Source of the DNA: Naegleria gruberi
Lineage: Eukaryota
Length of the DNA stretch: 64,000 nt
Assembly: GCA_000004985.1 (NCBI GenBank)
Contig: GG738883.1
Direction: 5' to 3' (one strand)
Shown here: piece after piece, positions 1 to 64,000 of the stretch
Layout of the letters: every line of letters starts with the position of its first letter
Numbering within the stretch: the first letter of the stretch is position 1
The notes under the pieces: model-generated
Seen by the model: only the letters and a program-made list of their open reading frames with translations
Told to the model about the DNA's origin: nothing
Database searches by the model: none
Program-made: the position numbers and the translations under genes

Positions 1-295
1 CCCAGATCAAATCATTCCTCTCTACAAGATTCAATGGGTGCAACAATAACATTATTGTAAAAATCAGAAAGGGAGGTCATCAATACGATGGTGCCATGAA
101 TCTGGATCGTACTTTAGACTATCCCTAATTTCATAATTGTACATATTTGGAAGATGCTCCAATAAAGCAAATCGACTTATTTATTAATATTTAAAAATCT
201 AAAACATCCAAATTATCACAAATATTAAGCAAAAAAAGCACAACAACAACAACACTCAATCACAATATCGCAATAATTTATTCAATATCATCAAT

Positions 296-607
296 ATGGT
301 AAAAACAGTTACAAGAGGAATTTCAGAATATGACATTGTGCACTGTCCTCCATCTCACACCTATCATCCAACGACAAAGAAAGAACTCCTACGAGAACAC
401 ATCTCATACGAACAATCCAGAAAAAAGAATTATCCAACAATAGGTCCATTCCAAAATATTGAGGAATTCTCAAATGGTACTGAGGAGGAATTGAAACATC
501 TTCGAATGGACATGCTTCGTCAACAAATTGATCAAGATATCAAGGAGGGTTTTCCAGATTGGAATTTAACAGATTCATGGTTTTCAAAAATCAATTCTTC
601 ATTGTAA
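296..607 (+). CDS. hypothetical protein (103 aa)
   Basis: ATG-initiated ORF with non-low-complexity composition; no recognisable domain. Could be a terminal exon of a gene extending left of the window. Confidence 0.35.
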   Translation: MVKTVTRGISEYDIVHCPPSHTYHPTTKKELLREHISYEQSRKKNYPTIGPFQNIEEFSNGTEEELKHLRMDMLRQQIDQDIKEGFPDWNLTDSWFSKINSSL

Positions 608-662
608 ACTTTTAATATTCTTGTAAACAGAATTAAAAACTTTAAATAACATTAAAAAAAAA

Positions 663-1805
663 ATGACAGCAGGAGGCTTACCTTCATCATCCTCTTCCGC
701 ATCATCCGATGATGGAAGTCAGGGTGCTAATTCTATTCTCCTCTCACTCTTTAATTTTTATATGAATAATAATTTTAATTCTTACAATAATAATTATAAT
801 TCAATAATGATGGAAAATTCCAATCAACAGCAACAACAATGCGATGCTGGTCAATATTGTTTGGCTGATGGGTTTTGCATTACGGAGGTATCACTCATTC
901 CTACTTGTATTTTAGCCTTGATCGTTGGTGTTTATACTTGTCATCAGATCAGGAGACGATTTGCACATGTTCGGGCAAGTTGGATGTATTCATTGACGTT
1001 TTTATGTTTTGCAATCATGATGACAGACTCAATGTTTGTTCATTGCTTTGTTCCAAGACCAGATCCACAAAGCAAGTATTTTGTAATTAGTATGATTGTA
1101 AATTTGATTAATCTGGGAGGAACTACATCAATTGCTGTTGGATTTTTCTTTTGTGGACTTGCTGATATTAAGTGGATTGATGGAGATTCATTCCAATCCA
1201 AGTTGGCTTATGGATGCTCTTTTGTGGCTGTGTTTTTGGCTTGGTATTTGGCTTTGATCAATCAATGGAAAAATATGTTTTTGATTTTATATGGTGGAAT
1301 GGTTGGGTTGTTTTGTGGCTTATATCTTGTCATGCAAATTATTCTATTGGCAAGAAGTACTCACCACGAAGGAGAATCCGAATTTAGAGCAATCATGTAT
1401 TTCATCTTGTGTGGTATCAGTGGTGCTGTTGGGTTAGGAGCTGTTTTCATTTGGAGAAATCAAATTTGTAGCATGATGGGTCCAGTTCTATCTCCATATC
1501 TTGGTCCTACTTTTGTTTGGTTTATTTTGAGTGATGTGGCAGTCTATTTCCTATTCAAATATGTAGAAGAAACCATGAGTTTGAGAGATACTAGTCAAGT
1601 TGAAGAAAAGAAGAAAAAAGTCTATCCAAACTATAATCCATATACCAATGTTCAATATGCACCAATGCAAAATCAATCCTACATTGGAAATGATGGAAAA
1701 GTCTACACTTACACAAAGGTTTCCCAAAACGAACACGAAGATATTGAGCTCATGCCAAACTCTATCTTACCAACTCACAGACATCACACTAACAATGTAT
1801 TTTAA
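663..1805 (+). CDS. hypothetical multi-pass membrane protein (380 aa) with N-terminal poly-S/N region
   Basis: ATG ORF. About 7–8 hydrophobic predicted TM segments follow an S/N-rich N-terminus. No known family recognised. Confidence 0.6.
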   Translation: MTAGGLPSSSSSASSDDGSQGANSILLSLFNFYMNNNFNSYNNNYNSIMMENSNQQQQQCDAGQYCLADGFCITEVSLIPTCILALIVGVYTCHQIRRRFAHVRASWMYSLTFLCFAIMMTDSMFVHCFVPRPDPQSKYFVISMIVNLINLGGTTSIAVGFFFCGLADIKWIDGDSFQSKLAYGCSFVAVFLAWYLALINQWKNMFLILYGGMVGLFCGLYLVMQIILLARSTHHEGESEFRAIMYFILCGISGAVGLGAVFIWRNQICSMMGPVLSPYLGPTFVWFILSDVAVYFLFKYVEETMSLRDTSQVEEKKKKVYPNYNPYTNVQYAPMQNQSYIGNDGKVYTYTKVSQNEHEDIELMPNSILPTHRHHTNNVF

Positions 1806-1840
1806 ATTAAATTATTTATTAGAGTTATTAATTTACAAAT

Positions 1841-4228
1841 TTAGTAGAACTGCTTGAGTGGGGATTGTTTTTGAATGAGTTGTCTTATCAGTACATTTTC
1901 AAAGAGATTAGCAAGCTCATCATTACTCTTTGCAGAAACATAACAATATGGTACATTAAGTTGTTTAGCTCTTTCTTCCAAGCTGTGGTCAGTGGAATTT
2001 CCACTTCTATTTTGTACAATAACAATTGGTATTTGTGAAATATCAACTCTCTTAACAAACAAAATTTCTTCGATGAGCTCATTGATGGCAACAATGGAAT
2101 TCTTTTGCTCTTCGGAACAAACGAGAACAAATGCATTAGAACTAAAGATTCTTTCATCTAGATATTCTTCATCATCTCCATTCATGTCCAACAAGTTCAC
2201 TTTAACAACTTGATCATAAACTTTCAATTCCTTCAAATAGAGTTCTTCCTCAGAGTTTGGATCTTGCTCAGTAATAGTTCCTTGAACATAATTGTTGAGC
2301 AATCTTGATTTTCCTACAAGCGGTGGACCTCCAACAAAAACTTCAATTTCGTCTGGCAATGCCTTTGTGACGGTAATGTCACCAGAGCCACTAACTTCAA
2401 CCTTGACAGTAGAGCTTAATTTCTTTGATTGGAAGAGAAGAGTGACATGTTGATTTCCATTGACAATATTTGTGTTGTCCAATTTAGATGTATAATCAGT
2501 AGAATCTCCCAAAATGAATGAATAGGACAAGTCATTGATATATGAGACACCTTCTTGTTTACCTGTTGTGAAGGTGAACTTGAGTAAATTCTTAAAGAAG
2601 GAAACATTCTTTTCAATCTTTGATGGAGTTGCAACTTTTGGTGAAGTCAATTCAATAAGTTTAGCATCTGATGGAGTTGCTTGGTATCCGAAACTAGTAA
2701 GAAGAGCAATAATCTTTTCCTTTAAAGATGATGGACATTCCTCACTAATAATTCTATCGATGGACTTTTCAACAAAACGTGGAGATTCTGCCTTGACAGT
2801 CAATTGATGATTGGCCTTGGCGTTTAACAATAATCTAGCCAACTTGACTTGCCCAGATTCAATAGCTCTATGAAGTGGAGTTCTTCCACTGAAATCTCTA
2901 ACATCAACATTAGCATTATGTCTCAATAACCATTCAGCAATGAGATAACTCTTCAAATCAATTGCATAGTGGAGTGGATATCTTACTTCATCCTCAATAA
3001 CACATGGATCATTGACGTAGGCAGAGAGTTCCTTTTCTTGTTCAGAGAAAATTTCAAGTGCCAAATCAGTCAAATAAACATCTCTTTCATGTGAATAGTT
3101 TTCGGAATCTGATGAGAAATCCAAACCTTCATCTTCTCCGCCTTGGTCAACTTCCAAAGATTGCAAAACAATGAGCAAGAGATTTTGTTGTTTTGGAAGC
3201 TTTGAAGCTTTCAATCTCAATCCTTCTTCTTTCAATAACTTGTAGGCTTTTCTATTGTTTTCCATCAATGCAAAGAGTAAAAGATTGGCTTTGAAATGGG
3301 ATTCTTCATCGACAAGCATTTCAATTCTAGACAATTCTTCCTTTACAAAATGATCCTTCTTATTGATATGAATCAATTCTCCCAACAAGGAAGCATCTTC
3401 ATGTAAAATTGAGATGAAAAGTAACTTTTTAAAGCATTCTTCAGTAGGTCTATTAGTGGACAACAAGTCAAGAAGTAAATCTTGCTTATTTTCTCTGGCA
3501 TATTGTTTCAATTGATTTTCAACATCAACATTTTGAACAATTTTTGTTGTTTCAATTGGTTTTTGTTTCTTCATCAATTCTTTCAATAAGTAAATATTGA
3601 AAATGTCATTCACTTGATTGAAATCCCTAGCATTACAAGAAACGAAAGGCAATTTATATTGTAAAGCTTTCTTTTCAACAAGAGAGTGAACTGATCTTGC
3701 CTTTTGCATATCTTCTTCATCAAGAATATCCAAATACTTTTCTTGTGATTCTAAAATATCACTCTTATTGAGAATGATAACAATTGGTGTTTGATCAACA
3801 TTACCAATTGATTGTTGATTATCAAGATTTGTTGATGATCTATTGTTAATTTGATTGACAATTTCATCAATCATTGATTGACATTGTTCAGGATCATCAA
3901 GAACACTACAAACAATCAAGAAAGCATTTCCATCAGCAATAAATTGATGTTGCAATTGTTTAAATTCACTTCTACCTCCACATTCATTAATATTTAATGT
4001 AATACTATCATTATCAAAATAAATAGTTTTGTAGTAGTGTTCAGTTACTGTAGGAACATATTCTTCTGTAAATTGTTTGGAAATGTATTGATGAATAATT
4101 GATGACTTGCCACTTGCTTCACTTCCCAATACAACAAGTTCTAAATAATCTGATGGAAAGACAGGTGAAAATTTAGTACTTGTACGTGTTGTAGTGTTGG
4201 TTGTAGGTAAATGTAGACTATCTTCCAT
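1841..4228 (-). CDS. ankyrin-repeat protein with two Ras-like small-GTPase domains (N- and C-terminal), 795 aa
   Basis: N-terminal domain: P-loop VVLGSEASGKSS, effector-like YVPTV, LNKSD (NKxD) and SCNA (SAK-like). Middle: ankyrin repeats (HYAIDLKSYLIAEWLLRHNANVDVRDFSGRTPLHRAIESGQVKLARLLL). C-terminal domain: second P-loop GGPPLVGKS, DMNG (DxxG) and VSAKS. The G3 motif is degenerate in both domains (NECGG / QNRS). Confidence 0.8.
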   Translation of the reverse strand: MEDSLHLPTTNTTTRTSTKFSPVFPSDYLELVVLGSEASGKSSIIHQYISKQFTEEYVPTVTEHYYKTIYFDNDSITLNINECGGRSEFKQLQHQFIADGNAFLIVCSVLDDPEQCQSMIDEIVNQINNRSSTNLDNQQSIGNVDQTPIVIILNKSDILESQEKYLDILDEEDMQKARSVHSLVEKKALQYKLPFVSCNARDFNQVNDIFNIYLLKELMKKQKPIETTKIVQNVDVENQLKQYARENKQDLLLDLLSTNRPTEECFKKLLFISILHEDASLLGELIHINKKDHFVKEELSRIEMLVDEESHFKANLLLFALMENNRKAYKLLKEEGLRLKASKLPKQQNLLLIVLQSLEVDQGGEDEGLDFSSDSENYSHERDVYLTDLALEIFSEQEKELSAYVNDPCVIEDEVRYPLHYAIDLKSYLIAEWLLRHNANVDVRDFSGRTPLHRAIESGQVKLARLLLNAKANHQLTVKAESPRFVEKSIDRIISEECPSSLKEKIIALLTSFGYQATPSDAKLIELTSPKVATPSKIEKNVSFFKNLLKFTFTTGKQEGVSYINDLSYSFILGDSTDYTSKLDNTNIVNGNQHVTLLFQSKKLSSTVKVEVSGSGDITVTKALPDEIEVFVGGPPLVGKSRLLNNYVQGTITEQDPNSEEELYLKELKVYDQVVKVNLLDMNGDDEEYLDERIFSSNAFVLVCSEEQKNSIVAINELIEEILFVKRVDISQIPIVIVQNRSGNSTDHSLEERAKQLNVPYCYVSAKSNDELANLFENVLIRQLIQKQSPLKQFY

Positions 4229-4572
4229 TGTTTATTATACAGAGTGTGGGTGTTGATGTGTTTTTTTTAAGTTGAAGTAGATGGTTATGTAGGTAACAAT
4301 TGACTATTACATTGACATTTGATTAGTGAGGTACTGTTTATATTGAGAGGGTGTATTAGGTAATCAGTTGCTGAGAATAAGCAACACTCTTCTACGATCA
4401 CACTCATTGGTTATGATTCCTCAATAAATAGTTGAGTGGAATCAAACATTTGTCCTCAATTGGTAGTTAGATGATGTTTATTTACAAGGAATACTGATGA
4501 TTTTAAGTGGAAGAATATTGATGATTTGTGTTAAGTGGAAGAATTTAACTAAATATAAATGGAGTTAATTGC

Positions 4573-5139
4573 TTACGCATCTAAGGTGAATTGATGAGTC
4601 AATTCTTTGGTCTTTTCCAATTGAGCATTTGTTTCTAGATTTCTCTTGTACATTTCGTCTACTTCGTCCATCATCTTTTTCATATCATTGGTTCTCTCGA
4701 TAGCTGTTTCTTGCACTCTACCCATAAATTGATTAACAAGCTCGGAAAGCTTCATTGTAAAATCTAATCAAAACATTAAATGATCACTTGATAGTGACAA
4801 CTTACTATTCAATACACTTTCCATCTTTTCATGAATCTCGGAGAGTCTCTGTCTAGCATGTTGCATATTAGGATCCAAATAATCTGCAGCTGCTCCACCT
4901 GAGGCTGATGATCCTTGTTGAGTTTCAAAAGAATGATTTCCACCTTCATTAGTTTCCTCCAAAGTGCTTCCTTCCAATGAATTTTCATAGCGTTGTTGAT
5001 GTTGTTGTTGTGGATAATGAGAAGCTTCCTCACAGAATTGTTGTTCTCCCGATTCATAGAGATTAGAATCATTAACAAGACTAGAAGAATCATCACTTGC
5101 GAATTTTACTCGTTTAGTTGACTTTAAGATTTTGTTCAA
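4573..5139 (-). CDS. hypothetical coiled-coil protein, 2 exons (5139..4806, 4763..4573)
   Basis: ORFs 4768..5139 and 4573..4755 join in frame across a 42-nt GTAAGT...GATTAG intron (minus 4805..4764). A possible further 5' exon (5230..5165, MSTSLEKRTFQSTDMIQDDHQQ) would join through a 43-nt GTAAGT...TTAAAG intron. Confidence 0.55.
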
Positions 5140-5547
5140 AGGCTTTGAAAAATTAATTACTTACTTGTTGGTGATCGTCTTGGATCATATCGGTACTTTG
5201 GAATGTTCTCTTTTCTAAGCTTGTTGACATTTTTTTTAAGTTGAGTCAACTAAGGCTTGTTTCTTGAATGCAAAAATATGAACTTTTTGGCGCCAAAATT
5301 CTTAAAATTAATCTGAAAAATGTATTATTTGATGTAAGCGGTCTTGGACTGCAATTATGATACAATCAGGAGGGAGGTTGAAAAGGTGAAAAATATTGAT
5401 GAAGAATATGAACACACTCATAGGTTATCAGTCCGAACAATCTGAAATGTTTCATTTCACAAGATCGTTTCCAACATAAAGTAAAATCCGCATTATTTTT
5501 TCAAATGCAAATGAAATTTTTAATTTATTTAAGAAATACGTTTACGT

Positions 5548-6312
5548 TCAAAAACATCCAACCTCAATTATTAATCCAAAAAAAACACAGCACGGAATTG
5601 ATAAAAATATCATACCTACTGTAAGTCCAAAAAATGAAATGGTTATAAGAAATACCGAGAGTTTTCGATAAATTATTGAATAGGAAATTGCAAAGAAATA
5701 ATCATTGTCATCATTATAAAAACAAGGCACCTTTGCACCCGCATTCATTTCTACTGACATTGTGGAATTCTTAAATGTAGCAATCTTTGGGGAAGGAATA
5801 TAATTGGTTTCGTTCTCAATTTTGGTTACATTGCAACTACTTCCAACAAATGTTTCATTATATTTGGATGAGGGAAAGTATTTCTCAGTCGTAAAGAGTG
5901 TTGAATTATGAGTTGTTACAAACATTTTCACAAATAATCCTTTTTCCCACTCATCACAACCTCTACGTTGTTTAGCACAGTATGAGGCAATATAAAGATT
6001 GCAATCTGACACTTGGCATTCATGTTCCGGCGCTGTATGGACCAGAATACTAAAGTAAAGGAAAGTGAAGGAGACAATTATAAATACTATTAAAGAAATT
6101 ATTCCTATGATGATAACGTTGATGATATGTCCATGTAATCTCTTCTTATGTCGTAATAATAATTCTTTGTTCTTTTTCCAATTTTCTGTTTCGGCAACAA
6201 CAGAATAACAACTCTTGTTAATTTGTGCAAAACTTGCATATGAATCTATTGAAAGAAATCCAAGTATCAATGTTAATTCATCAGAATTTAATTTATGAAA
6301 GGGAAGTGTCAT
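5548..6312 (-). CDS. hypothetical F-box-like / single-TM protein
   Basis: First ATG at 6312 (the track ORF used an upstream TTG). F-box-like N-terminus LPFHKLNSDELTLILGFLSIDSYASF. Hydrophobic TM segment IINVIIIGIISLIVFIIVSFTFLYF. Confidence 0.5.
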   Translation of the reverse strand: MTLPFHKLNSDELTLILGFLSIDSYASFAQINKSCYSVVAETENWKKNKELLLRHKKRLHGHIINVIIIGIISLIVFIIVSFTFLYFSILVHTAPEHECQVSDCNLYIASYCAKQRRGCDEWEKGLFVKMFVTTHNSTLFTTEKYFPSSKYNETFVGSSCNVTKIENETNYIPSPKIATFKNSTMSVEMNAGAKVPCFYNDDNDYFFAISYSIIYRKLSVFLITISFFGLTVGMIFLSIPCCVFFGLIIEVGCF

Positions 6313-6832
6313 TAACAATTTCTATTGGATGCACGTTTAAATTATGGAGGGTGTGCTTAATTGTATTGGTGTTTTTTTGACATGCAAATCCATCTCATTT
6401 GACTTTTTAAAATATTCTTTAATATAAATGGAATATTTTAAACGAGTAGTATGCCACACAGTAACGCACTCACAGTAGTGGCATATTTTTTTGGGATGTC
6501 TACAAGTCAGATATACAGGTGTTGAGAAAATAAGAATTCATGGATTGGATGAGAAATACTCAGTTATTGTTGAAATTACTGAGTTCCCTTTTACATATTG
6601 GAACGATAAATTTCTTTCGTCACAACTACGTCATCATTTGCTTCAACGGATACTTTCCAATCCCAAAATAGAACCAAAAGGTGTATTACTTGCAGAGAAC
6701 AATATTTATTACGCGCTCCGAAGGCGGCAACTTCAAATAAAATCAAACAAAAAAAAAGAGTTCAAACCAAACAACGAAACTCTATTGTAAAATAGCTTAG
6801 AATATATTATTTAAAAAAATATTTGATCAAAA

Positions 6833-7527
6833 ATGTCGTTAGTGAGTGGTGATTATAGACCATGGGATTATGATATCCTTGTTAAAGTATTGATTATTGG
6901 TGATTCTGGAGTCGGGAAGAGTTGCTTACTTGTTCGTTATAGTGATGATGATTTCTTTGAATCACATCTTACAACTATTGGAGTTGATTTTAAAATTAAA
7001 ACACAAACATTACCAGATAATAGAGTAGCAAAGATACAGTTGTGGGATACTGCTGGTCAGGTAAGTTTTTATTTCTAATATTTTCTAATAATTTCAAATA
7101 GGAACGATTCAATTCTATTGTGTCTGGATATTATAGAAGTTCAAATGGTATTATGATTGTATTCGATTTGACTGATGAACAATCTTTTAGAAATGTCAGT
7201 AAATGGCTTGATCAAATTAAGAAACATGGTGATCCTTCGGGTCCAATGGTTCTTGTTGGAAATAAGGCTGATTTAACATCAAAGAGAGTTATTGATTCTC
7301 AATTAGGAAAGGAATTAGCCAAGAATTTAGGAATTGAATATATTGAAACGAGTGCAAAGAGTTCACAAGGTGTTGAACAAGCTTTTGACAAAATGTTACA
7401 AGCAGTTGTAAAGGCTCAAAACTATATTGAAAGTGGACCAAAGAAGGACGATAGATATTCGAATTCTTCATCTTCCCTGGTGGTGCAAGGACCAAAAACT
7501 CCTTCTGGTAGTACTTGTAATTGTTGA
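6833..7527 (+). CDS. Rab-family small GTPase, 2 exons (6833..7060, 7102..7527)
   Basis: [10 protein letters not shown]-loop; TIGVDF effector; WDTAGQ|ERF switch II split by a 41-nt GTAAGT...ATAG intron (7061..7101); GNKAD; ETSAKS; C-terminal CNC prenylation motif. Confidence 0.9.
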
Positions 7528-8161
7528 GTTTAAGTAATAAAACAATTCATTTTACAAAAGTTTTATCATGTCCAAAGTATGATTCATAGAATTTTGGACG
7601 ATAATTGGGAGAACAAGTGTACACTAGTTTATCAGACGAGAAAAACAACCTTTCAAGTGAAAACGCAAAACTAATTGAGAAAGTTGAAAATCTTTCAAAT
7701 GAAAATAATAATTTATTGGAAAGAATCAAATTATTGGAACAAGAACTGTCAAAATTAAAACAATAATGTATTTATTTGGTTTTACATCAACATTATTAGT
7801 GAATGGATTGAGCAAGTTTTTGATATTCTTAAAGAAGAGGAACATCTCCATTAGAAATTGTTACAAAATATATTCGAATATATTCGAAAGAGGAAGAAAC
7901 TCAATTGTTGAACTTCATACTAATTATTCTCAAAATAGCCCCGATTTCTAGAAATCAATTGAACAACAAAAGCACTTGAAAATGTCAGGAGCTTTTAATA
8001 AATGGCAAAAAGATGAATTCAAACAATAAAATTACTGGAAATTCATCCTTTTTCAATTTTTCAGAGATCTGTTGTTGATATTTCGGGAAAGTGAACTTGA
8101 TTACAAGTTCCAGAATTATACTAATTACTAATACTAATGCAAAACAATAATTTTAAAAAAA

Positions 8162-8671
8162 ATGTGGCTGGAAGATCTAGTGTACGATATAATTTATGAT
8201 GTAATGGAAGAGCGGAAGAAAGAAAATTCACTCCAAGGCAATGTTTATATTTGGGATATTGTAAAACAAGTTCAAGAGATTATTCTTGAAAAAGGTGAAG
8301 AAACTTATTGGATGGTGGGAAATCCAATTGTTGAAGAAGAAATTTATGAGGAAATTAAACGAGAATTGAAAGAATTAAAAAAACAAGCTCGAGAGGATGA
8401 GGAAGAAGTGGAAATTGAACGAGATTTTAAAATTATGAATAATATAGATGAATATGATGATGATTATGATGATGAAGAAGAATTTGAAGGAGATGAAGAT
8501 TATGATGATGAGGAAATGAATGAGGATTTTGATGATGAAGAATATGAACCAGAAATGGAGGGAGAAGAAGTCAATTCACAAAAAAGAAATAGAGAAGAGT
8601 ATGGAGATTGGGCAGATTTTGGTAAACCAGCAAAGAGTAAAAAGTTCAATATAATATATATAAAGGAATGA
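8162..8671 (+). CDS. hypothetical highly acidic (D/E-rich) protein, 169 aa
   Basis: ATG ORF with a structured N-terminus followed by D/E/Y-rich acidic tail; no known domain. Confidence 0.5.
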   Translation: MWLEDLVYDIIYDVMEERKKENSLQGNVYIWDIVKQVQEIILEKGEETYWMVGNPIVEEEIYEEIKRELKELKKQAREDEEEVEIERDFKIMNNIDEYDDDYDDEEEFEGDEDYDDEEMNEDFDDEEYEPEMEGEEVNSQKRNREEYGDWADFGKPAKSKKFNIIYIKE

Positions 8672-8881
8672 CCACCAAAATGAAATATATCAAAATATAT
8701 TGCAAAACCATCTTGCTTGACAAGATATGAATCACTTTGTTTCGCAGTTAGTGCAATCTCTTTAATTCAGAAAACTACTAATGTAGTTTGGCACTTTTCA
8801 AACCTCTATCATCCAAGAATTCCATAATTATCTTATTAAAAATTTTGGATTATTCAAAAATATAATATTTAGCCAAAATCA

Positions 8882-8968
8882 TCCGATGAGACGGAATCGA
8901 ACCGCCGACCACAGGATTACAGTGTTTCTTGCTACAGTCCCATGCTCTACCAGCTGAGCTATCATCGG
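8882..8968 (-). tRNA. tRNA-Tyr (anticodon GTA) with ~14-nt intron after position 37
   Basis: Minus-strand cloverleaf: acceptor CCGATGA/TCATCGG, D-arm AGCTCAGCTGGTAGAGC, anticodon stem TGGGA..TCCTG with loop CTGTA, inserted GCAAGAAACACTGT, T-arm GGCGGTTCGATTCCGTC, discriminator A, and a downstream T-run. Confidence 0.85.
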
Positions 8969-9107
8969 TACATGTTTTTAAATAAAGGATGAAATATTTT
9001 ATTGTAACTCTAAAATAAATTATTGGAGAACACAATGTCCTTCAAATGGATTGTAGATGATGATTGCTTAGCTTTGTTGTAAATAAGGCGATGATTGTAT
9101 TAAGTGA

Positions 9108-9180
9108 GCCCGTCTAGCTCAGTCGGTAGAGCGCAAGGCTCTTAACCTTGTGGTCGTGGGTTCGACCCCCACGGTGGGCG
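9108..9180 (+). tRNA. tRNA-Lys (anticodon CTT)
   Basis: GCCCGTCTAGCTCAGTCGGTAGAGCGCAAGGCTCTTAACCTTGTGGTCGTGGGTTCGACCCCCACGGTGGGCG is a canonical 73-nt cloverleaf with intact A and B boxes. TTTT follows the gene. Confidence 0.9.
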
Positions 9181-9374
9181 ATTTCTCTTTTATGTTAATA
9201 AGCATTTTTTAATTTTCTCTGACTTATCAAATTGTCTTAACTTTACCAAATATTCCAATAAATTCAATTTACTGAGCTTTATGTTCTTATAAGCATCTAC
9301 TATTTTGATTATTTCAACAATAATTAAATATTAAATTAAATTATATTAATTAAAAAATATTTGAATTTAAAAAA

Positions 9375-9690
9375 CATTAGTCTGACTCCCAGATTTCACT
9401 CTCTGTTAGCTCATGCTCAGTTCTGCAATCTGACCATCATACAGTGTGAAGGCTATGATTTGCTCAGTTATCCTGCCTCAACCGGTTCACCTTTCATTAG
9501 GACCCTAGTTTCTCCTTTTTCATGGGGAGGTACTATGGTCACACCGCTATTGGCGCAGACAGAACATCGTCACCATATTGCTAACAGAGGAATGAGTCTG
9601 AAGAACCATCCCTTTGCCTGACGCTGTGGCAGAGAACCATCACAGCTACCTCCCTACAGTAGCCCAGCTTGTCTTTATCATCAATTCTCG
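9375..9690 (-). ncRNA. signal recognition particle RNA (7SL / SRP RNA)
   Basis: The minus-strand sequence aligns motif-by-motif with eukaryotic 7SL RNA. Alu-domain-like GCTGGGCTACTGTAGGGAGGTAGCTGTGATGG; CAATATGGTGAC as in human CAATATGGTGACC. S-domain GGTGAACCGG followed by a helix-8-like region with the AGCA motif (GGCAGGATAACTGAGCAAATC). Helix 5 closes with TCTGTTAGC paired to GCTAACAGAGAG. A T6 Pol III terminator lies at the 3' end (plus 9369–9374) and an AT-rich TATA-like box about 30 nt upstream. The 5' end is approximate. Confidence 0.8.
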
Positions 9691-9789
9691 AGTGTGTAAA
9701 GGTAAAAATCTTGGAAAATATTAAATAAATGTGGTTTTCAAAAATATGATCAAAAAGATGGATCAGTGGCTTAATGAGGATAGTTACTA

Positions 9790-10435
9790 TTATTGATCCT
9801 TGTTCTTGTCTTGGTGAGGTTCTTCTTCCTTCCAACCCTTTTCAAAGGTGTTGGTATCGACACGATCTCGTGTAAGTTCTAATTGTAATTCTTCATCATG
9901 ATTCAAATTCTTTAAATTCCAACTGAAGGTGGTTCGTTGCTGGTGAGATAATTCACTACTGTGAATACCAGTCTTGGAGTAGTACTTGCTACTCAACTTT
10001 CCACTGTTCCATTTCTATATGAAATTTAAATTCCTCTTCCGAAATCGAAAAACTAACCTTGATAAACTTTTTAAAGTAATGTTGTATTTCCTCTGTATTT
10101 TCCAAATCATCTTCAATTCTCAACTTTTTATTATTTAAAAGCCACAATCTAAATTCCTGATTTTTCCTATAATAATCATTCATTGTTAATTTTTCAATTG
10201 GTGATGAAGTTGTTATTGTAGATGATGAAGAAACATCTTCTCTTTTCTGTATCTTCTTATTCAACTTTTCCAATTTCTTTTCCAATTTCCTCTTCTTTTT
10301 ATCCTCTTCATGGTCGGAATTTTCTGATGATTTATCTTCCTCATCTTTATACTTTCTCTTCTCGGCTGTCTTTTCCTTCTTTCCCATTTTTTCTTCTTTA
10401 CATTCTTGATGATTAATCCTTTTGAAAAACATCAT
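9790..10435 (-). CDS. hypothetical K/E-rich (probably nuclear) protein, 2 exons (10435..10058, 10014..9790)
   Basis: ORFs 9989..10435 and 9790..9996 join in frame through a 43-nt GTTAGT...ATATAG intron (minus 10057..10015). Charged, low-complexity lysine/glutamate-rich sequence. Confidence 0.55.
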
Positions 10436-10599
10436 CTAATCACCAATTGTCATTCAGTAGGCCTAAAATCCACTAATAGTAGGAGATACATACGAGAGAG
10501 CTACAACTTTTTCCAACCGTCCATGTGCCTGATGAATATCAATCATCATGTAATAATCACATACCTTCTTAATTGATTGGTCAGCAAAAGAATCAAAAG

Positions 10600-11586
10600 A
10601 TGAAAAAAATGTTTTCCATCTCACGGGTCTCTGCCGTGAATGAAGAGAATGGTCTGAGCAATGTTTTACAATCATCAGTCAATAATAATACTACAAACAA
10701 TAATACTAATGTACAATCTCAAGTAGTAGTTGGATCAGGAAGTGGGACAATGCCTGTAACCACTACATCATCACCATCAAATAATATACCAGCCGATCCA
10801 CAAGAAATTAAAAAGAATAATCGATTGACAGTGATACAAAGTAATAATCAGAGTTTCTATAGCAATATGAGTAGTGCAACAACAACAGAAATTAATTCGG
10901 ATAGCAAGTTGAATCAATTGTCGACTTTGTCAACAGAGGAAGGAAGTAGTGGAATTTCAAGGAGAACAACACCATCATCACAAACTTTTGGAGAGGGAGG
11001 AATTGAAGGATTGTCAAATTTAGGGAGAAGAGGAAGAAGAGGATCTTTAGAACATGAAGTTAAACATCCAGTGGCTCTTTCTAAAACTCTAGATCAAAAA
11101 GTACCACTGATGGAATTTATCGTTCAAAAGAGAGTTGAAAATTTGGAATATATCAGGAAATTCCATGAAGGCCAAGTGTTTTGGATGAATACTGTCAAGG
11201 TCTCTCCTTCAGAAATTGAAAAGGCCTATCAATCACAAACATTACAAAAGAGATTGGAACAATGGTTTACTTTAGGCATGTCAATGGCTCCACTTATACA
11301 AATTGATAATGGATATGAATTTGTTAGAGCATGTTCACAATTATTAGAAGAGTTTGAATACCACTTTTCTAATATGGCTGTTCAAGGAATGAAAATTCTC
11401 AAAGCATTTACCAATAATTTTGTCGATGATGACACTCCACCTGTAATTACCTCCCAAAAGACAATCAAACCGTCCATTCACAAATCTAATGGTTCAGTTG
11501 TTTACGAATTTTTGCAAACACCAAATATTGTAAGTTTTAACGAATTGCAATATTCTAATAACCACGGTTTAGCCCTGTACACTTGA
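10600..11586 (+). CDS. hypothetical protein (S/T/N-rich N-terminus, conserved-looking C-terminal domain); possibly 3 exons extending to 11985
   Basis: First ATG at 10600 (track ORF began at TTG 10573). GTAAGT donor at 11530 inside the ORF. Two in-frame downstream exons are possible (11642..11710 and 11794..11985, the second intron GTACGT...TTTAG). That would replace the last 19 codons. Exon joins are not verified. Confidence 0.55.
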   Translation: MKKMFSISRVSAVNEENGLSNVLQSSVNNNTTNNNTNVQSQVVVGSGSGTMPVTTTSSPSNNIPADPQEIKKNNRLTVIQSNNQSFYSNMSSATTTEINSDSKLNQLSTLSTEEGSSGISRRTTPSSQTFGEGGIEGLSNLGRRGRRGSLEHEVKHPVALSKTLDQKVPLMEFIVQKRVENLEYIRKFHEGQVFWMNTVKVSPSEIEKAYQSQTLQKRLEQWFTLGMSMAPLIQIDNGYEFVRACSQLLEEFEYHFSNMAVQGMKILKAFTNNFVDDDTPPVITSQKTIKPSIHKSNGSVVYEFLQTPNIVSFNELQYSNNHGLALYT

Positions 11587-12022
11587 TTATTGTCAAATAA
11601 TTTTCTCTCTTTGTGACCTTCTGATATTTGTATATAGAAAGTTTCTCGATGAAGCTAATATTGGGTCATCTCTACATGAATACATTGTGAAATTAGATGG
11701 AAAAATTAAGGTACGTATTTAGTCAACAAACCAATTTAATATTTCAAATTATTATAATATTTCAAATTATTAATAATTCGAATAATAATTTAGAATAATT
11801 TTATTGGATTGATTTCAAGAGATATTAGTGCTCTAGCTATACAGATTGTAAAAACCAAGTTATCAAATGTACAAAATATGTTTTCATTGACACCTCAAGT
11901 AAACAATCAACCTATTACTAAACGTAAAGGTGATGCTGATGATTCCCAAAAACAGAAGGATGTCGATGAATGGTTTGTAATATAATTGTGGCCACTCGTT
12001 AGTAAAATTAATGTTGTTTCAC

Positions 12023-12852
12023 TCAAAACGTTTGTTTGAATGTAAAATTTAAAATGGAGAGAGTAACTTGGTCCAAATCTCTTGCGGAATCCAAATTTTC
12101 ATCATTTAACAAGTAACTCAACTTGCTCTTTTCACTTGTTGGCACGTCCAAATCAATATCTTGGGTTATGGATCCACATTGTCCAGGCCAACGCCCAATT
12201 CCAAGCTCATAGTATCTTCTTTTCAGCTTTAATGATTAAAATTTAATGTTAGGAATTCAAAAATAAAATTTTTTGTACATACTGTACTCAAAGAAACACC
12301 AAGACAATTTGCAGCCGTAGATTGTGGTAAAGCCATCACTCGAATTAATTCAAAAACTGGAATCTTAATCTTAGACTTCTTCTTAGAATCTGGTGTATAT
12401 TTGGATTTGTGGGTGGAGGAGGAAGTAATCTTTGCATGCTTTTTGTTAATACTACTCTTCTTTGTCTTGTTTGGTTTGGAAATGGAGGAAGTGGATGTGA
12501 TAGAGTTCTTTCTTGATTGTCTGTGACTTTGGTCATGAGTGGAAGAGGATGAATTGGAAGAAGGAGAGAAAGAGCTGTCTGAATCATCGTGTTGGGAACT
12601 GGAGGAAGAGATTGGAGAATGGATGGTAGATTTAGATTCATGAACTGTCGATGTTGGTTGACACATTACTCTAATTGCAGCTGGAGAAGGAGGTGAAATA
12701 TTCTTCAAATGAGTACTGTTACTCGTTGTAGAAGTTGTGGAAGTTGTCATTTCAAAGTGATGATGATCTTGTATTGTTGTTGATAGAGAGTTGTCTTTTT
12801 GATGATGATAGAATGTTTCAGTGGCTGGTCTATTCTTCAAATAATTTAACAT
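12023..12852 (-). CDS. RWP-RK domain protein, 2 exons (12852..12283, 12226..12023)
   Basis: Exon 1 is S/T-rich and ends ...ALPQSTAANCLGVSLST. A 56-nt GTATGT...TTAAAG intron (minus 12282..12227) joins it to LKRRYYELGIGRWPGQ. This restores the canonical RWP-RK core (LGVS.T.LKR..R..GI.RWP), which then runs to a TGA stop. Confidence 0.75.
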
Positions 12853-13828
12853 TTTAAGGTAGTGATGGTTGTGTGTTACCTCGTTACGAGATTATATTTT
12901 GTTACTTGGTTGGGTATTAATTGCAATGGCTCATTCAAAAGTTTTTGCGTTCTGCTTGCAATCTAGTGAGAGAGAGGAATTTCTGGTTGAACTGCAGCTA
13001 GAAATGGTCTTGTTTTTTTTGTCTTATTGTTGCGAAACAGTGTGTGAGTTGGAGGTTATATTTAAGAGAGAGGGATCATCTCACCTCATCGTTCTGCTGC
13101 TCACATTAAAATTGATCGACGACAACAACAGTGGTGCAATAACTGCGCTAATGGCGATCATCAATGTTGCAACTTCTCCGAATCCCTCAATGCAAATCCT
13201 ATTTGTTCAATTAATCGCGAGCATCAGCATAAAAGCACAAAATATCAAGCATTTGAATTTGACCGCCGCCTCTAATTGGCTCAAGGCAGTTGAATGGTCG
13301 TTCTTCCAAATAATGTGTCTTCATTTGAGCTTCAGTTGATACATTGTAGTTTCATTATTGTATTAGAAACGAGAGAATCGTAGATGAGATGATGATAAAA
13401 GACTCCTTCAGTTTGAATATTTGAATTAGTTTCAACTGCATTTCTGTTGGAAAGGAATTGCATTGCCGTATTTCCATTCTTATATTTTGTGAATGTGCTC
13501 ATCAGGATGCAATAGATAACCAAGGAAAATCCAAACAAACGGGTTGATTAATTGAAATTAATACTCACTCATAGGATGGCTGGAATTTTTGGCGCAACTA
13601 AAGGGCTTTTGGAAACCCGAAAAAAAACGTCCTCGCAGTGCTCTCTAAATACGTTAGTTCATCCGCACAATTCAAAATACCATCTAATAATTTTAAAGCA
13701 GAACTACAACAATGTTCCAAGCAGGCAGCTTGAAACCTTAACCATGTATCGATCCTATTGAGGTAAGGGAACTTTGAGTTCATTGAATTACTATAAGGTG
13801 GTCATAAACACCACAAACCATGGTTTAT

Positions 13829-15162
13829 TTACTTTCTAGTTGGTTTCCTAGTATTGTGTGAACTCGTTTTCTTCGAGGAAGGAGCCACACTAGTTGATTC
13901 TACCTTAGATTGGAATGAGCATAGAGTGGCAAACATCTCTCGGTAATCCTGTTCCTTCTTCAAGCCTAGCTCTACAACATTATTCTTCAAATCATTGACA
14001 GTCATATTCTTCTCAATGTATTCCTTAATCAACTCGATTGTGAACTTCTTCAATTCACTATCGGTAAGGTCATTGTCTGAGAGTTCTTCAGCAATTTGAG
14101 AAAGTTGTGCATTCGATTCAATGGTACATTCGTGCCATGTCTTATTTTTGAGCTGTTTGTGGAGCTCAGAAACACTCATTACAGTATTCACAGATTCCTT
14201 GATCTTTTTACATTCTTCAATAAACTTTTCTTCACTCTTTTGTTTTTGTGTTTGTTTCTTGAATTGAGATACAAGTGATGTCTTTTCATGTGAAGTCTTT
14301 TCTAATTTTTCCATTAGAACACATTGGTTTTGTTTCATGGTTTGATATTCACTTTCAACCTTCTTGTAATGTTTGTGAGCTTTCTTTTGTTGCTTCTTGG
14401 TTGCCATTAATTCACGTTTCAAAGCAGTGAGTTCAAGTTTCAGATCACAATTTTCATTCAATAGCTTTTCAATTTGCTTTTGTGTATCAATTGACAAGGT
14501 TTCCTTGACAGTAGTTTTCTTCATGACATTTGGATGTTCAACAGCTTGATTTTCCTTATTGGACATCTTTTCAGGTTGAGATGTAGGAGTATTTGTTGTA
14601 GTTATTGGGGGAGTAATTGCGCTAGTTTGAGTAGTTATTGGAGGTGTTGATGTTGTTGGGAAGTTTACATGTTTGTTGGCAACTGTAGATGGGATGGGTT
14701 TCTTCAAAATTGGTTTTGGAGACTTTTCTGTCTTTTTACCAATTGGTTGTTGATGCATAGAGTCAATCTATCAATTTCAAATGATATCATTCACCAAAGA
14801 AAATTCCGAAATATTGCACAGATAATATTAACATGACACACAACAGAAGAAGAGGATCCACAACCACGGTCGGATAAGGATCATATTACAATAATCATCA
14901 TCACACAATATTCCATCATTATTAATTTAAATATACATACCTCCCTCATCAAATCATCCATAGAATCATCTCTTAAAATTGAATAATCATCACTGTCCAC
15001 ACTACTCGTTGGTGATGGTGGACAATTTTCTGTATCGGTCTTGTCTAGGATGGATTGTTCAAGGAGTTGATCTTCAGGCTCCAAGCCAGAAGAATCAACT
15101 TGTGTATTATTGTTTTGAGCAATGTCAAACCCGGCAAAGTCCTCAACAGATCTTGTACTCAT
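13829..15162 (-). CDS. hypothetical coiled-coil protein, 2 exons (15162..14941, 14767..13829)
   Basis: Acidic exon 1 (MSTRSVEDFAGFD...DDLMRE) joins in frame through a 167-nt GTATGT...TGATAG intron to IDSMHQQPIGKK... A P/T-rich linker and a long heptad-rich coiled coil follow. Confidence 0.65.
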
Positions 15163-15388
15163 ATTTTTTTATGTGATTTTTTGTTTGGTGAATTTAAAAC
15201 TGATGAAATTGGCGCCAACTTTAAAACGTAACGACTTTTTAAAAACCTTCACATCTATCATCAAAAGATTTTTAATTCAACACAAAGAAAATGATTACTT
15301 TAGGAATGCAATCGGGTACTTGATAATAATCAAACAATCAAGGTTCACCTTCCTATTAATTTATTAATCGTCATACAATGAACTTGTT

Positions 15389-16411
15389 ATGAAATTTGTC
15401 AAGATGAAAAAAATACAACAAACAAAGAGGAAGAGAGAAGATATTGTTCTCGATTTATCCAATGTTTCTCCCAATGGTAAATGGTGGACCGCTCCGAACA
15501 TTGTTCATCTCGTATTAAAATATTTACCAGTTAAAGATATGATCCAGGGCAAGACATTGTGTAAGAATTGGTTCAAGGTGATGAATCATCAATTTGTGAG
15601 AGAGTATGTGGCTAGTTTCTTGGAGTTGGATGAAGACAACTTGCAAGATCTTGAAGTCATGATGAATACCTTCAAAACAGAGAAGAAAATGGTTTCCTCT
15701 TATGAGGCTATCATTGAACAATTGAAAGAATTAGATAATAGTAATGATTATTCTGAGAGTGTAAGATCACTATTGAGTAAATATGAAAAATCTCACAGTT
15801 TAGACCTTTTGAAAGAAATCTCAAAATTGACAAAGAAAGAAATCAGAAATCAGAACTCGTTGTCGTTGGAACCACCAAAAATTGTTATTGCTGAAAATGA
15901 GTACAATTGTCAAAACTATGGCAGCATTCGGTCTATTCTATTGTCACAAGATTTGAATTCTATTGAGCAATATGGTCTCAATGTCACAACTATTGAAAAG
16001 AGTTACTTTATTGTGTTAAGTAATGGTTATCCTATGAAGCTTAATTTTGATTATAAATGTGGAAGATATGATGGTCATTACAAAGTTGAAGTTAATGGAA
16101 CTAAAGCTATCAGGTTGAAATGGTTTGAGGGTGGATTTGAGGAGAATCATAACTGGGAATTTATCAAATTACTGAAAAAGGGGTTGGATTTCAAGTCAGA
16201 TACACCAATTGAAGAGGATACGGTATTTCTAACAATACTTTTTGCTTGGTTAATACAGCTTTTCCCAGAGGCAACAAATTATGAAATACCAGACTCATGT
16301 TTTGGAGAATCAATTCTTGTCTATTCAGATTTGGGTGAGGATAATAGGCTGTTTGCTGATGATAATTCAGAAAATGAGGAAGGCAGTAACAAGTACGATT
16401 CAGATGAGTAA
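15389..16411 (+). CDS. hypothetical F-box-like protein, 340 aa
   Basis: ATG ORF. F-box-like N-terminus (VHLVLKYLPVKDMIQGKTLCKNWFKVM). Acidic C-terminus. Confidence 0.6.
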   Translation: MKFVKMKKIQQTKRKREDIVLDLSNVSPNGKWWTAPNIVHLVLKYLPVKDMIQGKTLCKNWFKVMNHQFVREYVASFLELDEDNLQDLEVMMNTFKTEKKMVSSYEAIIEQLKELDNSNDYSESVRSLLSKYEKSHSLDLLKEISKLTKKEIRNQNSLSLEPPKIVIAENEYNCQNYGSIRSILLSQDLNSIEQYGLNVTTIEKSYFIVLSNGYPMKLNFDYKCGRYDGHYKVEVNGTKAIRLKWFEGGFEENHNWEFIKLLKKGLDFKSDTPIEEDTVFLTILFAWLIQLFPEATNYEIPDSCFGESILVYSDLGEDNRLFADDNSENEEGSNKYDSDE

Positions 16412-16506
16412 AATATTGGCGCGCTTTTGAAACTTTGCAACCATCCAAAATAAGAAAGTCACAACATACTTTGAAACCCACACAAATATGTTTAGAATAA
16501 CAAAAA

Positions 16507-19144
16507 ATGAAACAGCTTACTCTGCTATTTATTTGCTTGCTACTTTCTGGTTGTTGTTTCTGCTTTGTGGATCCTTTCAAAATCAACTCTTCATATTATG
16601 TAGTTCAATCCTTGTCTGAGTCATCATTCGGAATGACTGCCTATCTGAAACTGTCCAATAACAGTGGTGGACCATACGGAAACGATATAGAAGAGTTAAA
16701 AGTCTCTATTCAATACAAATCTTCAAAAGTGTTAAATATCAAGATAACTGACAAGGAAGAAAAAAGATGGCAAGCTTCTCCCTTCGTTCTATCGAAAGAA
16801 CAATCAAAAGTTTCCTCTATGAGTACAAGTTTAGATTATAGTGTGGAAATGTCACAGGTTGGAGAAGAATTCTACTTTACAATTCTAAGAAAATCCTCAA
16901 GTATTCCAATATTCACAACGAAAAGGACTTGGTTTGTATTCAGTGACCAATATATTACATTAGGAACTCAATTATTCTCTTTACCAAATGGAGAACCTCC
17001 TTATTTGAGCGGTTTTGGTGAAAGAGTTGATAACATCTTTCTCAATATTACAAATAATGAATTTATAATGTGGAATAATGAGTAAGTTTTTAACCTTTTG
17101 GAAAATGTTTCTAAATTTTCAAAGTCATGACAATCAACCACATATGAATCTCTATGGAAGTCATCCATTCTTCCTCTATTCTGGACCAAGCTCTCCATCA
17201 TTTGGTGTTTTCCTTCTCAATAGTAATGCTATGAGTGTGAGAACTGAATTTAACAATCAAAACAAGTATTTACAATATCAAGTGATTGGTGGCGTTTTGG
17301 ATTTTTACTTCTTCCTTGGACCTTCTTCGCAAGATGTCATTAAACAATATCATTCAATTATTGGAAAACCATACTTGCCTCCAAAGTTTGCACTTGGATT
17401 TCATCAATGTAGATGGGGATACAATAGTTTGGATGAAATTAAGAAAGTAGTTGCTGGATATGAGGCCAATAATTTACCATTGGATGCAATTTGGACAGAT
17501 ATTGATTATATGGACAAGTATAGAGATTTCACATTTGATCCTGATCGTTTTCCAATTCAAGACATGATACAATTTGTTTCTGATTTGCATAAGAAAGGTA
17601 AAAAGTATATTCTCATTATCGATCCTGGTATTCCAGTTGTAAATTTGAATCAGGAAAAGTATGAACCTTTAGAATTGGGACTTTCTCTCGATATTTTCAT
17701 CAAGAATGGCAATAATAATTCCTATGTGAATAGAGATGTCTGGCCTGGCCAATGCTACTTCCCAGATATGACCAACCCCAAATTCAAGGACTATTTCTGG
17801 AAGCCACTCATTCACAAATTCCTCTCCACCTTAAATATTGATGGATTGTGGACAGATATGAATGAACCAGCTGTATTGAAAACCTACACACCCAATCAAA
17901 ATAAGTGGAACTATCCTCCATTCGTACCAAGATCGCCAGCTGTTCACGATCCTAATGAACCTATTTTCCATCGAACTATTGACATGGATTCGAGAATGCA
18001 CGCCTCAATCCATTACAATGTCCACAATTTATACAGTCATTTGGAGTCAATTGCAACATCAGAAGCTCTACAAGATTTCTATGGAAAGAGATCTTTCGTA
18101 TTAACTAGAAGTAGCTTTGCTGGAAGTGGATCTCATGTTTCTCATTGGACAGGCGATAATGAGTCAACATACGAAAGCATGAAGAGTTCAATTCCATCAA
18201 TTGTTATGAATGGAATGTTTGGTTTTTCACATGTTGGATCTGATATTGGTGGATTCTATTTGAACACAACTAAGGAACTTCTTATTAGATGGATGCAATT
18301 AGGATCCATGTATCCATTCTCACGTAACCATAATGCACGTGGAACTATTCCTCAAGAGCCATATGCCTTTGATAAGGAAACTACAGACATTTCAAGAAAA
18401 TTCCTTCAATTAAGATATCAACTTATTCCATATTTGTATACACAAATTGCACTAGTTAGTAGAGATGGAGGTTCAGTTGCAAAACCACTTTCTTTCGTAT
18501 TTCCAGATGACAGACAGTGTTATCAAATAGAAACTCAACTCATGTTAGGAGATTCCTTAATCATTGCTCCAGCATTAAATCCATCACAGTCAATGGTCAA
18601 TGCCTACCTTCCTTACAATGCTATTTGGTATGATTACTTGACAGGTAAAAGAATTACCAAAACGGGAGGTCTATATTTCTCATTACCTTCTCCTCTTGAT
18701 TCAATGCCAATTATCATGAAAGGTGGAAGTATCATTCCTTTACAAACTCCATCGCTTAATACTTTACAACAAGAATTTAATCCATATCAATTGAGAATTG
18801 CACTCAATCAAGAACAGCAGGCAAGGGGAGAGTTGTGGCTTGATGATGGTGAAAGTTTGGGAACAATTGAGAAGAAACTTTATACATTACTCAAATATGA
18901 CATGAAAAATAATGGAAAAGTTTACAAGTTGACTTGTGAAAGGTTAATTGGAGGATATGATGAAAGAAATTTGAGTTTGAATGGAATTACCATCTACGGC
19001 ATTGAACAACAACAAATTTCGTTCATTTCAATTAATAATCAACCAGTAGATTCGTATAACTTTGATCCTTCGAATGGTTTATTAGAAATTAACAATATTC
19101 ACTCTGAAATTTCTTCAATTTCTGTAGTTTTACAATTTGCCTAA
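16507..19144 (+). CDS. glycoside hydrolase family 31 alpha-glucosidase (lysosomal acid alpha-glucosidase-like), 2 exons (16507..17081, 17125..19144)
   Basis: Signal peptide MKQLTLLFICLLLSG. 43-nt GTAAGT...CAAAG intron. GH31 catalytic motifs DGLWTDMNEP (nucleophile Asp) and HWTGDNEST. Homology to GAA/sucrase-isomaltase is visible throughout. Confidence 0.9.
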
Positions 19145-19234
19145 AAGGATTCCAAATAAAGAGCCCATTGTCAGAACTGCTCATCAATTATCATTGATCT
19201 ACACCTGTCAATTTCAGTCTTTAAAAAAATTATT

Positions 19235-22200
19235 ATGCATGTTTGGCTTTTTTTGATCCTCTTACTCTCGCTGAGTTTGCTGGTTCGTTTTTCAACGTCG
19301 GCCACATCATCAACCACATCACAGTATTCCTCTTCTTCCTTCGTTTCATTTCTTAACAATCGAATATATAATCAAACTAATTATTATCCGAAACGATTTA
19401 TTCAATTCTCTGAACATGAAACTACTCATGATCATATTAAAAGACAACAATCACAGTTGTCATCATTAGAATCGCCACCATCATCATCTATAAACAAAAT
19501 TGATTTTAATGACTATAGTTTCCTACTAACTAATAATCAAAACTATACTTCCGATTATCCATATATTTCTCCATTCAATTCCACCTATTCTTTACCACCT
19601 TGCTGTACTACCCTAAACGGAAATGAAAATGCCCTATTCGAAACTAAAAAGCTATTAAACATGGCTAAAAACACAAAACGAATTGAAATGGAAAAATGCA
19701 GAAATGCAGCACTTGATAGTATATTCGGATTGGATTGTGTTGTCATTGAATTGGAATATATATTGGAGAATTCGACGAGTTCTGAACTGAGGAGGAATTC
19801 AGTGAATGGTTCAATGGAAAGTATTCGAAATGAAACTGTTTATTCATCACTTGATGAAATATATCAAGTATTTAAAAGAGATGTGACGATAATTGCTGAG
19901 AGAGAAAATCAAAAATCAGCATTTTCGTATAAAAAGATTCCTGAGGGAATTATTTCACTGAGAGTACGTGTCTTGTCAGATATGGTGAACGAGGAAAATT
20001 GTACTCTTCAAATGGATATTGGACAAATATTCAATTCATCATCGATTAGAAGACCTATTGCAGATTATAAGGTATTCTTTGAATTGTACAGTGAAAATCA
20101 AAGACATGAATTATATTGCAGAGTTAATGTTGATAGTTCTCTGTTTTTTTCAACATTTAGAGGATTGACTTTACGTTTGGTAACACATAATTTGAGTTAT
20201 TATGCAGAAAGGGTGACATTTCTTAGTGGAGCACTAAATGGAGGATTATTTGCTGTTTATTCACAGGTGGAATTGAGGCAGAATATACTCTTTTCACAAA
20301 CACGTGTTACTTTATTTGAAGAATTGAATTATTTTGGACAAAATTGGATTCTTCAAAGAGATAATTCAAATAATATTAATGCAATTTTTGTAGATAGTAA
20401 TATGACAGTGTATTTCGAAGACGTTCTTAAAGGAAGAAATATGTGGTTTCTGAATACAACTTTAGAGATTGATAGTGAGTTTTTGATTGAGGAAGTGAAT
20501 GAAATTTTGATTCACAAATGTACTATCAAATCGAAAGGAAATACTTCGGATAGAGATTTTGCAAACTTGCAAATATCATTTGCGAATATTGTTGAAATTC
20601 ATAGTACAGTATTCGAAACAGTAAATGGAAAGACCATTTTAGGAATTGGTGAAAGTATTGATGTCAACCTCATTGATACACATTTCACTGATCATAGAAA
20701 TGAAGCTGGCTCTCTAATTTACATGAAGAATCTAAGAAATTTGGTGATTTCCAAATCTCATTTTTTGAGGAATTGGGTTGGTTCAAGTGTTCTCTTCCTC
20801 AGTAACATAATTGCGGGTTTTATTAGTGATTGTAGATTTGAAGAAAATGAATCTGTTATATCAAATGGTATAATCTTCGTTCAATCTGCTGGATCTTTCA
20901 AAAGGGTGCTGATTAGCTCATCTATTTTTATTAGAAACAGAGCGTATGATCGTGGAGGATGCATTCATGCCTCTGATACTTCAGTTCACGTTCACTTTAG
21001 TGAATTTCGTGAAAATTATGCTCCTTCAGGAAGTGCTATCTATGCACAAGAAACAGAGCTCTCAATTGAAAGCTGCAATTTTATTGATAATTATTCAGAG
21101 ATGAGTGGTGGAGCTATTTTTATTAATGGCAATTTCAGTAGTGTTAATTCAAACTTTTACAATAACTCTGTGAATTTGAAATCAAATTATCCATGCACGT
21201 CATATTGCAGTGGAAGTGGAGGAGCCATTTCGTATGCATCTACAGAATTAGATACAATTCAGCTCTTTCTTGTTGATTCCAAATTCGAGAATAATAGTGC
21301 TATTAGAGGTGGAGCTCTCTCTATCAAGTACCTATCCAATACTCCAAAAATTACTTGGGAATCCGTCAAGATTTATAATAATTATGCCAAATCTGGAGGT
21401 GGAATATTTTTCTTTGAATTGATTGACAACAAAATTCTATCATCCACATTCGAAAGAAATAGAGCTGACTTTTATGGAAATGACATGGCTTCTTCCACTA
21501 GGTCAATTGAGTGGAATATTATGGGAAAATCACCAAATTCTCAAATAAGTGTGTTCCCAGGGCAGACTTTTTCCCTCAAGACATTTACTAAGGATTATTT
21601 CGGAGCTAATATTGGAGATTTGTGGGAGTATTATATTTTGACTGTGAATGATACACGATTTAATTTAAAAAAACCCACTCAAACTAATCGAAATGACACC
21701 ATTGAGGGTTTGTTCATTTACAGTACAAAGATTCAAACTGAGCCAACATATATTCGGTTGTGGATTGATTTTTCACAATCCTTTAGTTATTTGGATATTC
21801 TAGTTAAGGGGTGTCCTGAGAATTATGAATTGATTTCTGCTAATTATGGATCAGAAAATTCCTATATTTGTCAAGCTGTGCCAAGTGTAACTGTTATTAT
21901 TATAACAGTTGTTGTTTCTTCATTTGTTGCATTTTCAGTCTTTGTTATTGTTTCTACAATTTTGGGATATGCCATTTTCAGATTAACAAAAAAGCTCTTA
22001 TATTGGAAAGAAAGAATTAAGGTGGAGAAGGATGTAGAAAAGAGACTATTCGAAAGTGGAATAAGGTGTACGAAAGAGGAAATCAAAGCATCAGGCGAGT
22101 ATAGTCTTGCAAGAAAAAATGTTTTCATTATTGGTCTTGATCAGGTTCACATTGAAAAGAAAATTGGAGAAGGTAAGTGTATCATTCAACGCATGTTTCT

Positions 22201-32021: not shown

Positions 32022-34926
32022 ATGAAGAGAAAGATAACCTCCATATCTACTTCTTCATCGCAACAAATGGAGGATGTTGTTGCAGCTACAGAATCATCAC
32101 TGGAAAGTTTGAATAAGAAGATGAAACAATATTTGCAATCGGATAACAAGGTATTGGCAATTTCGGAAGTTATGGATGAAGTAAAGGAGAGTGAAGAATT
32201 AATTATGATCGGAAAGGAGCAACAAGAAAATATGCCAAGTGATGACTCTCAAATTTCTATTGGATCCATTGGATCAATTTTGTTGGAGGATGAAAATTAT
32301 ATTTCTGTAAAAGAGGATCAACCATACTCATCAACGGATTTCAATGATGAGAATGAAGAGGAAGTTGACCACATAAATACTATTCCTGTGGTAAATGTCA
32401 AAATTAAAGAAATTAACAATGCTATGGATTTCTATGGACTACCACATTCGTGTGCTGAATTATTCAAAGAAGTCAAAGGTGTTCACAAGCTGTATGAATG
32501 GCAAGAGCAGTTATTGAGTATGCCAGAACTCAGGATGGGTAAAAACGTACTGTACTCCCTTCCAACATCAGGTGGTAAAACCCTCATTGCAGAAATTCTC
32601 ATGATTAGAACTTGTCAACTAATGAAAAAGAAATCCCTGTTCGTTTTGCCATATGTTTCAATATGTGAGGAAAAAACTACTACTATGGAGTTGATAAGCG
32701 ACCAAATGAATTTCTTTGTTGAGGGATATTTTGCGTCTAAAGGTAAAATTCCAGTAGATCCTGGAAACCAACTCATTATTTGTACAATAGAAAAGGCAAA
32801 CCTTATTTTGGATAATTTAATTCGAGAGGAAAGAATACATGAACTAGGATGTGTTGTTGTGGATGAACTTCACATGATTGGAGAAGGAGGAAGAGGACAA
32901 CTTTTGGAACAATTAATATCAAAAATTTTATATATTCAAAGAGAAAAGAAAACTGTAGAAATTATTATAGACGACGAGTTAGAAAACACTACACAAACTA
33001 AGATAGAAAACATATCAATTCAATTAGTTGGCATGTCAGCCACTATTCCTAATCTCGAGCAAATAGCTCAATGGATGGATGCTGTATTATTTAAATCTGA
33101 TTTTAGACCTGTTCCTCTGAAGGAATTTTATTGTATTGGCGAGAATGTGTTTGATAAGGAGGGAAACACTGTTAGGACTCTCACCTCAATTCCTTCTGAA
33201 ATGGGAAAGGGTAAGAATGATCCTGATTTTATTACTTCTTTATGTTGTGAGGTCATTCCTGCCAAAAGTGCTCTGATATTCTGCCCAAGCAAACAATCGT
33301 GTGAAGATTGCGTAAAACATTTAACTTGTACATTACCACTTTCCAATGATTATGTCCATGAGAAGAAAGATTTAGTTGCTAACCTAAAGCTTATTGGTAC
33401 GAATGATACCAATTTATTTAATGGAATTATGTACGGAGTTGTCTATCATCATAGCTCTTTGACATCTGAGGAACGACAACTCATCGAGAATGCCTACAGA
33501 AACCATATTATTTGTGTAATTTGCTGTACAAGTACACTTGCAGCAGGTATTAACCTTCCAGCTGCAAGAGTGATCTTTAACACTCCGTATATTGGTTTCA
33601 AACAATTTTTAACAAAATCTAAATATATGCAAATGAGTGGCAGGTCAGGAAGAGCAGGTATTGACAGTTTTGGTGAGAGTTATCTTGGTAAGTTAATTTT
33701 TGAATCGGTCATCTAAGCATAATACCATAGTACTTCAGAAACAATATAAAACTCAAGTGGATGGCGGAAAGGATTTAATTGCCAAAAGACTTGAGAATGT
33801 AAATAGTTGTATTAATTTATCAGACACAGATTCTCTCAGTAGAATTTGCATGGAAATTATTTCTAGCAATCTAATTTCTTCAATGAATCAAATTGAGAAA
33901 TTTGTGGAATGTACATATTTTTCTTACCAAAATCCTTCTATGAAATCTAATTTGGTAGAAAAGTTAAACGAGGTCTCGCAACAATTGATAACAAACAATC
34001 TGTTGCAAGTATCACCAGAAAGTTTTAAATTTGAAATGACCTCACTAGGTATGGGAACGAGTAGAAGTGCTCTCACATTGAAAGAATCACTTGATCTTAC
34101 AGTAATATTACAACAAATTCAAGATGATGGAATAATAATTAGTGACGATTTACATATTCTGTACGTAATTGGTGTACCAATTGATGGAAATGGACTAATC
34201 GAGCCAAATTATGTCAAGTTGCTGAACTATTTGGAACAATGTGCAACACCACTAGAAAAAAAAATAATAGCTAGAATTGGCATTCCAGAAAATGCAATTC
34301 TTACAAAAGCAATGAACAAGTATTCAAAAATTAGTGATGCAGAACAATATACAATTAAGAGACTATACAATGCATTCATTATCAGAGATTTAATTAATGA
34401 GAGAACAAACTTTATTGACCATTGTGAAATTAAGGGAAGAGGAATGATACAACAATTAATGAGTCAAGCTTGTACCTTCTGTAGTATGGTCCAACAATTT
34501 TGTGAAACATTGGAATTTTGGCAAATTGCTAAAATTGCAAAGAAATATATTAGAAGAATCCAATACGGTGTCAAGTCAGACATAGTCGATTTGGTTCAAT
34601 TGGAAGGTGTCAAGAGAGCAGAAATTGCCAGAATTTTGAAAGAAAGCAGCTTGAGTTTAGAAATACTTTCCAAGCTTATTTCAGAATGTGAGGATGAAGA
34701 AATTCCACCCTCATTCCTAGAATTCGAAAATCCTCTTTCCCTTACTATTCACCAAAAATTACTTTCTCAAATACTTTCTCTTTCACATTGGAAAGAGGAA
34801 CAACGAACATTTATTCAAACATATTTCACAATTGAAAGGGTTGAAGCAATGGTTTACTCTGCCAAAAGAGAACTATCTAAAAAGGCCTTCTACCTTAGAC
34901 AAAAGGCCGATACATTGGACTATTGA
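32022..34926 (+). CDS. Hel308/HELQ (Mus308)-like superfamily-2 DNA helicase, 2 exons (32022..33687, 33730..34926)
   Basis: Walker A LPTSGGKTLIAE; DExH VVVDELHMIG; SATIPN; HHSSL; TSTLAAGINLPAARVIF; MSGRSGRAG. A 42-nt GTAAGT...CATAG intron joins the helicase core to the C-terminal winged-helix/ratchet region. Confidence 0.85.
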
Positions 34927-35540
34927 GAGTATTTCCATTTGAAGTTTATTTTGAACGCGCGACTTGTGTAATAGTTGAGTATTGTGGACATCATCATATT
35001 AAATAGTTGAAATTGGCTGGAAGTAGGCTTACTTTCTGTGAACCAATAAATTAATAAAACAATCTTCTTCGGTGAAGTAAATTATCAACAAATAGAAATT
35101 CATGATGAAATTAATAGAGAGGAATTTTCCATTGAAGCTGAAGTGGGGTTGATGTTTTTTTTTGATCATCGATTTCGATTTTTGGCTGTTTCAATAACAA
35201 CAGGAGGGTTATTAATCTGACTCATTTCCCTCCAAAATCAGTTAACAAAAAAATTTAAAAAAAAGCATCAAATAATGGTTGTAAATGATGAATTTAAACT
35301 GATGCAATATTAAAAGATAATATTTCTCTCTCGCACTAGAAAAAGGAATTAAAAGGAAAAGCATTAAATATTGCTTACAAATAGTGGAAAATCATCAAAA
35401 CATGTGACGAATCTATTGCGGAAGATAACAACTCCACATTTTACCCGAAGGCAAAAACAAACAAACATGCCATGTTGAACTATTGCACAACCACAAGGTC
35501 TTCCCGTAGTGGCAATCGTATTGTGTTAGTCAACTAGAGA

Positions 35541-38500
35541 ATGTCAGACCATAAGTTGAAAAAAATGTTTGTTGGTAGCCCATGTCAATACCTCCTTATT
35601 GGGGTAATTGTTTTGCATGCATGCTTGTTTGCTTGTTGCTATCAACCACAGTATGACATGTCTGTTGTGGCAGGTGGTGGATCTTCAATAGGTGATGGAT
35701 TATTAGCAACACAAGCATTGTTATCAGTACCAAGTGGTGGAATTGTTTCAAATTCTGATATTATATTCTGTGATACTAATAATCATAGAATACGTAAGAT
35801 AGATGTGAATGGTATCATGTCAACTATTGCTGGTACTGGTGTTGCAAATTATTCTGGTAAGTTTATAGACTTCACATTGTTCAACAACTTTGGTCAACTC
35901 ACATGCATGTGCAATTCAAATAGGAGATGGAGGAGCCGCAGTTAATGCACAACTAAACTCACCTCAAGGAATTGGAATACTATCAACTGGTGCCATTGTA
36001 TTTTCAGATACATTAAACCACTGTATTAGAAAGATTGAAAATGGAATTATTTCAACATTAGCAGGTAATGGATCACCAGGATTGACAGGTAAGTTTTATA
36101 TGCATACACATGATCTTCTAAAAACCTTGTAGTAGTTGGATCAGCAATCAGTGCTCAATTAAACACACCAACTGCTCTAATTGTTGCAAGTAATGACATT
36201 TATTTTGCTGAAAGTGGAAACCATCTCATTAGAAGAATTAGTTCTTCTGGCATGTTAACAATCTACATTGGAGAGTCAAGTGGAACATCTGGTAGTTCTG
36301 ATACAGGTACAGCTGGAGCATCATTCAAAATGAATACACCAATGGGAATTGTTTTCCATGCAGGAAATTTATACTTTTCAGATTCCAAGAATTATAGAAT
36401 TTGTGTAACCTCTGGTGCATTGATTTCTGTTTTCAAAGCATCATTGACAAGTGAACCACTTGGATTAGCTAGTTATAATGGTAATCTGTATATTGCCATG
36501 AAGGGAAACAAGGTTTTACAAGCAAAGAATTCGAATACAATCATTGATTTTGCTGGAAGTGGAACGAGTGGATATTCAGGAGATGGAGGATTGGGTACAT
36601 CTGCTTTATTGAATGGTCCATCTGCTTTGGCTTTTGATTCGAGTGGAAATTTGCTCATTTCAGATTCTTTCAATAATAGAATTAGAAAAGTTGCAAATGG
36701 AACTATTTCAACTTTGGCTGGAAATAGCAATAGAAATTTTGGAAATGGTGTTTTGGGAACATTGGCTTCATTTTCCTCTCCAAATAGTGTTTATTATACA
36801 GGAAATGATGATTCAGCAGGTGGCATTTTGATTTCTGACACAAATAATCATGTTTTAAGAAGATTGAAAGATGGATACATTTATAATGTGATTGGAAATG
36901 TTGCAATTCCTGGAAACAACAATGGAAATGGAGTGAATGTCAATGATGCAACAGTGAATTCACCTCCATTTGTCATGAAGAGATTTGGTGATTTAATTTA
37001 CTTTTTAGATAATAATGGATGTGCATTGAGAAGAATTGAATCGAATAATGTTTTAACACTTGTGGTAGGAAGTTGCAATACTGCCAATCAAGATTATTTC
37101 CTTTCCAAATCATTTGACATTTCCAATGATGGAATTATTTATATTGCTGATTATTACAATAATAGAATTGCCAAGTTTGAGATTAATAATTCCACTTTGA
37201 CAACCCTTGTTGGACGTTCCTTAAAAGGATTCTTAGATGGAATTGGGTCGAATGCCTTACTCAACTATCCTGAAAGTCTTATTATTGGACCTGATAATAT
37301 GATTTACTTTTCAGATCGTGATAATAATGCAATTAGATCTGTGTCCACAAGTTCTGCTTTGGTTACAACTCTGGCCGGTGACAGATTTAATGGATTTCTT
37401 GGAGATGGTGGTCCAGCTAAATCATCAAGACTTGATTCACCAGGACCTATTCAGTTGACATTAGGTGGTGAGATAATTTTCATGGACAGAGGAAATCAAA
37501 GAATTAGAAAGATTACAAAATATGGAAATATTTTTACTATTTATGGAAATGGATCAACAAGTGTTTTTAAAGATGCTAATGGTTTAACACTTGGTGGAAG
37601 TGGTGAAATTTACATTGCAGATAGTGGAAACAATCTCATCAAAATGTTATCTGCTGCCAAATGTTCAAATGGAACTTTTTACAATTCTTCATCATTTGAA
37701 TGTCAATGTACAGCTGGTTTCTATGGAGAGAATTGCTTGGAATATGATTGCTCAGGAATCAATTGGAGAAACTCGTCCGTTTGTTCAGGAAGAGGTTCAT
37801 GTATTGCGAAAGAAAAGTGTTCTTGCTCTGCCAATTTCACAGGAAGTAATTGTGAAGAATACTATTGTTATGGAGTTAATTCAGTGAATAGCAGTGTTTG
37901 TTCATCCAATGGTCAATGCACAGCTCCAGATAATTGTACCTGTTCATTTGGAACATTTGGGTTGAATTGTGAAAATGCTTATTGTCAAGGAATTGTCTCT
38001 TGGAATGAAACTGTTTGTAATTCGAGAGGAAAATGCATTGGCTACAACAAGTGTACATGCAATAATGGATTTTATGGCAATAATTGTGAATTTTACAATT
38101 GTTTCGGAGTTAAAAACACTGACAGCTCAATATGTTCAGGAAATGGTATTTGTTCCAAAATTGATAATTGCACTTGTTTTGATGGATATTTTGGAAATAA
38201 CTGCTCTGATTTCAATTGTGTTGGAGAGCAGTATATTGGAAAGAACTTGTGTTTGAATAATGGCTCATGCACTGGTCCAGGTGATTGTAAATGTTTGCCT
38301 GAATGGGGTGGCAACATTTGTCAACATGTCAAATGTTTTAACAAGACAGCTGTCGATTCAAATGTTTGTTCATCACATGGTCAATGTTTGTCTTTTAATA
38401 ATTGTTCATGTGATCCAAGATGGATTGGCAGTGATTGTGGCGTGACCACTTGTTTTGGTCAATTATCAAATGATTCGAATAGAGTTTGTTCATCATATGG

Positions 38501-41500
38501 TCAATGTTTAAATCCAGATCAATGCTCTTGTAATAATGGATACAGAGGTGATGAATGTGAATATAGAGTGTGTTATGATTTAATTCACACAGATCCAAAT
38601 GTTTGCTCCTCACATGGTCAATGTGAATCACCAAATAATTGTAAATGTGAAAATGGTTTTGTTGGGGAGAATTGTCAATATCACCAAGTTTATTTAGACA
38701 TTTCAAATGCATTGATTTATTCATATTTTGATTCACTTTTAAATATTTCAACAACAATTGATGGAGGTGATCAAGTATTGTTGAGTAGTGAATGTCAAGA
38801 TTTATTCGAAAGTTCAGAATTGATCAAATTGGGAGAAGCTGATTTGATATCCTGTTATTGGACACCAAATTATTTCAAAATCAAATTGGGATATAATCAC
38901 ATGATTGAACATTTATCCACATTGAAACTGAATTCAAATTTCAATATTTCACTTCAAGTCAATTCAAATTCTTCTTTAATTTTACTCAATCAGCGAACAT
39001 TTTCCTCTTCAATGGATACTTTACTTTTATACATTCCATCCAATCAAGATTTTATCATCAAATCCAGCAGTGATGATTATTATCATACATTTAAGAAAGT
39101 TTCAAAAAGTTGGACATGTGAAAACTGTCCTCAGCCACTTGTCAATTATTTAACAAATTATGAAAATAAGAGTATGATTTTAATACCAACTTCATTGCTG
39201 AATAGCATTCCATTAGATTCTTCATATTCTAAAATTCTTTCACTTAAATATTCATCCATGAATTCAATTCAAAAATCATTGACATCAAGCGACAAGACAA
39301 GAATTGAATCTAATAAGAATTTACCTCCCTCTTTCACATGGCATGGGGATAATGTAAAGGATACACAATTTAAATGTGTTGGACATAATTGTATTATTGA
39401 AAGTTCATTGAATTCAATGAATAGTTCACTTTCATTTACATTCTCTGGATTTTTCAGTTTATTGAATTCACTCTTTTCACAAAAACAAATGTTTAGATTG
39501 GTAAATGTTTATAATAATGAATTGGTGGACAGTGAATATTCATCCAATGCACAAATAGTTGGATTTCAATTGAAAACCTATGTTTCCACTTCACTTTCTT
39601 ATTATTTCTCATATTCAACATTTGATAGATTGGATCATGTTTTGACAAATGTGAATAGAACTCTATCTCTTGATGATTCTAAATTTACAATTTCAATATT
39701 CAATCAAGATCCTTTCATTTCAAGTTTCACATTACCTGAATATTTCACATTCAATTACCAATTTTATCAAATTAATTCAATTGACAATAATTTAAGTAGT
39801 AGTGAAAAAACATTGAATATAGATGTTGAAAAATTGAATTTATCAGAAGGAATGTATTTAGTGAACTTGACACTAACAGTTTCCAAGTCATATGTCACAA
39901 TTCCATATTATTATTTTGGATTTATTCATTTTTATGCTCAATCAAATGTTCCAAAATTAACAATTGATCAATTACCTGCTATTTATCCTTCCAAAAAGGA
40001 TTTACATTTGAAAGTATTGATTCAATCATCAAGTGCAATTCAAAATTATAAATGGAAATTAAAAGAAGGTTTAGTGAAAGAAAGGAAAATAATTGGACAA
40101 TTTTTGGAAAGTTCACAATTTACTCAACTCACGTCTAATACATACAAGAGTGAAATTATAATTAATAGTCAATATTTATTGGAAGGTGAATTTATTTCAT
40201 TTGATTTTTCAGTTTCAAATATGAATGGAATGTCAAATGTTTCATTATCAACTAGAATTGATGAATCTCCAAGATTTTCATGTGAATATTTCAATTTAAA
40301 GAATGAATTTACAAATTATGCATTTGATTCACTTCTTTCCATTTCATGTTTCAATTTACCTGAAGAACCAATTTCAAGTTTTAATTTTGAATTTCATTCC
40401 ATTTATGGAAAGAGATTAAATATCATTTCCAATACATTGAAAAAGAATATCATTACAAGAATACCAATGTACTCATTTGAAGAAGGTAAAATCAATCTTG
40501 TTGTAAAATTAGTGAATAGATATGGCTCAGTTTCACAAATCTCAAAAACTATTTCAGTTTTACCTCCATTAACTATTTACAATTCACAAAATTCAATTCT
40601 ATCAAGATTTAATTATTTTAAACAATCTTTTTATAATTTGAAGTTGAATGAGCCATTGAGAATTGATACTGCTCATTCAATTTATTCCTTAATGAGTATT
40701 CTCATTCAGAACGAAACCATTTCGAATATAAAAGGACAATTAGTGAATGAATTAACAATGGATCAATTATCAACATTTAATTCATTGTTGAAAGATATGA
40801 TTAATCAATTGAAAAGTATTCAATCGTTGACATATAAGGTTGATGAAAAGATAATTCAATTGACACTTCCAATAATTTCACAAATTTATTCGATTCTGGA
40901 TAATTTATCATTGGATGAAAGTTGGATTTCAGATATTTCAAGTTGGCTTGATTGGATTTATTCTGGAATGTCAAATGCCAAACAATATTATTCAGAAATA
41001 TTATTAGAAACTGTACTTTCCACTGAACATTATTCAGAATTGAAAATTATTCAAAATATACTTTCAAAAAGATATTCTAATAGATTGGATAAACAAGAAT
41101 TAATTTCAAAATATAGAGCTCAATATTTAATGTTGACTAAACTGAACGAATCATCAGATGATTCATCTTTTGAAATTTATCAAATAGATATTGCTTCTCA
41201 ATTAAATGGCAAGTCAATTACAACAAACATCAATCAAGATATTCAAATTCAAGCCATACTTCCATCAGATTTAACAAGTCAAGTGTCAAATATTGAAGAT
41301 AATTCACAATTATTTTACTCTTCATCATTAATTTCAAATGACAAGACATTGAATAATATTTTAACAAATAGACCTATTTTGGAATTATCAATTTTTTCAA
41401 AAGATGGTTCATTGACAAGTGTGAATAATTTACAGAATCCAATTCAATTGAAATTCAAAAATTTATTTACAGATTACAAAATCTATACTAATTTATCATG

Positions 41501-42801
41501 TGTTTATTTTGATGCTTCATCAAATGGATGGTCAACCAATGGAATTACAGCCAAATCAACGATAATCAAACAAGAAAATGGAAAATTGTATTTTGAAATG
41601 GAATGTAACACAACTCACTTGTCTTTATTCTCAGTTCAAGAATATAATTTCATTTCAATTCCAGTTGTTATCAACTCAAGTCAACCTAGAAATGAAATAG
41701 ATACAAATTTAGGATTAATTCTTGGATTGGCACTTGGCATTTCTATTCCAGTTGTGTTAATGATAGTGTTTGTTATCATTATCATTGTGTTATCTGTATT
41801 TGTGTGGAAATTAAAAACTAAGAGAACACGATATGATATTGAAATGACAGGAACTGATTTTCCTGATTCGAGTATGTTCCTGACACCACTTGTTAGCGTT
41901 TCAGGAAGTTCAAATGAAAGTTTCAATCCACTTTCAAGATATTTAGATCTAGTTAGAATTGGTCAAGGAGCATTTGGCTCAGTTTTCAAAGCAATGGATT
42001 CAAAAACAAATACAATGAAAGCAATCAAAGTGATGAGATATCAAACCAATGAAGAATTGAATGGATTTATGAAAGAAGGAACTCAATTAATGAATGTCAG
42101 TCATCCAAATATTTTGAAAGTGAATGATTTCTTTATTAGTCAAGATAATTTATTGTGTATTGATATGGATTTTTATGAAAAGGGTGATTTGGTTCAATTG
42201 ACCAATGAATCTTTCATTTGCTCAGAGAAGATGTTGCTTCAAATTATTTATCAAATGTTAAATGCATTGAATTATATTCACAACTCAATGAAACTCATTC
42301 ACAGAGATATCAAACCATCAAATATTTTCATCAAATCAATCGATAATGATAATATTCAAATTGTAATTGCTGATTTTGGATTGGCAAGGGCAGATCAAGG
42401 TTCTGCTCACAAATCATATGCTGGAACTCCTTTATTTATGGTATGTTATTTATCAATACTTTGGCATGTCAATTCTAACATATATTACTGTTAACTTGGA
42501 GGAATTATAGTCACCTGAACTTGGATATGGCGGAAAGTATTATTTCAATACAGATATTTACAGTTTAGGAGTCACTCTTTATCAAATCATGACCAAAGAT
42601 ACTCAAACTTCAATTAGTCAACTATTAATCACAAAAGATAAACTTGAAGTGAATACAATTCTCAAACAAAAATTTGATGAGCGAAGAATTTACTCATCTG
42701 AAGTTATTGATTTGGTCATTTCAATGTTAGAAAAGGATTTGACAATCAGACCACAAGCAACAACTCTCCTTAGCAATCATCTTTTCAAATCATTCCAATA
42801 A
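35541..42801 (+). CDS. giant single-pass receptor Ser/Thr kinase with NHL-repeat + EGF-like (tenascin-type) ectodomain, >=5 exons (35541..35856, 35924..36088, 36133..42440, 42511..42801)
   Basis: Signal-anchor N-terminus. About 10 NHL repeats are split by a 67-nt and a 44-nt GTAAGT intron. About 14 Cys-rich EGF-like repeats (C.C..G..G..C) follow, then a ~1000-aa S/N-rich extracellular region and TM segment GLILGLALGISIPVVLMIVFVIIIIVLSVFVW. The kinase has IGQGAFGSVFKA, HRDIKPSNIFI and ADFGLAR. A 70-nt GTATGT...TATAG intron splits GTPLFM|SPE. Confidence 0.85.
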
Positions 42802-42836
42802 CAACAGTTATCATATTTCAGTCACTATTGAAAAAC

Positions 42837-45516
42837 TTAATTGTCATTACTTTTCTTCAACTCATTATTAACATCTTCAAGGCATTTTGTTGCCGAATGA
42901 TATTTACAATTAATCATGTCTTTCAAAACAGAACATAAACCTTCAATTTCTGTAAATGCAAAATGAGATTGCAAAATATCAACTTGCACAATGTGTGATG
43001 ACATTTTGTCGCATACAAGTCTTGAATGTCTCATCATCAGTTTAATTAAAACAACTGCCAGAGCATAAAGATCATGAGTAGGAGTAAATCTATAGTTGAT
43101 ATCTGTGGGGGTGTAGTCTGGTTTAAAATGTAAACAAGTTTTTGCATATTCAGAATTCATAATACTAGAATTATTCATGTCAATAATAACTGGTTCATTG
43201 TAATTTCTAAACATAATATTATTTACACTAATATCACAGTGAACGACATTATTGGAATGTAAACATTCAAGACCTTTCAAGCACCCAATGAAAACGTTTT
43301 GCAAGAAACACTCAAAGTTATTGCTATTGTAGGCATAGGTATGGTCAAAACAATCCAAAGGTTCCATTGCTGTAATTGTTATATTAGAACAATTCCATCC
43401 GGATACATCACTGATTCGGTTGCTAGTGTGTACATACTTATAAATACGACAAATATTTGGGTGTGAAATTGTTGTAACCAAGTTCATTGTATCAATTTTC
43501 TCTGACATTGTTTTTGAAAGTTTTACAAACACTTTCAATCCTGAATTTTTCATTAAGCCTGTTCCTATAATTTTCCTTTCATCAATTACTATATTATCAA
43601 AGTCAGATATGCCAGAACTATCTAATTGAATAACACCAGTGTTGTTAAATTCAGAATCCGTATTGTTTTCACTGCAGTTATTGTCGTTACTGTTAGTATT
43701 ATTGTCATCATTGTTATTGCTATTACTATTCAAATATTTCAATACCAAACAATATTTTGAAATCTTTTCAGTAATATAGTATAACTTGGAGTTAATTTTA
43801 AAAAGAATTAATACATCTGTCATATCTGAATGGGGATAATACAAAAGAGGGGTGTTGGACACAATGTATATCAGCCCTTGTTTGTTCCTTTTTACATGTG
43901 ATATTATGTCCATATTATTAACTATAGTTGGTTGTCTTGTTGATAGTACAAAAGAGAGTTTGTTTTGCAACCATTCTTTAACTGATTCAAACGTTGCAAA
44001 GTCTTGAATAACCAGAAATTGGAATGGATGTAACTCTTCCTTATAATCAGCAGTTAATATGTTTGTAATATCAATTCCGTCGTCATTAATATCGAAAGAC
44101 TTGGAAACTTTCAGCTCACAATGCGGGTTATTTAAATTCAAGTTGAACCAATATTTACAATTTTTGAATAAAGTAATCATAATCTCTGCAAGATCCTTTG
44201 GATTTGTAAAATCATACCACTCTGAAACATATAAATGGTATGCGGCTCTGCAGCTATTCTCTTTTGGTATAGAATTAGGGATGCATATAAGTCGAAGAAA
44301 GCAAAGTTTTGTGCCACCAGTCAAGGATCCATACATGTTAAGAACTGTATCAACTCCAAATTTATTGCGAAGCAATAACTCTTGGGACAATTCTGTTAGT
44401 GAGCTACGTAACAGTACTACAATTTTAATAAAGTCTGGATGATCGAACACCTTTGAATACTCATTTGGATTATATTCGGCATAAAAGCATCTCCATTCAT
44501 AATTTGGAAGAAAACTGTTTTGTAAGAATAATACTTTGTCTGGTTTAAAGTATGTTTGAGTGAAGTATCTTGTCACTCTAGTGTGGTTCGATAGTACTGT
44601 GTCTTTAATTTTACTAATAACAATGTTAAAGATGTTAAAAAATATCTTACCTGAATGAAGAAAGAACGTCATCAATGAAGTATGATTTTGTGAATGTCAA
44701 AAAGTTTTGGGAATTGATATTTAACTCGTTAGCTGAGAACATTTCCACAAGGACTTGTTTCAAGCAATCAATTGAATCATCTTGCTCAAGGTGAAGAGAA
44801 TTCATATCTTTCAAGCAAATAAGAGATGCAAGAAAGAACTTTTCCAAGTTTTTGTATCCAGCCCCCAATACCATATTATTTACAACCACCATATTCTTAT
44901 TGGCAGACTGAATATTTTGAGTAGTAATTCCAAGAGCTGTCAATACTATATATGAAAGAGAATAGTCAGAGAAAATCTTAACAGCCTCGCCCCAGTTCTC
45001 TTTTTTATCCTCTGGAACAACTAGGTCCTCTTTGTTATAGGCATTCACCTTATGAACTGATAAGATTTTTGGTGCTTTGAATGTTGGCAATATTGGAAGG
45101 GCTGAACGTGTATCCCTGTTGTAAAGAGAAGGCCAGAGAAATGTAGCATTGTTGTCTGTGATAAGGGCCCACACTGGCTCATTGTTTTCAAAGTTACTTT
45201 CTTCCTCAAATCCGGGAATAATGATTTTGTGCCTTTTTCTTCTTTTTCTTGTGTGTTTGCTTGGAATCAAAGTCTTTGGATCAAACGAATCATCCATCAC
45301 AGCTTCGGGAGTAACAGATGAATAACCTGTGTGGTAGTACACCACAGGGTCATCACTAGTTTCCATCATTACGACCAATTTTGTTGTTTCGTCCATGACA
45401 CTCACTATGGAAATTCCTAAAAACTCAAGCTTTTCCTTCAGAGCATCAATGCTAGGATAAAACTGAAGTGTGTACCAACAAATGTAAGCCTTACTTGGTG
45501 GATTTGGAGCAAACAT
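42837..45516 (-). CDS. protein kinase-like domain protein (probable pseudokinase), 2 exons (45516..44651, 44613..42837)
   Basis: A 37-nt GTAAGA...TTATTAG intron joins ORF 44647..45516 to ORF 42837..44675. The C-terminal domain has a kinase-like catalytic loop VVHCDISVNNIMF (HCD instead of HRD) and DMN instead of DFG. Confidence 0.65.
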
Positions 45517-45572
45517 GGTAGAAGCTTAAGGTGTTTTTATTTTATTTTTAAAAATCTTTGAGCGGGAAACCC

Positions 45573-47666
45573 TTATCTAAGAATGTTTGTTGTTGAAGAG
45601 CCTAGTAAATTTTCCAAGAAGGTTAATCTTGTTTTGATTTTGTGTAGGAGAGCATCTGCATTCTTTGGCTTTTCTTTTTCAATTTGAGCTTGTAATCCTC
45701 TATAGTTTTCTGTCACGTTGATTATTAAATCCTTAGTTACAATTGAGTTTTCCAATGCAAAGTCCTTGGCATTAATGAGTAAAAGTTTCATGTCCAATGA
45801 TTCAGGATGTTCTGATTCCAATTCTTGTAGATAAGGAATGGCATCTGAAGCAGATTTTGTGACAGTTCGTCCAGCAAGGTAAAATGATGTGCTATTAACA
45901 ATGTATGGATCAAATTCACACAAATGTCTTATGGAGAATAGAATATTGAAGGTTTCGGCAGTGGCTGCATGATTTCTCAAGTAAAAATTAGCTCTCATTC
46001 TTAAGAAAATACTTTGAGTAATAAGGTTACTCGTAATTCTAGGAGGACAATTTGTGAAAATTTCCTGAAGAGAATTCAACTGCTCAATAATTGCTGCGGC
46101 TGATTCTTGAACCTTAGGAAGAGTGTCTCTGGATTTAGAGTAGTAATCAATGTGCAAACTATGAATTGAAGCAAGTCGTAATGCAATAGGCATGAATGAA
46201 TAAGAGCTGGTTTTCCTCACGGAATATCTCTTCAACATCTTTTCCAATAGATTGCACAAGTTAATGCATTGAGTTAAACTATCTTCAAGTTTTGTTTTCA
46301 CTTGATTTTTCGTAACATCCTTAGTTAATAAGAACTTAACTCTCTTTTCTAGTGTAATAATATTAAAATATGTAATGTATGGATTGTTAGGATCAGTTTT
46401 TTGTAATTCAAAAAGTTGAGATTTGGTAATCTCGATTGTTTTTTCGTTTTTTCCATCAGAGTTCAAAATTATTTGACATAAATTCATACAAGATTTCAAA
46501 TTAAGAGGAATTCCTGTTCCAATATCATCAAAGACATTGTTATTCAGATGAGCTTTTTGGAATAAGGCCTGAGCATTATTAAGCATTTTGAGAAGTACGG
46601 TTTTTTCAGTATTATTATCGGTGGTCATAAGTGGTTCATTGAGCATAATAGTGTAGCAATACCCAGAGAAAAGTTCCTTGCTCAGTGTTATATTAGGATG
46701 AACATTTTCATTAACAACATTTGTGAAAAATAATAGAAATGCCTTTTGAATTTCCAAATCAATAATTGATGATTTGGCGATCAAATCAGAATAATCACTG
46801 GTCAATATGGAATGAACTGCTTTTTTCAAATCCATTTGTTGAATTTCAGTACTTTTTTCCGGCATTCCAAATCGTTCTGGATTAATCTTTTGAATAATTT
46901 CATTTAACAATTTGCTAACTTCAATTTCTTTCAATTTCTCAATCCATTCGCTCCATTCCTTAGTTTTAAAAGCCCATCCCTGAAGTAAAGACTGAACAAA
47001 CACAAGAGAAAAATTCAACATTTCATCACACAGTACATTATTTCCAGGAGCCATAATTCTATTCAACAAGAAAACTCCAGCTTTTTCCTGCTCATTACTA
47101 GCCAATAATTCCCTCACATATTCCAAATCCTTTCCCAACTCACGTCTCGACTTTTCCAATTGATTTTTATCCACAGCTTCCTGTTGCAATTTCCTACTCT
47201 TTTTCAATTGTTCTTCAATTTGCAATTTCATTTGTTGAATATTAAGCAAATTTTCCTCATGACTAATTTCCTTCCTAACAAAAACTCCACTCGTACGAAG
47301 ATTAGATTTGGATTTGATAGAAGTACTAGTAGTAGTGGCATTGCTTGTATTAGATGTAATTGATGAAGTATTAGTAGTAATATTAGGCTTGCTTAAATTA
47401 TTATTTGGAGAAGAGTTTCTATGGGATTTGAATGTTTTTAAATCATCAGCGAATTTTAATTTCAATTCCGATGAGTGATAATGTCTCATTCCATCACCAT
47501 CACCAACATTAAATATTAAACTAGTATTATTACATTTAATATTATTATTACTACTATGCTGATGAATATTATTGCTATAATTTAATATATAATTCCGAAA
47601 ATATGTTGCTGATTTCCTTGGTAAACGATGTGAAAGACTTCTCGAGGAGGAAATGGAGAGTTTCAT
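45573..47666 (-). CDS. hypothetical large alpha-helical protein (697 aa)
   Basis: Long ATG ORF with an N-terminal S/N/T-rich region, then a helical region. No family recognised. Confidence 0.65.
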   Translation of the reverse strand: MKLSISSSRSLSHRLPRKSATYFRNYILNYSNNIHQHSSNNNIKCNNTSLIFNVGDGDGMRHYHSSELKLKFADDLKTFKSHRNSSPNNNLSKPNITTNTSSITSNTSNATTTSTSIKSKSNLRTSGVFVRKEISHEENLLNIQQMKLQIEEQLKKSRKLQQEAVDKNQLEKSRRELGKDLEYVRELLASNEQEKAGVFLLNRIMAPGNNVLCDEMLNFSLVFVQSLLQGWAFKTKEWSEWIEKLKEIEVSKLLNEIIQKINPERFGMPEKSTEIQQMDLKKAVHSILTSDYSDLIAKSSIIDLEIQKAFLLFFTNVVNENVHPNITLSKELFSGYCYTIMLNEPLMTTDNNTEKTVLLKMLNNAQALFQKAHLNNNVFDDIGTGIPLNLKSCMNLCQIILNSDGKNEKTIEITKSQLFELQKTDPNNPYITYFNIITLEKRVKFLLTKDVTKNQVKTKLEDSLTQCINLCNLLEKMLKRYSVRKTSSYSFMPIALRLASIHSLHIDYYSKSRDTLPKVQESAAAIIEQLNSLQEIFTNCPPRITSNLITQSIFLRMRANFYLRNHAATAETFNILFSIRHLCEFDPYIVNSTSFYLAGRTVTKSASDAIPYLQELESEHPESLDMKLLLINAKDFALENSIVTKDLIINVTENYRGLQAQIEKEKPKNADALLHKIKTRLTFLENLLGSSTTNILR

Positions 47667-48006
47667 CTCTAGATTTTTTTTTTTAATTTCAACAAATTTA
47701 AATTTCTTTAATATTTAAAATTATTTTAATATTTAATATTAATGGTTGTTGTATAGAACAGAGAATGTTGGACAAGGTCATGGATAAATGCAATTCTTAA
47801 ATCACCAAATTTAATACTGAATTACCATATTTATACAGTGATTGTCTTTGCATGGATTTGATTTGTCAGTCTCACCTAATAACCAAAGGCAATTACAAGA
47901 CATTAAAGTTGTTACAATTAAAAACATCATAAAAAAAGTATCTACAAGGCATCACAAGCCATACAATCATTTCGAATACTTTTCTAAAAGAATAATTTAC
48001 TTTCGG

Positions 48007-49677
48007 ATGGGAAATACACATCATCAGGGACTTGAAGAGGGTCATCATCACCGAAAATCACAACGTTCCTCTGATAATTCACCACTTTCCACTCATCAAA
48101 ATCCTTTCCATCATCGACACAGCACCAAAAGCAATCATTCGAATTATGAACAACAATTAGATACTGCCATAACACAATTAACCAATAATAATGGAACTCT
48201 GGATGAAAATAATCATCATCATTACCAACCTAATCATCAATTGGATGGTGAAATTCTTGTTGGTCTTCCAAATATAACTGCCTTTTCAGGAAAAGATGCA
48301 CTAGTGGTGGAAAATTCACTTGAAAAATTCAAAATCCTATTGTGTGGAAGTGGATCAAGTGGAAAAACCACATTTCTCAAAAGTATTGAATTGTACAAGA
48401 AGGGAGCATTTATGGAATCAGCTTACAAGAAGGGAATTATCTATTTTAATATTATTAGAGATTTGGGATTGATGTGTAAACAGTATTTGAGTGTGGCTAC
48501 AGAGTTTTTGAATTTCATTTCAGGTTTGAATGAGGAAAATTATGGAAAATCATTGAGTGATTTGAATGAAATGTTTCCTAGAGAATTGCCACGTGAAATT
48601 ACAGATTCGATGGATAGATTGATTAAGGTTGCGAGCTCAAAGAATTTTCTACATAGTTCAGCAAGTAGATCATCTTCAAAACAGTATAATCCTACATTTG
48701 ATACTTATTTTAATGAGCAAACATTTGAGGATATTGAATCATTGTGGAAATATAGACCTTTCAACTTATTTGCTCATTTTCACTTGACACATTCAAGTAT
48801 TCCAGAATTTTTGACACCTGTTTTAACTAAAATGGACACAATTCCAAACATTACGTTTGGAGAGAATGAATCCACTAATTATTCCAAGTTTATGCTCTCA
48901 TTGAGGAATAGTGATTTTGATGATTTAATTTACTTTTTAGATCGTAGACTCAATGAATTATATCCTCCTTATCAGTATGACCCCAATTGGGTTGATCTCT
49001 TACATAGAAGACAAAAAACAGTTGGATTTTATCATTTAAACTATGTGGAAGATGCCATTTCAGAGGAGGGCATGAGAGAAACGAGAAATTACATTTTTAT
49101 TGATACAGCTGGTCAAAGGTCAGAAAGAAAGAAGTGGTCAATCTGTTATCCAAACACATTTACACTCTTTTACTTTGTTTCATTGGCTGATATTAATTTA
49201 ACATTGTATGAATCGAATGTGGAGAATAGATTGTTGGATTCTTTGCATTTGTTTGAGCATGTTTGTCAGGAACCAGATCTCATTCAAACTCCAATTGTTC
49301 TCTTCTTTACAAAAACAGATATTCTCAAGAGGAAGATTAAAAATGGATTGAAACCTATTGAGCTATTTGAAAAGATTGAAAAGCTCTACTCACAACGATA
49401 TGAAGCAGCAACCATTGTTGACATGCCACCATCATCTGCAACTAATGATACTGAGAAGAATTCCGAACTTTCTCTCAATATTTCGTCTGGAAATCAAGCG
49501 AATCAAGTCGATGCTGAATTCAACCAATTCATTGAATATATTTCAGCCAAATTCAAGGAAAAACTGTTACCAACACAAACAATCACCATTTACACTCTCG
49601 ACTGCACTGAACCTACTCAATTCAAAACAACATTCAAGGAAATCATGCAAATGTTAAATAAAACTATCAAGGACTAA
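48007..49677 (+). CDS. divergent heterotrimeric G-protein alpha-subunit-like protein
   Basis: First ATG at 48007 (MGNTHHQ...; the track ORF started at TTG 47842). G1 LCGSGSSGKTTFLKS. Switch I RRQKTVGF. G3 DTAGQRSERKKW instead of DVGGQRSERKKW. G4 FTKTD instead of NKKD. G5-like LDCTEP. The helical-domain insert is large. Confidence 0.8.
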   Translation: MGNTHHQGLEEGHHHRKSQRSSDNSPLSTHQNPFHHRHSTKSNHSNYEQQLDTAITQLTNNNGTLDENNHHHYQPNHQLDGEILVGLPNITAFSGKDALVVENSLEKFKILLCGSGSSGKTTFLKSIELYKKGAFMESAYKKGIIYFNIIRDLGLMCKQYLSVATEFLNFISGLNEENYGKSLSDLNEMFPRELPREITDSMDRLIKVASSKNFLHSSASRSSSKQYNPTFDTYFNEQTFEDIESLWKYRPFNLFAHFHLTHSSIPEFLTPVLTKMDTIPNITFGENESTNYSKFMLSLRNSDFDDLIYFLDRRLNELYPPYQYDPNWVDLLHRRQKTVGFYHLNYVEDAISEEGMRETRNYIFIDTAGQRSERKKWSICYPNTFTLFYFVSLADINLTLYESNVENRLLDSLHLFEHVCQEPDLIQTPIVLFFTKTDILKRKIKNGLKPIELFEKIEKLYSQRYEAATIVDMPPSSATNDTEKNSELSLNISSGNQANQVDAEFNQFIEYISAKFKEKLLPTQTITIYTLDCTEPTQFKTTFKEIMQMLNKTIKD

Positions 49678-49678
49678 T

Positions 49679-50160
49679 TTATTCGTCATCATCTTCATCA
49701 CTTTCTTCCTCTTCAGAATCGGAGAAAGCTACTCTATTAGGATTTCCTTGAAACATTTCATCTTCCTCTTCATCATCAATATCCAAAACTTGTTGTTTAT
49801 CTTCTGTTGTTGTATTGTTATCATTATCAAATTCAGCTGGCCATTTTCCTTGTTTCTTCAATTCCTTTACTTGTTGAGCAACCAAAATATGATCAACAAA
49901 TCCTTTAATTTTACCCTTGTTCTGTTCGGAAAGATCAGTGCTAATAATCACAAAATCACCCTTCTTTACCCAAAGTAATTTATTAAACTTGGTCGGAAGG
50001 ATAACAAGTATTCTTTCTCTTGTTCCTGGATATTCTACTTCAATTTGGTTGGTTCCTCTTGTTGCGACAATTCTCACGATAGATTGACTATCAGTAATTT
50101 CTGGTGCTTCATCAAATAACGTATTTTGAATATTCTTTCTTACTCTACTCATCTTTTCAT
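49679..50160 (-). CDS. eif1ad: probable RNA-binding protein EIF1AD (eIF1A-like S1/OB domain)
   Basis: First ATG at 50160 (MSRVRKNIQ...). Close match to EIF1AD over its length: IVRIVATRGTNQIEVEYPGTRERILVILPTKFNKLLWVKKGDFVII...QVKELKKQGKWPAEF. Acidic tail. Confidence 0.85.
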
Positions 50161-50793
50161 TTTTTTTATTCAATTTCAAAATTTCATCAAACTTTTCATC
50201 ACGGAATTGAATTTTAATAATTTAATTTAAATGATGAAGATAAATTGTGATATTGAAGATTAGATAGAGGTTTAAATGATCGGATAATATGATTGGGAAC
50301 ACACAGCAATGATGATGTTAGAGTCTGCAGATTCTTGTGTCAAGGAGTGTCAACATACACTCATAGCACAAGGAGTTTCTTTCTTCTTGACAATTTACAA
50401 TGACCAAACTACAGTTAATACTCTTGAATTGTTTGAACAAAACTATGTATTTTGTTTGCCATGTACTAATTGTTTAACTTTAAAAGAGTAAATAGCTCAG
50501 TTGACCACCCAAAATCACCAATAAATTTCGCTTTTCGCAAACTTTGAACCAACTCGAAATCCATAAAAATAAAGGTAAATTTTTGGGCGGGAGGAGTTCA
50601 ACTTACCAATTAGTCAATTCATCCAAAGTTGTGTGAACCAGGTCCTCAAGATTTTGTAATCCAAAACTATGAAGTTTTCTGATTGGATCTTCTTGGAATA
50701 GAGTTTGTTTTTAATGCGTGTTTGCATTGCAAAAAACGTACAAATAGTTTGTGTAGTTTTGTGTTCAGAGATTTCGATGACAAAAAAAACAAA

Positions 50794-52299
50794 ATGAAAC
50801 AACAAGTTTTATTAATGATGATTGGCATGTTTCTCATATTGAGTGCTGCTATTATTTCAGAAAGTTATGCCAAGATTAGTTTGGTTTCTGATATCAAGAC
50901 TAATCCTACTTCACCTGCCTGGCCACAAACTCTTCACGATGAATATCTTTCCAATAGAGTTCCATTCAATTATGCTCACAATAATTGGTATCAAACTATC
51001 AAAGTTTCCAACATGACTCTTTTCACACCAAAGGGAATGATTGACTCTTTCGCTGACCAAATGAAATTCATCTTACAAAGTCAACTCGACAATTCCCAAT
51101 TCTATCTTTCTCAAGTTGATTTAATGAGTGGTGCCATCCAATTGAGTGGATTGAAACCAAAGAATTTAATTCCAAAGAATTTACATTTGCCTTCATATTT
51201 CTTTGCAAGTGGTTCGATGGTTGGTGATAAGAATGGAAATATGTTCATGTTTGCTACCAATGATACTCTCCATTATGGAAGTACTTACAATTACTTGTTG
51301 GTTGTTCAAGCTAAGGAAAAGACAATTCAAGCTATTGCACTTTCTAATTTTGGTAATGTTATGGATTTTTACAAATTAGGAGGTTTACTAATTGATGAAG
51401 TTAATAATCATTTGATCATTTCTTCCAGTACTCACCTTATGGCAGTTGACTTGGAAACATTTACTATCAAATGGAAACAACAACTTCGTGTTTTCAAATC
51501 TCAAGCCGTTGCCGTAACTGGAAATATCATTTCCATCAATAACAATAATGGAAATGTAATCTTGTTTGTTGCAACTGTCAACTCAATCTTTAAAATTCAT
51601 TCACAGGATGGTTTGGTTCTTGCAATTACTCATTTAAATCAACCAGAATTTGAAAATGGTGAAGCAGGAATTGGCTCTATCACTTCATTAGATGGCATGG
51701 ACTTGTTGGCAGTTGTCATGAATGGTGAGGCTTCATATTCTTCATCTGTTTACTTTGTTAATATGGAAAATCAACAATATTCTCTTTCAATGATTCAAGA
51801 ATCGAATACTAGATATTTGGCTTATTCTTGCTTCTCTCCAACTAGTTTCACTCATCAAGACAGGTCAACTAATGGTGTTGAAATGGTTAGAGTAACATTT
51901 GCTTGTCAATCATCATGGTTTTCAACTAAGAATTCATTGGTTTTGGTTAGTGCCACAGCAAATGTAACTTCTGATTTTATGGGATCAAAGTTTACCACTC
52001 CTTCTATTGATTACTACTCTGAATTGGTTTCTAATACTAATATGAATCATTTTTGGATTGGTGCTGCAAGCGATAAGAGAGATTTAATTTCCTATTTCGA
52101 TATCAAAACACATGCATTAATTGCTTCCAATATTCAAGATAAGATTCGTCAAGTCGTTCATATGGATCTTTCATATGCTGCTGAATTGTGGGATAGTAGC
52201 TCAATTTGTCATTCCTTTACTGCTTCCAATGATAGATTGTATTCTTGCTGTCTTGTTAAAGATCAATTAGTGTGCAGATCAGTACAATATTTGAACTAA
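50794..52299 (+). CDS. hypothetical secreted protein (signal peptide; ~500 aa)
   Basis: In-frame ATG at 50794 gives the signal peptide MKQQVLLMMIGMFLILSAAIISESYA. No domain recognised; possibly beta-rich. Confidence 0.6.
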   Translation: MKQQVLLMMIGMFLILSAAIISESYAKISLVSDIKTNPTSPAWPQTLHDEYLSNRVPFNYAHNNWYQTIKVSNMTLFTPKGMIDSFADQMKFILQSQLDNSQFYLSQVDLMSGAIQLSGLKPKNLIPKNLHLPSYFFASGSMVGDKNGNMFMFATNDTLHYGSTYNYLLVVQAKEKTIQAIALSNFGNVMDFYKLGGLLIDEVNNHLIISSSTHLMAVDLETFTIKWKQQLRVFKSQAVAVTGNIISINNNNGNVILFVATVNSIFKIHSQDGLVLAITHLNQPEFENGEAGIGSITSLDGMDLLAVVMNGEASYSSSVYFVNMENQQYSLSMIQESNTRYLAYSCFSPTSFTHQDRSTNGVEMVRVTFACQSSWFSTKNSLVLVSATANVTSDFMGSKFTTPSIDYYSELVSNTNMNHFWIGAASDKRDLISYFDIKTHALIASNIQDKIRQVVHMDLSYAAELWDSSSICHSFTASNDRLYSCCLVKDQLVCRSVQYLN

Positions 52300-52343
52300 A
52301 GCTTACTCTCAATAAACTTATCAACTTTTGAAGAAGATCATCT

Positions 52344-52838
52344 TTATTTAAAATTTACATTGCCTTGCTTTACATCTGATGATCTTCCATCCACTTGGCC
52401 ACTCTTGGTAACCAAAACATCGCCACTTTTTACAGAGCTACTGTTTTGATTGACTGTTCCATCATAGTTTAACAAAAGAGAGCCATCTCTAACATCAGAA
52501 CTTCTCTTGTCCACATTTGTTTCAATCAAATCATCTCTTGTTTGTCCCAATGCTCCAGCAGAGGAATAGTCATAAGGGTAATTTTGATTCTTGTCATATC
52601 TATTCTGTTTTGCTTGAAGAGCTTGAAGGTTTTTTGAATCATAGGTTCCTCCTGCAGCCAATGGCTTGGCATGATCAACATCCCAACCCATGGGAGAGAT
52701 CATGCCATAGGAGGGTCCATACAAGACGTTTCCAACCGCGTCCTCTCGGTAGAGGTTTGGATCTTTAGTTGGAATTGTGGATCCTTTTTCCCAAGCATTT
52801 TCTTTCTCAGCATCAGTAAAGTTACGTCTTTCTGTCAT
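52344..52838 (-). CDS. HNH-nuclease-like domain protein lacking zinc-binding cysteines, with C-terminal G.V.....SSDV+.G repeats
   Basis: FTDAEKENAWEKG...YGPSYGMISPMGWDVDHAKPLAAGGTYDSKNLQALQAKQNRYDKNQ follows the HNH (bba-Me) pattern ...W.K...C..CG...evDHIiPlskGG.d...NLqlLc..CN..K. The His, GG, NLQ, L, N and K are present, but the Cys pairs are replaced. Confidence 0.6.
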   Translation of the reverse strand: MTERRNFTDAEKENAWEKGSTIPTKDPNLYREDAVGNVLYGPSYGMISPMGWDVDHAKPLAAGGTYDSKNLQALQAKQNRYDKNQNYPYDYSSAGALGQTRDDLIETNVDKRSSDVRDGSLLLNYDGTVNQNSSSVKSGDVLVTKSGQVDGRSSDVKQGNVNFK

Positions 52839-53267
52839 TTTTTGTTTTTAAGGTGAATGAAATTGCATTGACCTTTTTGTAGAGTTATCGTTTACTAATT
52901 CCCAACCCAAAACTGATACAATCCATACCAGGAAATTGCCAGTTGAGGATTAGCTTTAATAGAAATTGTTTGAATTGAGTAAAACTCGATATTTAGTATT
53001 GAAGTGACATTTCCCAAGTTCAATCTATAATTGTCATAATTGTTCTGTTTGGATTATCATCTAAGTTTCATCACAACAAGCAAAGCTATCAAATTATTCA
53101 AAAATCAAAAGACAACATCTCAACCAAACAAAGAGCTGCATTCTGCAAGACAATAGTGATGATAATGGAATTGAGGAATACTCTAGAATACTATTGATAG
53201 AATCACAATATCCTCACATTAGACAAAACACATCATACATTTTGAGTACCTTGTCACAAGTAATAGT

Positions 53268-54212
53268 TCAATAGTACACCTGTCTATTACTTTCATCCCA
53301 CATATATGGTTTTAATAACTGTTCTGCCTTGTCTGGAAACTCTATAAACTCTTCTTTGAAATTTTCGTAATTAGAAAATAATTCAGAATTGAGAGCGTGT
53401 AGAATATCGAATGTAATTGAGATATTGAGGTCAAGCATTCCAGATTCAGTTAGCAATATTGGACAATTTGTTATTTTGGAAACAGTATCCATACGTTTTC
53501 CATAGCAAAAACCATAAAACAAACACCATCTCCATGGTACTTCTAACATGCGATTCGAATCCCTCATTAAAAGCTCCATAGTTGTTAAACAGATTTCAAA
53601 AGTATAATGAAATTTGCTTGGATTGACTAAATCTCTCTTTTTCGAATTGTTAAATAGTGGAACCCTTACATCCTTTACTCCATAATAGGTTAAAACTTTA
53701 ACATGAGGAAAATTGGTTGCGAGTAATTTCTTGTACCTTTCTATTTGAGAAACTAAAACCACAACCAGAATAGGTTGAGAATTATTACTCTCCATTAAAT
53801 AGTTAATCATTGAGAGTATAATTTCATCTCGATCAGCATGACATCTCAAATATGAATTAGCCTTTTTGTGATATTGATCAATTAACCATTCAGTAATTAA
53901 ATCAACTTCCTTTTTTTCTGAATTAATTATTTTCTTCTTGGTTTTCAAATATGAACCACGATATTGAATCGGAATTGTTATTTCTTCCGAGGAGGTGGTT
54001 GAACATTGTCTTTTAATAACTTGCTGAATATTCATAACGTATTCTTCAATTTTATGATCGGAATCAAGGCTTTCATTTAAATATTCCCAACTCTTTGATT
54101 TATCATCCCATTCAATATAATATACCAGTGATTGTTTAGAATTATCCTCATCATCCATAATAATACCATGATCTAATATTTTGAAAATCTTCCTTCCTCC
54201 ATTTAACGACAT
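53268..54212 (-). CDS. hypothetical chromodomain-like protein
   Basis: First ATG at 54212 (MSLNGGRK...). N-terminal KIFKILDHGIIMDDEDNSKQSLVYYIEWDDKSKSWEYLNESL resembles a chromo/chromo-shadow fold. The rest is unassigned. Confidence 0.5.
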   Translation of the reverse strand: MSLNGGRKIFKILDHGIIMDDEDNSKQSLVYYIEWDDKSKSWEYLNESLDSDHKIEEYVMNIQQVIKRQCSTTSSEEITIPIQYRGSYLKTKKKIINSEKKEVDLITEWLIDQYHKKANSYLRCHADRDEIILSMINYLMESNNSQPILVVVLVSQIERYKKLLATNFPHVKVLTYYGVKDVRVPLFNNSKKRDLVNPSKFHYTFEICLTTMELLMRDSNRMLEVPWRWCLFYGFCYGKRMDTVSKITNCPILLTESGMLDLNISITFDILHALNSELFSNYENFKEEFIEFPDKAEQLLKPYMWDESNRQVYY

Positions 54213-54411
54213 TTTTTTCAAACTTGGAAAATTGAAAAATTGTAACAAATAAAATCAATGAAATTACATGTGTTTCATAGTGAAATACTGTTCCTGGAGT
54301 AATGCATGGAACAATTTAATACACTCTAATCCATGTAACCTTCCAACCCTTTACAACTTCCACCTATGTTCCGACTATTCCACTCAGCGAATCAAAAAAC
54401 AATCAAAAAAA

Positions 54412-55398
54412 ATGCAACCAAATCATTATGGGGGTTACCCTGCTGGTGGTCATCAACAGCAACCAATGATGATGTACGGAAATAATACTCAAAACCTTTC
54501 TTTATCATCGGGAGGTGTTACTCTTACGATGAGTGGTAATAATAATACACCAGGGATTGTTGGTGGAGTTCCAATTATGTATCAACAACAAATGATGATG
54601 AGTCCACTTCTTCCGTATAATTTGAAAGGAGAAGTTGTGATCAAGCTTCAAAATCCATTTTCAATTAAATTGTTACCAAAATCTAATACTTTGGTGATGG
54701 TTGATGGAAATATAGGTCGTGTTGTGATGAAGGATGCAACTACTGGTATTATTAAAGAAGATTTCTCAGTTACATCTGGATGTGTTAAAGGAATTGGGGT
54801 TGATCCAACAGATGATAGTTTTTATATAATTTCAGGAAAATTCTTGATAAAATATGATTATCGTGGAGTTTATCTTGGAAAATTTGCAAAGAAAATGAAT
54901 TTGAACAATCCATATGGTTGTACTGTTGATGATACTGGAAATGTCTATATCACAGATTTGAATGATTGTAAAATTGTTGTTCTCTCACGTGAAGAGCAAC
55001 TTGTAAATAAGATTGAATTTAACAAACCATACGATATAGTATTTGATAATGTGAATAAGCTCCTAATTGTGACAGATCAACAAAAGGATTGTGTTAGAAT
55101 TTTAGCAAAGAGTGGTCAAGAAATTAGAAAGATTGGAGACAAGGGTAACGCCAAAGGTCAATTCAGTTCACCAAGTGGTGTTTGTGTGGATGGAAATTCT
55201 CAAATTTTCGTAGCAGATTATGGAAATCATCGTGTACAAATGTTTGACATTAATGGAAGATTTTTAAATTCATTTGGAACAAAGGGCAATACAGATTCAC
55301 ATTTTGATTTACCAAGATCTCTATGTGTGGATATGAATGGAAATTTATATGTAGCAGAGTATGGTAATTCACGTGTACAAGTATTCAAAAAGTTGTAA
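54412..55398 (+). CDS. NHL-repeat protein with Q/M-rich N-terminus (tandem paralog 1)
   Basis: ATG at 54412. C-terminal six-bladed NHL repeats (…GQFSSPSGVCVDGNSQIFVADYGNHRVQMFD...). Collinear with the downstream gene 55758..57251. Confidence 0.75.
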   Translation: MQPNHYGGYPAGGHQQQPMMMYGNNTQNLSLSSGGVTLTMSGNNNTPGIVGGVPIMYQQQMMMSPLLPYNLKGEVVIKLQNPFSIKLLPKSNTLVMVDGNIGRVVMKDATTGIIKEDFSVTSGCVKGIGVDPTDDSFYIISGKFLIKYDYRGVYLGKFAKKMNLNNPYGCTVDDTGNVYITDLNDCKIVVLSREEQLVNKIEFNKPYDIVFDNVNKLLIVTDQQKDCVRILAKSGQEIRKIGDKGNAKGQFSSPSGVCVDGNSQIFVADYGNHRVQMFDINGRFLNSFGTKGNTDSHFDLPRSLCVDMNGNLYVAEYGNSRVQVFKKL

Positions 55399-55757
55399 TT
55401 AAGATTAAACGATTTTTCTCCATATTGAATATTTCATTACATACAAGAGAGAAGTGTTGTGGAATAGTAGTAGTAATTCATACAACCAACAGAAAAGAGC
55501 GCTTAACTCTGTAACAAACATCAATTCCACAACATATCAGTTCTCAATAATGTGTTACACACATTTTCAATATTGGAAATGATCTGTGTCCAACCAATAA
55601 AATCATATCAACATCTCAAAAATCTTTGAAAATCACCAACACAATGCAAGCTTAATAAATTGTTACACACAACACCAAACTACACTGAACACTCAATGAA
55701 CATTCTCCAATTTCCAAAACATTTAAATAGATCTTTGTAAATTACAATTTTTAAAAA

Positions 55758-55907
55758 ATGTATCAACAACAACAACCTTATTATCATCCATCACAACAAC
55801 AACGACAACAACCGAATTTACCCATCGGATCAGTATCACACCAGCAAATAACTGTACAGAATAATTTTCAACCAAACATGTATCCTCCACATCCTCAACA
55901 ACAATAT

Positions 55908-55938
<31 letters not shown>

Positions 55939-57251
55939 ATAATCCATATGGATCATCATCTGCTCCTCCATTGGTGATGAATCAACAACAGCAACCACCT
56001 ACTTATGGACAGCCTATGAATCAACAACAACAACAACCACCGATGCATCATCAACCGAATTATGGACAAGTTGTGCAACCAACAACATCGGGTGGATCGA
56101 TTACAGTTTCTACTACACAACAACATCCACATTCATTCTATTATCCATATTATTCATATCAGACAACTACTAATACTAACATTCCAATTCATGGACAACC
56201 ACAACAAGGATCAGTCCCACCACCACAACAACAACATGTACAACAACCGTATGGTCAACCACAACCACCAATGAATCCACCAAGTACTAATATTCAACCT
56301 ATGAATCCTTATGGTCAACCAATGATGACTCCACCACCTGTTGTGAATAGTTCACCATTAACTGTTGCCTCAGTCCAAACTAGTATTACATTCAGTAATA
56401 CTACTACTCCAACTCCAACACACAACAGTATTAAATATCAAATTAACCCACCTCTCCACATTGCTCCACATTATTCATTGAGAGGAGAATTGGTATTAAA
56501 AACACAACATCCATTCTGTGTGAGAGCTATGCATCATTCACCAACAATTATTATTGCTGATTCGAATACTAGCAAAATTACCTTGTTGGATAGTTCAAGT
56601 GGGATGGTAAGAGAAACCTTCGATGTTACCACAGGATGTGTTGGAGGTGTTGGAGTTGATCCAATGGATGACAGTTTTTATATTGTTTCTGGACAGAAAA
56701 TTCTAAAATATGGAGCTAATGGAGTTCATTTGGGAACTTTTGGAGAGAATTTCAATTTGAAAAAGCCATACGGTCTAACAGTCGACGATCAAGGGTTTGT
56801 CTATATCTGTGATCTTCATCAACATATTTTTGTAATGACTCGTGAAGGAATCATGGTCAGATACATCTCAGTAGAGAAGCCTTATGATATTTTCTTTGAT
56901 AAATTAAATCAAACTCTTGTAGTGACTGACCAAGATAAGGATTGTGTAAGAGTTTTAACTAAAGAAGGTCTGAAAATTAGAAAAATTGGTGGAAAGGGAA
57001 ATGCTAAAGGTCAATTCATTTCACCAAGTGGAGTTTGTGTAAATGCAGGTAGTAACATTATTGTTGCAGATTATGGAAATCATAGAGTGCAAGTATTTGA
57101 TTGTATGGGAAGATTCCTCTATTCTATGGGAAATAAGGGAAAATTAGAATCAGAATTTGATTTACCAAGATCAGTATGCACTGATATTAATGGAAATTTA
57201 TTTGTTGCTGAATATGGAAACTCTAGAGTTCAAATATTCAGGAAAATGTAA
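55758..57251 (+). CDS. NHL-repeat protein with long poly-Q/P/Y prion-like N-terminus (tandem paralog 2)
   Basis: Q-rich N-terminal ~200 aa, including a (CAA)10 tract. The NHL repeat block is about 60% identical to the upstream paralog (GKGNAKGQFISPSGVCVNAGSNIIVADYGNHRVQVFD). Confidence 0.8.
55908..55937 (+). repeat. (CAA)n trinucleotide repeat encoding poly-Q inside gene 55758..57251
   Basis: Ten perfect CAA units seen directly. Confidence 0.9.
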
Positions 57252-57435
57252 ATAAACTTCTCTTTGCCCAGATAGATTGTAATGAACATTTTATAGAATT
57301 TAGATGCCTACGAAAGAGATTGTATCACTTATCGTATGGAAAGTTGTTGTTTGCTATTCTAATAAATTCCTTAAATCAATTTAGTATTAGCCAATAACAC
57401 TAATAAAAATAATAACTTTAAGGATAGGAATGTAA

Positions 57436-57499
57436 AGCAAATTGGAAGCGCGATGGGCTCATAACCCATAGGTCCTAGGATCGAAACCTAGATTTGCTA
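57436..57499 (+). pseudogene. initiator tRNA-Met (CAT)-derived pseudogene with deleted D-arm (~64 nt)
   Basis: AGCAAAT TG GAAGCGCG ATGGG CTCATAA CCCAT AGGTC CTAGG ATCGAAA CCTAG ATTTGCT A. Initiator hallmarks present: A1:U72, three G:C pairs in the anticodon stem, and T-loop A54/A60. Only ~8 nt lie between position 9 and the anticodon stem, so the A box is lost. Confidence 0.6.
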
Positions 57500-57604
57500 A
57501 TCATTTTACAATTTTGGCATTGAAACAATCTATTAATAAATTTAGTGAACTAAGGCAAAAACAAACCAATATTAATTTAAAAGGAATTAATTTAAAAAGG
57601 AAAT

Positions 57605-57676
57605 GGGGACCAGTGGGAATCGAACCCACGGCCTCTCGCACCCAAAGCGAGAATCATACCACTAGACCATGGTCCC
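57605..57676 (-). tRNA. tRNA-Pro (anticodon TGG)
   Basis: Minus strand GGGACCATGGTCTAGTGGTATGATTCTCGCTTTGGGTGCGAGAGGCCGTGGGTTCGATTCCCACTGGTCCCC is a canonical 72-nt cloverleaf. T5 lies downstream. Confidence 0.9.
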
Positions 57677-58217
57677 TTATATTGAATGAATAATATTAAA
57701 AAAAATTGATGTCTAGAACTTTGGCGCATTTGATTGAATTTACTATTGTAATATTCCATTCTTTGAAAATCTTGTAATGGGCTTCTTTCTTCATCAAAAA
57801 AAAACAAGAGAAGCACATAGATTTCAGATGCTGATTCTTCATCAAACAGATTATCCTCTGATTCAGATTTTGATTCATCATTATCACAAAGGCCTCACCT
57901 TCAAAAATATCTTGAAAAAGTGTCTCACCAGAAAAAGATACCATTACTACATTCCATCAAGCTTAAGGATTATGTTTTCAAATCCAAAAATGATTCTTCT
58001 TCTTTCTCGAAGATTTCCAATTCAACCAAGAGGGTATTTGTAAATTGAAGATCTTAATGGATACATTCATTTTTAGAAAGTATGTCGATTAGTTCTGAAT
58101 AAAATTGAATTGTTATTACAACAGACTTCTATGTAGGGCGCCCATTGTTTGAATTATTATTCACATACTACAAAGAACACAAAGTGTCAAGGTTTTTTAA
58201 CAAAAGTCTGCCATAAT

Positions 58218-59165
58218 TTATTCATCGAATGGATCTTCTACTCTCGCACTAGTGAGCTCTAATAATTGATTCATATCTTCTCTCAATACTCTTGTTCTTT
58301 CCTCATCCAAGTTCAACGTTTCACTTGAGAACAATCCAAAGAATTCATAAACTCGAGGTAATATTTCACCTCTTCTGAATTTCGAACTTCCAAATAATCT
58401 ACATCTTGGATGATTACAAGTTTTCAAATCAATGATATCTTCAAATGACCATTCAGTTGGTTTTCCTTCATAAGTTTTAAATTTTTCCTCAATCATCATA
58501 CATAATTGATGTGTATAATCACAAAATGTATCATAATCTACAATAATTTCATGGAAATAGAGTCTATATCCTGATTTGTATTTGGCTGTAGTTGTAACAG
58601 CATCTTCCCATTTTCCATGACATTGTGTCAATACCATTGAAATATCTTTTTTAGGAAAATATTGTTTTGTAAATTGCATAATACTATCAACCCATCCCAA
58701 TTCCACAATATCACATGGTTTTTCAATTTCCACTTTCAAATCAATATCAACATATAATCTAAATGCATGTTTAGTTCTCATTTCCTCAATGTACATTTTA
58801 GATTTATCAAGTATTGTCTTCTTCCAAGCACTCAAATATTCATTATACATTTGTTGAGATCTGAAAATGATGTGATAATGTCCTCCTCGTTGTGACACAT
58901 GTGTTGGATGTTCTAAACATAAAACTAAATTCTTTTCATTGTGTTTCAAGAGCCATTTCTCTAATTCGTCTTGTGGTTTATAATCCTCGATGCATTTTCT
59001 TGCTTTTACTTGTGAAAAGACGACACCATATTCTCCAATCTTGGAATTACTATTGGATGATGTTGAATTTCCTTTAATTTCGGAATATCTTTTCACATTG
59101 GGTGAAATTTTTGTAATTGATTCCAGTGATGATCCGGACTGCTGACTATGTTTCTTTGGTGCCAT
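58218..59165 (-). CDS. hypothetical protein, paralog B of the SQRGGHYH / hhDhD / CHG / KYKSGYRLYF / HPRCRLFGS family
   Basis: The 315-aa ATG ORF is collinear with 30000..30884, with the identical motifs HPTHVSQRGGHYH, LYVDIDLK, QCHGKW, KYKSGYRLYF, EDIIDL and NHPRCRLFGSSK. Confidence 0.7.
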   Translation of the reverse strand: MAPKKHSQQSGSSLESITKISPNVKRYSEIKGNSTSSNSNSKIGEYGVVFSQVKARKCIEDYKPQDELEKWLLKHNEKNLVLCLEHPTHVSQRGGHYHIIFRSQQMYNEYLSAWKKTILDKSKMYIEEMRTKHAFRLYVDIDLKVEIEKPCDIVELGWVDSIMQFTKQYFPKKDISMVLTQCHGKWEDAVTTTAKYKSGYRLYFHEIIVDYDTFCDYTHQLCMMIEEKFKTYEGKPTEWSFEDIIDLKTCNHPRCRLFGSSKFRRGEILPRVYEFFGLFSSETLNLDEERTRVLREDMNQLLELTSARVEDPFDE

Positions 59166-59341
59166 TATAAAGTTATTATTAAATATAATTGTTAATATCT
59201 TGAATTGATTATTTTTTTTTAATTGATTTGAAATTCATCAATTTACATCAAATTTGAACTTTATTTATAGTTTTAAAGTTCAATCTCAAAATTTAAAGGT
59301 TGTTGTTGGTTTGTACAATTTTTACAAAGTTGTAAAAAGTT

Positions 59342-61327
59342 TTAAAGGGTTATTGCCGATGGGATAAAACGTCTAAATGGTTCATAGAAACAGCTCTGAT
59401 ATGTTTCGCTACCCTTAGTGAACTCGTCTTGTCCATAAATTGGTTTTGAATTGCTAGTGATTGGTTGTGGAGATGGGTGGAAATGATTATTTTCTTGTTT
59501 CTTTCTCAAAATTTGGACAATCATTATTTCGTAAACTACTGTAAAATCAGATAGTTTCTTAACTCGCTTTGCTAGAATATCTTTGTTTGGATTTTGTCTG
59601 CTTTTAGGTGATACAAACAGGTGTCTTCGTTCTCCCAGAGACATTTGGCAAAGATGTTTCTCGATATCTGGATTTACTTGACCTTTACCAATAGTAAATT
59701 GAAGTAAATCTGGAACTACTTCAATATCTTTGGCAACAGAATCAAATATAATGCTAACTGTTGATGTAGAGCTGGATGTACCACCTCCTCTTCCTGAAGA
59801 GTCAGTAGACCAGTTGTCTTCAGCATCTTCTGGATCGTGATTTGTTATTGGTGGCAGAGCAGATGAATTAGAGGAATAGAGAGATAGGTCATCTTCACTT
59901 CTTTGCGAAAGTGTCAGTCTAGAATCAGTGCAAGTGGTTGCAAAACTCAGTTCTGAAAATGAACTTGCTACAGATGCTCTACTATCATAAACTTCGCTAT
60001 TATTTGTGCTGGTGGAAGTTATTTCGTCTTCCGAATCCACATCAGATTTTCTTTGTTTTAACAAGAACTTGTTATTGGCATGTGACAACCAATTTTCAAA
60101 ATCAGTATAACTATTTGATGGTGGTTTGACAATGTACAAATCCTTGTCATCATCGAACCCTTCTTCTCCTTCTTCATCATCGCTTGTATCATATGAAACA
60201 CTACAGTGTTTGTTTGTTTCAATAGATTTATAAGTCTTATCCACAATGGTATCATTCAATAGCTTTGCAACATAATGTACAGAAATAGAATCCCCAATTT
60301 GAGGTCTATTTGTTTCGTCTCCCTTTTGCAATATTTTCGAATAAGTTCCATTATTTAGAGCTCTAACAGCACAATTACATTCAAATTTGTGTTTTGGCCA
60401 ATCCGATACTTGATGTTCTTTACAACAATATCTAACTTCTCTACATAAGCTGCAAGTTTTAAGTTGTAATCTTCCTGAATCCAATGATTTGTTAGATAAT
60501 TTACAATATTTACAAAACAAAAATCTTTCCATTTCCTTGCCACTTGTTTTTCTAGTGAGTTTCTTTTTCGAGTTTGAAACTGATGATAATTTAGTGGCAT
60601 ATAACATGTCAATCTTGGAATCTTTAGTTGAAATTCCAAAACCTGAAACTAATTTTCTGGCATGAGTAATGGTGTCAACCGTAGTCGAAGATGATGATTT
60701 TCTCTTTCCATTTGTTTCGGTTTGTTGATTATTAGATTTCATATTTGCTAAACTATAAGGATCAACTTGTTTCGTATTATTATTATTATTATTTTGACAG
60801 GTATTAAATTCTTCCTGTTCTTCGGTAGTAGTTGTACTAGTAATAGTCTTTGCTTCAAATTCACTTCTCTCCTGCTGAAGATGATGATGATGCTGACTTC
60901 CTTCCTTCGTCGTCAGATGAGCGGAATTAGAGAAGAAACTGCTCTGCTCTGCTTTTTGCTGAGTTATTGTTGTTGTCGAAGAAAGGTTTGCGTGTCTGAG
61001 AAAGGCTTTGGAGCGAAATTTTTTAGTGCTGTTTGATTCGTAATGTTGGTGTTGGTGTTGGTGGTGTGCGACATTAACGCCATCATCATCATTGTTATTA
61101 TCAGAAATTTTCATTGGTTTGAGTGGATCATTGTTTTGATAGTTGTCTTGATTTGGATTGATAATTGGTTCTGTCAGGTATTCTTCGTCTTCTTGTTGGT
61201 TAGTGGTGGTGTTTTTGTGATTATTGGATGTTAGAGGAGTTTGTTCTTCTTGAGGTGAAGATGAAGGAAATTGTTGTTGTCCTGAGAGAAGTAACGGATT
61301 GATTTGAATCATTGGTGAAGTGGCCAT
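59342..61327 (-). CDS. MYND zinc-finger + FKBP-type PPIase-like domain protein with N/Q/S-rich N-terminus
   Basis: zf-MYND CKYCKLSNKS...CSLCREVRYCCKEHQVSDWPKHKFEC. FKBP-like KILQKGDETNRPQIGDSISVHYVAKLLNDTIVDKTY..., with an acidic/S-rich insert before the C-terminal half (...MSLGERRHLFVSPK...). Confidence 0.65.
   Translation of the reverse strand: MATSPMIQINPLLLSGQQQFPSSSPQEEQTPLTSNNHKNTTTNQQEDEEYLTEPIINPNQDNYQNNDPLKPMKISDNNNDDDGVNVAHHQHQHQHYESNSTKKFRSKAFLRHANLSSTTTITQQKAEQSSFFSNSAHLTTKEGSQHHHHLQQERSEFEAKTITSTTTTEEQEEFNTCQNNNNNNTKQVDPYSLANMKSNNQQTETNGKRKSSSSTTVDTITHARKLVSGFGISTKDSKIDMLYATKLSSVSNSKKKLTRKTSGKEMERFLFCKYCKLSNKSLDSGRLQLKTCSLCREVRYCCKEHQVSDWPKHKFECNCAVRALNNGTYSKILQKGDETNRPQIGDSISVHYVAKLLNDTIVDKTYKSIETNKHCSVSYDTSDDEEGEEGFDDDKDLYIVKPPSNSYTDFENWLSHANNKFLLKQRKSDVDSEDEITSTSTNNSEVYDSRASVASSFSELSFATTCTDSRLTLSQRSEDDLSLYSSNSSALPPITNHDPEDAEDNWSTDSSGRGGGTSSSTSTVSIIFDSVAKDIEVVPDLLQFTIGKGQVNPDIEKHLCQMSLGERRHLFVSPKSRQNPNKDILAKRVKKLSDFTVVYEIMIVQILRKKQENNHFHPSPQPITSNSKPIYGQDEFTKGSETYQSCFYEPFRRFIPSAITL
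60776..60793 (-). repeat. (AAT)6 repeat encoding poly-N in gene 59342..61327
   Basis: tattattattattattat on the plus strand, seen directly. Confidence 0.8.
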
Positions 61328-61805
61328 TATGTTGATTCAAGGAAGGTAGATAATTATAATAGAGGATTTTTCTTTTGCATGGCCCCTTGCATGCTGTTGG
61401 CATTGATTTCGTCAACATTAGTTGATGCGATTCAAGGTTAATAAGAGCGAAAAAGCATATAATAAGGTGTGAACGAAATTTAACTTCTTTAAAAAGCTTT
61501 AAAGAAAAGAATCAGCAGGCTTGTGATGGTTGTTATTTCTATTTTCTCAGAATTTCACAACCTAATGGACCATTTTACAATATTTAATAAACATGTATCT
61601 GTTCATTCGAAAGAATATTATTCTTTACAACAAGTTTAACCAATGCATATCACTATTTTCCTTGAAAACAAAGTTTCCACCAATATCAATATTAATTGAC
61701 TTTTGATGAATAATTCAATTCTTAATATTTCTTTAAATTTTAAATTAATAAAAAGTTTTTAACTTTCCTTGATTTAATAAATAATTATAGTTTATTACTG
61801 GACAA

Positions 61806-64000
61806 TTACCAAAATGCACACCAACCGATGTACATTTGACATAAATTAGAGTTAGATGTTGCTTGCTCAATTAAGAGTTCAACTTGTTCAGAACAATTCA
61901 AAGTGTGAGGCTCATCTTCAATTTGGTCATCCTCATCTTCATCAACAAAATCTCTGCCCAAAAGCTTGCTTTCAATTCTTGAACTGACAGATAAAGCTCT
62001 TTGGTTGAGAGCTTCTGGTTGTTTGAGTGATTCTTCTTCAGTTTCATCACTTTGCAATGATCTTCGGAGATTCTTCTCACGAAGTGATCTAGAAGGATAA
62101 TGTACACTATCGTGGTCGGTGTAAGATGAAACAGTTTGAGGAGAACCTTCATTATTTGACCTGAGTCCCATATCAGAGTCTTGTTGCATATTATTTGCAA
62201 TATTTTGCATGGAAGATTCTTGAGTATTGTCTTCATCATTTTGAGTTTCAAGCAAACGCCAATTGATCAAAGGATCGTGGACGAAAGCTTCTAACATGGC
62301 CATAACAGAATCCTTATTTTCTCTTAACACTCTCATGACACTTTCACAAGTAGATTTGAATGTTCCTTCAATACCACAAACCTCCATAGCATTAATGAGC
62401 ATTCTTGTAAGTCTGAAAGGAACCTTTTCAGGGAACTTATCTCTGTGCATAGCAACTTCGAAACAGTCACCAAAGTCAATGTGAACAATTTTACCAGTTG
62501 ACTTTTCCAACATCAAGTTACTAGGGTGTCTGTCACCAAGACCAAGAATATAACCAACAATAGACATAACAGCCAATGAACGGGTATAGTTAGTTCTTCT
62601 TTCAAGCCAGACTTCAGAGTTTCTACTCTTGAGCCACAATACTTTGTACAAATCTTGTCCTGTGGTATTTTCAAGAGCGTATTCAAACACTTCAATCTTT
62701 TGCATTAAAGTTAAATTTTCATAATCAAAAGCGACTTGTTGCATGAGTCTATGTTCAATGTTCAAGAGTACATTTCTGCTATCCCTGAATTCCTTGATAA
62801 GAGCGTGAAGAGTATCACAATTGTCAACCCAACCAATCAAACCAGCATTAGAGCTGAGTGGAATAACAGCATATCTCTTAATACTAAGATCACGAGTAGA
62901 TGTTTCAGGATCATTCTTCAGCAAGGTGTTAACCAAACCGAAGAGTTGCATTACTCTTTCGTCTTGTCTTAAATCTTCGTGACCCTTCAACAAGAATTGA
63001 TACTCGTTACCGTCACTACCGAAAATCTTGAGTTTTCTTGGTCTTTGTTTGGAAGATATAACTCTCAATTGACGAGCAAAGTTAGCAATTCTAATAACTG
63101 GTTGTCCACTCTTGTAAGTACCAGGAATGGCAAGTTCTAAATCATTAGCTTCCAATAATTTTGGAGAAACAATTTGCAATTCAAGCTTCATCATGTGTGG
63201 AAGTTGCTTATCAATTCTTCTAAATACATGATAGTACAGGTCCCAAGCTTGAGAAAGTTCCTTTTCTTTCTTTGTTCTTTGATACTTTTTACAGAATTCC
63301 CAAGCATCCTGGAGGTCTCTACCGAAACCTTGTGCAAAAGCGATTTCGCTCAAAGTCTCTGGATTTTGAATCATTTCATGCAATGGCTTCAAGGTATTTA
63401 ACATGCCAGGGACGTTGTGTTCGCCAAAGTACAATCTAGATGCTTCTTGAAGTCCTTCATGCCACAATTCGTTCCACAAAATTGCAACTCTAATCAACTC
63501 ATGACTGACCATAAGAGCTTGTTCGGCAAGAACTGGGTTATTTTGTCTCATGTAATTAAGCAAGGATTCAGCAGCCTTCTTTCTTGACAAAGATTGAGAG
63601 TATGAACAAACTGTTAATGGATAAACCAAAGCTTGAGGATGTACTTTGCCAACCTTGGACAAAAGCTTGTGGATCAATTTACGAACAGGACCCACATGGG
63701 AGTTAACACGAGCAATAATTTGCGGAATAACTTCGAGCCATGTATCAATTGAAACAGTATTAAAACCATCAACCAGAGTCTTTTCAATTTCTTTCATAGC
63801 ACCATGTTTGAACCACAATGTAAGTAAACGTAAAATATCTTGCAAGCTTGAGTTTCTATCTGGACTGAGATTAATAGAATTGAAAAAGCCAGTAAGAGCA
63901 GAGATGAGATAAATAGTCATAGCTTCCATATTTCTTGAAGAAGGTTGAGACTTCTTTTCAAAGTGAGAAACAACTTCAGAGTTGAGAAGAGCCCATTCGT
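61806..64000 (-). CDS. tor: serine/threonine-protein kinase TOR (target of rapamycin), C-terminal ~730 aa; gene continues beyond the window end
   Basis: FRB domain [30 protein letters not shown]...[19 protein letters not shown]3K-like catalytic domain [24 protein letters not shown] ... [13 protein letters not shown] tail [12 protein letters not shown]. The reading frame stays open upstream through the window edge (…[16 protein letters not shown]…). Confidence 0.95.

What the first reader, a model, noticed from the sequence alone, without database searches (positions are those of the whole stretch)
1841..4228. Single polypeptide with two degenerate Ras-like GTPase domains bracketing ankyrin repeats
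Both ends of this 795-aa protein have P-loop / NKxD / SAK-type small-GTPase signatures. In both, the switch II DxxGQ motif is altered (NECGGRSEF and DMNGDDE), so the catalytic Gln is missing. At least two ankyrin repeats separate the two domains. Tandem GTPase domains are known in a few specialised families, but this is not the Roco (LRR–Roc–COR–kinase) layout. It suggests a GTP-binding scaffold or pseudo-GTPase.
Basis: partly seen in the sequence, partly recalled or inferred. Interest (0 to 1): 0.5.

Follow-up and report, generated by a model that had tools for sequence, protein, structure and literature searches.

The report
Naegleria double-Ras ankyrin protein (Ras12)
This is a real Naegleria gruberi gene for a protein with two Ras-type domains around an ankyrin-repeat stack; a 2021 genome paper already lists it, and the only addition here is sequence evidence that the second Ras domain is losing its nucleotide-binding motifs while staying under selection.

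Summary
Window 1841-4228 (-) is one intact 795-aa ORF of Naegleria gruberi. Pfam Ras matches both ends on their own (83.5 and 50.5 bits; cut-off 21.6), with ankyrin repeats between them.

It is not new. Herman et al. 2021 (BMC Biol 19:142, Suppl. Table 7) list this gene, XP_002674645.1 with a corrected model identical to this ORF. [quoted passage not shown] No function is known.

What I add:
- The N-terminal domain keeps all nucleotide-binding motifs unchanged in five orthologues. It carries Glu/Ser at Ras position 12 and Arg/Lys at position 61, so I predict a GTP-binding, hydrolysis-poor switch.
- The C-terminal domain is decaying differently in each lineage: NKxD has become NRSG here and INEA/ISEA in N. 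fowleri/lovaniensis, whose P-loop is also disrupted. It is still under purifying selection (dN/dS about 0.10), so it is a probable pseudoGTPase.
- The ankyrin stack has at least five repeats (about six or seven helix pairs), not two.
- A β-domain with no fold match precedes the second G domain.
- Full-length relatives were found only in Naegleria and Willaertia.

The proposed mechanism is inferred from sequence, not shown. Interest is low to moderate.

The parts
1841..4228 (-). Complete single-exon CDS (795 aa plus stop) of the N. gruberi Ras12 orthologue (corrected model of XP_002674645.1)
   Evidence: ORF listing. 100% identity to P0001 over 97% of the query. N-terminus identical to the manually corrected model in Herman et al. 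Suppl. Table 7. Orthologues start the same way.
4154..4171 (-). Invariant N-terminal peptide FSPVFP (residues 20-25), role unknown
   Evidence: Invariant in all five orthologues. AF2 pLDDT below 50.
3566..4147 (-). N-terminal Ras-family G domain (residues 28-221). It has the canonical six strands and five helices, an extra helix after G4 (156-164) and a disordered loop (132-147).
4103..4126 (-). N-domain P-loop GSEASGKS (residues 35-42). Glu37 sits at Ras position 12.
   Evidence: Alignment to KRas. Orthologue motif table: Glu in four Naegleria sequences, Ser in Willaertia.
3971..3985 (-). N-domain G3 / switch II ECGGR (residues 82-86). Ras Asp57 is Glu and Gln61 is Arg.
   Evidence: E82, G84 and G85 are invariant; position 86 is Arg or Lys in all orthologues.
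3758..3769 (-). N-domain G4 NKSD (residues 154-157), intact
   Evidence: N154, K155 and D157 are invariant.
2807..3532 (-). Ankyrin-type helical repeat stack (residues 233-474, about six helix pairs). Only the last two repeats (411-474, window 2807-2998) match Pfam. Residues 360-382 form a disordered acidic insert.
2693..2761 (-). Helical hairpin (residues 490-512) carrying the invariant E..CP motif; possibly a capping seventh repeat
   Evidence: AF2. E496, C498 and P499 are invariant.
2366..2662 (-). All-β domain with no fold match (residues 523-621, seven or eight antiparallel strands), directly ahead of the second G domain
1859..2350 (-). C-terminal Ras-fold domain (residues 627-790), a probable pseudoGTPase
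   Evidence: Pfam Ras 50.5 bits. Best PDB sequence matches are Rap2A, Di-Ras2 and R-Ras2. Canonical Ras topology in AF2. Motif decay across orthologues. dN/dS 0.10.
2306..2329 (-). C-domain P-loop GPPLVGKS (residues 634-641). Pro-Pro-Leu sit at Ras positions 11-13.
   Evidence: In N. fowleri/lovaniensis the loop has a 4-aa insertion and reads ...SLVCKS.
2174..2188 (-). C-domain G3 DMNGD (residues 681-685), with Asp at Ras position 61; followed by the invariant EEYLDER (687-693)
2000..2011 (-). C-domain degenerate G4 NRSG (residues 740-743) in place of NKxD
   Evidence: Alignment to Rap2A. Orthologue table: NKSD/NKTD in P0004 and Willaertia, INEA/ISEA in N. fowleri/lovaniensis, NRSS in L001.

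Best explanation
The ORF encodes the N. gruberi orthologue of 'Ras12', a soluble multidomain Ras-family protein found so far only in Naegleria and Willaertia.

Shown:
- Layout: a short conserved peptide (FSPVFP), Ras-like G domain 1, an ankyrin-type stack of at least five repeats, a helical hairpin, an all-β domain with no fold match, then Ras-fold domain 2.
- There is no lipid-anchor motif and no transmembrane segment.

Inferred:
- G domain 1 is a working nucleotide-binding switch. Its P-loop, switch-I Thr, NKxD and G5 are conserved.
- It carries Glu/Ser at Ras position 12 and Arg/Lys at position 61, the positions whose substitution blocks intrinsic and GAP-stimulated hydrolysis in Ras. I therefore expect it to be mostly GTP-bound or very slow. 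It would then be controlled by protein abundance, modification or intramolecular contacts rather than by a classical GEF/GAP cycle.
- G domain 2 is a pseudoGTPase. It keeps the Ras fold and a conserved switch-II-like surface (EEYLDER) under purifying selection, but its guanine-binding motifs have been lost in different ways in different lineages. It would act as a structural or protein-binding module.
- The very highly conserved ankyrin stack is the main partner-binding surface, so the whole protein would be a GTP-state-dependent adaptor or scaffold.
For: Architecture:
- Pfam on the separated pieces.
- AF2 model with mean pLDDT 73 and pTM 0.57.

N-terminal domain:
- G35, S39-S42, P59, T60, E82, G84, G85, N154, K155, D157 and A200 are invariant in five orthologues down to Willaertia.
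- Switch I reads FTEEY[VI]PT in all five orthologues (F53, T54, E55, E56, Y57, P59 and T60 invariant).
- Position 12 is E/E/E/E/S and position 61 is R/K/K/K/R.
- One of the two best PDB matches printed is an NRas chain that itself reads Arg at position 61 (AGREEY in place of AGQEEY).
- Literature: GTPases lacking Gly12 (Rnd, RhoH) do not cycle and are constitutively active (PMC13236570). LRRK2 Roc naturally carries Arg at the Gln61-equivalent position (PMC4781896).

C-terminal domain:
- G4 is NRSG (N. gruberi), NRSS (L001), INEA/ISEA (N. fowleri/lovaniensis) and NKSD/NKTD (P0004, Willaertia).
- G3 is DMNGD, DMNSD, DVNGD or DMAAH.
- N. fowleri/lovaniensis have a P-loop insertion with Gly changed to Cys, and a 5-aa deletion that removes the Phe28-equivalent residue.
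- G5 is SAK, SPK, SAS, SSK or SAR.
- No orthologue combines DxxG with NKxD.
- Even so, dN/dS against a close Naegleria relative is 0.10, as low as in the ankyrin repeats (0.12) and well below the β-domain (0.36).
- EEYLDER is invariant.

Soluble protein: the maximum 19-residue hydropathy is 1.19, and the C-terminus is ...SPLKQFY with no CaaX motif.

Precedent for a GTPase domain and pseudoGTPase domains in one chain: p190RhoGAP (PMC5593906).
Against: - Nothing biochemical was tested. Nucleotide binding and hydrolysis are inferred from motifs only.
- Arg at position 61 does not abolish hydrolysis in LRRK2 Roc, and Rap (Thr61) is hydrolysed with a GAP Asn thumb, so the N-terminal domain could be an active GTPase.
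- The N. gruberi C-terminal domain still has GxxxxGKS, DxxG and SAK, so it may retain weak or altered nucleotide binding.
- dS is about 1.1, close to saturation, so the dN/dS values are approximate.
- The relative position of the domains in the AF2 model could not be inspected. No coordinates or PAE are returned, and the alignment has only five sequences.
- No partner, localisation or expression data exist for this gene. It is absent from the differential-expression tables of Herman et al..
Confidence: 0.55

Rival explanations
1. Both G domains are working GTPases that use non-canonical catalysis. The two domains, or two protein copies, pair up like G proteins activated by nucleotide-dependent dimerisation (Roc, Der/EngA, Rag-type pairs). 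Arg/Lys86 or a residue from the partner domain would replace Gln61.
For: - Arg at the Gln61 position co-exists with GTP hydrolysis in LRRK2 Roc.
- Pfam Roc is the second-best match for the N-terminal domain, 47.5 bits.
- The N. gruberi, P0004 and Willaertia C-terminal domains retain GxxxxGKS.
- pTM 0.57 for a 795-aa chain is compatible with some fixed inter-domain packing.
Against: - In N. fowleri/lovaniensis the C-domain P-loop carries an insertion and loses the Gly before Lys, and NKxD is gone entirely. The protein is nevertheless conserved there, so its function cannot require nucleotide binding by domain 2.
- Motif residues differ even between close N. gruberi-clade species.
- There is no COR or KH domain.
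- Herman et al. report that Roco proteins are absent from Naegleria.
Confidence: 0.2
2. Both domains are pseudoGTPases. The N-terminal domain binds nucleotide, if at all, only as a permanent structural cofactor and never switches. The protein is a purely static scaffold built around the ankyrin stack.
For: - The catalytic Gln is missing in both domains, and position 12 is not Gly.
- The ankyrin-type region 236-410 is the most conserved part, 43% invariant columns against 24-28% in the G domains.
Against: - Strict conservation of switch I (FTEEYVPT), the Thr35-equivalent residue and the Gly60-equivalent residue in the N-terminal domain is what a conformational switch needs. A static cofactor site would not need it.
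- That conservation contrasts sharply with the drifting motifs of the C-terminal domain.
Confidence: 0.2
3. Artefact: two neighbouring genes read through as one, a decaying pseudogene, or a chance ORF.
For: The NCBI gene model for this locus is wrong at its 5' end, so annotation here is imperfect.
Against: - The frame stays open for 2.4 kb in DNA of 33% G+C.
- The same collinear single-chain layout occurs in N. fowleri, N. lovaniensis, an unnamed Naegleria and Willaertia.
- dN/dS is 0.19 over the C-terminal 364 codons.
Confidence: 0.02

Closest known systems
Ras12 of Naegleria fowleri and the corrected model of XP_002674645.1 (Herman et al. 2021, BMC Biol 19:142, Suppl. Table 7)
   Same: It is the same gene or orthologue group. 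[quoted passage not shown] The corrected N. gruberi sequence starts MEDSLHLPTTN..., identical to the window ORF.
   Different: The paper only lists the architecture. It gives no analysis of the G motifs, of the pseudoGTPase state of domain 2, of the β-domain or of the extended ankyrin stack, and no function.
p190RhoGAP-A/B (N-terminal GTPase domain plus pseudoGTPase domains pG1 and pG2; Stiegler & Boggon 2017, PMC5593906)
   Different: p190 has FF domains and a RhoGAP catalytic domain and no ankyrin repeats. There is no detectable orthology. p190 pG1 is experimentally nucleotide-free, whereas here that is only predicted.
Miro (mitochondrial Rho GTPase)
   Different: Miro has EF-hand pairs between its domains and a C-terminal membrane anchor. 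Here there are ankyrin repeats plus a β-domain, no EF-hand match and no transmembrane segment. Herman et al. list Naegleria's own Miro separately.
Roco proteins (LRRK2, DAPK1: ankyrin repeats plus Roc-COR)
   Same: A Ras-like G domain is embedded in a large repeat-containing protein. LRRK2 Roc naturally has Arg at the Ras Gln61-equivalent position; a T1343G substitution was tested alongside R1398Q as a 'Ras-like' change. That T1343 is the Gly12 equivalent, that DAPK1 combines ankyrin repeats with Roc, and the detailed Roco domain orders, are from my own knowledge.
   Different: There is no COR domain next to either G domain, no LRR and no kinase. Pfam Ras outscores Roc (83.5 against 47.5 bits). 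Roco proteins are reported absent from Naegleria.
Atypical GTPase-deficient small GTPases (Rnd1-3, RhoH)
   Same: They have natural substitutions at the Gly12 position (and, for RhoH, in the G3/switch II motif) with intact nucleotide-binding motifs. This gives constitutively GTP-bound proteins regulated by abundance (PMC13236570).
   Different: Those are stand-alone, lipid-anchored Rho-family proteins. This is a Ras-family domain inside a 795-aa soluble multidomain chain.
AGAP / centaurin-gamma (GTPase-like domain, PH, ArfGAP, ankyrin repeats)
   Different: There are no PH or ArfGAP domains here, and AGAP has no second G domain.

Membership tests
Ras family small GTPase (Pfam PF00071) | G-domain sequence matches the Ras profile above the curated cut-off | tested here: met
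   N-terminal domain 83.5 bits and C-terminal domain 50.5 bits, scanned separately; cut-off 21.6. Best PDB sequence relatives are Ras-proper members: K/NRas, Rit1 and M-Ras for the first, Rap2A, Di-Ras2 and R-Ras2 for the second.
Ras family small GTPase (Pfam PF00071) | G3 motif DxxGQ with the catalytic Gln61 | tested here: not met
   The N-terminal domain reads ECGGR (Asp57 to Glu, Gln61 to Arg/Lys). The C-terminal domain reads DMNGD (Gln61 to Asp). Both were read from alignments to Ras and Rap2A.
Ras family small GTPase (Pfam PF00071) | G1 GxxxxGK[ST], G4 NKxD and G5 SAK nucleotide-binding motifs | tested here: inconclusive
   N-terminal domain: all present and conserved (GSEASGKS, NKSD, CNAR). 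C-terminal domain: G1 and G5 present in N. gruberi, but G4 is NRSG. G1 is disrupted in N. fowleri/lovaniensis.
Ras family small GTPase (Pfam PF00071) | Stand-alone protein of about 21 kDa with a C-terminal CaaX or other lipid anchor | tested here: not met
   The chain is 795 aa, ends ...SPLKQFY, has no Cys near the C-terminus, does not start Met-Gly, and has no transmembrane segment.
Ras family small GTPase (Pfam PF00071) | Binds and hydrolyses GTP | not testable with these tools
   Needs purified protein.
Ras12 orthologue group of Herman et al. 2021 | Sequence identity with the listed N. gruberi entry and one-to-one orthology with N. fowleri Ras12 | tested here: met
   The ORF is 100% identical to P0001 = XP_002674645.1 over the shared part. 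The visible ~400 residues of the corrected model in Suppl. Table 7 are identical from Met1. The N. fowleri sequence P0002/P0023 is 61% identical over 98% of the query.
pseudoGTPase (GTPase fold with defective nucleotide binding and/or catalysis) | Retains the G-domain fold | tested here: met
   The AF2 topology for residues 627-790 is β1-α1-β2-β3-α2-β4-α3-β5-α4-β6-α5, mostly at pLDDT 75-91. Pfam Ras match.
pseudoGTPase (GTPase fold with defective nucleotide binding and/or catalysis) | G motifs altered in ways expected to impair binding or catalysis, and not conserved among orthologues | tested here: met
   Motif table for the C-terminal domain across six taxa.
pseudoGTPase (GTPase fold with defective nucleotide binding and/or catalysis) | Experimentally shown lack of nucleotide binding or hydrolysis | not testable with these tools
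   Needs mant-nucleotide binding, thermal shift and HPLC assays.
Roco (Roc-COR) proteins | Roc G domain immediately followed by a COR domain | tested here: not met
   No COR match at E <= 1. The N-terminal domain is followed by ankyrin-type repeats and the C-terminal domain ends the protein. Roc scores below Ras.
Miro | EF-hand pairs between two G domains, and a C-terminal transmembrane anchor | tested here: not met
   No EF-hand match. Maximum 19-residue hydropathy is 1.19.
Der/EngA tandem GTPases | Two adjacent MMR_HSR1-type G domains plus a C-terminal KH-like domain | tested here: not met
   MMR_HSR1 matches are weak (20.7 and 17.3 bits for the separate domains) and far below Ras. No KH-like match. 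The two domains lie about 400 residues apart.
Ankyrin-repeat proteins | Tandem 33-residue helix-turn-helix repeats matching the Ank profiles | tested here: met

The most novel reading that the evidence does not exclude
The C-terminal pseudoGTPase is a built-in regulator or partner of the GTP-locked N-terminal Ras domain, held in place by the ankyrin stack and the β-domain. This would be an intramolecular GTPase-pseudoGTPase pair. The different lesions in Willaertia, N. gruberi and N. fowleri would then record stepwise conversion of a working G domain into a pseudoenzyme, and the β-domain would be a new fold.
Probability: 0.2. Interest if true: 0.55.

Novelty: already known. Interest (0 to 1): 0.27.

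Why it matters
As a discovery it matters little, because the gene and its double-Ras-plus-ankyrin layout are already published.

The added analysis gives a small, testable case study in how pseudoenzymes arise. One domain of a conserved protein loses its nucleotide-binding motifs by different routes in sister lineages, while its fold and one surface stay under strong selection. The other domain naturally carries the substitutions (positions 12 and 61) that make human Ras oncogenic.

N. fowleri has the orthologue, so any function found in N. gruberi would carry over to the pathogen. Nothing links this gene to virulence.

Tried and rejected
1. Searching for more distant full-length relatives.
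- A profile of the five orthologues was run against 1.84 billion representative proteins. It found only the Naegleria cluster, Willaertia and one 152-aa fragment. The rest of the 150 listed hits were giant ankyrin-repeat proteins, so relatives scoring below about 205 bits would have been hidden.
- A word-indexed search with the Willaertia protein found nothing new.
- A metagenome DNA scan with the alignment found nothing.

2. Searching with the β-domain alignment A2. It returned no hits at all, not even the query proteins themselves, so this null result says nothing.

4. Ras8 (XP_002681592.1, 'Ras with ankyrin repeats') as a possible parent or paralogue. The 399 residues visible in the supplement show no similarity to this protein (best E 1.4). 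Rejected as far as it could be tested.

5. Internal duplication of the two G domains. They are 25% identical (50 bits), no closer than each is to canonical Ras or Rap. The shared C-terminal 'L..L..KQ.P' tail resembles the end of Ras helix α5 in general (my own knowledge). Unresolved, and not claimed.

7. Expression or function data. The N. fowleri gene id appears only in the GTPase catalogue table. No paper in the library cites the accession numbers.
Full report
**Source and gene model**

The window is nuclear DNA of the amoeboflagellate Naegleria gruberi. The 795-aa product of window 1841-4228 (-) is 100% identical over 97% of its length to XP_002674645.1 / EFC41901.1, 'ras family small GTPase [Naegleria gruberi]'. 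The window is 27-38% G+C and neighbouring genes have short GT..AG introns.

The deposited model has 865 aa. It joins an upstream ORF (window 4768-5139) to the gene and skips the first 27 codons. Four orthologues begin like the uninterrupted ORF, with M...TKFSPVFPSDY. They are N. fowleri (P0002/P0023), N. lovaniensis (P0003), an unnamed Naegleria from metagenomes (P0004) and Willaertia magna (P0005). The manually corrected model published by Herman et al. starts MEDSLHLPTTNTTTRTSTKFSPVFPSDY, exactly as in the window.

**Checking the observation**

- The whole protein matches Pfam Ras in two stretches.
- Scanned separately, residues 1-235 score 83.5 bits and residues 601-795 score 50.5 bits against Ras; the cut-off is 21.6.
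- Roc, Arf and MMR_HSR1 score lower. AAA-type families stay below their cut-offs.
- The middle piece matches five ankyrin profiles at residues 411-474.
- By sequence against the PDB, the N-terminal domain is closest to K/NRas, Rit1 and M-Ras (E about 4e-14). The C-terminal domain is closest to Rap2A, Di-Ras2 and R-Ras2 (E about 5e-10). Both are therefore Ras-proper relatives.
- Those alignments fix the motif equivalences. NECGGR puts Glu82 at Ras Asp57 and Arg86 at Gln61. DMNGD puts Asp685 at Gln61.
- One point in the finding is wrong: the C-terminal domain has NRSG where NKxD should be.

**Already in the literature**

Herman et al. re-annotated all Ras-superfamily genes of N. gruberi and N. 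fowleri (BMC Biol 2021, PMC8296547; preprint 10.1101/2020.01.16.908186). [quoted passage not shown] Its N. gruberi orthologue is given as XP_002674645.1*, where the asterisk marks a corrected model, with extra domains 'ANK repeats, Ras'.

Their supplementary text mentions combinations of Ras-superfamily domains with ankyrin repeats among 'novel domain architectures' in Naegleria. It also states that Roco proteins are absent from Naegleria while Miro, RhoBTB and CPRas are present. No motif analysis or function is given. The gene is not in their differential-expression tables, and no paper in the library cites its accessions. The architecture is therefore known but uncharacterised.

**Anatomy**

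An AF2 model built from the five-orthologue alignment has mean pLDDT 73 and pTM 0.57. It gives:
- A disordered N-terminus (residues 1-27) that contains the invariant peptide FSPVFP.
- A canonical Ras fold at 28-221, with an extra helix right after G4 (156-164) and a disordered loop (132-147).
- Six helix pairs from 233 to 469, plus a helical hairpin at 490-512.
- An all-β domain at 523-621, pLDDT about 90.
- A second canonical Ras fold at 627-790.

**The two G domains behave differently in evolution**

In the N-terminal domain, the following are the same in all five orthologues, including Willaertia at 36% domain identity:
- the P-loop (G35, S39-S42);
- the Phe28-equivalent residue (F53);
- switch I (FTEEY[VI]PT, with the Thr35-equivalent T60);
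- E82, G84 and G85;
- NKxD (N154, K155, D157) and A200.

Only the catalytic positions differ from Ras. Position 12 is Glu (Ser in Willaertia) and position 61 is Arg or Lys.

In the C-terminal domain the motifs drift:

| Motif | N. gruberi | L001 (close relative) | N. fowleri / lovaniensis | P0004 | Willaertia |
|---|---|---|---|---|---|
| G1 | GPPLVGKS | GPPLVGKS | 4-aa insertion, ...SLVCKS | GPPLVGKS | GSQMVGKS |
| Phe28 equivalent | Ile | Ile | deleted | Tyr | Phe |
| G3 | DMNGD | DMNSD | DVNGD | DMAAH | DMAAH |
| G4 | NRSG | NRSS | INEA / ISEA | NKSD | NKTD |
| G5 | SAK | SPK | SAS | SSK | SAR |

No orthologue combines an intact DxxG with an intact NKxD.

The domain is nevertheless not decaying as a whole. 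It is 60-62% identical within Naegleria and 42% identical to Willaertia, and the switch-II-like EEYLDER (687-693) is invariant.

I recovered the 3' part of the orthologue from a metagenome contig of a close N. gruberi relative (L001), after removing a 47-nt intron. Nei-Gojobori dN/dS against the window is 0.10 for the C-terminal G domain, 0.12 for the last ankyrin repeats, 0.36 for the β-domain and 0.46 for the hairpin. dS is about 1.1, so these figures are approximate. The most invariant part of the whole protein is the non-canonical repeat region 236-410, with 43% invariant columns.

**Most likely mechanism (inferred)**

The N-terminal domain has what a nucleotide-dependent switch needs. It lacks Gly12 and Gln61, the two residues whose substitution blocks intrinsic and GAP-stimulated hydrolysis in Ras; one of the two best PDB matches printed is an NRas chain that itself reads Arg at position 61.

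Natural proteins of this type include Rnd and RhoH, which are constitutively GTP-bound and controlled by abundance (PMC13236570). LRRK2 Roc, with Arg at the Gln61-equivalent position, is a counter-example that still hydrolyses GTP slowly (PMC4781896). I therefore predict a GTP-bound, hydrolysis-poor switch, with moderate confidence.

The C-terminal domain fits the pseudoGTPase concept defined on p190RhoGAP, which also combines a true G domain with Ras-fold pseudo-domains (PMC5593906). It keeps its fold and one surface, while nucleotide contacts are dispensable. Together with the highly conserved ankyrin stack, this points to a soluble adaptor whose partner binding depends on the state of the first domain.

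The rival readings cannot be excluded without experiments: non-canonical active GTPases working as a pair, or a fully static scaffold. An annotation or pseudogene artefact is excluded by the conserved collinear ORF and the low dN/dS.

**Distribution**

Full-length relatives were found only in Naegleria and Willaertia, both in the family Naegleriidae, Heterolobosea. The searches were limited in sensitivity, as set out under Tried and rejected.

**Verdict**

However, the architecture of this very gene is already published, so novelty is 'already known'. The new points are incremental and untested: asymmetric motif decay, purifying selection on the pseudo-domain, the extended ankyrin stack and the β-domain with no fold match. 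Interest is low to moderate.

Noticed in passing
window 4130-5139 (-): The deposited NCBI model XP_002674645.1 (865 aa) splices an upstream ORF (4768-5139) onto this gene and drops the first 27 codons. Orthologues and the corrected model of Herman et al. support the single-exon ORF starting at 4228. What the upstream 123-aa ORF is (no Pfam hit) remains open.
   Followed up: partly
L001 642-688 (ENA ERZ27254845 contig k141_1651363): A close N. gruberi relative has a 47-nt phase-0 intron (GTAAGT...CATAG) inside helix α1 of the C-terminal G domain, between GKSRL and LNNYV. The N. gruberi window sequence has no intron there. This is an intron presence/absence difference between close species.
   Followed up: partly
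window 6833-7527 (+): A canonical Rab-type GTPase gene is split by a 41-nt intron (7061-7101, GTAAGT..AG) directly after WDTAGQ. The protein ends ...STCNC, a Rab-type CXC prenylation motif. It makes a useful internal contrast because its DTAGQ motif is intact.
   Followed up: partly
window 36252-42494 (+): A 2080-aa ORF combines NHL repeats, teneurin-type EGF repeats and a C-terminal protein-kinase domain, which looks like a receptor kinase. Herman et al. list many tenascin/teneurin/NHL proteins in Naegleria.
   Followed up: no
window 17078-19144 (+): A glycoside hydrolase family 31 gene (Pfam E 2.8e-115).
   Followed up: no
window 5548-6318 (-) and 663-1805 (+): Two ORFs (256 aa and 380 aa) with hydrophobic, membrane-like segments and no Pfam match. 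By eye, the first has an F-box-like N-terminus (LPFHKLNSDELTLILGFLS...).
   Followed up: no
window 4154-4171 (-), residues 20-25: The peptide FSPVFP just ahead of the first G domain is invariant from Naegleria to Willaertia, although AF2 predicts it to be disordered. It may be a short linear binding motif.
   Followed up: no

What the first reader, a model, noticed from the sequence alone, without database searches (positions are those of the whole stretch)
35541..42801. About 2300-aa single-pass receptor kinase combining NHL beta-propeller repeats, ~14 EGF-like repeats and a cytoplasmic Ser/Thr kinase
Reconstructed from five exons; the track shows it as four separate ORFs. The ectodomain is unusual: NHL repeats then tenascin-like EGF repeats, and a ~1000-aa S/N-rich region. 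The kinase domain is split by an intron exactly at GTPLFM|SPE. NHL + EGF + kinase is not a metazoan receptor layout, which suggests a lineage-specific sensing receptor.
Basis: partly seen in the sequence, partly recalled or inferred. Interest (0 to 1): 0.55.

Follow-up and report, generated by a model that had tools for sequence, protein, structure and literature searches.

The report
Naegleria receptor kinase with GAIN domain

Summary
The gene is real and is one gene on the + strand, 35541-42801. It has 4 exons and 3 GT..AG introns of 67, 44 and 70 nt, not 5 exons and 4 introns, and encodes 2359 aa. The window is Naegleria gruberi.

Confirmed parts:
- a signal-peptide-like N-terminus
- about 12 NHL blades
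- 8 full and 1 partial teneurin-type EGF repeats, not about 14
- one TM helix
- a Ser/Thr kinase with all catalytic motifs

New result: the last ~370 ectodomain residues form a GAIN domain with an intact GPS site (H1989-L|S1991), about 30 residues before the TM.
- AlphaFold2 gives pLDDT 82.8.
- Pfam GPS matches 10 of 11 family members.

Full-length relatives occur only in Naegleria. I found no description of GAIN + single TM + kinase in the papers I searched.

The most likely mechanism is a self-cleaved two-fragment receptor kinase. Cleavage and signalling are inferred, not shown.

The parts
35541..35856 (+). Exon 1: start codon, signal-peptide-like segment (aa 9-36, 35565-35648) and first NHL blades. 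The public model starts at the second ATG, 35565.
35857..35923 (+). Intron 1, 67 nt, GTAAGT...TAG. Retaining it shifts the frame.
35924..36088 (+). Exon 2: NHL blades (YSGDGGAAVNAQLNSPQG...).
36089..36132 (+). Intron 2, 44 nt, GTAAGT...TAG. A tandem TAGTAG acceptor is present: the public model uses 36135, while 36132 keeps the same length as paralog P0002.
36133..42440 (+). Exon 3 (6308 nt): remaining NHL blades, EGF array, beta-rich region, GAIN domain, TM helix and kinase N-lobe up to GTPLFM.
42441..42510 (+). Intron 3, 70 nt, GTATGT...TAG, between kinase subdomains at GTPLFM|SPE. Public models P0001 and P0003 read through this same position, and P0002 is spliced here.
42511..42801 (+). Exon 4: kinase C-lobe (SPELGYGGKYYFNTDIYSLG...) and stop codon TAA.
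35658..37655 (+). NHL region, aa 40-668, about 12 blades (probably two six-bladed propellers). Spans introns 1 and 2.
37662..38675 (+). Teneurin-type EGF array, aa 671-1008: 1 partial and 8 complete six-Cys repeats of about 39 aa.
38682..40550 (+). Conserved beta-rich region with no assigned family, aa 1011-1633. Only aa ~1445-1535 (39984-40256) is modelled confidently, as a beta-sandwich. Two of the 5 aligned family members give weak PKD-domain hits.
40569..41138 (+). GAIN subdomain A, aa 1640-1829, a bundle of 9-10 helices.
41172..41642 (+). GAIN subdomain B, aa 1841-1997, a beta-sandwich. It contains the GPS motif (aa 1950-1997, 41499-41642).
41616..41624 (+). Codons for H1989-L1990-S1991. 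The predicted scissile bond lies between 41621 and 41622, in the turn before the last GAIN strand (SLFSVQE).
41712..41798 (+). Single transmembrane helix, aa ~2021-2049, followed by the basic stop-transfer sequence KLKTKRTR.
41949..42783 (+). Ser/Thr protein kinase domain, aa 2100-2354 (spans intron 3). Motifs: G-loop GQGAFG 2104, K2126, E2142, HRDIKPSN 2217, DFG 2241, SPE 2264.

Best explanation
This is one Naegleria gruberi gene (4 exons) for a type-I receptor Ser/Thr kinase.

Shown:
- The architecture is: signal peptide, about 12 NHL blades, 9 teneurin-type EGF repeats, about 620 aa of conserved beta-rich domains, a GAIN domain with an intact GPS site (HL|S), about 30 residues of stalk, one TM helix, a conserved juxtamembrane segment, and a kinase with all catalytic motifs.

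Inferred:
- The GAIN domain cuts its own chain between L1990 and S1991 during biogenesis. S1991 would be the nucleophile and H1989 the base, as in adhesion GPCRs and polycystin-1.
- This would give a ~1990-aa N-terminal fragment carrying the binding modules and a ~369-aa C-terminal fragment carrying the last strand, TM helix and kinase.
- The two fragments would stay together because the last GAIN strand (SLFSVQE) belongs to the C-terminal fragment.
- Ligand, particle or substrate binding to the NHL/EGF part, or mechanical pull on it, would then strain or remove the N-terminal fragment. That would change the clustering or conformation of the TM-kinase fragment and switch Ser/Thr phosphorylation inside the cell.
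For: Gene model:
- Canonical GT..AG introns restore one frame.
- The recovered C-lobe matches paralog P0002, N. fowleri P0122/P0143 and the intronless paralog on L001.

Domains:
- Pfam identifies NHL, EGF and kinase domains.
- Hydropathy shows a signal segment and one TM helix.

GAIN domain:
- Pfam GPS gives E 5.5e-4 on the fragment. It matches 10 of 11 family members, best E 6.8e-6.
- The motif C..W...G...C...HL[ST].F is invariant in all 11.
- In a profile search of PDB sequences, the top 4 hits are all adhesion-GPCR GAIN domains, aligned in register.
- The AlphaFold2 model of aa 1634-2009 has pLDDT 82.8 and pTM 0.79. It shows a helical subdomain plus an 11-strand sandwich, with HLS in the turn before the last strand.

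Kinase:
- All catalytic motifs are present.
- It is the most conserved part of the protein: 92% identity to P0002 and 64% to N. fowleri.
Against: - No transcript or protein data were available, so splicing, cleavage, surface location and kinase activity are all untested.
- The Pfam GPS score for this protein itself (20.8 and 18.1 bits) is just under the 22.5-bit cutoff.
- Only one of the two canonical GPS disulfides is present. From memory, polycystin-1 shows the same pattern.
- Some GAIN domains with a consensus site do not cleave.
- The tethered-agonist mechanism of adhesion GPCRs needs a 7TM pocket and cannot apply here, so the link between the GAIN domain and the kinase is conjecture.
- The structure model rests on an alignment of only 11 sequences.
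Confidence: 0.7

Rival explanations
1. The architecture is as described, but the GAIN domain does not cleave. It would serve only as a rigid juxtamembrane stalk. The receptor would signal like ordinary receptor Ser/Thr kinases, by ligand-induced dimerisation or clustering.
For: - From general knowledge of the family, several adhesion GPCRs have GAIN domains that are not cleaved.
- The GPS score of this protein is below the Pfam cutoff.
- The second GPS disulfide is missing.
Against: - H, L and S/T at positions -2, -1 and +1 are invariant across all 11 family members, even though overall GAIN-B identity is only 23-41% outside the closest paralog (79%). This suggests selection on the cleavage triad itself.
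- From memory, HL|S is a cleaved site in EMR2/CD97.
Confidence: 0.25
2. The locus is not one gene: the N-terminal NHL exons, or the last exon, belong to separate transcripts.
For: The public model omits exon 4.
Against: - The NHL blade repeat continues in frame across introns 1 and 2.
- Retaining any of the three introns shifts the frame.
- Without exon 4 the kinase lacks subdomains VIII-XI. Exon 4 supplies exactly those, and is 90%+ identical to paralog P0002.
- Paralogs and the N. fowleri ortholog have the same end-to-end architecture.
- The upstream gene ends at 34926, and the downstream gene is on the other strand.
Confidence: 0.03
3. This is a decaying or non-functional paralog in an expanded family (a pseudogene or pseudokinase).
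For: One paralog (P0142/P0121) has lost HRD (now HGN) and part of the G-loop, so the family tolerates dead kinases.
Against: This copy has an intact 7080-nt CDS, all catalytic motifs, and 92% kinase identity to P0002.
Confidence: 0.02

Closest known systems
Adhesion GPCRs (e.g. BAI3/ADGRB3, latrophilins, GPR110, GPR126, CELSR1)
   Different: The membrane part is one TM helix followed by a Ser/Thr kinase, not a 7TM domain. A tethered-agonist/G-protein mechanism is therefore impossible. The HormR domain is absent. One GPS disulfide is missing. The organism is a heterolobosean (Discoba), not a holozoan.
Polycystin-1 / PKD1-like / sea-urchin REJ proteins
   Same: These are non-GPCR membrane proteins with a GAIN/GPS domain after a long beta-rich ectodomain. 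From memory, the PKD1 GPS also keeps only the first and third Cys (CxYF...W.T.G[LI]...C.T.HL[TS].F), the same pattern as here.
   Different: There is no PLAT domain, 11-TM domain or channel part. The REJ domain was not detected by Pfam, and the structural test failed for lack of a confident model. The cytoplasmic output is a kinase.
Receptor Ser/Thr kinases (plant RLKs such as EGF-bearing WAKs, TGF-beta receptors, Entamoeba TMKs)
   Same: Type-I topology: signal peptide, ectodomain, one TM helix, and a cytoplasmic Ser/Thr kinase with HRD.K..N.
   Different: The kinase is not TKL/IRAK-like. Its best solved relatives are STE20-like, NEK and CAMK kinases at about 101-95 bits. As far as I know, none of those families has a GAIN domain or NHL propellers.
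Mycobacterial PknD-type NHL sensor kinases
   Same: A Hanks-type Ser/Thr kinase is coupled through one TM helix to an extracellular NHL beta-propeller. Bacterial NHL proteins are the best non-Naegleria matches to the NHL part, and one is named PknD.
   Different: The order is opposite: PknD has the kinase at the N-terminus and the propeller at the C-terminus. PknD has no EGF or GAIN domain and a single propeller.
Teneurins
   Same: The Pfam models that hit best are the teneurin NHL and teneurin EGF models.
   Different: Teneurins are type-II proteins with EGF before NHL, plus a YD shell and a toxin-like domain, and they have no kinase or GAIN domain. The resemblance here is at the level of single modules only.
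Naegleria NHL-EGF-GAIN-B-TM proteins without kinase (e.g. XP_002672731, XP_002678376, N. lovaniensis A0AA88KJU5, named 'GAIN-B domain-containing protein')
   Same: They share the same lineage, the same NHL + EGF + GPS (HLTSFAVI) + single TM plan, and a homologous GAIN-B subdomain.
   Different: They are about 1000 aa long. They lack the ~620-aa beta-rich region, GAIN subdomain A and the kinase, and have only a short cytoplasmic tail.

Membership tests
GAIN domain (GPCR autoproteolysis-inducing domain) | GPS motif with Cys/Trp framework and H-L-[T/S/C] at the cleavage site | tested here: met
   The motif is CVYFDASSNGWSTNG...ECNTTHL|SLFSV, aa 1950-1997. Pfam GPS gives E 5.5e-4 and 20.8 bits, just under the 22.5 cutoff. 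It matches 10 of 11 family members, best E 6.8e-6. The motif is invariant in the family. Only the Cys1-Cys3 pair is present.
GAIN domain (GPCR autoproteolysis-inducing domain) | Two-subdomain fold: helical subdomain A plus twisted beta-sandwich subdomain B, with the GPS forming the last strands | tested here: met
GAIN domain (GPCR autoproteolysis-inducing domain) | Position immediately before the first TM helix | tested here: met
   S1991 lies about 30 residues before the TM helix, which starts near aa 2021.
GAIN domain (GPCR autoproteolysis-inducing domain) | Actual cis-autoproteolysis | not testable with these tools
   This needs protein expression and mutagenesis (H1989A, S1991A).
Adhesion GPCR (class B2) | Seven-transmembrane domain after the GAIN domain | tested here: not met
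   Only one hydrophobic segment follows the GAIN domain, and a kinase domain follows that.
Polycystin-1 / PKD1-like | REJ domain before GAIN; PLAT domain and 11-TM/channel region after it | tested here: not met
   Pfam finds no PLAT, PKD_channel or REJ hit, and there is a single TM helix. A REJ-like fold for aa 1011-1633 remains inconclusive, because the model has pLDDT 52.
Receptor Ser/Thr protein kinase (type I membrane) | N-terminal signal sequence, one TM helix, positive-inside rule | tested here: met
   Hydropathy peaks lie at aa 9-36 and 2021-2049, followed by KLKTKRTR. This used a Kyte-Doolittle scan, not a dedicated predictor.
Receptor Ser/Thr protein kinase (type I membrane) | Complete eukaryotic protein kinase domain with Ser/Thr-type catalytic loop | tested here: met
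   Pkinase scores E 7e-51 and 173.5 bits, against 110.6 bits for PK_Tyr_Ser-Thr. GQGAFG, K2126, E2142, HRDIKPSN, DFG and SPE are all present.
   The best solved relatives are STE20-like SLK, NEK1, CAMK1/CDPK and MST3. The nearest database relatives outside Naegleria are only 31-40% identical. No major kinase group can be assigned.
Teneurin | Type-II topology, EGF then NHL, YD-repeat shell | tested here: not met
   The topology is type I, NHL precedes EGF, and no YD/Rhs hit was found.

The most novel reading that the evidence does not exclude
The GAIN domain here works as an autoproteolytic, force- or ligand-sensitive latch on a receptor kinase. Shedding or straining of the NHL/EGF fragment would activate the TM-kinase fragment. 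This would show that GAIN-based two-fragment signalling is an ancient, output-independent eukaryotic module. It would be present in Discoba and coupled to phosphorylation, rather than an adhesion-GPCR/polycystin speciality. Naegleria might use it to sense prey, substrate or other cells.
Probability: 0.25. Interest if true: 0.75.

Novelty: new variant of a known kind. Interest (0 to 1): 0.5.

Why it matters
GAIN domains are studied almost entirely in adhesion GPCRs and polycystins, where cleavage creates a two-fragment receptor and, in adhesion GPCRs, a tethered agonist. A GAIN domain placed directly before a single TM helix and an apparently active Ser/Thr kinase would matter in three ways, given that the organism is very distant from animals:
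1. It would extend the known outputs of GAIN domains.
2. It would give a simple system for asking what GAIN cleavage does when no 7TM domain is present.
3. It would add a defined family of candidate surface sensors in Naegleria, with an ortholog in the pathogen N. fowleri.

There is also a practical gain. The public protein model for this gene, and for paralog P0003, is truncated inside the kinase and should be corrected.

Tried and rejected
- REJ-domain hypothesis for aa 1011-1633. Pfam found no hit even at E 10. A PDB profile search gave only noise, with titin and SEC13 at E above 0.1. The AlphaFold2 model was poor (pLDDT 51.9, pTM 0.33), with only aa ~1445-1535 confident. The hypothesis stays open and the region is reported as unassigned.
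- The search for homologous proteins with the middle region returned nothing, even though P0001 is in the database. This looks like a tool artefact. It was replaced by the exhaustive profile search.
- Paralog DNA and transcript support. The look-up of encoding contigs had no record for P0002 or P0148. Only the pseudokinase paralog was found, on a metagenome contig, L001. No transcript-derived copy of this protein exists in the clustered database: the P0001 cluster has a single member.
- Foldseek against afdb50, to look for GAIN + kinase in other protists, could not be run because the library was unavailable.
- Literature. Naegleria + GAIN domain gave 0 papers. Searches for Naegleria with kinome, NHL/EGF or extracellular domain gave nothing relevant. 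GAIN domain + protein kinase domain gave one unrelated review.
- TKL classification was rejected.
- A fifth exon was rejected. The upstream gene ends at 34926, and exon 1 already carries the ATG and the signal sequence.
Full report
**What is there.** The window is AT-rich (about 33% G+C), gene-dense eukaryotic DNA. Four + strand ORFs lie between 35541 and 42801. Three short canonical introns join them:
- 35857-35923 (67 nt, GTAAGT..TAG)
- 36089-36132 (44 nt, GTAAGT..TAG)
- 42441-42510 (70 nt, GTATGT..TAG)

The spliced CDS is 7080 nt with no internal stop and encodes 2359 aa. None of the intron lengths is a multiple of three, so retaining any intron breaks the frame. The gene therefore has 4 exons and 3 introns, not the 5 and 4 reported.

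**Organism and public record.** The protein is 99% identical to a 2271-aa "predicted protein" of Naegleria gruberi (P0001).
- That public model starts at the second ATG and uses the second AG of a TAGTAG acceptor at intron 2.
- It reads through the last intron and ends ...GTPLFMVCYLSILWHVNSNIYYC, so it lacks kinase subdomains VIII-XI.
- Paralog P0002 (74% identical) is spliced at this point and continues SPELGYGGKYYFNTDIYSLG..., nearly identical to exon 4.
- Paralog P0003 shows the same read-through artefact at the same codon (FM|VSFF...), so the intron position is shared.
- An intronless paralog on a metagenome contig (L001) and the N. fowleri ortholog carry the same C-lobe without interruption.

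This is comparative support for the model. No transcript data could be obtained.

**Domain anatomy.**
- Pfam gives NHL/TEN_NHL, EGF_2/EGF_TEN/EGF_Teneurin and Pkinase (aa 2100-2354, E 7e-51).
- A hydropathy scan finds only two hydrophobic segments. One is a signal-like segment at aa 9-36. The other is a very strong one at aa ~2021-2049, followed by KLKTKRTR. This indicates type-I topology with the kinase in the cytoplasm.
- N-glycosylation sequons are about twice as dense in the ectodomain: 35 in 1982 aa, against 3 in 309 aa of the cytoplasmic part.
- The NHL region (aa 40-668) has about 12 blade-like repeats, most simply two six-bladed propellers.
- The EGF array (aa 671-1008) has 52 Cys arranged as one partial and eight complete six-Cys units of about 39 aa. 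That makes about 9 repeats, not about 14.

**The overlooked part: a GAIN domain.** Just before the TM helix the sequence reads CVYFDASSNGWSTNGITAKSTIIKQENGKLYFEMECNTTHLSLFSVQE. This has the Cys/Trp framework and the HL|S site of a GPCR proteolysis site. The evidence converges:
1. Pfam GPS matches a 101-aa fragment at E 5.5e-4 and 20.8 bits, against a cutoff of 22.5. Across 11 family members it matches 10, with best E 6.8e-6.
2. The pattern C..[FYL]...W...G...C...HL[ST].F is invariant in all 11, while the rest of the subdomain is only 23-41% identical outside the closest paralog (79%).
3. A profile of the region searched against all PDB sequences returns four adhesion-GPCR GAIN domains as its top four hits (GPR56 twice, ADGRL3, GPR97). 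They are aligned in register through HLT.FAV, with weak E-values of 0.03-0.4.
4. AlphaFold2 on aa 1634-2009 with the 11-sequence alignment gives pLDDT 82.8 and pTM 0.79. The model has a bundle of 9-10 helices followed by an 11-strand sandwich with two short helices. T-H-L-S lies in the turn between the last two strands.
6. The Foldseek top hit is the GPR97 extracellular region, probability 1.0.

I therefore treat the GAIN fold and an intact GPS triad as established at the level of prediction.

Only the first and third canonical GPS cysteines are present. From memory, polycystin-1 shows the same pattern.

**The rest of the "S/N-rich" region.** Residues 1011-1633 are conserved among paralogs (84%, 39%, 34% and 30% identity) and predicted to be beta-rich. 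No family could be assigned. The AlphaFold2 model was poor except for one beta-sandwich at aa ~1445-1535. My lead that this region is REJ-like, as in polycystin-1, remains untested.

**Distribution.** A profile of aa 1011-2015 searched against 1.84 billion representative proteins found only 23 proteins.
- Full-length matches are N. gruberi paralogs (P0001 with P0002, P0003, P0142/P0121) and N. fowleri P0122/P0143.
- A second set of about 1000-aa Naegleria proteins has NHL + EGF + GAIN-B (HLTSFAVI) + TM and a short tail, with no kinase. UniProt already labels one N. lovaniensis member "GAIN-B domain-containing protein".
- A few weak hits to the GPS part alone come from elsewhere, for example a Lapot gusevi transcript and a JGI protein named GPS motif.

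The receptor-kinase architecture is therefore seen only in Naegleria in this search.

**The kinase.**
- All catalytic elements are present: GQGAFG 2104, K2126, E2142, HRDIKPSN 2217, DFG 2241 and SPE 2264.
- The catalytic loop and the Pkinase-over-PK_Tyr score mark it as a Ser/Thr kinase.
- The best solved relatives are STE20-like SLK (101 bits), NEK1, CAMK1/CDPK and MST3.
- In the large database, eight more short Naegleria kinase models are 54-72% identical. Identity then drops to 31-40%, mostly bacterial Hanks-type kinases.
- It is a lineage-specific subfamily, not TKL, and cannot be placed in a major group with these data.
- It is the most conserved part of the protein.
- Paralog P0142 has HGN in place of HRD and a deleted G-loop, so it is probably a pseudokinase.

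**Mechanism.** The architecture is shown. The rest is inferred from established GAIN biochemistry (Arac et al. 2012, PMC3321182, read).
- The GAIN domain would cleave itself at L1990|S1991.
- The N-terminal fragment (propellers, EGF array, beta domains, most of GAIN) would stay bound non-covalently to the C-terminal fragment (last strand, stalk, TM helix, kinase).
- With no 7TM pocket, the tethered-agonist mechanism cannot apply.
- The plausible coupling is that binding or force on the N-terminal fragment strains or removes it, which would change clustering or conformation of the TM-kinase fragment.
- The main rival is a non-cleaving GAIN domain acting as a stalk, with ordinary ligand-induced clustering. 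I give this about 0.25.

**Comparison and novelty.** The protein works like a hybrid of an adhesion-GPCR or polycystin ectodomain and a receptor Ser/Thr kinase.
- It fails the membership tests for adhesion GPCRs (no 7TM), polycystins (no PLAT or 11 TM), teneurins and PknD-type kinases.
- It meets the tests for "GAIN-domain protein" and "type-I receptor Ser/Thr kinase".
- Published work places GAIN domains in Dictyostelium and Tetrahymena, and places the GAIN-7TM fusion in stem holozoans (PMC3321182, PMC12716839).
- I found no paper describing GAIN + single TM + kinase, or this Naegleria family. That library is incomplete, and I could not query domain-architecture databases.
- The sequence itself is already public, so this is a new variant of known kinds rather than a new category.

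**Verdict.** Interest is moderate at 0.5: the module combination is unexpected and experimentally tractable, but every functional step is still a prediction.

Noticed in passing
window 42837-44675 (-), possibly continuing to 45516: A convergent neighbour ends only 36 nt from this gene's stop codon. It encodes a 612-aa protein with a degenerate kinase-like domain (Pkinase E 4.7e-14), with HCD in place of HRD and no DFG, so it is probably a pseudokinase. It is unrelated to the receptor's kinase (22% identity, E 1e-4). The adjacent ORF 44647-45516 overlaps it by 29 nt and may be part of the same gene through an intron.
   Followed up: partly
window 32022-34926 (+): The upstream gene is a POLQ-like helicase (DEAD, Helicase_C, POLQ_helical and HTH_61 domains). 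It is split into two overlapping ORFs around 33700-33716, presumably by a short intron.
   Followed up: partly
public proteins P0001 (this gene) and P0003 (paralog): Both GenBank/JGI models read through the intron after ...GTP[LI]FM and end in about 17-20 junk residues, so the kinase C-lobe is missing. Both need re-annotation. The shared position shows that the intron predates the duplication.
   Followed up: yes
window 36130-36135: Intron 2 has a tandem TAGTAG (NAGNAG-type) acceptor. The two choices differ by one Val codon. The first AG keeps the same length as paralog P0002, while the public model uses the second.
   Followed up: partly
P0142/P0121 (N. gruberi paralog); L001 634-7134: This paralog has lost the catalytic HRD (now HGN) and part of the G-loop, but keeps the NHL-EGF-GAIN-TM architecture and the HLS site. 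Its 6.5-kb CDS has no introns on a metagenome contig (ERZ929261). It may be a pseudokinase co-receptor.
   Followed up: partly
window aa 2058-2098 (about 41823-41945): The cytoplasmic juxtamembrane segment (DIEMTGTDFPDSSMFLTPLVSVSGSSNESFNPLSRY) is conserved in P0002 and P0003 and is recognisable in N. fowleri. It is Ser-rich and may be a regulatory or phosphorylation segment.
   Followed up: no
P0147-P0154: At least eight further short (189-290 aa) Naegleria kinase models are 54-72% identical to this kinase domain. They may be fragments of other mis-annotated receptor kinases with different ectodomains.
   Followed up: no
The search for homologous proteins with aa 1011-2065 returned no hit at all, although P0001, which is 99% identical to my model, is in that database. 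This looks like a word-index or composition-filter artefact, so a negative result from that tool on S/N/I-rich queries should not be trusted.
   Followed up: yes

What the first reader, a model, noticed from the sequence alone, without database searches (positions are those of the whole stretch)
48007..49677. G-alpha-like protein with non-canonical nucleotide-binding motifs (DTAGQ for DVGGQ, TKTD for NKKD)
The overall order of G1 / switch I / G3 / G4 / G5 and the QRSERKKW signature identify a heterotrimeric G-alpha fold. The NKxD guanine-specificity box is replaced by TKTD, and G3 is Ras-like (DTAGQ). The helical insert is very large. The start codon in the track is a TTG artefact; the likely start is MGN (Gly2, possible N-myristoylation). 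Together these suggest a divergent G-alpha with altered nucleotide specificity or slow exchange.
Basis: partly seen in the sequence, partly recalled or inferred. Interest (0 to 1): 0.5.

Follow-up and report, generated by a model that had tools for sequence, protein, structure and literature searches.

The report
Divergent Naegleria G-alpha subunit, already annotated
This is a real but already annotated G-protein alpha subunit gene of the amoeba Naegleria gruberi; it belongs to a small divergent subfamily found only in Naegleria and its relatives, and its unusual TKxD motif should still bind guanine nucleotides, so there is no sign of a new nucleotide specificity.

Summary
Window 48007-49677 (+) is one uninterrupted 556-codon gene starting MGN. 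It matches Pfam G-alpha (E 4e-55) and its predicted structure matches solved G-alpha structures. It carries GSGSSGKTT, RRQKTVG, DTAGQRSERKKW and TKTD, and has no NKxD anywhere.

The window is Naegleria gruberi NEG-M. The protein is identical to XP_002674575.1 / D2VMZ9, already named "G-protein alpha subunit".

It belongs to a subfamily seen only in Heterolobosea: N. fowleri, N. lovaniensis, Willaertia magna and one metagenomic relative. A neighbouring eIF-1A-like gene is conserved, and selection is purifying (core dN/dS about 0.15).

TKxD is invariant across the subfamily. DTAGQ is specific to N. gruberi; the others have D(T/S)GGQ. The Lys and Asp of G4, the arginine finger, the Mg-binding Thr and the catalytic Gln are all kept. 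TKxD is the normal G4 of the guanine-specific SRP GTPases and is within the dynamin consensus. Altered nucleotide specificity is therefore not supported.

The P-loop Glu is lost. The G5 Ala is replaced; replacing this Ala speeds GDP release in Gs-alpha and lowers nucleotide affinity in Gi-alpha-1. The N-terminal helix is reduced and the C-terminal tip is truncated. Together these point, by inference only, to fast spontaneous exchange rather than slow exchange. Interest is low to moderate.

The parts
48007..49677 (+). Complete single-exon coding sequence, 556 codons plus TAA. It is N. gruberi XP_002674575.1 / EFC41831.1 / UniProt D2VMZ9, named 'G-protein alpha subunit'.
   Evidence: ORF. Exact match to the RefSeq protein. 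Pfam G-alpha E 4e-55. Foldseek top hits are all G-alpha, TM-score normalised to the target 0.75-0.83.
47842..48006 (+). In-frame upstream extension from a TTG. It is not part of the gene, only an artefact of bacterial start-codon rules.
   Evidence: No ATG in this stretch. The RefSeq model and all orthologues start at MGN.
48007..48288 (+). N-terminal region, residues 1-94. Met-Gly-Asn start (Gly2 is a possible N-myristoylation site), followed by a His/Asn/Ser-rich segment predicted to be disordered.
   Evidence: pLDDT about 30 over residues 1-97. 14 His and 12 Asn in 94 residues. M1-G2-N3 invariant in 5 of 5 orthologues while the rest is variable. dN/dS is higher here than in the core.
48289..48318 (+). 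Short remnant of the N-terminal helix, residues 95-104, just before strand beta-1. In canonical G-alpha this helix is about 25 residues long and contacts G-beta.
   Evidence: DSSP on the AF2 model gives helix 95-104 only. The Pfam match starts at profile position 19.
48346..48372 (+). G1 / P-loop GSGSSGKTT, residues 114-122. The conserved Glu (Gi-alpha-1 E43) is Ser117, and the Mg-binding Ser47 is Thr121.
   Evidence: Alignment to Gi-alpha-1. E43 is S or A in all 5 orthologues, against E or D in 107 of 125 other G-alpha.
48403..48987 (+). Enlarged all-helical domain, about residues 133-327. It is about 83 residues longer than in Gi-alpha-1 and contains conserved inserts (for example RSSSKxYNPTFD and YPPYQY) and a variable loop at 262-300.
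   Evidence: AF2 helices and pLDDT. Alignment with Gi-alpha-1. Spacing of 215 against 132 residues. Invariant columns inside the inserts.
49000..49029 (+). Switch I / G2, LHRRQKTVGF, residues 332-341. The arginine finger R335 and the Mg-binding T338 are conserved.
   Evidence: R178 maps to R335 and T181 to T338, invariant in all 5 orthologues.
49045..49080 (+). Insertion of about 9 residues in the beta2-beta3 hairpin, within residues 347-358. It is specific to the subfamily.
   Evidence: Alignment with Gi-alpha-1.
49102..49152 (+). G3 and switch II, DTAGQRSERKKWSICYP, residues 366-382. D366, G369, catalytic Q370 and W377 are kept. A368 replaces the first Gly (Gi-alpha-1 G202) only in N. gruberi. 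The distal half of switch II (SICYP against IHCFE) is divergent.
   Evidence: Only 2 of 125 other G-alpha have Ala at the G202 position.
49309..49320 (+). G4 TKTD, residues 435-438, aligned to N269-K270-K271-D272 of Gi-alpha-1. Thr, Lys and Asp are invariant in the subfamily.
   Evidence: Asn is present in 124 of 125 other G-alpha. There is no NKxD elsewhere in the protein.
49342..49497 (+). Insert between helices alpha-G and alpha-4, residues 446-497: one extra helix followed by a variable disordered loop.
   Evidence: AF2 gives helix 450-469 and pLDDT below 50 over 472-496. Alignment. D438 to G5 is 93 residues, against 52 in Gi-alpha-1.
49597..49614 (+). G5 equivalent LDCTEP, residues 531-536, aligned to TCATDT of Gi-alpha-1. 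The Ala (A326) is Cys533, and is T, S, A or I in the orthologues.
   Evidence: Ala is present in 110 of 125 other G-alpha.
49612..49674 (+). C-terminal helix alpha-5, residues 536-556. It ends 5 residues short of Gi-alpha-1 in N. gruberi, and none of the orthologues aligns to L353/F354. The hydrophobic L348 and L353 receptor-contact positions are missing.

Best explanation
**What it is.** A functional heterotrimeric-type G-protein alpha subunit gene of Naegleria gruberi, already annotated as such. It belongs to a divergent paralogue group seen only in Heterolobosea (Naegleria and Willaertia).

**What the sequence shows.**
- It has the two-domain G-alpha architecture: a Ras-like GTPase domain with an all-helical domain inserted between the P-loop helix and switch I.
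- The canonical hydrolysis machinery is complete: P-loop Lys, in-cis arginine finger R335, Mg-binding T338, DxxGQ with Q370, and switch II ending in W377.
- The guanine-reading Lys and Asp of G4 are kept.

**What follows from knowledge of other GTPases.** It should bind GDP and GTP and cycle like other G-alpha subunits. The Asn-to-Thr change makes G4 a TKxD box, as in SRP GTPases and dynamins. It does not change base specificity.

**Inference, about 40% likely.** The conserved changes sit on the base and lid side of the pocket: P-loop Glu to Ser, G4 Asn to Thr, G5 Cys-Ala to Asp/Asn plus a bulkier residue. They would weaken nucleotide retention. The protein would then exchange GDP for GTP spontaneously ('self-activating', as shown for N. 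fowleri G-alpha-5 and G-alpha-7 and for plant GPA1) and be controlled mainly at the hydrolysis step.

**Inference on partners.** The reduced N-terminal helix, the divergent distal switch II and the short hydrophilic C-terminal tip argue against classical coupling to a receptor and G-beta-gamma. A probably myristoylated Gly2 on a disordered linker of about 95 residues would tether it to membranes.

**Species-specific change.** The Gly-to-Ala in G3 (DTAGQ) is the same substitution as the engineered Gi-alpha-1 G202A mutant. From my memory of Lambert et al. 2010, which I could not retrieve, that mutant hydrolyses GTP faster.
For: **Family and fold.** Pfam G-alpha E 4.1e-55. PDB sequence hits are all G-alpha. 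The AF2 model has pTM 0.71 and a confident core over residues 95-556. The top 50 Foldseek hits are all G-alpha chains, aligned over about 450 columns with target-normalised TM-score 0.73-0.83 apart from one at 0.69.

**Identity.** The sequence is identical to XP_002674575.1 'G-protein alpha subunit [Naegleria gruberi]', and three neighbouring ORFs are also exact N. gruberi proteins.

**Subfamily.** Orthologues share 45-49% identity: N. lovaniensis, N. fowleri, Willaertia magna and one metagenomic sequence. A profile search of 1.84 billion representatives gives three subfamily representatives at 750-917 bits, and the next best protein scores 165 bits. The convergent eIF-1A-like neighbour is conserved in N. 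fowleri and N. lovaniensis and in the window.

**The gene is functional.** Two N. gruberi-like strains differ by 12 synonymous and 2 non-synonymous codons, and both non-synonymous changes are in the disordered N-terminus. The N. fowleri / N. lovaniensis core dN/dS is 0.15.

**Residue mapping.** R178, T181, D200, G203, Q204, K210, W211, K270 and D272 are all conserved. E43 becomes S or A, N269 becomes T, and C325-A326 become D/N plus C/T/S/A/I in the five orthologues.

**Literature.**
- TKxD is the SRP GTPase motif, in which the Asp gives guanine specificity (PMC1904258). N/TKxD is the dynamin consensus.
- Substituting the G5 Ala drastically accelerates GDP release in Gs-alpha and reduces GDP affinity in Gi-alpha-1 (PMC4266920; PMC5022103).
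- The P-loop acidic residue pairs with the arginine finger and is implicated in control of exchange. Naegleria has both self-activating and conventional G-alpha subunits, together with 28 seven-transmembrane RGS proteins (PMC9283941).
- Gi-alpha-1 G202A is a solved, folded, GDP-bound protein, PDB 3UMS (PMC5022103).
Against: - No biochemistry exists for any member of this subfamily. The N. fowleri orthologue, at 542 aa, does not match the lengths of the seven subunits characterised by Bosch et al. and would be among the uncloned ones.
- The kinetic prediction extrapolates from point mutants in other backgrounds. Compensating changes could restore tight binding.
- One orthologue (P0004) keeps Ala at the G5 position, so that change is not a fixed subfamily trait.
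- Rho-family and SRP GTPases with Thr in G4 bind nucleotide well, so the Asn-to-Thr change alone says little about kinetics.
- The AF2 model rests on only 15 sequences. The apparent absence of an N-terminal helix could be under-prediction, because about 20 residues before beta-1 are conserved.
- G-beta-gamma binding was not tested. Most proximal switch II contact residues (K376, W377) are conserved.
Confidence: 0.7

Rival explanations
1. One reading: replacing NKxD with TKTD changes base specificity, so the protein would use ATP, XTP or another nucleotide instead of guanine nucleotides.
For: Asn is nearly universal at this position in G-alpha, present in 124 of 125 other sequences surveyed. 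The G5 box is also non-canonical.
Against: - The residue that specifies guanine is the Asp of the motif, and D438 and K436 are invariant.
- TKxD is the native G4 of the SRP/FtsY GTPases and is within the dynamin consensus, both guanine-nucleotide users.
- Known specificity switches change the Asp. In EHD proteins a Met after G4 blocks the guanine amino group. Neither feature is present here.
- TKxD also occurs in an otherwise canonical G-alpha of Thecamoeba.
Confidence: 0.06
2. It is a conventional slow-exchanging G-alpha that waits for a receptor or other exchange factor. It forms a normal heterotrimer, and the substitutions are kinetically neutral.
For: - All catalytic and phosphate-binding residues are intact.
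- Naegleria has conventional slow exchangers as well as fast ones. N. fowleri G-alpha-6, which has a helical-domain insertion, showed negligible spontaneous exchange.
- A larger helical domain could act as a tighter lid over the nucleotide.
Against: - The C-terminal helix ends 5 residues short of Gi-alpha-1 in N. gruberi, and no orthologue aligns to L353/F354. The L348 and L353 hydrophobic positions that enter the receptor are missing.
- Only about 10 residues of N-terminal helix are predicted.
- Substituting the G5 Ala and losing the P-loop Glu favour faster release in studied systems.
Confidence: 0.2
3. It is a non-cycling pseudo-GTPase or scaffold that has lost normal nucleotide cycling. 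This would resemble the way plant extra-large G proteins are described, which I state from memory.
For: Long N-terminal extension, several inserts, a degenerate G5 and a divergent distal switch II.
Against: - The arginine finger, Mg-binding Thr, catalytic Gln, P-loop Lys and G4 Lys and Asp are invariant across five taxa whose synonymous sites are saturated (N. gruberi against the other Naegleria species).
- Core dN/dS is about 0.15.
- The N-terminal extension is low-complexity with no Cys-rich domain. Residues 1-113 contain a single Cys, and Pfam finds no extra domain.
Confidence: 0.07
4. It is a pseudogene or a gene-model artefact.
For: None beyond the TTG start shown by the bacterial-code ORF list.
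Against: - An intact 556-codon ORF that is identical to the RefSeq model.
- Syntenic orthologues exist.
- Purifying selection is evident.
Confidence: 0.01

Closest known systems
Canonical heterotrimeric G-alpha subunits (Pfam PF00503; for example human Gi-alpha-1, Gq-alpha, G-alpha-13)
   Same: Two-domain fold. G1-G5 occur in the same order. The in-cis arginine finger, catalytic Gln and the QRSERKKW switch II are present, and Gly2 is at the N-terminus.
   Different: - G4 is TKxD rather than NKxD.
- The P-loop Glu is replaced by Ser.
- G5 is LDCT rather than TCAT.
- The helical domain is about 83 residues larger, with further inserts in the beta2-beta3 hairpin and the alpha-G/alpha-4 loop.
- A disordered N-terminus of about 95 residues stands where a full N-terminal helix would be.
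- The C-terminus ends 5 residues short of Gi-alpha-1 and is hydrophilic.
Self-activating G-alpha subunits: N. fowleri G-alpha-5 and G-alpha-7 (PDB 6NE6), Arabidopsis GPA1, Trichomonas G-alpha (PMC9283941)
   Same: Same genus-level signalling context: many G-alpha paralogues, seven-transmembrane RGS proteins and few recognisable receptors. The predicted weakening of nucleotide retention would give the same behaviour.
   Different: Those proteins keep canonical NKxD and 'highly conserved nucleotide-interacting residues'. Their fast exchange is measured, whereas here it is only inferred. They are about 350-390 residues long and lack the long inserts.
N. fowleri G-alpha-6 (PMC9283941)
   Same: A Naegleria G-alpha with a large insertion in the helical domain, N-terminal to switch I. 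Deleting that insertion abolished activation.
   Different: It is a different paralogue of 383 aa, and its insert is described as low-complexity. The inserts here include strongly conserved sequence blocks. It is not reported to have TKxD.
TKxD-type G4 boxes of SRP54/FtsY and dynamin-superfamily GTPases
   Same: The same four-residue G4 solution (Thr-Lys-x-Asp), with the Asp reading the guanine.
   Different: They are unrelated GTPase families with different activation mechanisms (dimer-dependent). The resemblance is convergent at a single residue.
Engineered and disease mutants Gi-alpha-1 A326S, Gs-alpha A366S and Gi-alpha-1 G202A (PDB 1BH2, 3UMS)
   Same: Substitutions at the same two positions: the G5 Ala and the first Gly of DVGGQ.
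   Different: Those are single changes in a canonical background. Here the G5 residue is Cys rather than Ser, and it comes with many other changes that have co-evolved.
Plant extra-large G proteins (XLG)
   Same: A G-alpha-like domain with non-canonical nucleotide-binding motifs and a long N-terminal extension. This rests on my own knowledge and was not tested here.
   Different: There is no Cys-rich N-terminal domain, and the catalytic residues are retained. It is not a member of this group.

Membership tests
Heterotrimeric G-protein alpha subunit (PF00503) | Profile-HMM match above the curated threshold | tested here: met
   187.7 bits against a cut-off of 48.8, E 4.1e-55, one stretch covering profile positions 19-332 of 333.
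Heterotrimeric G-protein alpha subunit (PF00503) | Ras-like domain with an all-helical domain inserted between helix alpha-1 and switch I | tested here: met
   The AF2 model has helices throughout residues 138-313, between G1 and switch I. Foldseek aligns about 450 columns to full-length G-alpha structures, with target-normalised TM-score 0.75-0.83 for the best hits.
Heterotrimeric G-protein alpha subunit (PF00503) | In-cis arginine finger and Mg-binding Thr in switch I (RxxTxGI) | tested here: met
   R335 and T338 align to R178 and T181 and are invariant in the subfamily.
Heterotrimeric G-protein alpha subunit (PF00503) | G3 and switch II, DxxGQRSERKKW, with the catalytic Gln | tested here: met
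   DTAGQRSERKKW at residues 366-377. D, the second G, Q, K and W are conserved. The first Gly is Ala in N. gruberi only.
Heterotrimeric G-protein alpha subunit (PF00503) | G4 NKxD guanine-recognition box | tested here: inconclusive
   Lys and Asp are present and Asn is replaced by Thr (TKTD, residues 435-438). This does not match the literal motif, but it falls within the N/TKxD consensus used by other guanine-specific GTPases.
Heterotrimeric G-protein alpha subunit (PF00503) | G5 TCA(T) box | tested here: not met
   LDCT aligns to TCAT, and Ala326 corresponds to Cys533. Only the position is conserved, not the sequence. This box is loosely conserved across GTPases in general.
Heterotrimeric G-protein alpha subunit (PF00503) | N-terminal helix and switch II surface that bind G-beta-gamma | tested here: inconclusive
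   Only residues 95-104 are predicted helical before beta-1. Proximal switch II is conserved and the distal part is divergent: IHCFE becomes SICYP. Complex formation could not be tested with these tools.
Heterotrimeric G-protein alpha subunit (PF00503) | C-terminal alpha-5 tip with hydrophobic receptor-contact residues (Gi-alpha-1 L348, L353) | tested here: not met
   The helix ends at the position aligned to K349 in N. gruberi. L348 corresponds to K, R or I, and no orthologue aligns to L353 or F354.
Heterotrimeric G-protein alpha subunit (PF00503) | N-terminal lipid modification (Gly2 myristoylation and/or Cys palmitoylation) | not testable with these tools
   MGN is invariant in 5 of 5 orthologues. 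There is no Cys at position 3. Residue 6 is His here and Ser or Ala in three orthologues. The sequence is compatible with myristoylation but does not prove it.
Heterotrimeric G-protein alpha subunit (PF00503) | Binds and hydrolyses guanine nucleotides | not testable with these tools
   This needs recombinant protein assays.
Self-activating (fast-exchange) G-alpha class | Spontaneous nucleotide exchange faster than hydrolysis | not testable with these tools
   Inferred only, from E43 to S, N269 to T and A326 to C, compared with mutant data.
Plant-type extra-large G proteins (XLG) | Cys-rich N-terminal domain fused to a G-alpha-like domain that lacks key catalytic residues | tested here: not met
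   Residues 1-113 contain one Cys and are predicted to be disordered. Pfam finds no further domain apart from the weak Arf cross-match usual for G-alpha. The catalytic residues are present.

The most novel reading that the evidence does not exclude
This heterolobosean-only subfamily is a distinct functional class of G-alpha. It would be a membrane-tethered switch, with myristoyl-Gly2 on a disordered linker of about 95 residues. It would load GTP on its own because its base-side contacts are weakened (TKxD, no P-loop Glu, non-Ala G5). It would not use a classical receptor or G-beta-gamma, because the N-terminal helix is reduced and the alpha-5 tip is truncated. It would be controlled only by GTPase-accelerating proteins or by partners that bind its enlarged, conserved helical-domain inserts.
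Probability: 0.3. Interest if true: 0.45.

Novelty: already known. Interest (0 to 1): 0.25.

Why it matters
The gene itself is a catalogued G-alpha paralogue, and lineage-specific diversification of G-alpha in N. gruberi has already been reported (PMC3971589). The finding therefore adds little at the level of 'what is it'.

Its modest value is comparative. It is a natural experiment: the near-universal G4 Asn, the P-loop Glu and the G5 Ala are all replaced together and kept under purifying selection, while the catalytic machinery stays intact.

Naegleria is the one characterised lineage in which fast-exchanging and slow-exchanging G-alpha subunits coexist (PMC9283941). Measuring this subfamily's kinetics would help show which pocket residues set the exchange rate in nature. 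It would also show whether a G-alpha can work without the usual receptor and G-beta-gamma contact elements. The N. fowleri orthologue gives it slight relevance to a pathogen.

Tried and rejected
- **Mis-registration of G4.** Rejected. There is no NKxD anywhere in the protein, and a 131-sequence alignment puts TKTD on N269-D272.
- **A non-G-alpha P-loop family.** Rejected. The only other Pfam hit above threshold is the usual weak Arf cross-match (23.7 bits), and every structural neighbour is a G-alpha.
- **Unknown organism or prokaryotic context.** Rejected. Exact matches to four N. gruberi NEG-M proteins show this is a eukaryotic chromosome. The neighbouring genes are unrelated and give no functional clue.
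- **DTAGQ as a subfamily trait.** Rejected. It is present only in N. gruberi.
- **Mapping the N. fowleri orthologue (FDP41_012887) to the G-alpha-1 to -13 numbering of Bosch et al.** Not possible, because that paper uses AmoebaDB accessions and gives no sequences in the text held. Only the protein lengths suggest it is one of the uncloned subunits.
- **Retrieving Lambert et al. 2010 on Gi-alpha-1 G202A kinetics.** Not held. The 'fast hydrolysis' property rests on my memory. Only the existence of the G202A structure 3UMS is documented here.
- **Geometry of T435 and C533 in the model.** I did not attempt to read model coordinates, and none appeared among the files listed for scripts, so hydrogen-bond geometry was not measured.
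- **Second structure prediction, further protein-database searches and collection scans.** Not run, because they would not change the verdict.
Full report
**1. What is in the sequence**

The ORF list shows 47842-49677 (+) opening at a TTG. That start exists only because the tool applies bacterial start rules. The in-frame upstream stretch has no ATG, and the first ATG is at 48007.

From there the frame runs 556 codons to a TAA at 49675-49677, beginning MGNTHH.

| Motif | Sequence | Residues |
|---|---|---|
| G1 | GSGSSGKT(T) | 114-122 |
| Switch I | RQKTVG | 335-340 |
| G3 | DTAGQ | 366-370 |
| Switch II | QRSERKKW | 370-377 |
| G4 | TKTD | 435-438 |

No NKxD occurs anywhere in the protein.

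**2. Organism and annotation**

The window is AT-rich (about 33% G+C) and densely packed with long ORFs on both strands.

An exact-sequence look-up shows the 556-aa protein is XP_002674575.1 / EFC41831.1 / UniProt D2VMZ9, 'G-protein alpha subunit [Naegleria gruberi strain NEG-M]'. Three other window ORFs are also exact N. gruberi proteins from the same 371-kb scaffold.

A near-identical copy lies on a 3.8-kb metagenome contig (ENA ERZ929261) with the same neighbour.

**3. Family and fold**

- Pfam G-alpha scores 187.7 bits, E 4.1e-55, against a cut-off of 48.8. The only other hit above its threshold is the usual weak Arf cross-match.
- All solved relatives found by sequence are G-alpha chains, E about 1e-21.
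- An AlphaFold2 model from a 15-sequence alignment has pTM 0.71. The core over residues 95-556 is confident. The model is disordered over 1-97, 266-286 and 472-496.
- The top 50 Foldseek hits against the PDB are all G-alpha chains (AtGPA1, Gq, G13, Gi, Gs, transducin). They align over about 450 columns with target-normalised TM-score 0.73-0.83, apart from one at 0.69.
- Both the Ras-like domain and the helical domain are present.

**4. Orthologues and distribution**

Homologues at 45-49% identity come from N. lovaniensis, N. fowleri (FDP41_012887), Willaertia magna and one unnamed metagenomic sequence. Everything else is at or below 28% over comparable coverage.

A profile of the five sequences was searched against 1.84 billion representatives. 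It gives three subfamily members at 750-917 bits, and the next best protein scores 165 bits. This is a sharply separated group seen only in Heterolobosea.

In N. fowleri and N. lovaniensis the gene is followed by a convergent eIF-1A-like gene, as in the window. This confirms orthology.

Selection is purifying:
- The two N. gruberi-like strains differ at 12 synonymous and 2 non-synonymous codons. Both non-synonymous changes are in the disordered N-terminus.
- The N. fowleri / N. lovaniensis dN/dS is 0.15 in the core and 0.25 in the N-terminal region.

**5. Residue-by-residue comparison**

I aligned the five orthologues, 125 other G-alpha sequences from the searches, and human Gi-alpha-1. The Gi-alpha-1 sequence was checked as identical to PDB chains.

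Conserved positions: G40, G42, G45, K46, T48, R178 (R335), T181 (T338), G183, D200, G203 (G369), Q204 (Q370), R205, E207, K210, W211 (W377), K270 (K436) and D272 (D438).

Positions changed across the subfamily:

| Gi-alpha-1 position | State in the subfamily | State in 125 other G-alpha |
|---|---|---|
| E43 | S or A | E or D in 107 |
| N269 | T | N in 124 |
| T324-C325-A326 | L, then D/N, then C/T/S/A/I | Ala at the A326 position in 110 |
| Distal switch II (I212-E216) | divergent | - |
| C-terminus | ends at or shortly after K349/D350; none aligns to L353/F354; no L348 or L353 equivalents | - |

One change is specific to N. gruberi: G202 becomes A368. The other four orthologues have GGQ.

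Inserts relative to Gi-alpha-1:
- About 83 residues in the helical domain (215 against 132 residues between the G1 Lys and the arginine finger). These include blocks invariant across the subfamily, such as RSS..YN.T.D and YPPYQY.
- About 9 residues in the beta2-beta3 hairpin.
- About 40 residues between alpha-G and alpha-4.

Before beta-1 only residues 95-104 are predicted helical. Everything upstream is His/Asn/Ser-rich and disordered.

**6. What the substitutions mean**

The evidence does not support it.
- The specificity determinant of the box is the Asp, and it is retained together with the Lys.
- T-K-x-D is the conserved motif IV of SRP GTPases. [quoted passage not shown]
- N/TKxD is the consensus of the dynamin superfamily (PMC5084822).
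- TKxD also turns up sporadically in other G-alpha sequences. One is an otherwise canonical 340-aa protein of the amoebozoan Thecamoeba quadrilineata, and another is a metagenomic 429-aa protein.

*G5 and P-loop.* The combination of changes on the base side of the pocket is more telling for kinetics.
- Replacing the G5 Ala 'drastically' accelerates GDP release in Gs-alpha (A366S). In Gi-alpha-1 (A326S) it displaces the base and lowers GDP affinity (PMC4266920; PMC5022103).
- The P-loop acidic residue pairs with the arginine finger and is implicated in control of exchange. P-loop variation tunes the cycling of Naegleria G-alpha subunits (PMC9283941).
- Fast, spontaneous exchange is therefore the more likely direction, not slow exchange. 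This is an inference from mutants in other backgrounds and is not shown.

*G3.* The N. gruberi-specific Ala in DTAGQ is the same substitution as Gi-alpha-1 G202A. That mutant folds and binds GDP (PDB 3UMS; PMC5022103). From my memory of Lambert et al. 2010 (PNAS 107:7066) it is a fast-hydrolysis mutant, but the paper could not be retrieved.

**7. Signalling context**

Bosch et al. 2022 (PMC9283941) report the following for N. fowleri:
- It encodes 13 G-alpha, 2 G-beta and 1 G-gamma subunits, one candidate receptor and 28 seven-transmembrane RGS proteins.
- G-alpha-5 and G-alpha-7 are self-activating, while G-alpha-1, -2, -3 and -6 are conventional.
- Seven subunits were characterised, all of 343-394 residues.

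The 542-residue orthologue of the present gene would be among the uncloned ones. I could not map the accessions.

The reduced N-terminal helix, the divergent distal switch II and the short hydrophilic alpha-5 tip suggest that the subfamily does not use the classical receptor and G-beta-gamma interfaces. The AF2 model rests on a shallow alignment, and complex formation was not testable.

The invariant Met-Gly-Asn start is compatible with N-myristoylation. Arf proteins, which are myristoylated, also start MGN; I state this from memory. Residue 6 is His here rather than the preferred Ser, Thr or Ala.

**8. Verdict**

The family, the start codon, the motifs and the large helical insert are right. 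Altered specificity is not supported, and slow exchange is the less likely direction.
- The object is an already annotated G-alpha paralogue. Lineage-specific G-alpha diversification in N. gruberi is documented (PMC3971589).
- I did not find a description of the coherent, conserved set of pocket and interface changes that defines this heterolobosean subfamily. That set is a reasonable target for the kinetic experiments listed under next steps.
- Interest is low to moderate.

Noticed in passing
window 49675-49681 (G-alpha stop at 49675-49677; eIF-1A-like gene on the minus strand ending at 49679): The G-alpha gene and a convergent eIF-1A-like (S1-fold, PF01176) gene end with their stop codons one base apart, so their 3' untranslated regions must overlap. 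The gene pair is conserved in N. fowleri and N. lovaniensis, but there the gap is about 200 bases.
   Followed up: partly
window 36252-42494 (+): A 2080-aa ORF combining NHL repeats, many teneurin-type EGF repeats and a C-terminal protein kinase domain. This looks like a very large receptor-kinase-like protein.
   Followed up: no
window 54268-55398 (+) and 55758-57251 (+): Two adjacent genes encode NHL-repeat beta-propeller proteins. They are probably a tandem duplication and are related to the N-terminal part of the 2080-aa kinase.
   Followed up: no
L001 (ENA ERZ929261, metagenome contig k127_353660, 3776 bases): An environmental metagenome holds a near-identical N. gruberi-like copy of this gene and its eIF-1A neighbour. 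It differs at 14 of 556 codons. Outside the gene the ungapped identity to the window drops, which indicates indels in the intergenic DNA.
   Followed up: partly
P0091 and cluster members P0168-P0172 (JGI and Logan metagenomes): A 429-aa metagenomic G-alpha has TKLD in G4, a GTGDGGKS P-loop, a long beta2-beta3 insertion and a degenerate G5. Some of its features parallel the Naegleria subfamily, but it scores only 116 bits to the subfamily profile. Its source organism is unknown.
   Followed up: partly
P0016 (654 aa) and P0018 (670 aa) from the representative search: The best-scoring proteins outside the subfamily contain two complete G-alpha domains in tandem in one polypeptide, with a GQQKYRKQW switch II. 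They are either real double-G-alpha proteins or fused gene models.
   Followed up: no
P0004 (ENA and JGI metagenomes, 548 aa): This fifth subfamily member comes from an unidentified organism. Its gene call starts 24 codons upstream of the conserved MGN, which is probably an over-extended start. It is the only member that keeps Ala at the G5 position.
   Followed up: no
window 45573-47666 (-): The divergent upstream neighbour is a 697-aa 'predicted protein' (NAEGRDRAFT_50892) with only a sub-threshold match to a sorting-nexin BAR domain. The 340-base intergenic region shared with the G-alpha gene is very AT-rich and presumably holds both promoters.
   Followed up: no

What the first reader, a model, noticed from the sequence alone, without database searches (positions are those of the whole stretch)
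57436..57676. Initiator-tRNA-Met-derived pseudogene lacking the D-arm, convergent with an intact tRNA-Pro(UGG)
57436–57499 retains the acceptor stem (A1:U72), the anticodon stem-loop with its three G:C pairs and CAU, and the A54/A60 T-loop of eukaryotic initiator tRNA. The whole D stem-loop is missing. That removes the Pol III A box, so the copy is probably silent and acts as a tRNA relic or fragment source. It lies 105 bp from a perfect tRNA-Pro on the opposite strand. A copy of the motif-bearing paralog family starts 540 bp further on.
Basis: seen in the sequence. Interest (0 to 1): 0.5.

Follow-up and report, generated by a model that had tools for sequence, protein, structure and literature searches.

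The report
Initiator tRNA gene with 8-bp deletion
One copy of the Naegleria gruberi start-codon (initiator methionine) tRNA gene has lost 8 bases from its D-arm, while a near-identical strain has the same gene intact at the same spot, so it is an ordinary, very young tRNA pseudogene allele.

Summary
The window is Naegleria gruberi nuclear DNA. Bases 57436-57499(+) are a 64-nt tRNA-like sequence scoring 43.9 bits against Rfam tRNA (gathering score 29). It carries every eukaryotic initiator-tRNA mark: A1:U72, three G:C pairs above a CAU anticodon, and an AUCGAAA T-loop. It has no D-stem.

An ENA metagenome contig (L036) is the decisive comparison. It differs from the window by only 0.3-0.7% in the two neighbouring NHL genes. 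At exactly the syntenic position it has an intact 72-nt tRNAi-Met (64 bits). The window copy matches it at 64 of 64 bases, apart from one 8-nt gap.

The gap removes the 5' D-stem strand and the first half of the D-loop. The A box drops from 8 of 9 to 5 of 9 consensus positions. The B box and the T-run terminators survive.

Best reading: a very recent, strain- or allele-specific deletion made a crippled tRNAi-Met gene copy. N. gruberi is reported to have 924 tDNAs (PMC2888827), so other copies probably cover for it. An assembly error cannot be excluded. tRNA-Pro(UGG), 105 bp away and convergent, is intact. Interest is low.

The parts
57436..57499 (+). Truncated tRNAi-Met gene copy (64 nt). Acceptor 5' strand 57436-57442; residual linker 57443-57452; anticodon arm 57453-57469 with CAT at 57460-57462; variable loop 57470-57474; T-arm 57475-57491; acceptor 3' strand 57492-57498; discriminator A at 57499.
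   Evidence: Rfam tRNA 43.9 bits. It matches the intact 72-nt syntenic tRNA in L036 at 64 of 64 bases, apart from one 8-nt gap. ARAGORN in standard mode does not call it.
57443..57452 (+). Residual D region TGGAAGCGCG. The deletion junction lies within TGG|A (57443-57446). The 8 missing bases are the 5' D-stem strand GCGC plus D-loop AGCG. GG microhomology on both sides makes the exact breakpoint ambiguous by 2 nt.
   Evidence: Pairwise alignments. The cmscan alignment shows 5 nt in place of 13 model positions. RNAfold leaves this stretch unpaired in the centroid structure.
57478..57488 (+). Intact Pol III B box of initiator type (GGATCGAAACC).
   Evidence: Read from the sequence. Identical to the intact allele. 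The B-box consensus GGTTCGANTCC is from established knowledge.
57504..57515 (+). Two T4 runs (57504-57507 and 57512-57515) 5 and 13 nt downstream. They resemble Pol III terminators and are also present in L036.
   Evidence: Sequence; alignment.
57401..57435 (+). A/T-rich 35-nt block immediately upstream (TAATAAAAATAATAACTTTAAGGATAGGAATGTAA). It is 100% identical to L036, while the spacer further upstream is largely unalignable. It may be an upstream promoter element (inference).
   Evidence: BLAST match of L036 168-202 (of the extracted spacer) to window 57401-57435 at 100%; alignment.
57605..57676 (-). Intact tRNA-Pro(UGG), convergent with the truncated tRNAi-Met across a 105-bp spacer, with its own downstream T-runs.
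   Evidence: ARAGORN; Rfam 62.4 bits; flanks.
58218..59165 (-). Context only; it is not part of the lesion.
   Evidence: Pfam PF18188, E=5.6e-71. 100% identical to N. gruberi NAEGRDRAFT_70326, with paralogs in N. gruberi, N. lovaniensis and Willaertia.

Best explanation
This is a nuclear Naegleria gruberi initiator tRNA-Met gene copy that recently lost 8 bp from the 5' half of its D-arm.

How the deletion arose (inferred): probably replication slippage between the GG dinucleotides flanking the missing bases, within the GCGC...GCGC D-stem palindrome.

What the deletion does:
- Shown: it removes the D-stem. It also removes positions 10-18 (A14, G15 and one of the two conserved G18/G19 bases).
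- Inferred from established tRNA structure: the D-loop/T-loop elbow contacts and the other core tertiary contacts made by those bases are lost.
- Shown against the textbook consensus: the internal Pol III A box is degraded.
- Shown: the B box, the terminators and the upstream A/T-rich block are unchanged.

Expected consequences (inferred):
- Transcription is reduced or mis-started.
- Any transcript cannot fold into the L-shape.
- Such a transcript would be poorly processed and modified, and removed by nuclear tRNA surveillance.

The copy is therefore a young, effectively dead or crippled allele. Its loss is probably buffered by other tRNAi-Met copies in a genome reported to carry about 924 tDNAs.
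For: 1. Organism: the adjacent ORF is 100% identical to an N. gruberi protein on a 371-kb scaffold.
2. Homology and lesion: contig L036 is colinear with window 54042-57525. It carries an intact 72-nt tRNAi-Met at the same position (Rfam 64.0 bits). The window copy matches at 64 of 64 bases with a single 8-nt gap. Its Rfam score is 43.9 bits.
3. Recency: substitutions between the two sequences are 4 of 1127 in NHL1, 1 of 336 in the NHL1-NHL2 spacer, and 11 of 1479 in NHL2, of which 10 are at third codon positions. About 0.3 substitutions would be expected in 64 nt. The pristine remainder therefore needs no selective explanation.
4. Structure: RNAfold gives the intact copy a clean cloverleaf at -22.4 kcal/mol. 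The window copy gives three helices joined by an unpaired 10-nt linker, at -15.6 kcal/mol.
5. No hidden D-arm.
6. All 43 other sequences fetched that share the same 20-nt anticodon arm are full-length tRNA-Met genes of 72-78 nt. Only the window copy fails.
7. The truncated form is not conserved. Syntenic regions of N. lovaniensis and an N. fowleri-like genome have no tRNA there at all.
8. Redundancy: 924 tDNAs are reported for N. gruberi (PMC2888827).
9. A box, by my own count against TRGCNNAGTGG: 8 of 9 specified positions match in the intact allele and 5 of 9 in the window copy.
Against: - No expression, modification or aminoacylation data could be reached, so 'silent' and 'non-functional' are inferences.
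- I could not scan the rest of the N. gruberi genome. The existence of other intact tRNAi-Met copies rests on the reported tDNA count, not on observation.
- No independent sequence of strain NEG-M was found. The deletion rests on one reference assembly.
- The intact B box, terminators and conserved upstream block mean some transcription is still possible.
Confidence: 0.78

Rival explanations
1. Artefact of the reference assembly or sequencing: the real NEG-M locus is intact, and the 8-nt gap is a consensus error in a G+C-rich palindromic stretch.
For: - The deletion is seen in a single assembly.
- The only other sequence of this locus is intact.
- The rest of the gene is flawless.
- The missing bases lie within the palindrome GCGCAGCGGAAGCGC, which can cause sequencing trouble (general knowledge).
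- No independent NEG-M contig could be retrieved to check it.
Against: - An exact 8-nt loss in a multi-fold Sanger consensus is an unusual error type (general knowledge).
- The same two sequences differ by about 27 other gap openings and a non-homologous spacer block, so real indel polymorphism between them is common.
- N. gruberi is described as a heterozygous diploid (PMC9928731). Real allelic indels are therefore expected.
Confidence: 0.12
2. A functional D-arm-less initiator-like tRNA or tRNA-like RNA. It would be transcribed from the B box plus the upstream A/T-rich element, fold into a three-helix 'D-replacement-loop' tRNA like mitochondrial tRNA-Ser(AGY), and serve in translation or regulation.
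For: - All three remaining helices are perfectly paired, and every initiator identity element outside the D-arm is kept.
- The B box, the T-run terminators and the 35-nt upstream block are intact.
- The 10-nt linker is similar in size to D-replacement loops of mitochondrial tRNAs (from memory).
Against: - The intact form sits at the same locus in a strain about 0.5% diverged. The truncated form is therefore not a conserved feature, and its perfect helices are explained by youth alone.
- No other instance of the junction sequence turned up in 241 million metagenome records or in the viral contigs.
- No cytoplasmic D-arm-less tRNA system is known (my knowledge).
- Eukaryotic tRNAi depends on D-loop/T-loop contacts and is subject to surveillance (established knowledge).
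Confidence: 0.04
3. A residual TFIIIC-binding site (ETC-like, B box only) that no longer makes tRNA but has been co-opted as a chromatin boundary or insulator between the NHL genes and the tRNA-Pro/Prim-Pol block.
For: The B box is intact while the A box is damaged (sequence). In yeast, ETC sites are B-box-only TFIIIC sites (established knowledge).
Against: - There is no evidence of selection for this state.
- The lesion is too young to have been co-opted.
- An intact tRNA-Pro 105 bp away already offers a full TFIIIC/TFIIIB site.
Confidence: 0.03

Closest known systems
Eukaryotic cytoplasmic initiator tRNA-Met genes (tRNAi-Met)
   Same: A1:U72, G29-31:C39-41, CAU anticodon, A54 and A60 in an AUCGAAA T-loop, discriminator A, a B box and a downstream T-run. 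Identical at 64 of 64 bases to an intact N. gruberi-type tRNAi-Met.
   Different: It lacks 8 nt (the 5' D-stem strand and half the D-loop). It therefore has no D-stem and only one of the two conserved G18/G19 bases, and its A box is degraded. Its Rfam score is 43.9 bits against 64.0 for the intact copy.
tRNA pseudogenes (truncated or mutated tDNA copies, as flagged by tRNAscan-SE)
   Same: Clearly derived from a tRNA gene. It carries a structural lesion incompatible with the cloverleaf, and it sits in a genome with many tDNAs (924; PMC2888827).
   Different: It is unusually young. A single indel is the only difference from the functional form, and the intact allele is still found in the species.
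D-arm-less mitochondrial tRNAs (for example metazoan mt-tRNA-Ser(AGY), and truncated nematode and mite mt-tRNAs)
   Same: The same outline: acceptor, anticodon and T helices with a short unpaired linker in place of the D-arm.
   Different: Those are conserved and organellar, and work with co-evolved factors. This one is nuclear, strain-specific and not conserved.
ETC (extra TFIIIC) sites of yeast
   Same: A B box without a functional A box.
   Different: ETC sites are conserved stand-alone sites. This is a freshly damaged gene with no evidence of any such role.

Membership tests
Eukaryotic cytoplasmic initiator tRNA-Met | CAU anticodon in a 7-nt loop closed by three consecutive G:C pairs (29-31:39-41) | tested here: met
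   ATGGG-CTCATAA-CCCAT at 57453-57469.
Eukaryotic cytoplasmic initiator tRNA-Met | A1:U72 base pair | tested here: met
   A at 57436 pairs with T at 57498. The acceptor stem has 7 of 7 Watson-Crick pairs.
Eukaryotic cytoplasmic initiator tRNA-Met | A54 and A60 in the T-loop (AUCGAAA in place of TΨCRANY) | tested here: met
   ATCGAAA at 57480-57486.
Eukaryotic cytoplasmic initiator tRNA-Met | Complete cloverleaf with a 4-bp D-stem and a D-loop carrying G18 and G19 | tested here: not met
   8 nt are missing relative to the intact syntenic copy. No D-stem appears in the fold. ARAGORN fails to call it.
Eukaryotic cytoplasmic initiator tRNA-Met | Expression, methionylation and eIF2 binding | not testable with these tools
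   No RNA or biochemical data were accessible.
Rfam RF00005 (tRNA) | Covariance-model score at or above the gathering threshold of 29 bits | tested here: met
   43.9 bits, full-length model match with a local deletion in the D-arm.
tRNA pseudogene | Demonstrable descent from a functional tRNA gene | tested here: met
   Syntenic with an intact tRNAi-Met in L036 and identical at 64 of 64 bases.
tRNA pseudogene | A lesion that disrupts conserved structure or the promoter | tested here: met
   The D-stem is lost. The A-box match falls from 8 of 9 to 5 of 9 consensus positions (my count on the sequences).
tRNA pseudogene | No functional transcript | not testable with these tools
   No small-RNA data.
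Functional D-arm-less tRNAs (mitochondrial type) | The truncated architecture is conserved among relatives | tested here: not met
   The near-identical strain has the full D-arm. N. lovaniensis and the N. fowleri-like syntenic loci have no tRNA there. The 43 other tRNA-Met genes sharing the anticodon arm are all full length.
Pol III type-2 promoter | A box, B box and a downstream T-run terminator | tested here: inconclusive
   The B box and T-runs are present and the A box is degraded (sequence). Promoter requirements in Naegleria have not been characterised, as far as I could find.

The most novel reading that the evidence does not exclude
The 64-nt allele is still transcribed, using the B box and the conserved upstream A/T-rich block. 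It yields a stable cytoplasmic initiator-type tRNA with a D-replacement loop, which is methionylated or otherwise used. That would be the first nuclear-encoded, D-arm-less cytosolic tRNA caught at the moment of origin.
Probability: 0.03. Interest if true: 0.7.

Novelty: new member of a known kind. Interest (0 to 1): 0.1.

Why it matters
It matters little beyond annotation. It is a clean, datable example of how a multicopy tRNA gene dies: a single microhomology-flanked 8-bp deletion in the D-arm, with the intact allele still present in the species.

Two practical points follow:
- Standard tRNA finders miss it (ARAGORN) or score it well below its intact counterpart (Rfam). It should be annotated as a pseudogene, not as a tRNAi-Met gene, and not counted as initiator tRNA capacity.
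- If the deletion is real and heterozygous, it would serve as a handy natural marker distinguishing N. gruberi haplotypes or strains.

Tried and rejected
- Independent sequence of strain NEG-M: exact-protein look-ups for NHL2 (497 aa), NHL1 (328 aa) and the zf-MYND/FKBP ORF found nothing on record. The Prim-Pol protein is known from one contig only. The assembly-error rival therefore could not be tested.
- Other Naegleria tRNAi-Met copies: the metagenome scan for AAGCGCGATGGGCTCATAACCCATAGGTC returned 13 contigs. None is from Naegleria, and all carry full-length tRNAs. The genome-contig scan found nothing. The viral scan gave 29 phage or large-virus tRNA-Met genes, all full length.
- Synteny via Prim-Pol orthologues (L001-L003) led nowhere. 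The neighbours differ and there are no tRNAs.
- The TOR search did not return Naegleria orthologues. The NHL search did, and led to L036 and L033-L035.
- Hidden D-arm or mis-parse: rejected.
- Repeat or mobile-element origin of the flanking spacers: BLAST against the window and the other Naegleria loci found nothing.
- tRNA-derived SINE, split or permuted tRNA, and insertional RNA editing were considered. I rejected them because an intact colinear allele explains the sequence fully.
- Literature: no paper on Naegleria initiator tRNA or on the ENA project PRJEB11402 was found.

Full report
**Source of the window.** The ORF at 58218-59165(-) is 100% identical to a predicted protein of Naegleria gruberi (NAEGRDRAFT_70326) on a 371,401-bp scaffold. 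The window has about 33% G+C and long intron-poor ORFs. It also holds a eukaryotic SRP RNA and several nuclear-type tRNA genes. This is nuclear DNA of N. gruberi, presumably the reference strain NEG-M.

**Checking the observation.** The 64 bases at 57436-57499(+) read AGCAAAT TG GAAGCGCG ATGGG CTCATAA CCCAT AGGTC CTAGG ATCGAAA CCTAG ATTTGCT A.
- Rfam's tRNA model matches end to end at 43.9 bits (gathering score 29; E=4.9e-6 for the whole window). It places a local deletion in the D-arm: 5 nt where the model has 13.
- ARAGORN does not call it.
- RNAfold gives three helices and an unpaired 10-nt linker, at -15.6 kcal/mol.
- Relaxed and mitochondrial ARAGORN modes produce only forced cloverleaves. 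These borrow flanking bases and contain mismatches.
- tRNA-Pro(UGG) at 57605-57676(-) is intact (62.4 bits), exactly 105 bp away and convergent.
- The 'paralog family' member is a Prim-Pol (PPL4/AEP) gene whose stop codon lies 541 bp beyond tRNA-Pro.

**The decisive comparison.** I searched with the neighbouring NHL-repeat protein and fetched the contigs encoding its relatives. One of them, the ENA metagenome contig L036 (3,473 bp), is colinear with window 54042-57525.
- In a global alignment the two differ at 4 of 1127 sites in NHL1, 1 of 336 in the NHL1-NHL2 spacer, and 11 of 1479 in NHL2, with 10 of those 11 at third codon positions. L036 is therefore another strain or haplotype of the same species.
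- Directly after NHL2, at the syntenic position, L036 carries a 72-nt tRNA scoring 64.0 bits: AGCAAATTGGCGCAGCGGAAGCGCGATGGGCTCATAACCCATAGGTCCTAGGATCGAAACCTAGATTTGCTA. It folds into a clean cloverleaf at -22.4 kcal/mol.
- The window copy is identical at all 64 shared positions. It differs only by one 8-nt gap.

**Anatomy of the lesion.**
- Because GG flanks the gap on both sides (TGG-CGCAGC-GG-AAGC), the missing bases can be written GCGCAGCG, GGCGCAGC or CGCAGCGG.
- In tRNA numbering the loss covers the 5' D-stem strand (10-13) and the first four D-loop bases (A14, G15, C16 and one of G18/G19). U8, G9, the 3' part of the loop, the 3' stem strand GCGC and G26 remain.
- So the D-stem cannot form, but half of the arm's sequence is still there.
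- Against the textbook A-box consensus TRGCNNAGTGG, the intact allele matches 8 of 9 specified positions and the window copy 5 of 9 (my count).
- The B box (GGATCGAAACC, 57478-57488), two downstream T4 runs (57504-57507 and 57512-57515) and a 35-nt A/T-rich block immediately upstream (57401-57435) are unchanged. The upstream block is 100% identical between the strains, while much of the spacer beyond it is unalignable.

**Age and significance.** With about 0.5% divergence, only about 0.3 substitutions are expected in 64 nt. The flawless remainder therefore says nothing about selection. It simply means the deletion is very young.
- The truncated form is not conserved. The syntenic regions of N. 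lovaniensis (L033) and an N. fowleri-like genome (L034, L035) have no tRNA at all.
- All 43 other sequences retrieved that share the same 20-nt anticodon arm are full-length tRNA-Met genes of 72-78 nt.
- N. gruberi is reported to have 924 tDNAs (PMC2888827). Loss of one initiator copy is therefore plausibly buffered. That is an inference, because I could not scan the rest of the genome.

**Mechanism.** Most likely (about 0.78) this is a real deletion allele.
- How it arose (inferred): slippage at the GG microhomology within the D-stem palindrome removed 8 bp.
- Its effect on transcription (inferred from classic Pol III type-2 promoter work): the damaged A box should lower or misplace initiation.
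- Its effect on the RNA (inferred): any transcript lacks the D-stem and part of the D-loop/T-loop elbow, so it should fail normal folding, modification and surveillance. Eukaryotic tRNAi is known to be especially sensitive to these.

Three rivals remain:
- A consensus error in the reference assembly (about 0.12). It is untestable here because no independent NEG-M sequence could be found. It is somewhat disfavoured because the same pair of sequences shows many other real indels, and because N. gruberi is described as a heterozygous diploid (PMC9928731).
- A functional D-arm-less tRNA-like RNA (about 0.04).
- A co-opted B-box-only TFIIIC site (about 0.03).

**Comparison with known things.** It works like, and is best filed as, a tRNA pseudogene derived from a eukaryotic initiator tRNA-Met gene. 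It passes the sequence-identity tests for tRNAi-Met but fails the defining complete-cloverleaf test. It should therefore not be annotated as a functional tRNAi-Met. Its outline resembles mitochondrial D-arm-less tRNAs, but it fails their defining test of conservation of the truncated form.

**Verdict.** The interpretation as an initiator-derived, probably dead copy is essentially right, but it is imprecise about the extent of the lesion and wrong in implying an old relic. This is an ordinary young pseudogene allele. Interest is about 0.1.

Noticed in passing
L004, L008, L010, L017-L019, L021-L025, L031-L032, L037-L049 (tRNA around the pattern match in each): About 30 IMG/VR viral contigs and JGI metagenome contigs (up to 217 kb, about 45-49% G+C) carry a nearly identical tRNA-Met: AGCGGCGTGGCGCAGAGGAAGCGCGATGGGCTCATAACCCATAGGTCGGTTGATCGAAACAACYCGCCGCTA. 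It has eukaryotic-initiator marks (A1:U72, three G:C pairs, A54/A60), which suggests large viruses that encode a eukaryote-type initiator tRNA.
   Followed up: no
window 8882-9667: A tight cluster of Pol III genes. It holds a probable tRNA-Tyr(GUA) with a roughly 14-nt intron at 8882-8968(-), which Rfam scores at 54.8 bits and ARAGORN misses. It also holds tRNA-Lys(CUU) at 9108-9180(+) and an SRP RNA at 9370-9667(-) (94.3 bits). All have downstream T-runs.
   Followed up: partly
window 57266-57342 versus L036 3188-3275: Between two sequences that are otherwise about 99.5% identical, a block of roughly 80-90 nt just 3' of the NHL2 stop codon is non-homologous. It looks like a replacement rather than divergence. 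A 10-nt indel lies closer to the tRNA. The block has no matches elsewhere in the window or in the other Naegleria loci.
   Followed up: partly
window 57401-57435: A 35-nt A/T-rich block directly upstream of the tRNAi copy (TAATAAAAATAATAACTTTAAGGATAGGAATGTAA) is 100% conserved between the strains, although the spacer beyond it is scrambled. It may be an upstream Pol III promoter element. No obvious shared motif was seen upstream of the other three tRNAs in the window.
   Followed up: partly
window 57436-59165 versus L033 6999-10941: In N. lovaniensis the TOR, zf-MYND/FKBP and NHL genes are neighbours with no tRNAs between them. Its closest Prim-Pol homologue lies elsewhere on the same 630-kb contig. 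The tRNAi/tRNA-Pro/Prim-Pol block therefore looks like an N. gruberi-lineage insertion or rearrangement, and gene orientations also differ.
   Followed up: partly
window 58218-59165(-) and homologues P0005-P0010: The Prim-Pol (PF18188 PPL4 / PF23162 AEP_C962R, a virus-like primase-polymerase fold) forms a paralogous family in Naegleria and Willaertia. Several members carry an extra PF04457 domain (MJ1316 RNA cyclic group end recognition).
   Followed up: no
window 54268-57251: Two tandem NHL-repeat beta-propeller paralogs lie here. The second has a long Q/P-rich N-terminal region. The tandem pair is kept in L036, whereas only one gene was called at the corresponding place in N. lovaniensis.
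   Followed up: no
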